Positions 1 through 45,718 of a stretch of DNA of 45,718 nt are shown in pieces. The notes under the pieces were generated by a model. That model saw only the letters and a program-made list of their open reading frames with translations. It ran no database searches and was not told where the DNA came from. Positions within the stretch are counted from its first letter, which is position 1, and every line of letters starts with the position of its first letter. The position numbers and the translations under genes are program-made. Source of the stretch: Elsinoe ampelina (taxonomy: Eukaryota); assembly GCA_010093995.1 (NCBI GenBank), contig ML992537.1, positions 1-45,718 of the forward strand, in the 5' to 3' direction.

Positions 1-490
1 GATTAATAAGGTTCTATATCTTAGTGTTTAATACTCTTATCTTAATAATATATAGCTAGCTAGCCTATTTAGCTAATATAGTAAGAATAATAGGTGTTCT
101 AGCTATTAAGGTGTTAGTATCTATAGTTGTTTATCCCTTTGTTAATACCTAAATCCTATAGTTATAGTTAAGGCAGTTCTTAACAGATTCTAATGCTTAA
201 AAAGCGAGATAGTAGAGAATTGACTAATAAATAGAGTAGGGAAGTAACTAAGTAATGTACTTATATAGGGGTAGTTATACTAGGCTTATAACTGTTAACT
301 TATATAGGGGAGGAAAAAGGATTAATTACTGCCTAATCTACTAAACTAAGGTAGATTATAACTATATAAATACTTAACCTAATGAATTAAGAGATAGATA
401 AATCAATAGAACTCCTAAGTAATAACAGATTAAGACAATAACTATCCAATTTGATCATAAATTAGTAGAGTAGTAGATAAGTGTTTAGTT
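1..490. repeat. RIP-degraded AT-rich repeat/transposon edge (family not identifiable)
   Basis: Very AT-rich with abundant TpA/TAG/TAA and almost no CpG or CpA. No ORFs. Composition grades back to about 50% GC near 490-560, the same texture as the RIPed Copia interior. Confidence 0.75.
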
Positions 491-1373
491 CAACCTTAGG
501 ATGAACTGAATCAGGGTCTTCTTGGCGCTCCAGCTTATACCTCGGTTGACAGGCATACCTCGGTAGCGTGGGGGCTTCCACGTGGGGGCTTTGACTTTGT
601 GCTCGAGCAACAATTTCTGTGTTCTGTGCACACCTGGAATCAACATTAATTCTTCAAAGAGCTGGGTATCCAACGCGAGCAAATGGTCAACTGAGGACCA
701 TCAAACGACGTCAGCCATGCCAACAATTGACCGGCAGCACGACAGTCGGAAGCAAGCAGATGTTTATTCACGATTGCACGAAAGCGGAAGTTTGCAAATC
801 TCACGTCATTGTGCCTGAGGATCCTGGCGCTTCCAGCTCCTCATGATCGGGAAAATAACCAAGGGAACACTGACAGCCACGTCAAGCCACTCATGCTCTT
901 GATCTCGGACTGCGCCATTTCGTCGTGTCGATCCGGCATGACATCCTAAGTGGTTCTCTGGGATCCATGGCAGACCAATCATGGAGCAAGCCTGTCTTTG
1001 ATGCCCATGCTCGCGTTTACCATTTCTGTACTGCCATCCAGGTTCTTCAGCCATGCCGCACGAGGGCTCGACGAGCGGCTTGTGAAGACGAGCATCTGGA
1101 AGCGAAGCAGAGATAGCTAAGTAAATGGACGTCAGAGCTTTCAGATTGCTTTTCCAGCAGTCATCTTCACACTTTGGGAGCTTCATCTATCCTGCTGACC
1201 ACACGGCTCCGCACCACTGCGAGATCACCATTCGCTTTTCATGACAGCCAGCACACGTCAAACTTATGACCATGAGGTGACTTGCTGCTAATCGTCTCCT
1301 CATATCTCACTCAATATACTTAATGTCTACTTCTATTCGACACCTCTCACGTTGACGCACCAGGATCATCACA

Positions 1374-1901
1374 ATGCCTACCACACCCACCACGCCTTCA
1401 AGTGTCGACCCGTTTTCTTTCGAAGCTCTCATTATGCAGAGTGAGAACTTGATCCGAAGCTGGTCAGGCTTCTCAAGAGACACGCTGCTGCGCGCTCCAA
1501 GCACAAGCTCACAGGCCTCGCGGAGCACAACGACATCCACGACATCCTCCACGGAAAATCCTCACTTGGGCCGCACTACTCAGCAAATGACCACATCACA
1601 ACCTCCACCTATCCCAGCGCGAGCACCAGGTCACTCCTTCCATACACCCAGACAACCACTCCGCAAACGCCGTTCACCAAAAGTACTCTCCTTGCGCGAG
1701 CTCAGAGCAAAAGACTCCGAGGCACAGCTCAGATCAGTCTACGAGACACAGACGCTTGCGTACCTCAACGACGACATCCAGCCATATAGCAGGCCTGGCG
1801 GCAGTCGCCTAAAGTGGTCATATTCCGAATCGAGTAGCGAGGAAGACATCAAGGAAGAACCAGAAGAGGACGAGCAATACTTCATGGCGCCGGAGAAGTG
1901 A
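1374..1901 (+). CDS. Hypothetical low-complexity protein (175 aa)
   Basis: ATG in a good context (CACAATG). Ser/Thr/Pro-rich N-half, a basic patch (PLRKRRSPK), a helical-looking segment (LRELRAKDSEAQLRSVYETQTLAYLN) and an acidic tail. No family recognised. Confidence 0.55.
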   Translation: MPTTPTTPSSVDPFSFEALIMQSENLIRSWSGFSRDTLLRAPSTSSQASRSTTTSTTSSTENPHLGRTTQQMTTSQPPPIPARAPGHSFHTPRQPLRKRRSPKVLSLRELRAKDSEAQLRSVYETQTLAYLNDDIQPYSRPGGSRLKWSYSESSSEEDIKEEPEEDEQYFMAPEK

Positions 1902-2360
1902 TCGGAGCAATATGGGGAAAAGTCGCAAAGGTGCCCGAATTGCAAGGAAGAGGAAGGAGGTGTAGATGAGTTGCGCCAGCGGCGCGGTGGATGGCTGAGA
2001 ATATTACGCGATAACGACATCAAAGGATGCATGACTACGGACATGCCTGGGAAAGAGGTTAATGGTGGAGGGGAGGAAAAGTCAGCAACGTTGCTGCTGA
2101 CAGGAGCTTGAAGCTCGGGAGTCGGCACTGGCAAGGGGAGCAAAAAATTGCCCCGCATGTTGACGTGCCCCACCATGACGATGAGCATGCATGATTTGAA
2201 TTCAATTCGGTTGCTCGCAGGTTTCTCAGCAATCTGAGTGGTGCTTAGTGATCAGATAGTCGTCCTTGACCCTCAAAAACAACTATTTCCTTCGCGTTGT
2301 CGACCTCGAGCGAACCCTTAATCCTGCACGGTATTGCTTTCCAAGACACCACCAGACAAG

Positions 2361-3421
2361 ATGGCCACCACCATGCGAGCAGTCGGCACGCCTCCCTTTC
2401 CCTCTGCTACATACCCTCCTAATCCATCCAAGCAATCAAAAACGACAAGGGCCCCGCCACCTCCCTGCACATCACCACCATCCCCCGCCCCGCCCCCACC
2501 GACACCCAAGCCCTCATCCGCGTCCGCGCCTTCGGCCTCAACCGCATGGACCTCCTCCAACGCGAAGGCCTATACCCCGTCCCGCCCCAAGCCCCCTCGA
2601 CCCTCGGCGTCGAATTCTCCGGCGAAATCGTCTCCATCGCACCAGGCGCCGAACGAGGCTTCAAAGTCGGGGACGCAGTCTTCGGCCTCGCCTACGGGGG
2701 CGCGTACGCCGAGTACATCGCCGTGTCCACCCACATGCTGGTCCACAAGCCGGATGAGCTATCGTGGGAAGAAACGGCGGGGATACCCGAGACGTGGATC
2801 ACGGCGTTGCAGGCCATGTATCTCATCGGCGAGTTTGGGGAGGGGAAGAGTATACTTTGGCATGCCGGGGCGAGTAGCGTGAGTATCTCCGGGATGCAGT
2901 TGAGTAAGGCCGGGGGAGCGGGGAAGGTGTTTGCGACGGCGAGGCAGGATGGGAAGTGTGAGTGGATTGAGAAGACGTTGGGGGCGGATAAGGCGTGGAA
3001 TACGGAGAGGGAGGATTGGGCGGGGGAGGTGTTGAAGAAGACGGATGGGAAGGGGGTAGATGTCATTGTGGATTTTGTGGGAGGGAGCTATTTTGCGGAT
3101 AACCTCAAGGCGGCGGCGAGGGATGGGAGGATTGTGAATCTGGCGACGTTGGGAGGGGGGAAGGTCACGGGCGATGCGGATATTGGCATGTTTGTCAGGA
3201 AGAGGTTGAGGTTTGAGGGGAGTAGTTTGAGGAGTAGGGATGAGGATTATCAGGGTAAGTTGAGGGATAAATTGGTGGAGACGGCGTTGGATAAACTCAA
3301 GAGTGGAGAGTTCAAGAGCCACATTGAAAAGGTTTTCGATTGGGAACAAGTGGTGGAGGCGCATCAATTGATGGAGAGCAACAAGACAAAAGGCAAATTG
3401 ATCTGCACGATCAAGTGGTAG
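2361..3421 (+). CDS. NAD(P)H:quinone oxidoreductase, PIG3/zeta-crystallin (MDR) family; exons 2361-2385 and 2433-3421
   Basis: Splicing gives MATTMRAVAIKNDKGPATSLHI...VRAFGLNRMDLLQREGLYP...LGVEFSG...GGAYAEY...ETWITA...HAGASSV...KGVDVIVDFVG...KGKLI. Intron 2386-2432 has branch CTAAT and acceptor AG, but a GC donor. Confidence 0.9.
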
Positions 3422-3764
3422 TTGATGACTGTAGGAATAATCGTTACTCGTAGAGAGCTTGCATGAAGCTTGGACCACTTTTTTTCCCTCGTTGCTCCGG
3501 GGCGTTTGTTTACGCAGCCAAATAGTGCGCCGATCCCGAACTTCGGCTCACTCAACCAAGGACACAGAACACCTCCGCCAACTACCAATCTCTGCTATCA
3601 CAGCTCTAGTCCACAACGTTTTTGAAACGAGTCCACGTTCGCTGGGCCGCCTTCATTTTCAGCACGAGCTCCCACACGATTAAACGACGTCAGACAATGT
3701 TTTCATAGCACCACCACGATTCGCTTGTGTACATTCCTCAGAGGAACCCATTCCTCGACAAATC

Positions 3765-6700
3765 ATGCCTTCGGTCGACAGGGAAGCCTCTCGCGACCGC
3801 GACCTGCGGCATCAACATTCATACTCGGAGTCTGGCCGCTTGTCGGTGCCCATGTAAGTCTTACTATCCATTCGTGCCGACCATGAAGGACAATGGGACT
3901 GACCAGAGTTCTTTCCAAACATAGGTGGGATAGCGCAGACCCAGACAGATGTCCACCACCTTTACCTATCCCTCCTGGATCACCCAGTCTTCAGACAAAG
4001 TCCAATGCATCCGCCGGTATACAAGCAGCTGCGAACAAGCTACACGAACGCGCCCGCGAAAGTCTCGGATCAGCTTACCTCGCAAACGCTTCCCCTTCAT
4101 CTTCACCCGAAAAGTCGCTCATCAAGGGCGCAGCACACAGGCGCATGCAGTCGGCGCATGCCTCGAATGGAAAGGACCTCAAATCTTACCTTGATGGTAT
4201 GCGATCAGGATCGCCGGAGCGCACGCCAGGAGCGGCAGCAGAATACTACTCGTCATCGAGCAGTCGACCGGATACACCTACCAGAGCTTCTGCGAAGCCA
4301 ATTCTAGGAGAGAACACACCGCCGTCTGCCACAATGCGAGCTCTACAATCTGCAGTGGTCAAGGACGACTCATTCCTTTCCGACATGACGAATGGAAGAA
4401 TCTCGAAAGGAGCCGATCCTGAAGTATCGGCACAGCTACTCAAACTTACCACAATCGCCACGAATCTGCAAACAGAAATGGCCGCCCTCAGCAGAAGAAG
4501 CAAGGACAATGCAGTGGATCTGCTCGGCCTGAAAGAAGCAGCCACGAAGCGTGACGAGGACATCAAGAAGAACATCAAGGACCTCATCACGAGCCCACAT
4601 CTCTATGGTCCTTCTTCTCCTAGCTTAGGAAGATCGGGTCACTTTGGACTTGGACTGCTCGACAGCAAGGCATACAGCTCACCACCTCCCATGCCGCGTG
4701 CAGCTAGCCACAACTCACTCATGGATGCCGGCAGTCCCTCACCGTACTCCGTCGAGGGTGCGGCTAGCGTGGCAATGCTGGAGAAGATCATCCGAGAGAT
4801 GGTCACCAAGGAAGGACAGGAACGTCTCCTCTCCACTCTTTCCGAACTCATGGATAAATCCAGCAAGATGTCGACAGAGGCAGTGACCAAAGTTGAAGAT
4901 CTGGCCGAATTCATCAAAGAGAAGCAGCGTGCGCAGGCACTCAACGCTGCTGCCTCCAGTAATGCACTAGTGCGCTCAGCATCACCTACTGAGCTACCAG
5001 CCGATCTCAAGACACTTCTCGGCAAGATCAAAGACAGCGTCACTTCCAACGGTGGCATGACCGCCGAGATCAAAGCGCTCATTCGTGAGTTGCGCGGCGA
5101 GATCCTCGGCATGGGTCGCGAACTTGGCCGCAAATTGGACCAAGTAGATCATTCGGCCACCAACTCTCGCTCTGCCACAGATGACCAAGCCTCACGAATG
5201 GAGATGCAGCGTGTCGTGAACCAGTCTGTCCAAGACTTGCGCGACCATATGGAGAATCTGATCCAGGAATCAGCCCGGCAATCGTCTGCTCTCGTACAAG
5301 CTCGTGGAGAGTCAAGCAGCGAAGACATGTACGCCGTTGTCAAGCATGCTTTGTCAGAGCATGGTGATGCGCTAGCAGTCAGCGCAGCACCCAACTTCGA
5401 TAAAGAAGAGATTCTATCTGCTGTGCGGACTGCTTGTGAGAACTTCAAACCTGAAATCGAACTGCAACAATACGGACTGGAGCGAGACGAGATCCTCGAA
5501 GTGCTCAAGGAAGGTCTGGATGAATACCGCGCCAGCCAAGAAGCAGTCGCAGCCTCACAAGTCAACAAGCAGGAAGTCTTTGACGCCATGCAAGAAGCTC
5601 TGCAATCTGTGCAACTCCCCAGCCCGATCCTGGACACTCATGCCATCAAAGCTGACATGCTCGCATCAATCAGAGAATGCTTGGAAGAATTCAAAGGCAC
5701 AAACCCAGCTCTGGGAGAGAACCCGCTGGACGACGGCGCTACACGAGAATTGATCAACAACGCCATCCGTACTGGTCTGGAAGAGCACTCCGACAAGACC
5801 CAACGTGTCATGGAGATTAGTCGCGACGATCTCTTCGACGCCGTCAAAGCCGGGCTGGACGGTTCAAGCATCCCCTTTGGTGGCTTCGGTGAGCAAGTAC
5901 TTCAGCAACTCCACGAGCTCGTAGACGGTATGAAGGTCGAATTCAAGCAATACTCGGCCGCCAACGGACGCGACACCGAGCAAGTCCTCGACGCAGTCAA
6001 GGATGGTCTTGAAGTGCTCCGTGGTCAGATCGAGACCTACGTCGACCGTGCGCAGGACGTCACCGGAAAAGACGAAATCATCGAAGTCGTCCGCACAGGA
6101 TTGGAGAATCTCCGGACGGATGTCCAAGGATTCGTGTCTGAAGGACCGAGTCACGGCAAGGGCGACTTGCTGGATTACATCAGGAGCGAGTTCGAGCACC
6201 TGCACGCTACCATTGGAGGGGATCCGCTAGATCGAAGCCGAGACCTCATGGGCGACAAGTCGGATATCCTGGCTGCTATCGAAGGCATGAGGTCTGAAGT
6301 CGGCGCCAGAAGTCTCGGATCAGAGGTCGGTGGTGAGTCGATGGAGAGTGTCAAGGAGGAAATCGCACATCTCCGCGATACCCTTGCACCACTGCTCATT
6401 AAGGTCGGTGCAGCTGCGGACAAGGACGAGATGCTAGCAACCATCAAAGAGGCCATCTCCGAGCTGCCTTCTCAGCCAGGAGGCATCAACACCGACGTCC
6501 TGGAGGCCATTCGCGGCGAGTTCGAAAACTTGCAGTCCACCGTCACAAGATCGAGCGGCGGCCGGGCAGACATGGAAGAAATGCTCGACACGATCCGTCT
6601 TGGTCTGGACGATTTACGCTCACACGTCGACAAAAGGACCGAGAATCCCGAGAAGCACATCCTAAACGGCGAAATCTTGGATGCGCTGAATGAGGGCCTG

Positions 6701-9700
6701 GACAATCTCCGTTCAGACGTAAACAAGACGCTGGAAAAGCCGGTCGATATGACGGTCACTTATGAGATCCTGGATACACTAAAAGAAGGCCTCGCCGGTC
6801 TCAGAGCGGACATGGACAAGCTTTCCTCTCGCGGCAGAGGCACTTCGCCTGTTGGAGATGCGATCGTGCTGGCCGACGCTTCAATCACGAGAGACGGACC
6901 TGACGGTGTCGCTGCGCCAGTCACAACAGACGGCCTGAAGAAAGACGACCTCGAGAAGATGGAAGTACTCCTCGCGCAACTTCAGATCAAGGTCGAGGCG
7001 ATGGATCGGAACATCCAGGATATGCCTGTGCCGGAGTCATCCGAGGGTGCTACCGCTGGAATCAATCCGGAGCAATTGGCTGGTCTGGAGAGCATGATCA
7101 AGGACGTCCAAAGCGCTGTGGCTGATATCGCGGCGAGAGAGCGAGCAGAGGTCGAAAATGCTGTGACCAAAGCTGACACCGACGCCATTGAAACACTGCT
7201 GAGGAACACAAAGTCTCAGATCGAAGAGCTGCGAATTCCTGGCGTCGAAGACTTGGCGACACGGGAGCAGAGCGATGCCGTCGAAGCCGTTGCGCGCGTG
7301 GCAAAGGAAGCCATTGATGCTCTGACCGCGAAAGTGGAGGAGAACGTCGCCACCAAAGCTGATGTCGCTGTTGTCGAAGTCCTGGCGTCGGACGTCAAGG
7401 CTGTGCTAGATGAGCTGAAAGAGAAGACGGGTGGTCTGGCTGAGGAGGAAGAGGCGAAGCGTCTGGTCAAGTCCGACATTGATGTCTTGGGCGTCATTTG
7501 CACCGAGATCAAGGACAAAGTGTCTGAGATGGTGCTTCCTGATGTCGACACGCTACCGGATAAGGCGGATGTCGAGCAGCTGCAGGGTCTGATCAATGAT
7601 CTTCGCGAAGCGCAGGAGAAATTCCAGGAGCAGTACGATAAGGATATCGGCGTCACTGCTCAGGCTTTTGATGATCGCCGCAAGGATACAGAGGAGATTG
7701 TTGGATCTGTCACCGCCATCAAGAGCTTGCTCGAGGAGTTCTCCCAGCAGGCTACTGATCGCGAGGAGAAGGATGATGGTCTCTTCGATGAGCTCAAGAA
7801 CAGTCTGACCGCTATCACCGAGAAGGTAGAGACGAACCCATCGATCGCCGAGGACGTCAAGGCTCTTGTTGAGACGGTCAAGACCGAATTCGAAAAGGCC
7901 ACTGCTTCTCTCGACTCCATCAAGACAGACCACGGCGATCAGCTGTCCTCACACGCCGAGAAGAGCACCGAACACAAGGATGCCATCATCGCTGATCTGT
8001 CGGCCAAGATCGATTTGCGCATGGATGAGCTAGTGGCAAAGTACATTGAGGCCCAGGCATCCGGGGAGGAGAAGGCTGCCGCGCAAGAAGAGCTTGTCAA
8101 GTCGACCAAAGATCTCGCAGACGAATTGAAACTCAGCATCGATACGCTCGGCACCGCCCTCACTGCATCCACGGCCGGCTTCAACGAATCCAGTGAAAAG
8201 CTCAGTCAAGAGAGCAAGACTGTCTTCAACCGCGTCGACGACGTGTTCAACAAGCTCGATGAAACGCAGACTGGTCTACAAGGTGAGCACGCAGCTACCC
8301 GCGATGAAGTGATCAAAGTTGGTGAAGGCGTGGCTGGACTCAGGGATGAAGTGGCCGAGAGCAACCCCAAGATCTTGATCGGCCTGCAGGAGCTCAAGGC
8401 GCTAGTCGAAGCACATTACGACCATGCAAAGACCACAGCGGGTGAGCACGCTGATGCTCTTCGTGGTATGGGTGAGAAGCACGAGAGCAAAGTCGGGGAG
8501 GTCATGACTGCTTTCTCAGCTGCGAGGGCATTGCCCGACACCGAAGACACGGGAACCAAGATCGACGAGTCGGCGCTTCATAAGAAGCTGGACCAGCTCT
8601 TGTCTCGCTCCGTCGAGGTGGGACCGGATACATCGGTACATGAGAAGCTGGACAAGTTGGCAGAGTCAGTCCCTGGCAACAACGCGGAGTTGCTCGAGAA
8701 GATCCACGCGTTCATGACCGCTTCCGAGGGGGAGGGCGAAGGCAGCAAGGCTGTCCAACTTGAGCGTCTGGACGCGATCCATGCCCAGATGATGGCCACC
8801 GCGGCAGAAGTCACTGCTTTTGTCGCGACACAGACGCAACGCATCAGCGACGAGCAGGACACCAGGGAGCGCGAAGCGGAGGAGCTCAGCAAGGTGATTG
8901 CACAGCGGGAGACGCGAAAAGAGGATCTCGAGGCGGACATCGACGTCTTGTCTTCCGACCGCGACGAGCTGCGCGGGGAAGTCGCTCGTTTCAGGGAAGA
9001 GAAGGAGGCATTGGGCCGGGAGAAAGCCAAGCTCGCCGCCGACGTGCACGCTCTGCACGCCGCCTTGGCGATCCGCAAGGAGGAACTCGCCGCCATGGAA
9101 ATGCGAGCTGACCAGCTCGAGCGCAGAGTCTTGGAGGGACTGATGGACCAGAGCCGCGCGGCCATGATCCGGTCCTCTGTCGCTGCCTCCTCCGCGGGGT
9201 TGGCAGGGAGGAACAAGACGCCGAAGACCAGTCCGCGCAAGAAGCCAATGCGGGATTTGAGGGTGGTTAGTGGCCAGAGTGACGCGAGTACGCTTAGCAC
9301 CGTCACGGCGCCGTTTAGTGCTGTGAGTAGCGTGGCGCCGAGTCTGGCTAGTTCGGTATCGGTCGCGGCGCAGGCGGTGGTGAGGCAGAAGGTTAGTCGG
9401 CCTAGTATGGCGCGGAATGAGAGGGGTGTGCAGGGGGCTGGGGCGGAGAGGCGGATTATGAGTTTGAGTCAGATCAGCCATAACGCGGGAGGCGGTAGCG
9501 CAAGGCAGAGCCTTGTTGGGTTGCCGGTTGTCAGTGCGCCGAGGCAGGGACTGGAGTCGTTGAAGAGAAGCCAAAGCGTGAGGACGAGTGGGCTGGGCGT
9601 GGGGAGGAAGAGTAGTTGGTCTGCAAGCGGGGCCGGGATCGCGAAGAGGGGTTTCACGCCTTTGGGGCTGAGCGTCATAGGGGACGAGGAGGGGGACAAG

Positions 9701-10312
9701 GAGAACGAGTTCGAGGATGCGGAGAGTAGGCGCACGAGCGCCAGTCGGGAGAGCAGCTATACCCCGACCGAGACCGGGAGCGTGATCACCGGCGACGACA
9801 GGTCGAGGTACAGCGAGAGTTTCGTCGAGTTCTCGGACGCAGGGAGTAGGCGGACCAGCGGACAGACCGTCACTGACAGCGAAGTATCGAGAGCCGAGAC
9901 CTTGGACGACGGGAGGAAGAGCGTCGACTCGGCCATGGCGAGCTTGATCGCTCAAGAAGTCCGGGAGCGCATCGCGGACGGGGAACTGGACGACGACGCG
10001 CGCACGGAGACGGATCTGGGTGTGGTGAGCAACGTCGGCACTGTCGACGACGACGGGGAAGCGGAGGCGGCGATCGTCATCGCGACACCGGTGGTGGATG
10101 AGGGTGCGGAGGATGGGCAGCTGGTTCTGCAGGCGGGCACGGCGAGTGTGGATTTTGCGTCGGGGAAGGGCAAGGAGGAGCAGGAGGATCGTAGGGGGTT
10201 CGTGACGCCGGCGGATAGTGGGTTGGGGAGCGATTTGCCTACGGCTGCGCTGGGGAGTGAGTTTGGGGGGTATTTCCCGAGGGCTGAGGCGGGTGGGGTG
10301 GGGGCGGAGTAG
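3765..10312 (+). CDS. Very large conserved fungal coiled-coil protein (often auto-annotated 'chromosome segregation ATPase family'); exons 3765-3853 and 3925-10312
   Basis: 2139-codon ORF. Intron 3854-3924 (GTAAGT...CTGAC...TAG) joins ...RLSVPM to WDSADPDRCPPPLP. Long acidic heptad-rich region with recurring segments (AVKAGLDG, AVKDGLE, ALNEGLD, TLKEGLA). No ATPase Walker motif seen. Confidence 0.85.
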
Positions 10313-10712
10313 GGGGTTTCGAGATGGAGGACTGAGGAGGAGTGGATGAGGGAAATGGGTATGGGTGGTCGACTTGTATAGTATTTCTCTTGGGGCCGCT
10401 GGGCGTATGATAGGTGACGAAGCCAATCGTTTGTTCTTTACTGTGTCTCATGGACGATCGTGAAGAGATGTGAATGTGACATTCAACGGCCTGTTACTCG
10501 AAGAAAACGCGTCGAGGATGTTCCATCTGGCGACACGTGAGGTTGAAAGAAAATTTGACTTCACGTCATCCACGACTTCAGACAAAATCAACCACCTCAC
10601 CGAGCAGCACCACCTTTGCAACGAAAGCATCGATATTTGACACATCGACGAGGAATTTTGGAGAGTGCCTGATGATCGGAATACTCCAGCCAGAACGACC
10701 GAATATGCCTTG

Positions 10713-12317
10713 ATGCTTCAATGCTGCTGGCGCATACAAGCACGATTTAGAGTCGTTGGCAAATATGCGAGGAACAGATACTTCGCTTCGCCTTCTATCG
10801 CCTTCGAACAGAACCGCCCAAGCATAAGTGATCATCAGGTCTGGTCTCGCTTCTCCAGCACTGCATATCCCCGATTCAAAATGGCAGAAGCAACGATGAC
10901 CCCGGTCGATCAGACCTTGCCCGGCGGCGGCGAGGCCAGCAGTACACAGATCGTGCCTATCGCACCTAGCAAACTGGGTGAATTCCTGGATGGCGCAAAC
11001 TGGCCGTCTCAATTACCGCTGGACGACTGGTCACTGGAGCTCTACGATACGGCTGATGCACGACATCTGGTAGAGGCCGCGCAATTACTTCGAAATTCTA
11101 CCATCCCCGTGGCTTTTCCAACAGAGACGGTATACGGCCTCGGTGCAGATGCTACCCGTTCCGAAGCAGTCAAGGGTATCTACAAAGCCAAACAGCGACC
11201 CTCGGACAATCCTCTCATCGTCCACATCGCCAGTCTACAGCAGCTGCGATGTCTCCTCCTCGGGTCCCGCTCGGCAACGAATCCATCGGTGTACGAGCCA
11301 TGCACGGATCCAATACCGGATATATACAAGCCTTTGATCGAGAAATTCTGGCCTGGTCCGCTGACGATACTCCTGCCTGTGCCCGAGAATTCGCCACTCG
11401 CGCCGGAAACGACTGCTGGTCTGGCTACGTTTGGGGCACGGATGCCGAGGAATCTGCTGGCGCTTGCTTTGATCAAGCTTGCGGATAGACCGATCGCGGC
11501 ACCGTCTGCGAATGCTTCTACGAAGCCATCTCCGACTGCGGCTGAGCACGTATATCATGATCTGGCCGGGAGGATAGAGATGATTGTGGATGGCGGACCG
11601 TGTCAAGTCGGGGTAGAGAGCACAGTGGCGGATGGGTTGGTCAGTCCGCCTGTTATTCTCAGACCGGGTGGTGTGAGTATTGGCCAGATCCGGGAGGTGA
11701 AAGGGTGGGAGAAGACGACGATCGCGTACGAGGATAAGGCGTTGATGGAGGGGAAGAAGGAAGGACCCAGGGCGCCGGGGATGAAGTACAGGCACTATAG
11801 CCCGAAGGCAAAGGTTATGCTTTTTGAGAGCGGGAGGGATTGTGGTATTGATGACCTGGCTGGTGCGGCGGGGTCGAAGAGACGGGTTGGTGTAGTTAGG
11901 ACTAAGAGGTGGAAGCAGATTGGAGTTGAAGAGAAGACGATCACCAATGGTCGGGTGGAAGCAGAGGACGGCACTACACATCTTGAATCGGTAGGAAAAC
12001 ATGTCAGGGAGCACAAAGCTGGGTTGCCTACCGACTCGCCCCTTGTGCAGATGCTGGCCGAACAGTCGCAGTATCAAGCCAGGCAGATCCACGAGGTTGA
12101 GCTGGCAACAGATGACGGTGCAATCATGGTCTTGGATATCAGCATCGGACCGGATACCATTGATATTGCAAGAGGATTGTTCTCCGCGCTGCGAGATCTG
12201 GACAAGAAGGATCTAGACGCTATCATCGTCGAGGGTATAGAAGATGGGAGCGGAGATGATGTTTCTGCAGCAGTCATGAACAGGCTGCGCAAAGCGGCGG
12301 AAGTAAATGTATTATAG
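10713..12317 (+). CDS. SUA5: Threonylcarbamoyl-AMP synthase (Sua5/YrdC plus SUA5 C-terminal domain); second in-frame ATG at 10881
   Basis: Motifs VAFPTETVYGLGADA, IYKAKQRPSDNPLIVH, FWPGPLTILL, AAPSANAS, GVESTV, ILRPGG, APGMKYRHYSP and AVMNRLRKAA. Confidence 0.95.
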   Translation: MLQCCWRIQARFRVVGKYARNRYFASPSIAFEQNRPSISDHQVWSRFSSTAYPRFKMAEATMTPVDQTLPGGGEASSTQIVPIAPSKLGEFLDGANWPSQLPLDDWSLELYDTADARHLVEAAQLLRNSTIPVAFPTETVYGLGADATRSEAVKGIYKAKQRPSDNPLIVHIASLQQLRCLLLGSRSATNPSVYEPCTDPIPDIYKPLIEKFWPGPLTILLPVPENSPLAPETTAGLATFGARMPRNLLALALIKLADRPIAAPSANASTKPSPTAAEHVYHDLAGRIEMIVDGGPCQVGVESTVADGLVSPPVILRPGGVSIGQIREVKGWEKTTIAYEDKALMEGKKEGPRAPGMKYRHYSPKAKVMLFESGRDCGIDDLAGAAGSKRRVGVVRTKRWKQIGVEEKTITNGRVEAEDGTTHLESVGKHVREHKAGLPTDSPLVQMLAEQSQYQARQIHEVELATDDGAIMVLDISIGPDTIDIARGLFSALRDLDKKDLDAIIVEGIEDGSGDDVSAAVMNRLRKAAEVNVL

Positions 12318-12382
12318 CTCGTCATTTTAGAACATAGACATCCTACTCATGGGCTTATCATACCCTCTAAACAATAACACGC

Positions 12383-13105
12383 TCAGTACTTCACCTCCCC
12401 CGTCCCCGGCTCCCTCAACATGGCCAGATTTAAAAACTGATCCTCCACGCCCTCAAACCGACTCGCATCCCAATCCAAATCCCCCCTCTCCACAAACCCA
12501 GACTGCTCATACAACCTCCTCCCCGCCTCGCTCGCCTCTAGATACATCGGCACCCCCAACTCATCCGCCTTCCTCAACCCCCACCGCATCAAAACCTTCC
12601 CCACCCCCCGCCTCTGATGATCCGGATGCGTACAAATCGACTTGAGATACAAATACGGCCGCCCCGCCACATTATCCAGCTTCCCCTTGAACTGCGCCAC
12701 CCGGAACACATCGAACCGATCATGGTTAACGTCCGGGATGTGCCTCTCCGCCTCCCGCTCCGTGGCCGCCTGCTCCTCCTCGACCCGCATCTGCGCCGCG
12801 GACTTGGCCTCCGGAACGAGTTGCCAGCGCGCGGTGCCGACGATAGGGGAACCAGGAAGGGCGGTGTCGCGGACCACGTGGAAGTAGAAGTTCTCCGTCT
12901 GGCAGCCTTTGAGGTGGGTTTCGCGGTTCCAGGCCGTGATGGCGGGGGTGATGCCGTTGGGGTAGAAGAGGTCGAGGAAGCCGATTTTGCTGCCGGGGGG
13001 GCGGAGGGAGAAGGTGTGGTTTGTGACGGCGATCCAGGAGTCCAAGGTGGAAGGGGTGACGGTTTCGAGGACCAGGTTGGGAGGGGAGGGGTCGGTGGGG
13101 GGCAT
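12383..13105 (-). CDS. GNAT-family N-acetyltransferase
   Basis: Acetyl-CoA-binding motif ICTHPDHQRRGVGKVLM followed by YLEASEAGRRLYEQSGF, typical of fungal GNATs. Confidence 0.9.
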   Translation of the reverse strand: MPPTDPSPPNLVLETVTPSTLDSWIAVTNHTFSLRPPGSKIGFLDLFYPNGITPAITAWNRETHLKGCQTENFYFHVVRDTALPGSPIVGTARWQLVPEAKSAAQMRVEEEQAATEREAERHIPDVNHDRFDVFRVAQFKGKLDNVAGRPYLYLKSICTHPDHQRRGVGKVLMRWGLRKADELGVPMYLEASEAGRRLYEQSGFVERGDLDWDASRFEGVEDQFLNLAMLREPGTGEVKY

Positions 13106-13350
13106 CGTGGTGGTTTGGTTGGGGGAAAGGAGGAGGAAGGAGGGTAGAGGGAAGGAGAGGGAGATGGGATGTACTTATTGGTTCTGGGTATCTTTAGGCA
13201 GATCAATGCTTGGTGGTATATGCTGACTCACTTGGAGGAGCGTTCGGTGTTTGTTTGAGGAAATCCGGTGCTGCTGATGATGATGCGGCTGCTGACGGAG
13301 TTGCCGATTCCGAGTCTAGCCGTTTTGGGACGAAAGTGGTTTGGCAAGGA

Positions 13351-13367
13351 ACGCGTGCTTGACGCGA
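13351..13367. promoter_or_regulatory. Tandem MCB-like boxes (ACGCGT 13351-13356, ACGCGA 13362-13367) upstream of MSH2
   Basis: Two MluI cell-cycle-box-like sites about 170-180 bp upstream of the MSH2 ATG, in the short divergent GNAT/MSH2 promoter. MBF control of replication/repair genes is established in yeasts. Confidence 0.5.
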
Positions 13368-13532
13368 CTTTCCTCTGCCATTTGCTTTCACTACACAGTA
13401 CACCAACAATACTCCGCAAAGGCACTCAGGCTCAGTGATATTGTAAAGAATCAGAAGAATACAACTCGCACTTCTCATCCAAAAGATCCGTAATCCACAT
13501 CTGGCCCAGCTGGGCCATTCACTTCCGAAGCC

Positions 13533-16334
13533 ATGGGATCCAGACCAGAGCTCAAGGTCGACGACGAAGTCGGCTTCATCAGGTTCTTCCGCGGTATCAG
13601 TAAAGACGACGAAACTATACGTATCTTCAATCGAAGCGAATACTACACAGCACATGGCGATGACGCCGTCTTCATCGCCCGCACAGTCTACAAGACCACA
13701 TCAGTCTTGAGACAATTGGGTCGAGAACCAGGCCTTGCATCAGTCACATTGTCAGTCACAGTCTTCCGGAGCTTCTTACGAGAAGCACTCTTTCGACTGG
13801 GCAAACGAGTAGAGATCTACGAAACCGCAGGCAGGAACCAGTGGAAGGTGGCAAAGACGGCATCACCCGGTAACCTGCAGGACATCGAAGACGAGCTCGG
13901 CGGTGCAGTGGATGCAGCTCCGATCATCTTGGCTGTCAAAGTGTCGGCGAGAGCCTCAGAGGCAAGAAATGTGGGTGTCTGCTTCGCGGATGCCAGTGTC
14001 AGAGAGCTTGGAGTTAGCGAGTTTGTCGACAACGACATTTATTCAAACTTTGAATCCCTGCTCATCCAACTCGGTGTCAGGGAAGTTCTCATTCAGAATG
14101 AAGGAAAGACCAAGGACCCGGAGCTCTCCAAGCTTCGCTCGATAGCAGACAATTGTGGCTGCGCCATCTCCGAGAGAGCTGGAGGTGACTTCAGCAACAA
14201 GGACGTCGAGCAAGACCTGTCGAGGATACTACGAGACGAGCGAGCTGCCGGTATGCTCCCTCAGACTGACTTGAAGCTTGCTATGAGCTCGGCTGCGGCT
14301 TTGATCAAATATCTGGGAGTCATGTCAGATCCTTCAAACTTTGGACAGTACCAGCTCTACCAGCACGACCTCTCACAATACATGAAGCTCGACGCTGCAG
14401 CCCTGAAAGCACTCAATCTCATGCCCGGACCAAAGGACGGATCAAAGACTATGAACCTATACGGACTGCTCAATCAGTGCAAGACTCCTGTCGGCAGCAG
14501 GCTACTGGCGCAGTGGCTGAAGCAACCACTGATGAGTCTGGAAGAAATCGAGCGTCGTCAGCTTTTGGTCGAAGCATTCGTGAACGATACTGAACTACGA
14601 CAGACCATGCAGGAGGAGCATCTACGGTCAATACCGGACCTATACAGACTGGCCAAGAAGTTTCAGAGAAAGAAAGCTGATCTCGAAGATGTTGTCCGGG
14701 CATACCAGGTGGCCATTCGCCTACCCGAGTTTCTCGGCACTTTGGAAGGGGTGACTGAAGGTCCGTACAGAGATGCTTTGTACACAGAGTACACATCAAA
14801 GATTCGCCAATACAGTATCGCATTTGCTCGCCTGCAAGAGATGGTAGAAACCACGATTGATCTCGATGCTCTGGACAACCACGAGTTCATCATCAAGTCG
14901 GAATTCGACGTCAGTCTAGGCGTGATCCGAAAGAAGCTCGACAAGCTGCGTCACGACATGTCCAAGGAACACAGCAAGGTAGCAACTGACCTGGACGTGG
15001 ACATTGAAAAGAAGCTCTTCCTGGAACAGCAAAAAGTCCACGGCTGGTGTTTCCGCCTGACACGCAACGAGGCTGGTGCTATCCGTAATAAGAAGCAATA
15101 CCAGGAATGTTCGACTCAGAAGAACGGCGTCTACTTCACAACCTCACACTTACTCTCACTCCGACGCGAATTCGACCAGCTATCCGAGACATACAACCGT
15201 ACTCAGTCAGGGTTGGTCCACGAAGTTGTCTCGGTTGCCGCCACGTTCTGTCCAGTTTTTGAGAAGCTAGCAGCCGTGCTCTCGCATCTTGACGTGATAG
15301 TAGCCTTCGCACACGTATCTGTCCACGCCCCAACGCCGTACGTCCGACCTACTATGCACCCGCGTGGCGAAGGCAATACTGTGCTTACGGAAGCCCGCCA
15401 TCCATGCATGGAGATGCAAGACGACATTTCATTCATCACCAATGACGTCTCGCTTGTCCGTGGCTCGTCCGAATTCCTCATCATCACCGGACCGAACATG
15501 GGCGGCAAATCGACATACATCCGACAGATTGGTGTCATTGCTCTTCTTGCACAGATCGGTTGCTTCGTCCCTTGCGCTACGGCTGAGCTTGCCCTCTTCG
15601 ACTGCATACTCGCCCGTGTCGGAGCGTCAGATTCTCAGTTGAAAGGTGTTTCCACTTTCATGGCTGAGATGCTCGAAACCTCCAACATTCTCAAATCCGC
15701 TACCCGCGAGTCACTGATCATCATCGACGAACTCGGCCGCGGCACAAGCACCTACGATGGCTTCGGCCTCGCCTGGGCCATCTCCGAGCATATCGTCCGT
15801 GAGATCGGCGCCGTCGGTCTCTTCGCCACCCACTTCCACGAACTGACGGCCCTCAACCAGACATACCCGCAAGTGCAGAACCTCCATGTCGTCGCGCACG
15901 TAGAAGATGCACCCACTCCTGCCGCAGAAGAAGACGAGATGGATATTGACGCCGGTTCCGGCAAGAAGAGCAAGAATCGCCAAGTGACACTACTTTACAA
16001 AGTGGAGCCGGGCGTCAGCGACCAGAGCTTCGGCATCCACGTCGCGGAACTGGTTCGCTTTCCAGACAAAGTGGTACGGATGGCGAAGCGCAAGGCGGAT
16101 GAGCTGGAGGATTTTGCTGGCCGTTCTGGGGGGGAAGGGACGAAGCTGGGTGATGAAGAGGTGGAGGGCAGTAAGCGAGCGCTGAAGAGGATACTGAAAG
16201 AGTGGAAGGCGAAGGTGGAGAGTGAGGGTTTGACGGACGATGCGAAAGGGCAGAGGGAATGTATGCGGGAGTTGGTCATGGGGGATGCGGAGCTCAAGGG
16301 GACGAGATTTTTGGGGGAGTTGATGGCGTTGTGA
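13533..16334 (+). CDS. MSH2: DNA mismatch repair protein Msh2 (intronless)
   Basis: N-terminal YYTAHGDDA, ASPGNLQ, Walker A ITGPNMGGKSTYIRQIG, ARVGASDSQLKGVSTFMAEMLET, IIIDELGRGTSTYDGFGLAWAI, FATHFHEL and SFGIHVAELVRFP. Confidence 0.98.
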   Translation: MGSRPELKVDDEVGFIRFFRGISKDDETIRIFNRSEYYTAHGDDAVFIARTVYKTTSVLRQLGREPGLASVTLSVTVFRSFLREALFRLGKRVEIYETAGRNQWKVAKTASPGNLQDIEDELGGAVDAAPIILAVKVSARASEARNVGVCFADASVRELGVSEFVDNDIYSNFESLLIQLGVREVLIQNEGKTKDPELSKLRSIADNCGCAISERAGGDFSNKDVEQDLSRILRDERAAGMLPQTDLKLAMSSAAALIKYLGVMSDPSNFGQYQLYQHDLSQYMKLDAAALKALNLMPGPKDGSKTMNLYGLLNQCKTPVGSRLLAQWLKQPLMSLEEIERRQLLVEAFVNDTELRQTMQEEHLRSIPDLYRLAKKFQRKKADLEDVVRAYQVAIRLPEFLGTLEGVTEGPYRDALYTEYTSKIRQYSIAFARLQEMVETTIDLDALDNHEFIIKSEFDVSLGVIRKKLDKLRHDMSKEHSKVATDLDVDIEKKLFLEQQKVHGWCFRLTRNEAGAIRNKKQYQECSTQKNGVYFTTSHLLSLRREFDQLSETYNRTQSGLVHEVVSVAATFCPVFEKLAAVLSHLDVIVAFAHVSVHAPTPYVRPTMHPRGEGNTVLTEARHPCMEMQDDISFITNDVSLVRGSSEFLIITGPNMGGKSTYIRQIGVIALLAQIGCFVPCATAELALFDCILARVGASDSQLKGVSTFMAEMLETSNILKSATRESLIIIDELGRGTSTYDGFGLAWAISEHIVREIGAVGLFATHFHELTALNQTYPQVQNLHVVAHVEDAPTPAAEEDEMDIDAGSGKKSKNRQVTLLYKVEPGVSDQSFGIHVAELVRFPDKVVRMAKRKADELEDFAGRSGGEGTKLGDEEVEGSKRALKRILKEWKAKVESEGLTDDAKGQRECMRELVMGDAELKGTRFLGELMAL

Positions 16335-16602
16335 TTGCTGAGACTGAGCGCATGCTCCGGAGGACTCACGTCCGGAAGCCGGAAGGCCACGGATTAGCTG
16401 TGTAAGAGCATGCTTATCGTGTAGCATGTGTACAAGGGCGAAATTGGGGTCGAGCCCAAATTGCAAGTCTTTGAAAATTCACCATTTGCTGTCCAAGCTG
16501 CCTACTGGTAATAGCAGTGACTGACAAACTACCACCTCTACCACCTTATGCCGGACAGCTTGTCTAGACTATGCTAAACCTGGTAGTATTGCCTTGGAGG
16601 AA

Positions 16603-19206
16603 CTACCAATCCTCCTCGTCCTTTCCAACCTGCTTCGGACCACCAGCTCTCAACCTCTCCACCACCTCCTCACACACCCTCCGCACCTTCTCCCTATGTC
16701 TCCTCTTCTCCACCACCTCACTCTCCATCAAGACCTCCCTCAACCACACCCCGAACCCCACCCTCAACCCCTCCACCTCCCCCGCCCTCGCCAGCACCCC
16801 CACCACATCCTCCCCCTTGCCCTTATCCAGTATCAACTGACTGATCATGACCTCCAACAACAACCCCGTCCTCGGCCCCAGATAAGCCCAATCTAGCTTC
16901 TTCAACGCCGCGACCGGCACCGCCCCGCTCTTCATCAAACTCGCGTAAAACTTGGCAAGACTCACCACCTCCCTAGTCCCCAACCCCGCCTCGTCCCCCT
17001 CGCCTTCCTCTCCCCCGGCTCCCTCGCAGTCACCTTCCCCTCCCACCTCCCCCGCCGCCCTCTCGAACACGTCCCACAACGCGAACTGGAACCCCATCCT
17101 CACTTCCCTCTTGCTCCCGCTGCTGCCGCTGCTGCTGCTCCCGCTCCCGGCGCACAGCTCGCGCGCCACGTGGGCGTAGTAAGGGTTGTATTCTTCTTCG
17201 GCGGCGACGCAGCGGACGAGCACGCGCGGGATCTCGGCGAGTTGGCGGGGTTTGAGGCGCAGTTTGGTGATGCGTTGTGCGGCGTCGCGGTAGTCGACCG
17301 ATGACATTATGGTGGTGAAGAGGGAGGTGCGGATGGACGTGTTCATTCCTAGGGAGCGGGCGAGGTGGGGGAGGGAGGGGGAGGGGGAGGGGTCGTTCGA
17401 CGAGGGGGTGGTGGTGGTGGGTTGGGGGTCAGTGGTGGGCAGGGGGAGGGAGGGGTCGGATGGATGGGGAGAGGCGTCGGACATTCTGGCGGGATCGTGC
17501 CAGGAGGCGCCGACGAGCCACCATTTCCCTTTTTTGTCGGCATTTTGCAGGTCCGAGAGGGTGATGCGGAGGGGCTCGCTGGTGCGGTTGGTGTTGTGCG
17601 CTTTGATGGTGCCGAGAAGTTTCTTCATCCTGGTGATTGTTTCTGCCCGGGTGGCGCTGGCGCCCAGGCCGCCTTTTAGTTTGTTGTTCTTGAGGTCGGT
17701 GATCGTTTCGACCATGAAGCTTTGGCGGACGGAGATTTGGGATTTGTCCATTGTGGAGACTTTGGTGGAGATGAGGGCGACTACGTCCTTGAGGGCGGAG
17801 GGATCGTCGGATCGTAGCTGGGGGCCGCAGGTGCGGACTATGCGGAGGAGTAGTTCGGTGGATGTTTCGGAGAGGTCGCTTATGTAGTGACGAAGGAGGT
17901 CGTAGATGATGGTCGATGAGATGACTGAAAAGGTGTAGAGTGTGGCGAGCAGGGAAACAAGATTGATTTGCTTCTTGTCTACTGTATCTGCTTTGCCAGG
18001 CCCGGCTAAGATTGATAGATCTTGAGCAACACGCTCGAGTAGCTGAGCGCCAAAGTCGACTCCCACGATCCGATAAAGACCAGCAATGAAGCCGCCATGG
18101 AGCGTGATGAAGGTGTCTGTCAACGAGGCACTGTCGGCTATGAGAGCAAGTAACGTGTTGATCAGGCCTTCAGTGACATGCCCACGAGCATTATCTTGGT
18201 ACAGAGCATCCATAGACGAAAGGATGGAAAGCATATTAGACTCTGATAGACGATTCACCAGACCCTGGATTTTGCGGTGCAAACGGACGACAGACTCGTC
18301 TTGAGTACTACCAGATCCAGTGCCACGGAGAGACGGGGGGACGTACTTGGCGATAGATGGCTCGGCTGTGGTAGTTATTGGGGCCCGATATGGGTTCTCG
18401 CGAGCCTTTATCGGGCGTGGTATCGATGATTCTGAGAGCTGAGATACGTCCAGATCCTCTTCGTCTGCCTCACTCTCCTCCTCATCGTCCATACTACCAG
18501 ACTCTTCGCCAGACCCATCGATGTCTGATGAGCCGTTCAAGGGCTCGTCGGAGAAGCCCTCGAATTCGTCGTCTTCAACCTCGGCCGGTAATTCCAGCTT
18601 TCTGCGCTTCTGTTTGAGCCAGTCTTCGTCTGCCTGCAGCTTGCGCTTTCCGCCTGCACTTTCGCCCGCCACTGCGTCATCGATCTCACCCAGCAGATCG
18701 TCCAGTCCATCCTCCAGCGCCGCCTTGCCGCCTTTCTTCTTGATACCAAGCTTTCGCTCGAGGGCTGCAATCTCTGCATCCTCCTGATCCAGTCTCGCTC
18801 GAGAGGTCTTGGACATCTTCTGTGATGTGGGAGCTGGCAGTACGGCTTCCTCGGCATCATCCGAGTCGTCGTCCCCGAACACCTCGCTGTCGCTCCCGTC
18901 GATCAAATCATCGTCGGACGGCAATTGTTCGTCATCGCTTCCATCCCTCACTGCAGTATGTCGGGGGTTCTCCTTCTGGGCTTGTGAGATTCGGGGTGTG
19001 GTTCCGTTGCGCGCTGTCTTCGCTCTGATAGACCGCTGCTTTTGGTTCTGCTTGTTCTGCTTCTTCTTTGCTTGTCGGTCTTGCTTGCGAAGGTCCTTGC
19101 GTGTCGGCGCTCGTGAAGTCCTACCAGACTTGCTAGCTCCGACCTGGTCGGCAATGGCTTTTGGCAATTTTGGGCCGCCACTGGCAGGAACTTGATGGCG
19201 AGACAT
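16603..19206 (-). CDS. SGD1: Sgd1/NOM1 nucleolar MIF4G-MA3 domain protein
   Basis: Basic/acidic N-terminus, KYVPPSLR, GLVNRLSESN (MIF4G), GPQLRSDDPSALK, FMVETITDLKNNK, KGKWWLVGASW, ARSLGMNTSIR and YNPYY (MA3). First ATG at 19206. Confidence 0.92.
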   Translation of the reverse strand: MSRHQVPASGGPKLPKAIADQVGASKSGRTSRAPTRKDLRKQDRQAKKKQNKQNQKQRSIRAKTARNGTTPRISQAQKENPRHTAVRDGSDDEQLPSDDDLIDGSDSEVFGDDDSDDAEEAVLPAPTSQKMSKTSRARLDQEDAEIAALERKLGIKKKGGKAALEDGLDDLLGEIDDAVAGESAGGKRKLQADEDWLKQKRRKLELPAEVEDDEFEGFSDEPLNGSSDIDGSGEESGSMDDEEESEADEEDLDVSQLSESSIPRPIKARENPYRAPITTTAEPSIAKYVPPSLRGTGSGSTQDESVVRLHRKIQGLVNRLSESNMLSILSSMDALYQDNARGHVTEGLINTLLALIADSASLTDTFITLHGGFIAGLYRIVGVDFGAQLLERVAQDLSILAGPGKADTVDKKQINLVSLLATLYTFSVISSTIIYDLLRHYISDLSETSTELLLRIVRTCGPQLRSDDPSALKDVVALISTKVSTMDKSQISVRQSFMVETITDLKNNKLKGGLGASATRAETITRMKKLLGTIKAHNTNRTSEPLRITLSDLQNADKKGKWWLVGASWHDPARMSDASPHPSDPSLPLPTTDPQPTTTTPSSNDPSPSPSLPHLARSLGMNTSIRTSLFTTIMSSVDYRDAAQRITKLRLKPRQLAEIPRVLVRCVAAEEEYNPYYAHVARELCAGSGSSSSGSSGSKREVRMGFQFALWDVFERAAGEVGGEGDCEGAGGEEGEGDEAGLGTREVVSLAKFYASLMKSGAVPVAALKKLDWAYLGPRTGLLLEVMISQLILDKGKGEDVVGVLARAGEVEGLRVGFGVWLREVLMESEVVEKRRHREKVRRVCEEVVERLRAGGPKQVGKDEEDW

Positions 19207-20166
19207 GATGATGATGACTTTTCGGTCTGCTAGGATCTTGAGGGACAACTACCACGACGGAGAGATTCTGGTAGTACTGCGCTCGAACCTACCAGGTTTG
19301 AGAGAATTCGATTCGCATATTGCGGCGAGTGGCAAGGTCTGCGATCACGTGTGGTAGTTTTTGGCTGAAGGAAATTTATGCGATCGAAAGAGTGGGGGAG
19401 TGGTCGGCTCCAATTGCCTTTTCAATCTGTGCGGCTCTGGAAGAAGCAGAGCCCCATCGGGCCCGGACTACTGTATCTTGCCCTCGTTTTCGCCCTCATC
19501 GCTCGACAGACGTTCGAATGACTTCTGATTAGCAAAGTCGACCGTGTCGCCTTCGGCATCATGCCTGCTTCGGACTCTGTCGCGCCGAGTTTCATTGATT
19601 ACCCCACTTCGACATCAGAATTGTCCGTCCGTGTTCCATCCGACAAAGTCACATGGACCTGGAGAGACGAGGTCAAAGTATCACACTCGTACCCAGGAAC
19701 ACGTCGGCGGTGGATTGATGTGATTGGCGCCACATGGTCAGCATGCTCGAACTGGTTCCAGGCGGTGAAAAGTCAACTCTTCTCTAACATCGTCCCATCC
19801 AAAAAGACATTAGCCAAAAACACAGAGTTTGTGGGGTCATGCATGAACACATGGTGGATCGTGCTGCTCCAAGGTTAATCCGTGGCTCTTTGGATGGCAA
19901 TGGCATGGTTTGGGTGAAGGCTTAGTGGAAAGGGCTCACCGTTGCCCTCGCTTATCTGCTGGCCTCGCTCCGCCCACGACAGCGACGGCTTGACAATGCT
20001 GGCTCGTCACATCTCCCAATGTCTAAGGATCTGGAAATGAGCAGTGCCGGTGGGCGGACTCTGCTCTCGTCCCTCTCGGTGGGTCAGACGCCGAGGTCAT
20101 CTCCTCTAAGTTAGCGCCTCTCTTGCTTCAGTGCTAGACCACAGCCAAGCTCGCCAAGCTGCAGGT

Positions 20167-20522
20167 CCCCGCCAATCCCGCCGCCAATCCCCTGCAAGCT
20201 GCATGCACCGTCGAGCATCTAACTCGAATGGAGATGCTGCATCCGACGGGCTGCATCGTTCAACCTGGGGTACACATCGAGCATGCTGTATGGTGCACAA
20301 CAATGGCCTCGTGATGTCGTCAGGACCAGGATTACGACCGGTGGAAATACATGGCTAAAGTCAAGCCTCGCCGCCAAGTCACCACAATCCTGTCCCTGAA
20401 ACGCATAGATTGTACCCCCAAGGCGGACAAGTTTACTCCGCCGTAGCGATGTTTCACGATTTTGTCCTTCAATGAAATGCGAGTAATAATGCTGATAGCA
20501 GTGAACCTGTGCTTTTGCGGAG
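20167..20522 (+). promoter_or_regulatory. Cluster of candidate GaaR (CCNCCAA), XlnR (GGCTAAA) and CreA (SYGGRG) sites
   Basis: CCGCCAAT at 20169-20176 and 20181-20188, CCGCCAA at 20371-20377, CCCCCAA at 20415-20421. GGCTAAA at 20353-20359. SYGGRG matches at 20167-20172 (minus), 20265-20270, 20436-20441 (minus) and 20517-20522. Confidence 0.45.
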
Positions 20523-20595
20523 TGGTACATATACACAGCTGAGTCCATAATCGGGCCTACCATAATCAGATCTTCCATTCTTTTTCACCTTCATC

Positions 20596-21657
20596 ATGGT
20601 TCAATTCACCGGTCTTACAGCAGTGCTGGCACTTGCATCTTATGCCGCCGCCCAGTGCGGTTCAGGCACTCCCAATGCTAGGGTCACTGGCTCCAGTGGT
20701 AGCTACCAGGCTGTCCGAGGATCCACCAACCTCTACTCCGGATCTGACTATCGCGCTGCTATCCAGGCTGCCGTCGACGGTATCTCCTCTGGTCAACGCG
20801 TTTCCGTCATTGCTTCAGGCTCCATTGGCGCTAGCACCATCACCATCGGCTCTGGCAAGACCTTTGAGGGCTGCGGGACCATCAACGCAAGCAGCCGCTC
20901 TGGACGTGGTGCCATCGAGTCCTTCAACACCCAGAATGTCAACATCCCCTACCTCACCATGACCGGTGCCCCTTACTTCGGCCTCCGCTTCTACGGCACC
21001 AGCGGCCTCAACCTCGGCCAGATCACCATGAACCTGTCCGGTGGCATGGGCATCCGCTTCGACCGCGACAACGCCGCCAACTCCAACGTGAAGATGGGCA
21101 CCATCCGCGTCACCGGCGCCGGAAGCCACGCCGTCGAGACCTGGAACATCAACGGACTTCAGATCGGCTCCGTCATCGCCCGCGACGTCGGCGAGTGCGG
21201 CCTCCTCCTGCAAAAGGTCACCGACGTCAAGGTCGGTCTGGTCGACGGCCAGAATGTCGCCGCCGGCAACGGTTACGCTACCCTCCGCTTCGCCAACAAT
21301 GCCGGCCAGAAGGGCAGCAGCTACAACACTAACATTGTCATCGACAAGGTCGTCTCCCGCGGTGGAGGACGTGGTATCTTCTGCGTTTCACAATCTGGTG
21401 GTGTCGATATCGTCAGCGCTGACTTGGCCAACAATGGCAACAACGCCATCCTCATCGAGAACTGCTACAACTTTCGCATTCGTGGTGGTACTGTCAATGG
21501 TGGTGGTGAGGTCCGCCTTGCTGCTCGGACTGAGTTCCCCGTCACTCGTGACACCAACATCTCTCTTCGCGTCGACGGCACTACTGTCCGCGAGAGCCCT
21601 TGCGCTACCAACTCCATCTGGAACTTGTCGGGCAATGGTGCAAGGAACATCTGCTAG
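20596..21657 (+). CDS. Secreted parallel beta-helix (pectin-lyase-like fold) protein of unknown activity
   Basis: Signal peptide MVQFTGLTAVLALASYAAA, then AAIQAAVD (typical beta-helix cap helix) and Gly/Asn-rich periodic beta repeats. Strongly C-ending codon usage. Intronless. Confidence 0.8.
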   Translation: MVQFTGLTAVLALASYAAAQCGSGTPNARVTGSSGSYQAVRGSTNLYSGSDYRAAIQAAVDGISSGQRVSVIASGSIGASTITIGSGKTFEGCGTINASSRSGRGAIESFNTQNVNIPYLTMTGAPYFGLRFYGTSGLNLGQITMNLSGGMGIRFDRDNAANSNVKMGTIRVTGAGSHAVETWNINGLQIGSVIARDVGECGLLLQKVTDVKVGLVDGQNVAAGNGYATLRFANNAGQKGSSYNTNIVIDKVVSRGGGRGIFCVSQSGGVDIVSADLANNGNNAILIENCYNFRIRGGTVNGGGEVRLAARTEFPVTRDTNISLRVDGTTVRESPCATNSIWNLSGNGARNIC

Positions 21658-22361
21658 ATGGTGAAAGAGATGGCAGAGAGGTCGTGATACTGTTGGGACC
21701 TGCAGATATCTGATCTGTTCTATTCTGTAAATATTTTTATACAACTCAAAAAAGTCGTGTTTACCCACCTTGCATCGTGCTATGATGATCCTCATTCTCA
21801 CTCATCATGAGACGCGTCCATGTCACCTTCTCTGTACGTCGTATGACCACTGAAGCCTTGTACGACCTTCGGACGAAGCCGCATGCATCCACCTAGATTG
21901 CATCCACCATGTACATACACCCTTGGGCACCCACATGGCCTGATACCTAAGTCAATAAGTGCCAGACGTTGAGACTGAATGCCCTTTGAAGTTGCAACTG
22001 ATGGTAAACGGATGCAGTGGAAAGAAGCTCGTCGAACATGCACGCGTCCCAAAGAAGAGATCGAAGCATTGCCTGATTCGGATGCAAACGACAGCCACCT
22101 CCATGGCATCACATCCCAAACTTCCGTCACTAATTTCTCTGCGCACCATGCGTTGCTCTTCAATCTTGGCTCCTGATGATGAGCTCGGCATGTATGCTCA
22201 TTTACCCACCATGCTGCCTTGAATGATGCATACAACCGTGAGAGCAGAAGCATATGACGTACCGATGTCTTTCGAGATCATCCTGGTAGGATCAACGTGA
22301 GCAATACAAGTACTGGAGCATCAGCACCTCCCTTGCAGTCAATATCGGGTCCATCCTCACC

Positions 22362-23633
22362 ATGAGATCTCCCCACCTCACCACGCTCCTGGTAGGCACC
22401 TCCATCGCCCACCTCACTCCCCTAGAAACCACCTGCAACCGAACTTTCCCTTCCCTCTCTGCCCTCAGCGCCAACCGCACCACCATCCCCCCCTCCTGTC
22501 TCCACCCCTACATCCTCACCACCCTCTCAACAACCTACACCACCTCCCTACAAACCTACCGCCACCTCCTCTCCACCTCCCCATCCCTCTTCACCACCCT
22601 CCTCTCCTCCCTCCATTCCCACGTCCCAGCACGAATCACAGACTACCTCCAAACCCACAACAGCACCCAGTTTCTCTGCCTCTGGACATCCCCCTCGGAC
22701 ACCCCCCTCCCCGTCCCTTGCCCTGGTAGATCCACGGCGGAACACTGCGGTACAACAACCTGGACAGTCCCGAACGAGACCCTCTCCCTCTCTACCCTCT
22801 ACGCCTCCTTCGGCGTAACCCCACAATGGGTCAGGAGAGGGGACATCACCTTCCCCGTCCCCCCACCGGCACCGACAGCATCGCCAGCCCGCCCCATGAA
22901 CCGCGGTTTCTGTGAGGTAGAGTGGACCGACTTCCTCCTCCCTTGTCCACCCGAGGACATCTCCCTCGCACCCCCGTTGGGACTGATCGAAGCGGCGCTG
23001 GACACCCACGAGGCGTTTGCGTCACTGCTGGCTTCGACAGCCGAGCAGGTGCGGGAGGGGACGTACCCTTCTTCGCCAGGGGATGCGTCGTCGGCGTTCG
23101 CGCTGCCGGTCGCGATGCTTGTTTCTGCGGCGGTTGATCTCCAGCGAGCGACGGGGGTGGTGCGTCCTACCAGCCAGGAAGAGGGGGCAGAAGGAGGGGG
23201 AGGCGGTGAGTTGGGGTACTGCCAACGCCGGACTGTCCTGGACGGGTTCGCAAAGGCGCTGCTCTTGACGCTGCCTGCCATGGGGCCGATCGCGGCTCTC
23301 CCGCCTCTGGAGCCGTCGTTCTTGCTTTCGTCTGTTGGTCTGGTCGATAGGTCTCCCGAGCCAGGCACTGTGCTTGCTTCCATCGATGTCCTGGCTCGGC
23401 TTGTCTTGCCGCTTAGCCAGACTTGGTGGGGAGGGTATCTTGTTCTCACCTCCGCGGACCAGAGTGAGGGGGGCGGGGCGACGGAGAGGAAGATGGCGCT
23501 GCTGAGAGAGGGGAGGGTGGATGAGGCTGCTGAGGCGGTGGCGGGTACGGGTCAGTGGGAGAGGGAGGGGGTGAGGAGTCTGTTAGAGAGAGAGGTGAGG
23601 AGCGCTGTGGATCTGTTGGGGGTGGTGTGGTGA
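22362..23633 (+). CDS. Putative secreted protein resembling the non-catalytic C-terminal region of large fungal GH18/GH71 enzymes
   Basis: 423-aa ORF with a signal-peptide-like start and Cys pairs. Segments CLHPYILTTLS, TTTWTV...LYASFGVTPQWVRRGD, ISLAPPLGLIEAAL, AFALPVAMLVSAAVDL and hydrophobic FAKALLLTLPAMG. No DxxDxDxE catalytic motif. Confidence 0.6.
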   Translation: MRSPHLTTLLVGTSIAHLTPLETTCNRTFPSLSALSANRTTIPPSCLHPYILTTLSTTYTTSLQTYRHLLSTSPSLFTTLLSSLHSHVPARITDYLQTHNSTQFLCLWTSPSDTPLPVPCPGRSTAEHCGTTTWTVPNETLSLSTLYASFGVTPQWVRRGDITFPVPPPAPTASPARPMNRGFCEVEWTDFLLPCPPEDISLAPPLGLIEAALDTHEAFASLLASTAEQVREGTYPSSPGDASSAFALPVAMLVSAAVDLQRATGVVRPTSQEEGAEGGGGGELGYCQRRTVLDGFAKALLLTLPAMGPIAALPPLEPSFLLSSVGLVDRSPEPGTVLASIDVLARLVLPLSQTWWGGYLVLTSADQSEGGGATERKMALLREGRVDEAAEAVAGTGQWEREGVRSLLEREVRSAVDLLGVVW

Positions 23634-23850
23634 CTTGATTGATGGGATGAGAAGCATTAAGGTAGCAGGAAGCGAGGGACCAGGTGCAATGGCCCGTGAC
23701 AGGATATGGTCGTATAAGAGCTTGGACAGGGGGACGATTGAAGCAGTATGCGAAAGTGTTATGGGCAATGGTAAGGATGAGAGTGTTCAGTAGCTGTTCG
23801 TAATCATAACCCTACCTATCCAATGCACCTTTTCCCAACCTTTAGCACGG

Positions 23851-26364
23851 CTATACCTTTTCCTCATCCTGCGCTCCTGCTTCATCCTCTTCGATTCCAG
23901 CACCCTCATACAGCCCTGCTTTGCTGCCCTTCCTTCCCGCTCCTGGATCCAGCTTCTGGAAGAAGTCCGGCGGGATGGTCGGGATATATCGCCTTGCCCG
24001 CTCTTTGTTCACACCACCGAAGCCAGCTCCATAGGTCACGAGCATATCTGTTGACGTGGGAAGGTGGAATGGTAGGAGTGAGCCGGCATTCAGCAGGATC
24101 TCCGGGCTTTCGTCCTCGAGCTTCTCTGTGCCGATGGAGGGACTGCTTTGTACGGGAGGAGCCGGGGTGCCGTTCGAGGTACCATTGGGTTTGGCAGGTG
24201 TGGTAGGCGTGGGAGGTAGAGATTGGCGCTCGAGTTCTTCTCGCTTGCGTTGGGTATTGAGGTCTTTCTTCTTGTCGCCGACGTATCTGAGAGTCTGCTT
24301 TGGGAGTGTCTTCTCCCCAACTTCGGCGCGATAGTGTCTGACGGCGTGTAGTAGCTGTTTGCTCGTAAGTGTCGGAAGTTGTTGAAGTGTGATGTCTATA
24401 GCCTCGTGATCGGTGCCAAGGGAGGAGAAGCATTGAAGCCACTGCAAAAGCTGCACAACAGGCGCCATATGACGCCTTGCTGCGTCAACAGTGTTCTCCC
24501 CGCTGGCTGTCATGGATCCGCCTTCGTAATGCTCAGGATTACGATTGTTGTTCCGAGCCCAGTCTTCGAGAGTCGATATGTTCATGCGGATCTGCATTGC
24601 TTTGGTCCTTGCCAGAAAGCGCTTGTTGGCCATGATGCGGTTGAAGATCTCAGCAGCCAGCCAATAAAGGAGCTGAGAAAGAGCCTGAGCTGTGATGACA
24701 GAGTGAACATCGTACAGATCGAGAACAAACAGAGTCGATGATAGCAATGAAGTGATATTTCGAGGCGATATTTGTGCTCTCCTCCGCGGTGATGGTGCTC
24801 GTATCCTCTTTTCCAATGGTTCAGGCACTTCTACCTTGGTCTTCTTCCGCAGAAACGACCATTCGTTCTGGAAATGTATATCTTCGAATCCAGGGATCGT
24901 CTCGTGCTCGAGTATCGCACCATCCAGAACCTTGTCCATACGTCGCTCGGCGTCTCGAAGAATCAGAATGTATATCTCGTGTATTTGCTCCGCCATTTGT
25001 GCTTGGAATTGCGGTGTCACCTGTGTAAGGCCAGTATCCTTCTTCAAGTAGTACAACAGAAGTATCGTGTTTGACATCCAGAATGCAAGCATAGTCATGT
25101 CCCATTGATGTCGATCCACAACAGCATAGATCTTCTCCTGTGCGGCGACCAGCCAGCTCGACAGCAACTCCTTGTTGGCATGATAGTGCGCATACCTTGC
25201 GCCCAAGAATATAATGTTTGCCGGTATGGGCTTCTGCGAGGGCGATCTTTGCGGCGTCATGTCCGTTATGATTATGTTCAATATCCGATTAATGTCGTTC
25301 TCTTGGAACACAAACATCTGGTCGTGTAAACACCGGTCCCATACAAACTCTGGTGCTTCAGCAATATCGTCCGGCGACTCTGGTTGCTCATCGATCCCGA
25401 GATTGCCCAAGTCGACTTCGAGGTTTCTTGCGCTTTCCATCATCATTCGTCGCTTCATTTCATTCTCAGCTAGCTCTTCCTCGAACCGATCTTGTGACAG
25501 TCCAGCACTGTAGAAGTCGTCTCCTGCGACACCAGCGCTTCCGATACGGTATCCCGCATCGTGTAGATACTCCAGCATTTCGCTGTCCGGAGGAACAAAA
25601 TCCAGAGCTGTGCGACCGGTGGACGATGTGATCTCTGTCGAAGCTCCATGATCTAATAAGATCTTTGCGATGTCCTTGTGCCGATTCGTCATTGCCCACA
25701 TTAAAGCGGTCCACTGATTCTTATCCTGTTGATCTACCGTAGCTCCTGCATCCAACAGTGCCTGTACCACATCCCGGTGCCCGAAGCAACTCGCATATAC
25801 CAATGGTGGTGTACCTTCAGCATCCACAGCGTTGACCTCGATGTATTTTGCCGCCTTGCCCGTTACTAGTCGGCTCACTCTTGCATCGTCTCCGTTGCTC
25901 GCGGCCATGAATAGGAAGTCTTGCAGCATTTGCTTCCGCTCCGTCTCTGACAGATCTTCATCTGTGAGCACGCCATCTTCCGCAGATTCTGCATTGTCAT
26001 CCTCATCGTTCATCCGTGCCTGCACTGCAAGCATCTGTGCCAGTCGGGCATCATTCTCCGCCAGCTCTTGAGACGTCCTTGCATCATCATCTGGTTCGTT
26101 CAGGGAGAGATTGAAGTTGTTCGATCGCCCCAGTGTCGGCGCTAGGAACTGCGATTGACCCTGCCAGCCGTCGTAGAACTCGGTCTCTCCTCCATACTCG
26201 TAGGTGGGGTTCTGTCGGCGGTCATCGAGGGATCGGGGTAGGTCGGCAGGGAGGTCGCGTGGTCTGTTCCATGTTGCCTCCTCTTCTTCCTCTTCCTCGT
26301 CTATGTTTGGTTCGACCGTGATCTCTGGGGAAGTCTGCTGTGGCTCATGCTCGTTTTGAGCCAT
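23851..26364 (-). CDS. Ankyrin-repeat and Dilute (DIL) domain protein
   Basis: Ankyrin repeats (GTPPLVYASCFGH, QWTALMWAMTNRH, GRTALD) and a DIL domain (QLLYWLAAEIFNRIM...ARTKAMQIRMNISTLEDWAR...QLLQWLQC). Confidence 0.92.
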   Translation of the reverse strand: MAQNEHEPQQTSPEITVEPNIDEEEEEEEATWNRPRDLPADLPRSLDDRRQNPTYEYGGETEFYDGWQGQSQFLAPTLGRSNNFNLSLNEPDDDARTSQELAENDARLAQMLAVQARMNDEDDNAESAEDGVLTDEDLSETERKQMLQDFLFMAASNGDDARVSRLVTGKAAKYIEVNAVDAEGTPPLVYASCFGHRDVVQALLDAGATVDQQDKNQWTALMWAMTNRHKDIAKILLDHGASTEITSSTGRTALDFVPPDSEMLEYLHDAGYRIGSAGVAGDDFYSAGLSQDRFEEELAENEMKRRMMMESARNLEVDLGNLGIDEQPESPDDIAEAPEFVWDRCLHDQMFVFQENDINRILNIIITDMTPQRSPSQKPIPANIIFLGARYAHYHANKELLSSWLVAAQEKIYAVVDRHQWDMTMLAFWMSNTILLLYYLKKDTGLTQVTPQFQAQMAEQIHEIYILILRDAERRMDKVLDGAILEHETIPGFEDIHFQNEWSFLRKKTKVEVPEPLEKRIRAPSPRRRAQISPRNITSLLSSTLFVLDLYDVHSVITAQALSQLLYWLAAEIFNRIMANKRFLARTKAMQIRMNISTLEDWARNNNRNPEHYEGGSMTASGENTVDAARRHMAPVVQLLQWLQCFSSLGTDHEAIDITLQQLPTLTSKQLLHAVRHYRAEVGEKTLPKQTLRYVGDKKKDLNTQRKREELERQSLPPTPTTPAKPNGTSNGTPAPPVQSSPSIGTEKLEDESPEILLNAGSLLPFHLPTSTDMLVTYGAGFGGVNKERARRYIPTIPPDFFQKLDPGAGRKGSKAGLYEGAGIEEDEAGAQDEEKV

Positions 26365-27117
26365 CGTCTAAGTCGTCGTCGTCGTCGATTGTTGGATGAG
26401 CGGGGTCATCATCGTCATTGCATTATGTGGCTATTGAGAATCTCTCGGGACAGCGCGCGGACAAGTTGAATCAGTGTAGCTGGCAGCTAAACGATATATC
26501 CAAGTGTTCAATTAGCAAGGGAAATTGGAACAACAAGGGAGTGTAGACGTTGACAAGTGAGGCTGGTAGTGATGTTGTTTGCTTGTCGGAGCTCCACCAG
26601 GTCAAACTTCCAGTCTGGGCAACAACTTCTCTTCCCATGAACATCCGACAAACACCAAATTTACACGTTCAAAGGCAAATCAGAGGCCTATGTGAATGAA
26701 AGGTTCGAAGCGAACCCTTCACTCATTACAGTAAAGCTGACAAGAACTTTGCAACATGCTACCAGACACAATCACAACGATCCAGATATCTTAATGGTGT
26801 ATCACATGACTGGTAGTGCCTCTTCTCACACCACCAGGTCTGCAAGTGATACTAATATGAAAGGGGCTATCTCACCATCAGATTCTGCTTGTTTCAGTGG
26901 AGTGCACCACCAAATCTGTTTGGACCGTAACGAGTAGGTTTGTGATCAAGTGCGATTACTCTGTATTCTTGGACGATCTATAAGCATTGCGATACGAACT
27001 ATCTATCCGATAAACCTTCTGCTCCTTTGATGCCCGCAAACGACGACTCTGATTCCGCCTCTGGCTCAATATCGATCAACTCCCACCAACTACGCTCCGT
27101 CCCCGGTCCCCGGTCCA

Positions 27118-28022
27118 TCATCTCTTGCTCTCCATCTCCACCCCTCCCCTGCCAAAACCCGCCTCCACTCCGGTCCTTCTCCCTTTCGAGATGCCAGTCG
27201 GGTACCTCCACGCCCATAACACCGTGACTAACCACATCAAAACCGCATCAAAGACATACAGCGGCCACTCAGTACTCAACAAGTACCCATCATTCCCCTG
27301 ACCATACTCAATCAACCTAAACACCGACCTCACCATGATCAGCCCGCTGACACCATACAGCATGCCCATCATGCTCCCCCACGGCACCTCGACATTGAAA
27401 GCAGCAGCAGGCGGCACCCGGTTCATCCTCTTGTGCCACACACCCGCGGTGACGCAGAAGAAACCAAAGATGAGAATCTGAATCACCAGTCCGGCCATGA
27501 TGATGTTGCTCCCCATCTTCATGCTGTTCGACTTGTTCATGACCATGACGCCGGCGCCGCTTGCTTGGACGAGAAAGGAGAAGACGTCGCCCAGGACGAA
27601 GATGAGGGTCATGCGGCGGACGGGGACGATGGAGAGGGAGGAGCCGTCGACGGTGATGATCACTCTCGCGAGCACCATATACACCGACGCCGCCAGCAAT
27701 GCCGGCGCCAGTAGAATGAGAGTCGATTGCATGATATATGGTGGTAGGTCGGCTGTGCGGTTGTGGGCGAGGGCGCGGCCTATGTAGCCGATGGTCTCGA
27801 CTGTGGGGAGGGTCAACTTATGGTAAGGGGTGGGCACAACTGGGTCGTCTTACAAAGGATGCCGACAAGGAAGGGGATGCAGAACCATGTGCGAGTCTTG
27901 ACGAGGCGGAAGGTGAGGTAGGCAAAGGAGAGGGCGAAGAGGATGACGAAGATGGCGGCTGGTAGGACTGAGGGGAGGTAGTGCCAAAGATAGTAACCAT
28001 TGTGAGATTCTAGGACGGCCAT
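27118..28022 (-). CDS. RTA1-like (lipid-translocating exporter family) 7TM protein; exons 28022-27854 and 27800-27118
   Basis: YYLWHYLPSVLPAAIF...VGILF|ETIGYIGR across intron 27801-27853 (GTAAGA...CAG). Also LILLAPALLAASVYMVLAR, FVLGDVFSFLVQASG and RSVFRLIEYGQGNDGYLLSTEWPLYVFDA. Confidence 0.93.
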
Positions 28023-28849
28023 GGCTAGAGGATTAGTGGTGAGATGATCTGGTAGGGGCTGTGTCTGGTAGGCACAGGGAAGAGGTGGGTTGTATACGCA
28101 GGAGATTGATGATGAATATATACAAAAAGTCGACTTGCACGTTTGGAGATACTGTACCGGTGTGTACTCACATCAACATTGAAACCCTGCGAGCATGTAG
28201 ACATGATGCAGTGAGTGGAATCTCTCATCCTTGATTGGCTTGTGAACGACAAGCGAAAACAAGCTTCTTCGAGAAGTCTTCGTATGCAGCAACGTGCGGC
28301 TTATCGGCATGCTTGAGAACGAGAAGTTCGTACCTAGAGCCAATCAGAATGCGAGTATCCCGCGGCCACAGCAAGGCTCCACGAAATCGGTGCTGGCCTC
28401 TCATCAATGCGCTGATTCATCGGGTCTGATTATTCTGCTGCCTGTCGTCGCCAATGCCGTTCATTTGTTCATGTCGGATGGGTGCTTGGCGGCAACAAGT
28501 TCGCGCCGTGTAGTATGGCAAGTGACTTCCAGTAAGTTATCTATCCTCGGATTGCCGACTGACAAAGTTGATCTTGCCAGTGGAGACATTCCATTCATCG
28601 ACAGCGACTTGGCAGGCAGTGCATTACGATCTTGATCAGGAAGGATGGAAGTACTTGATGCACTGCGCCTCCGGTCGTCGTGGTTTAAGGTAGATCACTG
28701 GATATAATATTCCCAAATTTGTGTGACTGCTGCCTGAGGTTCCTTGTCAGCAACAAGCATTTAGGGCAGTCGTGCTCTGATCGGCTCAGGGTGACGATAG
28801 GATCTCGGGAACATTTGATAGAGTTTCATTTAGCGGAGGAGGTTGTGCA

Positions 28850-28989
28850 TGTTGTACTTGGCAAATCGGATCGAGAGACGTGTGTTTCATTCAGAGAGTT
28901 ACAATAACCGATTATCTACTGTGCGTGTGCTGACTCATCGGTACCAGTCCTTTAGTACCAGAGAAGCTGTACCAGCTTGAGTTATAACA
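28850..28989 (-). repeat. 3' LTR of the Copia element
   Basis: Direct repeat of 35518-35657 with 4 transition differences. Abuts the polypurine tract. Confidence 0.97.
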
Positions 28990-29000
28990 CTCCCCCTCTG
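28990..29000 (-). other. Polypurine tract (CAGAGGGGGAG on the minus strand)
   Basis: CTCCCCCTCTG on the plus strand, immediately inside the 3' LTR. Confidence 0.85.
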
Positions 29001-29310
29001 GTATAGATTGTTGAAGCTGAAGAACTGGCCTGTCACATGTGACTAAGGTGATTAGGTTATCACCTCATCTCATATGCTTACTTATGATTGTCAGTTTAAG
29101 CCAATCATTGGTGTTAATTCACCTCTGAATACTTGTGAAAGGTTAGTAACAATGGAAGCCTTTGACAATAGCTAGGCATCCATTGTTCATGTGAATAGTC
29201 TAGCTTATAAATCTCCATCAAAGAAGATATAAATAACCAGCTAGTCTCCTTATGATTTCTCTTTCCTTTATTACACTTACAGCAATAGCCTCCTCTTTTA
29301 CACTAATTTA

Positions 29311-30430
29311 ATAGCTTCTAATACATCAGTTAACTTCTTTAACTATGCTTAACTCCCTTGCATAAGTTCCACTAGGGATAGGGTTGTCCTGACTAAGGCT
29401 TAGATCGTTATTGTCTTTAACATAATAAAGAGAGTTATTAAGTCACGTAGCCTTGTAATTTCTATAAATAGCATCATTAGTGTCTCCTTCTTCCTCTGCT
29501 CTTTAAAGAAGTCTAGAGCGCTTAAGAGACTCTCTAGTCTAGCTTAGACTCCACATGTTAAGGCTTTTACTAATAGAGATAGAGCTTATAATATAGTAGT
29601 TGCTATTAACATAACTAAGGCTAATAAGCTTATTAACATTAGCACTAGGACTTCTACTAACAAGTACTACTTGCTAGCTATCTTAATACATTATGCAAGG
29701 GGTAGAACTATCTATTTAAACCTAACCTGCTGCAATGTTAAGATTGCTAACGGCACTTACATCTTAAAGACTTTCAAGACTTGTATAACGTTCTAGCAGA
29801 TTTATAGAGGTGCCTACACTAACTATATATACCCTAATAAGCGTAACAAGTGTAACTTCTAGTCCTAAACTTCTAAGGATATCTTCTTCTAGAGCTAGGG
29901 TCTCTCCCTAAAGAAGACTACTTAGCCTTTAACTCCTGCTAGTCCATCTACTCTAACTAGTCCCCTAGGTGGTTTATCTTATAGTCGTCGCCCTTCTACT
30001 GCTAGCTTTGCTTCTAGAGTGACTAGAAAGATTTCTATGGACCTAATTAGAGACACTAATGTCCTAAGGCTAAGGCAGGCTAAGGACAAATACTTTATTC
30101 CTACCCTAGCTCTAGCTAGATTCAAGCTATAGGATCCTAGCACTTAGGCTAGATTTGTAGCTAAGTTCAGGGACTATACTAACAATTATGACTTAATCTA
30201 GAGGAAGCTAATAAGGGGTGACAGTGTAGTTAGGCTATAGATGTATAGGTAGGGCTTAGAGCTTAAGGAATAGGAGGGGATTCTAAGGAGCATGTCTAAT
30301 ATAAGCTTGTCTCTAACTCCTGAAGGGACTCTGCCAACTACTAAGTCTAGTAGTAACAAGAGAAAGGGGAAGAAGAGGAGTAGTTCTAAGTCTAACTCTA
30401 AGGGCTCTCCGTAGAAGAAGAAGTAGGCTC
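29311..30430 (+). pseudogene. RIP-disrupted extra ORF antisense to gag-pol, with a DUF3716-like Cys motif (ends approximate)
   Basis: One plus-strand frame reads ...LAILIHYARGRTIYLNLTCC...KTFKTCITF*QIYRGAYTNYIYPNKRNKCNF. Reversing TpA to TpG gives YGGAC(T/A)NC. A Ser/Pro linker and a basic tail KRKGKKRS...KKK follow. Confidence 0.65.
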
Positions 30431-30725
30431 ACTTAATAGGCTATAGTAGGTGGATTAAAGGCGGCCTTAGTGGCTTAGGATAGTGGATAGTAAAGGTGTT
30501 ATAGCAGAGGATAGTAGATTAAGCTTAGGCTTAAGCAGCTAGTAATGTAGTAGAGATAGCTATTTCCTTTCTCTCTTTTTAATAGTGAAGTAGTAAATAC
30601 TACTTATAAGCTTTCAACAAATGAGATAGCTTAATAAGTGTAATAGTATAGCATCATGCTTTAAATAACAATACAAATGAAATCTAAACGAGTGTACAGT
30701 GCTAAAGAGCACCAACTAACTAGCC

Positions 30726-33700
30726 TTATAATTAGTGAAGGATCTTGTTAGGAGACTTAGGCTTAGTAAGTGCATTAGCTAATTACTTAGTTGTGTTAAT
30801 ATACTCTAGCTTGATAGTACTAAGCTTATGTTGCTCCCTATAGTAGTGGTTCCTTAGATTGACATACTTTGATCTTCTTAAGTTAGTGTAATCTTTAGCT
30901 AGCTTAATAGCTGACTTGTTGTTAATAAAGATCTTAACTAGGCTAAGGTTAATGTTAGCAAGGGGCCTAAGTTCAGTAACTAAATTTCTAAGCTAATTAA
31001 CTTCTCTACAGGTCTTAGTTAATGTAAGATACTTAGCTTCTGTGCTTGATAACACTATAACCTTCTAGAGTCTTAACTTCTAGATGATAGGTGTACTAAG
31101 TATATAGATGATAGTCCTAGTAGTTAATCTTAAGGTCTTATTATCACTAGCAAAGTCAGAGTCTAAGTAGGCCTAAATAGTGTTACTAAGGGAGCTATTA
31201 GTCCTCTTAAAGGTAAGGCCATAATTAATAGTCCTATTAATATATCTCTAGATCTACCTACCTGTAACAACATAAGCTACTAAAGGATTTTATAGGAATC
31301 TAGCCAAGTGATTAGTAGTATAGCTAATATCTGGCCTTGTATTGTTAGCTAGATACTATAGCTTACTAATAATCATATTAAACTTCTAATAGTTATTAGC
31401 ATTAACCTAGCCATGATTTAGTCTATAGATCTTGTTAATAGGATACTTAACTATTCTTGTATAGAGAAGGTTATAACCTTTAAGCTTTTCCCTAGCATAG
31501 TATAATTGCTTAATCTTGATTATATCCTTAGTTCTATAGAGTTAGACACTAAGGAAGAGGTTAGAGTTTACAACCTTTATAGGGAATTTGGCATAAAGAT
31601 CTTAAACTAGCTTATTAGCATGTTTCTGCTAAGTAGCAATAATTCTAAAGTTATCTACATATACTAACATAATGCAGAACTTACTAATAAAGAGACATAT
31701 ATTACTCTCTGACCTAGTAAAGCTAAGTAACTTAAGAGCTTTAACAACAGCCTTATACTAGAGAGCTACTGCTTGCTTTAGGCTATAGAGTCCCTTTATG
31801 AGGATAATAAGCTTGTTAGCTAAGTCTTTAATTAGGACTCCCTTAGGGCAGTAGATGTAGTTCTTAAGATTAATGTCTGGCCTAAGGAATACAGTAATTA
31901 CATTAGCTGTTATAATTACCTAGTTGTAATAGAGGGCATATGCAAGAATAACTCTTCTAGTTTCTGCTCTTAGTGTTAGAGTAAAGGTCTTAACAAAGTT
32001 AATGCTAGCTCTTTGTGTAAAGCCTCTAGCTGTCTATCTAGTCTTAAACTTATTAATAGAGCTATCTAGTAGCCTCTTAGTCTTAAATACCTATTTTCTA
32101 GTTATTGGTCTACATCTAGCTAGGGCTTAGGATCTCTTAATGATCTTAAAGGTTCTAGTCTCTATTAATAAGTCAAACTTAGCCTTTATTGCAGCTTTCT
32201 AATGTTTAGCCTTAGGGCTTAAAAGGGCTTCTTTTATAGTTTAAGAGTCTAGCCTAAAGGTATTAGAGGATCTGCCTCTAGTAATAGTAGCAGCATTCCT
32301 AATTACCCTGCTAGAATTGAGTGTTCTATAGTCTATCTAACGATGTAATCTTAGTAATCTTCTAACTAATCTTACTAATAATAGTAGAGGTGATGTTAAT
32401 CTCCTCCTTTTTCTAGTGACAGGAGTTGTATAGAATAGTGTTATAAGTATATTAACATCCTCTATAGTTGTTAGTATAAGTAGTTAGTTAGCCATGTGTT
32501 TAGGTAGGTCATATGTTAAGTAAGACTCTCCTAGTACTTCTAGTAGGAGTATAGTAAGATCTTCTATAATATAATCTTTAGTAGGAGGCTCTAATTAAGG
32601 CTCCCCCTAATCATTAGAGGGCTTAGATTAAGGCTCCTCCTGTTCTTAGATAGGATAAGGTAATTAGAGTAGAGTTTAAGCTTCAACTTAGGGGTTATTA
32701 CTTCCTAAGGAAGGGTCTTTAGCCTAAGTGTTGTGGAGGTCTTATTGAAATTAATAATCTAAGGTTTCTAGATTCTTATAACTGAATTGTGTGTTGTTTT
32801 GTCTAATAAATGTCTGCTCCCCCTAAAGCTGTAAAGCCTTAGGTCTAGCAGTCTATAGATTCTTTGTCCATAGGATATATAGTTGTTTAAGAGGCATATA
32901 AGACTAATCTAGATATGTGAGGTCTTTATTAAATGTAATATAAGGAGTAGTAAAGAACCTGTTCTTCTATTTACCCTTAGTTTAATACTAGTATAGTTGC
33001 TATATCAGATAGTTAGTAGTAGAATTTCTTTGTATTCTAACATGCTATCTAAGCTAAGCTCTTGCTTAGAACTTGTATAATCTTAGGACATTATAATTAT
33101 AGACATATACTCTATATCTAAAGCGTCTAATGTGTGATACTAAGATAGGATTAGTAGTAATCTTCAGGTCTTTATTAAGGACCTAGAGTAGTATCTTCTT
33201 AGTTTTAGTGTAAGTAGTTCTATTAATGACATAGATAGCAAATTTAATAACCAGATTCCAGAATTCTAGGGGAATCCTATAGTCAATAAAGATGTATCTT
33301 GTCCTTATAATAACAACCTTATTAGTTGATTCTACTCCACTATTCTAGTAGTGGGTATATAGTGATAAGATATTCTATCTCTAAGTATAATACTAGATCT
33401 GTGCTCTAAGCTTAAGGCTAGAGAATTCACTACCTCTATTAGATATCTAGATAAAGGACACCTTATTATAGGCATTCTTATTGTATATATAAGTATACTC
33501 AATGAACTTGATTACTTTATCCTTAGTCACAAGGGGACTAAAGCTCTTAAAGTTACTCTTTCTATAGGTTATAAAGATGTTATACCTATAGCCTTAATAT
33601 GACTGTGGTTTAATTAGCCTAACTAGGTTAATATAAAGCTTATCTAGTAAGTAAGCTAGTAGTGTTCTTAGTTCTCTTAACACAACTCGTTATACCTTTA

Positions 33701-35315
33701 AAACCGAGCATAGAATACAGTGCCTAAGTTCAGATAATAAGAACTCTTCTATTCTAGTAGTAAGGTTCTTTGTGTATGTCATTGCTACACTTCTAGGGTG
33801 ACTAAGCCTTTAGTGCCATCTCTAAGATGTTACTTTAGTAGTTCTAGCTATAGCTAGATTTGCTGTAATAAAGCTTAGGTCCCTTTTAAGGGTAGAAGAC
33901 TTGTATATGTATGTGTTATTATTGCTCTTATAAACCTTAAAGTCTTAAAGCCACTTAACATCTCTATCTGCTTTAAGAGTTTCTACTTCTTTGTTGTCTT
34001 TGTTAAGGAGTTAAAGCCTGACAGCTTTAATGCTATTCTTCTTTAAGACTTTACTATTAGAGATAAGATTATAGGGAGATAAAGGAGAATAGATGCAATT
34101 AATAAGAGTAATTGTAGTCTTCTTACTAGCCTTATTTAATAGGGTCAGAACTATAGTTCTAACCTCTATGTTAATAAGGCTTTAGGTTCTAAGTGCCTAA
34201 TTAAGTTTAAGGCCCTTCTTTGTAGTGTAGATGTCTATAAACTATGACTTGTTATTGATGAAGTGTCTTGATGCTCTAGAGTCCTAGATAACATTAGATC
34301 TCTTTATCTTGCTATTTAATAAGGACGTAATGACAGTAGCTTAGCTATTGCTATAGATAAAGTCTTTATTATTATGTTTATTAGATTCTCCCCCCTTAGG
34401 TTAAGTATTATCCTCTACTGCTAAGTAGCCTTTTGCTTTAGATAACTTCCCTTTAGTTTTGCCTTTAGAGTTATTCTTAGTCTTATTATTGCTCTTAGCC
34501 TTCTTATCTCTCTTGCTACTCTATCCTTTAGGGGCCTTTTTAGGATGCTGCTTATAGCAGTTAGCATTTGAATAGGCATGGTAAGTGCATTAGGTATATT
34601 AGTCTTTAATGTAACCTATAGCTCTAAATGCTATGTTATTTCTTCTATTAAGGGGTAGTCTTTCTCTCCTTAGAGAGGCTATTATTACCTTAAGTAGTAT
34701 ATCAGAATTAAGTATAGATCTCTAATTCCTAAGCTATTTAGCCCCCTTAGTGCCCATTACAAAGAGTGTTATAATATAGGAATTAGGGAGGCTATAAAAG
34801 TGTGCCACTTAGCTAACAGTAAGAGCCTTTTACTTAGCTACAATGTTGTATTAGTAAATACACTTCTAGAAGTCTTTATAGTACCTTAGAGTGTCATTGT
34901 TAAAGGGAAGCACTACTTAATAGAGCTTCCTAATGGATTAGTGGAGTTTATATACTACTATTAGCTTAAATGTAGCCTTAATAGTCATAATAAGGTCCTT
35001 TACAGTCTTTAGAGTAGTCCTATAATAAGGTCTAACTAACTTATAAAGCCTAGATATAATAACACTATATGCTATTCTGTCTGACTTTTGCTATTCCTTG
35101 ATCTTGACTTTGTATATAGCGCTTGTCTTACTACCTTTAAACTTGATTAGATTAGGCTTTAGCTTCTTATCTACCTAGTTAAGGTTATTAAACATATAAC
35201 TAATAACATCTTTCTTAATAAGGGTAACCTCTAGAGTTAATCTCTAGGCATTGTAGTTGCTTCCTCTCTTGAGTATTTAGGTTTTATAGACTTTGCTTAA
35301 GCCTTCTAAAGACAT
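30726..35315 (-). pseudogene. RIP-disrupted Copia gag-pol polyprotein
   Basis: Motifs with RIP reversions in brackets: ATG at 35315 then GSNYNA[W]; zinc knuckle [C]T*CTYHA[H]SNANC (~34555-34600); protease [W]DS[G]ASRH (~34265-34290); integrase WH*RL[G]HP (~33795-33820) and S[DG]GSEF (~33425-33445); RT ARGFTQ (~32015-32030), KGLY[G]LKQA (~31770-31797) and YVD[D] (~31650-31662); RNase H Y[S]DSDFA[G]D (~31145-31170), K[H]V[D]LR and A[D]ALTKP. Confidence 0.93.
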
Positions 35316-35500
35316 AGTAATTAGCTAGAAGGCGATAGATAGTTGCTTTTAATTGGTTTGTTAAGCTGTTTAATAAAGGATAAATGCAGGCTACTACAGG
35401 TGTTTGTCCCAATGCAGCTAGTCCAGAATTTGGTGTAGGTTGATAATTCTTTTTGATAATGACACGCTTAATTTGCTATAGATTCGAGTGCTTTAAAGAA

Positions 35501-35517
35501 GCGCCGGGCTCATAACC
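35501..35517 (-). other. Primer-binding site complementary to the anticodon arm of initiator tRNA-Met (GGTTATGAGCCCGGCGC)
   Basis: Directly adjacent to the 5' LTR. The plus strand reads GCGCCGGGCTCATAACC, i.e. the tRNAi anticodon stem-loop with CAT. It is not a TGG-type 3'-end PBS. Confidence 0.85.
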
Positions 35518-35657
35518 TGTTGTACTTGGCAAATCGGATCGAGAGACGTGTGTTTTATTCAGAGAGTTACAATAACCGATTATCTACTGTGCGTGTGCTG
35601 ACTCATCGGTACCAGTCCTTCAGTACCGGAGAAGCTGTACCAGCTTGAGTTACAACA
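35518..35657 (-). repeat. 5' LTR of the Copia element
   Basis: 140 bp with perfect terminal inverted repeat TGTTGTA...TACAACA, followed by TSD GTGCA. Confidence 0.97.
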
Positions 35658-36405
35658 GTGCAACCCCGGCAAGATCCAATCCGGTCGGTACAGCTCCCCG
35701 CGATTTCGCGCTTGTTTCGTGAATCATGTTGTGCACCTTGTACGATTCCGGGCCAAAGGGCAATGTCTCGACCGTCGTCATCAGACAAGCAATGAGACAT
35801 GCATTGTTAATCAGGTAAGTACATTCAAGCTTTCAAGACAGGTGGAGAGAATAAGAGAGATCTCGTACCTGTATATTTTGGTTGAGACATGGGATGTGCA
35901 TAATCTTTAAGCTTTCTTTATGCAACGCTTCGGTCACTATAAACGATTCCATCACGAGACGGATCATCTCCCGTTATGTCTGCTCAGAAATTACAAAATC
36001 ATCAGAGAGGATGTGGTTGCCTGAGTTATTCATATATCTCAGCAAAAGCACAGTCGCCGGAGACGCGTGGCAACTGTGGCAGATCCACGAGCAGCCGTCA
36101 GGTCCAGGTACTAGCGCCGGCATTGAGGTCCAGTAACTGTGATGGAGCCATCGGTGGCACAGGATGCACGACGTAACGTGCTAGAGGCCATGTTCCAGGC
36201 ACACCAGATAAACGAATGAAAATTGGGGCGAACCGGACGGATGAAGGCGGCATGCACGTGCCAAGAAATCTCCCAGAGCCCCGAATCGGGCCCATTCGCC
36301 CCCGTTTCATCAACACCGCCGTCTCATCATCTATTTTCGACAGCGTCCAATGCGTCCTATATCATCACCACTCGCGCACGACGGAATCGTGCACAACATG
36401 CATCG

Positions 36406-37702
36406 ATGCCGCGAAAACCACACAAAAAGTCGAGATTTGGCTGCGCCAATTGCAAGAAGCGTCACCAAAAGGTATGTCAATCCCTGGCTCATCGATTTGC
36501 AATGCGATGCCATACCGCCATTGGACACCACTGATTACCTTCAACAGTGTGACGAGAGTAGACCGACATGTGTCAATTGTCGTACTGCCGGGACGGAATG
36601 TTCATACCTCCTCCCCAGCAGTATCAGTAGGAGATCTGGCAGTGCGGTAGCCCAAAACTCTCGAGATTCGTCCGAGAACAATACTCCAACATCGCAAACA
36701 ACTTCTCCTGCCGTCGCTTCTGGGTCGGTGGCCTTCCCTGACCGGACAGCTAGCATTACCGACCTTAATCTTGCACACATGGAGCTATTCTACCGATTCC
36801 TTCAAAACCCCGAACTAAGTTTTGGACTCGGTCTGGAACACCCCGAAGAAGGCCTGCGCCTCCTGATCAAGAATGCGTTCAAGAGTCGCTACCTGATGAG
36901 CCTTATTTTAGCAGTCACTTCCATCAGGCAGGCCATCGACGAGCCGCATCGACATGTAGACCTGTACCAGCAATCCATGGAATTGCTGGACAGCGGTTTA
37001 CGTGAATTGTACAAGGAAACCGAGACGATCACAGAGTGCAATATCGCCCCAATATTCATGGCCTCTTCCATCACAGGCATCTACATGCTTTGCGACACCT
37101 TCATCATCAAGCATGACGAGCCACCTGCAATCTTTCTTGACCGCATCATCAACACCATCAAGGTCACCCGGGGAGCTCGAGCCGTCATGGACAATGGCGC
37201 CTGGATGTTACTGGCAAATTCCGAGATCCGACCCATGCTGGGCTTTGACCTCCAAGAACCAATGAAGATTGACGAGGGTGAGGAGCACGAGAATTTCAGC
37301 AAACTCTTCGATTTGATCAAATTATCGGCATTACCAGAAGACGAACGGGCTGCGTGTGATGCGGCTGTACAGCAACTTCTGAGAAGTTTTGGCTCGAAAT
37401 CGAATGTGCCCCATTTGCGGCGAGCGTCGAGGTTTCTCCGTGGCCGGGCATGGCCAGTCACCACTAGCCCCCTGTATGTCGACATGCTCAACCGACGAGT
37501 ACCCGAAGCACTTGTCATATTGGCGAACTGGTCCGTCCTTCTTCACCAAATATCCGACGTGTGGCAACTTGGGGAAGCATCGTCATTACTGATGAGCGCT
37601 GTCGGTCCAGCACTTGGCCATGAATGGAATAGCTGGTTGGAATGGCCGCGAGAGTTTATTTCAAGACCGAGGATGAACTCGGCTGCTACGACACCTGCAT
37701 GA
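36406..37702 (+). CDS. Zn2Cys6 transcription factor, Upc2/Ecm22-like fungal class; exons 36406-36471 and 36548-37702
   Basis: MPRKPHKKSRFGCANCKKRHQK|CDESRPTCVNCRTAGTECSY across intron GTATGT...CTGAT...CAG. Also HMELFYRF, YLMSLILAVTS, AWP...RRVPEALVILANWSVLLH and WLEWP. Confidence 0.92.
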
Positions 37703-37776
37703 TCCTTTTTACGATACCCAAAATATACTTCATTCTGGTTTCCACCTCTTGGCTCGTCATCATCTCATCAGCCATA

Positions 37777-38657
37777 CTAATGTATGGTGAAACCGCCGCT
37801 TGTTGTAAAGCCACCATCAATCCTGACGTCTCCACCAGTGATCATACCGCTCTCGTCTTTGCACAAGAACTCGATGACACCGGCCACCTCTTCCGGCGTC
37901 ACGAACCTGCCAGCAGGTATTCTTGCAAGATGGTCATCCCTTTGCTTGCCTTCACTCCACGCCTTCTTCCCCAGCGCCGTCAGCGCCACTGTCGGGCTTA
38001 CTGTATTGGCAGTCACACCCTCTCTCCCCCACTCATTGGCTTGACATCTGGTGAGGCCATTCAATCCCGCCTTTGATGCACAATATGCCCCGTGGCCATC
38101 AAGAGCAAGATGTGATGCCTGACTAGAGATTGACACTATCCGGCCTGGCGGAGGCGTACTGCCTTGATCTTTGGCGACAGCTTTTCTCGACTTGTACAAC
38201 CTGTACCAAGCATTCGAGACAAGCAATGGTCCTAACAGATTGGGGAGAATGTTCCTTCTTGCCTCCTCAAGAGACGTCTCCTCAAGCGGCTGCACAGAGA
38301 CGTAGCCGGCAGCATTGACCAAGATGCTCGGAAAGGCTGGATGCGAACCACGTTCCGAGTCTCGACCGATTGCTGCAAAGGTAGACTGAATTGACTCGTC
38401 AGAGGTGATATCGCACTCGTAGGCACGAACGTCGGGAGGTGATGTGGAGCCGAACGTCGAAGTCAAGACTTCGTCCTTGCGTGGAGTCTCGAAGGGCGCA
38501 TACAACAGCGCTATGCGGGCAGAGTTCCGCCGCAGAGCAAGAGCTGTAGCAGATCCAAGGCCACCTTTGAATGTCAGTCAAGATTCAATGAGCATTCGTG
38601 TACAGAAAACATACCAAGCCCGCCAGCTATCACGGCGAGACGACCACTGAATGCCAT
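37777..38657 (-). CDS. Short-chain dehydrogenase/reductase similar to D-threitol/galactitol dehydrogenase (DthD/GolD type); exons 38657-38615 and 38564-37777 (276 aa)
   Basis: MAFSGRLAVIAGGLG|GLGSATA across intron 38565-38614 (GTATGT...CTGAC...AAG). Also LVNAAG, SSQA, catalytic YCASK, SPTVALTALGKKAW, IPAGRF and MITGGDVRIDGGFT. Confidence 0.9.
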
Positions 38658-39664
38658 CTGACCAGATTGGAAATCGACTTGAAATGGTCAAACCACTGGA
38701 TTTCGCGGCCGCAGCAATATCTATGGCCTCGTCAACGATGCTCGCGCTGTCACGTGCTGGCGAAATGCGGGGCAAAGGTGCGGGGATGAAACAGGTCCAA
38801 CCATGCGCGACGTCATGGCACAGAGGTTGTTTTCTCGCTGATCTTGCCCGCATTCATCCTTGACTAAGCGGATGGAGTTGCGCTCTCTTATCCTTCCTGT
38901 TCCCTGCACCTTCGTTTGACGACAACACCGACCATGCAAGACTACAGTCCGATCGTCATCAGCACGCAGGAAGAATGGAGTCTGTTAACTTGTCTCTTGG
39001 ATGATTGGACCAATCGCGAAGTCTATCGAGAGGTCTCCTTGGCTGTGTGGAGCCGATAGTACTCGGTGGTGTGATCAATGCCAGTGTAGCTTCAGCATGC
39101 GCCAAGATCCGGAGTAGGTGTTCTGCATCATGGATATGCAGTCTGCTTGGCTAAGCTTGTGCCCTGCGGAGCCGTTGGCAGCTGCGATATACATAGAGGT
39201 CTGTCTCTTCCTTGCTGCAAAATCTATCACTCCCACTACCAGCAACATGTTCGGTCGTGGATGAGTTTGCGAGGAAAGAAGGGAGGTTGAGGACGCGGAA
39301 TTGGTGGTTTGTGAAGCAGAGTGGGTTTTGGGCCGAGGTGAGGGAGAGGGTGGTGTTGGGGATGAGACGGGTGGTATACAAGAGAGTGACAGTGACAAGT
39401 TAGACTACTGGCCCTGTCTTGTTGCTAGCTTAATGTGGCGTATGGTAGCTGGCAGTACCTGCTGATATACTAACAGCCTCAGTGCAATGTATTTCAAAAC
39501 GAGGATATGCTGCACGATTTTCTGGTAGTATAAGCAGGGGCCGTTGTTGCCGTGGGGGCGGCGAGTTTCGGGGGGTTTGCTTGCAGTGCCCTTCCCCCAC
39601 AAGATCTTCACCATCTTCAACAATTTTGGAACCGCGTCCGGGACGCGTTCCTTGCGAAGGCATC

Positions 39665-41512
39665 ATGGCGAGACCCAAGTCCAAGCGCGGTCGACGCAAA
39701 AATGTCTCTTGCAATAGCTGCAGAGAAGTCGGAGCTAGAGTAGGTTTTTGATCTAAACATGTCAAAAATTCTCATCTGACCAGAGCAGTGTGCACCCAGC
39801 AGGCTGACATGTACCTACTACCACAACAAAGATCCACAGCCTCAGAATTCACAGACTCGAAAGCGCAAACGCAAGCTAAAAGGTGCTCGAGATGGCCCAT
39901 TGCGAGGCATTGGCTCCCAGAGAATCGCACTCGAGCCGCCAGCTCCGATTGAAGATGAGAGCGAAGCCGAAGATTCCACCTACGCCGACCGCACAATACG
40001 AGGAGCGTCAAGATTCAGTGACAGAATCACAGTCTCGGTCAATGACGCACTGAGCGACGACATATGCATCGACGCAATCTCCATCCAACGACGACTCGAA
40101 GATGCCGTCCAGTGGCATCAGCACGGCGCCCGAATCGAGGACCACGCACTTGCTTGCTTGAAGCATTACATGGCCTACTTGTTCCCCAACGTTCCCCTGC
40201 TCGGCGAGAGGTCTTTCTCGCATGGCCTAAAGCTAGTAGGTAATCTCTACTACCAGTGTCAATGGCAGCTACTCCAGGCTGACGAATTCCACTTCTCTCG
40301 CCCAAGTGTCACTCCCAGGAGCGACCGCTGCAACTTCCGTCTCAAGGACATCTCCGAATTCTGTCTCATCACCGCCATGTGTGCTGCAGTACATTATTTG
40401 ACCCCAGAATGTCTGGCTTTGCCCGGCCACGAGATGGCTCCTGCCTTTCTACGAGCATCAAGACGAATGCTGGATTTGATCAGCGACCTGGACCTCAAGA
40501 CACCCACTTCAAACTCGTTGGTCACAAGGTACCTGCACTCGCTCTGCCTGCGTTCCTTTGGAGAAGAGACGCTGTCATGGCACGCACTCGGCGAGGCTAT
40601 CCGGATCGCACAGGCCATGCGCCTCTTTGATGAGGACTCATACGATGGACTGCCTGAGTACGAGGCGGCGATCCGGCGTCGTGTATTCTGGCAGTTGTTC
40701 ACTGATGATAGATCCGGGGCTCTTCTGGAAAGTCGCCCTTCTGCCATGGACATGCTGACCACCAAGCCCCGCCTCACGGTAGCAGCGCTTGATCTCGAGC
40801 ATGAGCCAACCCTGACGTACCACGCTTTCTCCGCCATTCGGACTCCTGGTCTCGAGAAGCAACTCCGCGAGGGTTTCAACCTACGGCAGACGCTGTTCGG
40901 TATTGCCATGAATTTGGTTGAGGAGCTTCGCCTGGCGGGACGCTACTATGGTGACTTTGTCGAGATCATCTGGAGCAAGATACCAGGTAGACCCAGAAGA
41001 CGGATCACGGACCTATACCTTCGCTTTACATTGGCTCTAGACAAGGCATCGCACGCCTTCCAATTCGTCGGCGAAGTGGATACTACGCCTGAAGGTCCAC
41101 TGATGGTACAAACCATGGTGGTCAACCTGTGGATCACCTACCACTGTCTGCACAACGTCATCCTTTCCCGCTATGCCGAGGCCGACGCCGTTTCTGTACT
41201 CGGATTGAGCGGCGAACACTTCGCAGTTGACTCAAAGAGGTATGCAGTGGGGCACGATCTTGTGCAAGTACTGCGTAATGCACCTAATGATGCGTTACTG
41301 CTGAATGGCAGCACATGCGTATGTATCGATGGTGATACTACCAAAACATGGCTAGCTGACAATACTAGGCCGCTATGATCAAGGAGGTGGCCGCTTCGTT
41401 GCTTGACGTATCGACAGCCACAGACAATGCACTGCTTGCGGACCAAGCGAAGATTGATCATGATGCACTGTACGTGGTGCTTTCGCGACTCGTTCCACGG
41501 ACAGTACCATAA
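39665..41512 (+). CDS. Fungal-specific transcription factor (Fungal_trans domain) with an atypical 4-Cys N-terminal zinc region; exons 39665-39739, 39789-41318 and 41369-41512
   Basis: N-terminus RRKNVSCNSCREVGAR|CAPSRLTCTY and NLS-like RKRKRK. Middle homology region YLFPNVPLL...SWHALGEAIRIAQAMRLFDE...IRRRVFWQLFTDDRS. Introns GTAGGT...CTGAC...CAG and GTATGT...CTGAC...TAG. Confidence 0.85.
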
Positions 41513-41951
41513 ATAGGTGCTTGGCGTAGAAGCTCCTGCCGCGAGGACCAGATTTTCCTCGTCGGCAACGAAACACAATGACCGCTTGTACTTGACGCTG
41601 CGATGCTCAGCCCTACATCTTTCACAATGCAAGCACCATGGCATAATTACGACCAAGCAGCCTACCTCGCTCGGGACAGATTAAGCGAAGCGTATTGACA
41701 AACAGTCCTGGTAGTTCTTAGCCAGATCTGTGAATTAGCTTCTCATGCTGTGCAGTTTCTGGTAGTCATCAGTTGTGTCTGTCCACCAGATCTTGCTTCT
41801 CATGCCGTGATAGCCATTGCAACAAGCCACATTTGAAATCGCGGAAACGTAGGTAAATATTTGCGAGCAGAGAGGCACCAGCACACCACAGCTTTAGTCT
41901 CACGCATTGGAAAAACATTGATTCCTTCTCGCCCCCCACGCAGTCTAATAC

Positions 41952-43610
41952 CTAAGCCTTCTCCCTAACCTCCACATCCTCCACCTCGACCGCCCTCTGC
42001 TTCTCCTCCAACGCCCTCTCGGCGACAAACTGATCATGGATCTCCGCCTCCTTCTGCCCGTACAACCCAATCTTATACCAAGGCAACTTGAACAAGGCAT
42101 CCATGGCCTCCAGACTCCTCCCCGCCGTCTCGGGGATCTGCAACCACACCCAAACCCCACCGATCAGGGTAATCGCTGCGAAGAACCAGAACGTGCCCGA
42201 CGGACTCAGCCCCCCCGCGTCCTTGGAGAGGAGCATAGGCGGCACGGCCCTGGAGTTGCCGTACTGGTTGACGAAGTGGAAACACATGACCATGGAGCTG
42301 CAGATGGCGCGGATGCGGAGGGGGTAGATCTCTGCGTTGAGGAGGTACTGCATCGAGTTCCAGCCCATGGCCCAGCCGAAACCGCTGACGTAAATCATGA
42401 CGATGGCGCCGACGGAGGCGTGCTTCTGGCTCGCGGTGAAGACGGTGTGTTCGTCGATGTCCGGCACCGCGGTGAGGAACGAGGCAATGTACACCATGCT
42501 GATGGCTTGGAGGGAGATGCCGATGACCAGCGCGCGTTTGCGCCCGATGACGTCGACGAGGAAGAGGGCGCACATGATGCTCGCCACGAACTTGACCACG
42601 CCGAAGATGCACGTCGCGAAGAGTTTTTCGTTTTGGCCCTTTGTGCCGAGCAGGGCGAACATGTCCGGTGCGTAGAGGGTGATGCTGCCTGCGCCGGACC
42701 ATTGGGAGAGGAGCTGGGAGAAGACGCCGAGGTAGATGCGGTAGAGGTTGTTGGGCATGAGGAACATTTCGCGGAGGATGCCAAATGCGCCTTGGCCCAT
42801 TGTGGCTTCTTTCTCTTCGGCGAGCTGGTGCTTGATCTCGTAGATTTCCGAGGCGACGTGCGGGTGGTCGGGGGCGAGATTGCGAATGCGGGCGAGGTTG
42901 GTGATGGCGTGGGCGTCGTCGCCCATTTTGATGAGGTAGCGGGGGGATTCGTAGTTGAAGATGCTGAGGATGAGGATGATGCCGGCGAACATGATGTGCA
43001 TGGTTGTGGGGATGATCCAGGATTGAGCGCTGTCGAGGTTGAGGTGGAGCGAGGCGCCCCAGCTGGCGAAGTAGGCGAGCATAATCCCAATGTAGACTGC
43101 GCCGGAGAAGACGCAAGTGCAGAGACCACGGACAGACTTGGGGGCGATCTCGGAAATGTAGACGGGGGCAATGACGGTGGTCTCGCCGATACCCACGCCG
43201 GCAATGAAGCGACCGGCGTAGACCTGGCTGAGACGGCCATTGTTGGTGAGGAAGATGACAATACCGAGAATCCAGAGGATGCAAAGCTGGCGGGTAGCCC
43301 ACAGACGACCAATGCGATCGGCGACAAGGAAAGCGAGGAGGGCGCCAGCGACAGAGCCGATCTGGACCATGGCTGAGACGTTACCCTTGACGTTGGCATA
43401 GGTGACCTCGTCGAGTTGGTCGAAGCCGAGCTTCTTCTGGAAACTCTTGGTGTTGAAGGTGCCTGAGATCAAACCTTCGTCGATACCACGGGCAGCACCC
43501 ATGATGCCGAAGCTGAAGACGGCGAACCACAGTCGCCAGTTGAGGACTTCCTTGGGGTCATCGCCGCGGTTGAGCTTGAAGATGTTGACAGGCTTCTTGC
43601 CTCCCGCCAT
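41952..43610 (-). CDS. MFS sugar porter, quinate permease (QutD)-like subfamily
   Basis: Sugar-porter motifs ADRIGR, GRFIAGVGIG, PVYISEIAPKSVRG, ESPRYL, LVDVIGRKR, AEIYPLRIR and PETAGRSLEAMD. About 12 hydrophobic segments. Confidence 0.93.
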   Translation of the reverse strand: MAGGKKPVNIFKLNRGDDPKEVLNWRLWFAVFSFGIMGAARGIDEGLISGTFNTKSFQKKLGFDQLDEVTYANVKGNVSAMVQIGSVAGALLAFLVADRIGRLWATRQLCILWILGIVIFLTNNGRLSQVYAGRFIAGVGIGETTVIAPVYISEIAPKSVRGLCTCVFSGAVYIGIMLAYFASWGASLHLNLDSAQSWIIPTTMHIMFAGIILILSIFNYESPRYLIKMGDDAHAITNLARIRNLAPDHPHVASEIYEIKHQLAEEKEATMGQGAFGILREMFLMPNNLYRIYLGVFSQLLSQWSGAGSITLYAPDMFALLGTKGQNEKLFATCIFGVVKFVASIMCALFLVDVIGRKRALVIGISLQAISMVYIASFLTAVPDIDEHTVFTASQKHASVGAIVMIYVSGFGWAMGWNSMQYLLNAEIYPLRIRAICSSMVMCFHFVNQYGNSRAVPPMLLSKDAGGLSPSGTFWFFAAITLIGGVWVWLQIPETAGRSLEAMDALFKLPWYKIGLYGQKEAEIHDQFVAERALEEKQRAVEVEDVEVREKA

Positions 43611-44884
43611 GATTGCGGTAGGTATGGAGTGGGGTGGGAGAGTTCTGGAGAGGTATGCGATGTAACGAGGGGAGAAAGAGAGTCGAGTAGGAGGAGTAGT
43701 GAAAACAAGTGGACCTACAATTCGACAGTCTAGTGGGCAGCTCGCCAGTTTTTATCACTCGTGATCGTGCCCTAGCATGTCAATCTCCCGACTTTTCACG
43801 ACGACCAGACCCCGCCATGAGACACTGCGGAGGGCGGAGGAAGGCTAGGGTTGCATCTGGAGTCGAGGAGATTCCGAAGAAAAGGCGTATGGTAGGGCCG
43901 ACTTGGATGATCCAGACTACTATCATTGGCTGCCGTGCGCGAATGGGGTGGTTTCCGAATGGCGGAGTAGATGTCCAAGAAGGGGCAAGCTCAGGTAAGC
44001 TTTCCGCCTCGCAATTTAGCGCCATTGAACACGTTTTGAGGAATCGGCCATTGTATTTCCGGGGATGGAGGATGATCCGAGTGAGCTGTCAGATAGTAGA
44101 GGCGACAGGCCTGGAACACGCTCTGAATGCTGATGTTGGAGAGAATCATTCGATGAGATATGAGGAATTCCTCTCGCCTTGCCCTCCCTTCCCAACCCCA
44201 TCCACTCACTCCATGTGTTGTGAATGAAGTCGTCCAAAGTCTCACCCCGGAGAAGTGCAAACGCCATCGGAAAAGCATAAACTCCAACTCTTCCAAAAAC
44301 GTGGGAGAAACACAAAAAGCCCTGCAAAAGCTCTGATAACACCACGGCTAAATAATTCCCCCGCCCGTTGAACACGAGAAGACGTCGGGAGCAAGCTCCA
44401 GAAGCATCAGAAGCTTTTTCAAGAAAAACCTTGCAAGCTCCACCGAAGCCTCAGCCAAGAACGCCGCCAAGAAGCTGGGTTTTGCTTCGTTTCACGAGCT
44501 GCAGCCCGCTTGCTTCCTTGTTCCTTCTGCCGCACGTCGTGAAGATGCGGATGCATGTCGATATCATAGCAGTGCACAGCCTCGTTCACACCCGGCTCAT
44601 GCTCGTGAACTGGTTTGATCCAAGATGCGACACTGCTTTTGCATCTCAATCTCTCACACGCAACGAGAACCGTGGGCTCCCCAGGTGCGGGGTCCATCCT
44701 CCGCGGGGCACGTTTTCGGCCTTGTCCGTAATCAACGCTGCAGTGGACCCACAGTGACCTTGCGCGACCAAAGGCCGACACAACATCTCGTGTCCCTTCA
44801 TCAAAACCGGCAACGGAAGATAATCATGCGGAGCGAATGGAAGTGATATTGATAACGGTCTTAGGTCGCCAAGAAGGAAAAGTC

Positions 44885-45644
44885 TTAGGTTGAGAGACTC
44901 CACGTACCAACCACTGCCATCAATGCTTCGATCTCGTCCCTCGCGTCGACCAACGACGTGCGCTCACTCCCTTCCGCCAACAGCATGCCTTCCAGTATCC
45001 TTCGCAATGCGGGCACCAACGCCTCCACAAAGTCCCGTATACTCCCACTCGCCATCTTCCTCTCTGCCATTCGCTCCCCGAGCTCTTCCGCCAGCACAGC
45101 ATCTTCTCCAAATCCAGTTCTCAGTTGCGCAAGGCGTCCCTGCCACTGTCCGTAAAAGCTCGAAGCTTGACCGGCATCGTAGATCCATCGAGGGGACGTC
45201 TCCCCTGAGCCTACATCGCCCACGAAGAGCTTGTAAATCTGGCAAGTATTAGTTGAAGTACTACCAGACGATGAACGAGGTAGGTGCTTACGGTCTTGGC
45301 TGCCAGCCAAACGTCTGAATACGGGCCTGTCTCGTTGAAGATGAGTTCGGGAGGAGGAGGTTCGAGAGATGTCAGAAGAGGTGAAGGTCGAAGGGAGGCG
45401 GGGTTGCAAAGGACGTGTGATTGGGCGAGACCCACAAGCTTGAACTTGTGGTAATCTCGTTGGAAAGGGATATCCAGCAGAGCGGCTCGGACGAGGTACC
45501 GAGGGACACTAGGTGCGTGCTCCTCGGGGTTACTTGTCAAGACCTCGCGGGTGATTGGGTCACCGCCCCAAAGGCTGAGCAGTTCTTGCTTGTCCATCTC
45601 TTGGACGGCCTGTACCTCTACCAGGAGTTTCTCGAATCTGACAT
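44885..45644 (-). CDS. 3' exons (45644-45292 and 45238-44885) of a protein-kinase-like, probably pseudokinase, gene continuing beyond the window
   Basis: Acceptor GCTAAC...CAG at 45645. Intron 45239-45291 (GTAAGC...CTAAT...CAG) joins the two overlapping ORFs in frame. The product DVRFEKLLV...GDP...PRYLV...FKLVGLAQS...PPELIF...SDVWLAAKT|IYKLFVG follows the subdomain VIb-IX order of fungal SRPK-like kinases. Confidence 0.6.
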
Positions 45645-45685
45645 CTGAAGGGCCTTGGTTAGCATGTCTGACTGTCACAGATGGT

Positions 45686-45718
45686 GGGTAAGTGATGGGT
45701 AAGTGATGGGTAAGTGAT
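45686..45718. repeat. Tandem 11-mer (GGGTAAGTGAT) x3, running off the window end
   Basis: Directly visible. Lies within the inferred upstream intron of the kinase-like gene. Confidence 0.85.

Follow-up and report, generated by a model that had tools for sequence, protein, structure and literature searches.

Antisense additional open reading frames that lie between pol and the 3' LTR (aORF-3R) have been described in plant LTR retrotransposons, namely gene23 of maize Grande and the corresponding ORFs of rice RIRE2, Silene Retand and Phaseolus PvRetro13 (PMC7264820). Among fungi, Boty of Botrytis and Sclerotinia carries an antisense extra ORF after pol (PMC7264820, PMC8365987), which the same papers cite under the name brtn (Boty/BcGypsy1 of Botrytis cinerea and Sclerotinia), and unnamed extra ORFs are drawn for other Botrytis LTR families (PMC8365987). 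The proteins encoded by antisense additional ORFs are described as matching nothing, as nuclear in some cases and as having no known function (PMC7264820, PMC8365987), and nuclear localisation has been reported for the Grande antisense product (PMC7264820). In Zymoseptoria tritici, the IS3EU-like DNA transposon REP9, whose integrase is Copia-like, carries the passenger genes REP9-1 and REP9-2, which encode DUF3716 proteins (PMC8232023). Extra genes of LTR retrotransposons are seldom annotated, and the fungal cases that we met in print are brtn of Boty and the unnamed Botrytis ORFs (PMC8365987). A survey of fungal Copia elements (PMC5445492) has none of the six wordings for antisense or additional ORFs that we looked for, and a literature search retrieved no paper on antisense ORFs in fungal retrotransposons by that wording, nor one on an Elsinoe Copia element with RIP.

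We analyzed a window of 45,718 nucleotides from Elsinoe ampelina (GenBank assembly GCA_010093995.1, contig ML992537.1, positions 1 to 45,718 of the forward strand) and identified a Ty1/Copia insertion on its minus strand (28850-35657) that is complete (LTR pair, 5-bp target-site duplication, primer-binding site and polypurine tract) and RIP-destroyed. The features of the insertion, including those of a plus-strand frame located between pol and the polypurine tract, are the following:

28845-28849, minus strand: 5-bp target-site duplication, 3' side, read directly as TGCAC on the minus strand, with the identical 5 bases beyond the other LTR
28850-28989, minus strand: 3' LTR of 140 nt (TGTTG...CAACA), a direct repeat with 97% identity to 35518-35657
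28990-28999, minus strand: polypurine tract, read directly as AGAGGGGGAG on the minus strand and adjoining the 3' LTR
29152-30429, plus strand: putative relic of an antisense additional ORF, delimited from stops, shuffles, codon model and stop-density boundary
29695-29859, plus strand: Cys/Tyr-rich cluster ARG...CC...FKTC...YRGAYTNY...CNF in the translation, possibly the relic of a small metal-binding domain
29932-30021, plus strand: Ser/Pro/Thr-rich linker in the translation
30358-30423, plus strand: basic Lys/Arg/Ser tail KRKGKKRS...KKK in the translation, NLS-like by composition only
30738-35315, minus strand: RIP-degraded gag-pol in a single frame with 82 stops in 1550 codons, recognized from Pfam domains and an intact relative
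35506-35517, minus strand: primer-binding site adjoining the 5' LTR, direct read
35518-35657, minus strand: 5' LTR of 140 nt, forming a repeat pair with the 3' LTR
35658-35662, minus strand: 5-bp target-site duplication, 5' side, direct read

The insertion has the TG...CA LTR pair, 5-bp duplication, primer-binding site and polypurine tract of an LTR element, together with the RVT_2-type reverse transcriptase, upstream integrase region and single polyprotein frame of Ty1/Copia. Pfam searches of the minus-strand pol frame returned, in this order, Pol_BBD (residues 370-454, E-value 5.4e-4), gag_pre-integrs (residues 511-563, E-value 0.037, below the cut-off) and RVT_2 (residues 1095-1320, E-value 7.6e-27), and the frame aligned to an intact Copia polyprotein of 1459 residues (P0003) with 43% identity (E-value 4.6e-120). 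The primer-binding site looks complementary to what we take to be the anticodon stem-loop region of the initiator tRNA-Met and not to the 3' end of the tRNA, an arrangement that we liken to that of Drosophila copia. LTRs, 5-bp duplication, primer-binding site, polypurine tract and an integrase placed before RVT_2 are common to this element and to canonical fungal Ty1/Copia elements (polyproteins P0003-P0006); unlike them, the present element has a spacer after pol, which we measured at 1.74 kb from the end of pol (~30738) to the polypurine tract (28990-28999), in agreement with the roughly 1.7 kb from RNase H to the polypurine tract given in an initial annotation of this DNA. The element is the sole AT-rich island in its surroundings (~28900-35700, GC 0.31-0.40 vs 0.50-0.64), with an extreme RIP index (TpA/ApT of 1.79 vs 0.55 in the flank) and a (CpA+TpG)/(ApC+GpT) ratio of 0.69 vs 1.28 in the flank. 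In the genome's own sequencing run, differences between copies were RIP-type transitions at 243 of the 248 places tallied by change type. No further copies of the element were found within the window.

The plus frame running through the spacer reads as initially annotated, with about 370 codons broken by TAG and TAA stops: from 29311 to 30429 it comprises 373 codons and 17 stops, while a longer read starting from the sole intact in-frame ATG at 29152 comprises 426 codons and 20 stops (17 TAG, 3 TAA and no TGA). This amounts to a stop density of 4.6%, similar to that of the RIPed pol frame (82/1550, 5.3%), and the other five frames of the segment contain 37, 66, 26, 23 and 66 stops. Stops occur in the frame at about 1 per 30 codons as far as 30430 and at 5-6 per 30 codons beyond it, an approximately five-fold rise, and upstream of ~28980 the frame is shut by a TGA in the un-RIPed LTR. 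We then generated 1000 dinucleotide-preserving shuffles of the segment, each scored by the best of its six frames: 17 stops or fewer were obtained in none of them (mean 29.7, minimum 18). We also trained codon tables on the RIPed pol in its coding frame, its two shifted frames and its three antisense frames, and compared the six readings of the segment, a model which presumes that the extra gene shared the codon usage of pol. With this model the antisense frame scored +34.1 nats over 373 codons and +41.2 nats over the 426-codon read, against -34 to -102 nats for the five other readings (-34, -66 and -93 for the three minus-strand readings). No shuffle out of 1000 reached 34.1 (maximum 24.8), held-out pol chunks of equal length scored +24 to +65 nats in their true frame and negatively in all others, and the antisense frame scored positively in each half of the segment (+18.2 and +14.6 nats).

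Because the stop density matches that of pol, shuffles fail to reproduce it, the codon model picks out this frame and strand, and stops jump after 30430, we conclude that a real gene, antisense to gag-pol, very probably left the plus frame as its relic. This bears out the central proposal of the initial annotation, that a formerly coding antisense frame occupies most of the spacer between pol and the polypurine tract in a Copia element whose other parts are canonical. It lies, as a relic holding 17-20 stops, where an aORF-3R is found, between pol and the 3' LTR and on the strand opposite gag-pol. Dead frames that ORF finders miss can be recovered by training a codon model on the RIPed pol of the same element. 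The start and promoter signals that had been proposed along with the frame, an ATA GCT at 29311 derived from ATG GCT and a TATA-like word at 29228, do exist in the sequence, but neither goes beyond chance: the former is one among many ATA codons that were possibly once ATG and is indistinguishable from the others, and the latter (TATAAATA) constitutes no evidence because the 6528-nt internal region contains 16 occurrences of TATAAA over both strands (9 plus, 7 minus). Directly past the Cys cluster, five stops of the frame fall within 30 codons (29842-29931), a stretch that may once have been an intron or a linker rich in Gln/Trp.

The explanation that best accounts for the whole is that the segment is the RIP-killed remnant of an extra protein-coding gene of a Ty1/Copia element, located antisense in the spacer between pol and the polypurine tract, which we consider moderately probable. 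It brings together a complete insertion, with TGCAC on both sides and the pol domains in one minus-strand frame, and a plus frame of ~370-430 codons ending at ~30430 that behaves statistically like a former ORF, with a pol-like stop density and a score of +34.1 nats beyond the reach of shuffles. Since such a gene sits inside the reverse-transcribed unit, it would have travelled with the element. It would have needed its own promoter, either within the 160-320 bp beside the 3' LTR or in the 3' LTR read backwards. The predicted product would comprise a small cluster rich in Cys(/His), a linker of Ser/Pro type, a C-terminal half that is probably helical, and a basic tail, a make-up that would suit a nuclear nucleic-acid-binding regulator, most likely one whose target was the expression or integration of the element itself, and the antisense transcript would in addition pair with the element's genomic RNA. 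In the present copy, the gene and the entire element are dead.

Precedent in plant elements and in Boty argues for the same explanation (PMC7264820, PMC8365987). With the plant aORF-3R, the relic shares its position between pol and the 3' LTR, its antisense orientation, the lack of similarity to known proteins and the need for a promoter of its own (PMC7264820). The plant ORFs are described as kept in most copies and transcribed (PMC7264820), whereas the relic belongs to a fungal Copia element, is known from one dead copy and has no sequence similarity to anything. It resembles brtn in being an antisense extra gene past pol of a fungal LTR retrotransposon (PMC7264820), a likeness by description only, and Boty is a Ty3/Gypsy element whereas the present one is Ty1/Copia. 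As antisense ORFs at this position are already on record from plants and from Boty, the statement of the initial annotation that canonical elements encode only gag-pol appears too strict (PMC7264820), and the relic is probably a further case of this known layout, here in a fungal Copia element. A Copia example would show antisense accessory genes arising in both fungal LTR superfamilies, and an intact copy, if one exists, would offer a handle on the role of such genes.

To see how the segment is represented elsewhere in the genome, we summed contig depth along the element, a measure that differs from copy number and in which copies are counted at a likeness of at least 80%. Summed depth was 620-850 over 29332-30551, against 313-328 in the single-copy flanks, 550-790 at the gag end, 5000-12055 in some pol bins and 28893-38138 in the LTRs. 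At about twice the depth of the flanks, the segment seems to be covered by at least one further copy (likeness of at least 80%), as is the case for the least-covered half of gag-pol, which again favors a gene that belonged to the element. Among the variant positions listed, none falls inside 29021-30586. A neighboring stretch comprising the 3' end of pol and ~190 nt of the spacer (30552-30795) had a summed depth of 12055 vs 633 and 1995 on its two sides, and many copies seem to share it at a likeness of at least 80%. Sequencing runs guessed to be RNA covered the LTR only, with the exception of one contig of 151 nt at 29165-29300 (run X6, depth 2), which has 23 differing letters and one gap and represents a diverged copy of the sequence immediately upstream of 29311.

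We then searched for relatives of the frame and found none at an E-value threshold of 0.001 among 1,835,955,588 representative sequences (phmmer). A word-index search scored 7991 candidates without any at E<=10, and no chain among PDB sequences matched the frame. These results weigh against an extra gene of the element, all the more as the equally RIPed pol reaches an E-value of 1e-120: it retains 180 of the 313 columns that are invariant across four intact pol relatives, so that the lack of any whole-protein relative is informative. Had there been an annotated parent gene, or an accessory ORF as conserved as pol, these searches should have brought it up. The four closest intact polyproteins lie on contigs of 5581, 6717, 5217 and 5072 nt, in which 1204, 2229, 561 and 548 nt remain next to the gene; with 548-1204 nt available, three of the four probably have no 1.3-kb ORF, though these contigs may be fragments. 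Viral contigs yielded 3 loci with unrelated integrases only. Metagenome contigs yielded 78 Copia loci, among which the only close one (L004, 50% identity) ends inside pol and has no 3' part. The pol end was matched in 53 metagenome loci, including 13 with at least 600 nt downstream that together hold 68 ORFs of at least 90 amino acids, none of them similar to the frame: the best E-value was 3.4 when comparing the frame to all 68 ORFs (blastp) and to all 81 loci (tblastn). Pfam detected no DUF3716 in the 10 of the 68 ORFs submitted to it. From this sequence comparison, the extra gene looks lineage-specific.

The same data bear on whether the segment might instead be a one-off passenger, that is, a fragment of a host gene or a piece of another element captured before RIP in this copy and a near-duplicate, and not a gene of the Copia family. 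We regard this as rather unlikely. It would fit the short contigs of the closest intact pol relatives, the lack of the ORF in all related Copia loci examined, and the depth of the segment, which lies at the floor of the range seen across the element. The gag end lies at the same floor (550-790), so the segment does not stand out by its depth, and no parent gene was found in the 1.84 billion representatives, which include the annotated proteins of the same species. The segment itself has no convincing terminal inverted or direct repeats and no flanking duplication that would signal a nested element, and the frame has no similarity to transposon proteins in Pfam searches of the whole read and its pieces. 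Its RIP level is as extreme as that of the remainder of the element (TpA/ApT of 2.24 vs 1.79, and 0.55 in the flank). The ORF, convergent with pol, takes up the spacer neatly. These traits agree better with an extra gene of the element itself.

The identity proposed for the product was DUF3716 (PF12511), from the Cys pattern RG...C...F..C...GACANC...C, which we likewise take to be that of the family. The strings on which the proposal was built (LAILIHYARG-x8-CC, FKTC, YRGAYTNY-x8-CNF, a Ser/Pro stretch and a KRKGKKRS...SPxKKK tail) are all present in the translation. Numbered on the 426-codon read, the cluster comprises Cys 193, 194, 211 and 234 and Tyr 188, 203, 218, 222, 225 and 227. Four of the six Cys fall within 47 residues (permutation p = 0.05), as do 10 of the 28 Cys and Tyr taken together (p = 0.017); the Cys/Tyr cluster is real and its significance modest. 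We searched Pfam with a 533-residue read carrying X at stops and with five sub-pieces of it, and obtained no match to PF12511 at E<=10, the whole read matching no family at this threshold and the sub-pieces returning chance-level rows only (Pox_A32, E-value 0.081; Alpha-amylase_C_2, E-value 1.6). A regular expression of a Cys motif matched nothing in the metagenome and viral loci or in the window, and Rfam gave no match to the segment at E<=1. AlphaFold2, run without an alignment, produced a model without confidence (mean pLDDT 31.3, pTM 0.15). The Pfam and AlphaFold check suggested for this identity thus brought no DUF3716 when applied to the read of this copy, and the proposed family assignment was not recovered by any of these searches, whose power is low.

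How low can be gauged from pol. In the intact polyprotein P0003, Pfam scores were 136 bits for RVT_2, 49.2 for SH3_retrovirus, 44.9 for Pol_BBD, 37.7 for rve and 32.2 for gag_pre-integrs, all above the cut-off, while in the RIPed copy they dropped to 94.9 for RVT_2, which alone remained above the cut-off, 20.7 for Pol_BBD and 14.3 for gag_pre-integrs. Both rve and SH3_retrovirus were undetected by Pfam in the RIPed pol, though once necessarily present, and a domain such as PF12511, whose profile has 59 positions and a cut-off of 22 bits, could therefore vanish likewise. Because known pol domains were also lost, the Pfam miss is weak evidence against DUF3716, and profile searches on RIPed DNA in general have little power for small domains.

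We used the invariant pol columns to calibrate the changes that the DUF3716 reading requires. The initial annotation had undone TpG>TpA changes in YRGAYTNY to obtain GGAC(T/A)NC, which takes three reversals of Tyr to Cys. At invariant columns, Cys was changed to Tyr in 1 of 6 cases and His to Tyr in 6 of 13, and of the 20 Tyr found there in the copy, 10 were originally Tyr; the reversal is thus permissive and is not favored by this calibration. The Arg-from-Gly step does fit, as Gly was changed to Arg at 11 of 30 invariant Gly.

That the relic is a DUF3716 zinc-binding nuclear protein serving as an accessory factor of the Copia lineage is accordingly a tentative prediction, which we find doubtful. 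A 55-residue stretch with 4 of the 6 Cys and 6 of the 22 Tyr comes near the length of the PF12511 profile, the Gly>Arg changes needed are common in the copy, and the Pfam miss weighs little; on the other side, neither the 533-residue read nor its five sub-pieces returned PF12511, the match leans on an assumed family pattern and on free conversion of Tyr to Cys, and Tyr at invariant pol columns came from Cys once, from His six times and from Tyr ten times. Transposons with DUF3716 passenger genes are already known (PMC8232023), and one member has been reported as the orthologue of a Neurospora telomeric-sequence binder (PMC10776026), which would fit a nuclear DNA binder. REP9-1 and REP9-2 share with the relic that they contain Cys, have no known function and are borne by a fungal mobile element with a Copia-like integrase, and differ in that REP9, as a class II element, has TIRs (PMC8232023) whereas the relic lies in an LTR element and gave no DUF3716 match. 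These papers make the DUF3716 idea plausible and are not a test of it. It is more doubtful still that a Dothideomycete Copia lineage carried an antisense gene for a putative DUF3716-type, Cys-rich nuclear DNA-binding protein. If true, this would make DUF3716, together with the REP9 genes, a recurrent accessory module of fungal mobile elements of the integrase type, and such a protein could serve target choice, given the telomeric-binder orthology, or self-regulation.

Finally, it is very improbable that there was no gene at all and that the frame arose by chance in non-coding DNA under RIP or only mirrors an ORF of the sense strand: although RIPed DNA abounds in TA words, every stop in the frame is trivially revertible, antisense pol frames are also stop-poor in places (4-6 per 100 codons) and the AlphaFold model lacks confidence, the shuffles attain neither the stop count nor the score, the minus-strand readings are all negative and the 3' boundary at 30430 is sharp.

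Some further observations concern the LTR and the surroundings of the element. The 140-nt LTR is scarcely RIPed, and in summed contig depth it exceeds the single-copy flanks about 100-fold (28893-38138 vs 313-328); a short LTR may escape RIP owing to its length. LTR-only contigs, including one with a solo-LTR-type joint (28897>35610), are present in the runs guessed to be RNA, and solo LTRs or further copies seem numerous in the genome. The first 560 nt of the window (1-560) form a second AT-rich, RIP-like stretch with no similarity to the Copia element. A Zn2Cys6 transcription-factor gene at 36350-37702, which is 100% identical to an annotated Elsinoe ampelina protein, has the element ~690 bp upstream, and since the low-GC zone extends to ~36000, the upstream region of this gene may be affected.
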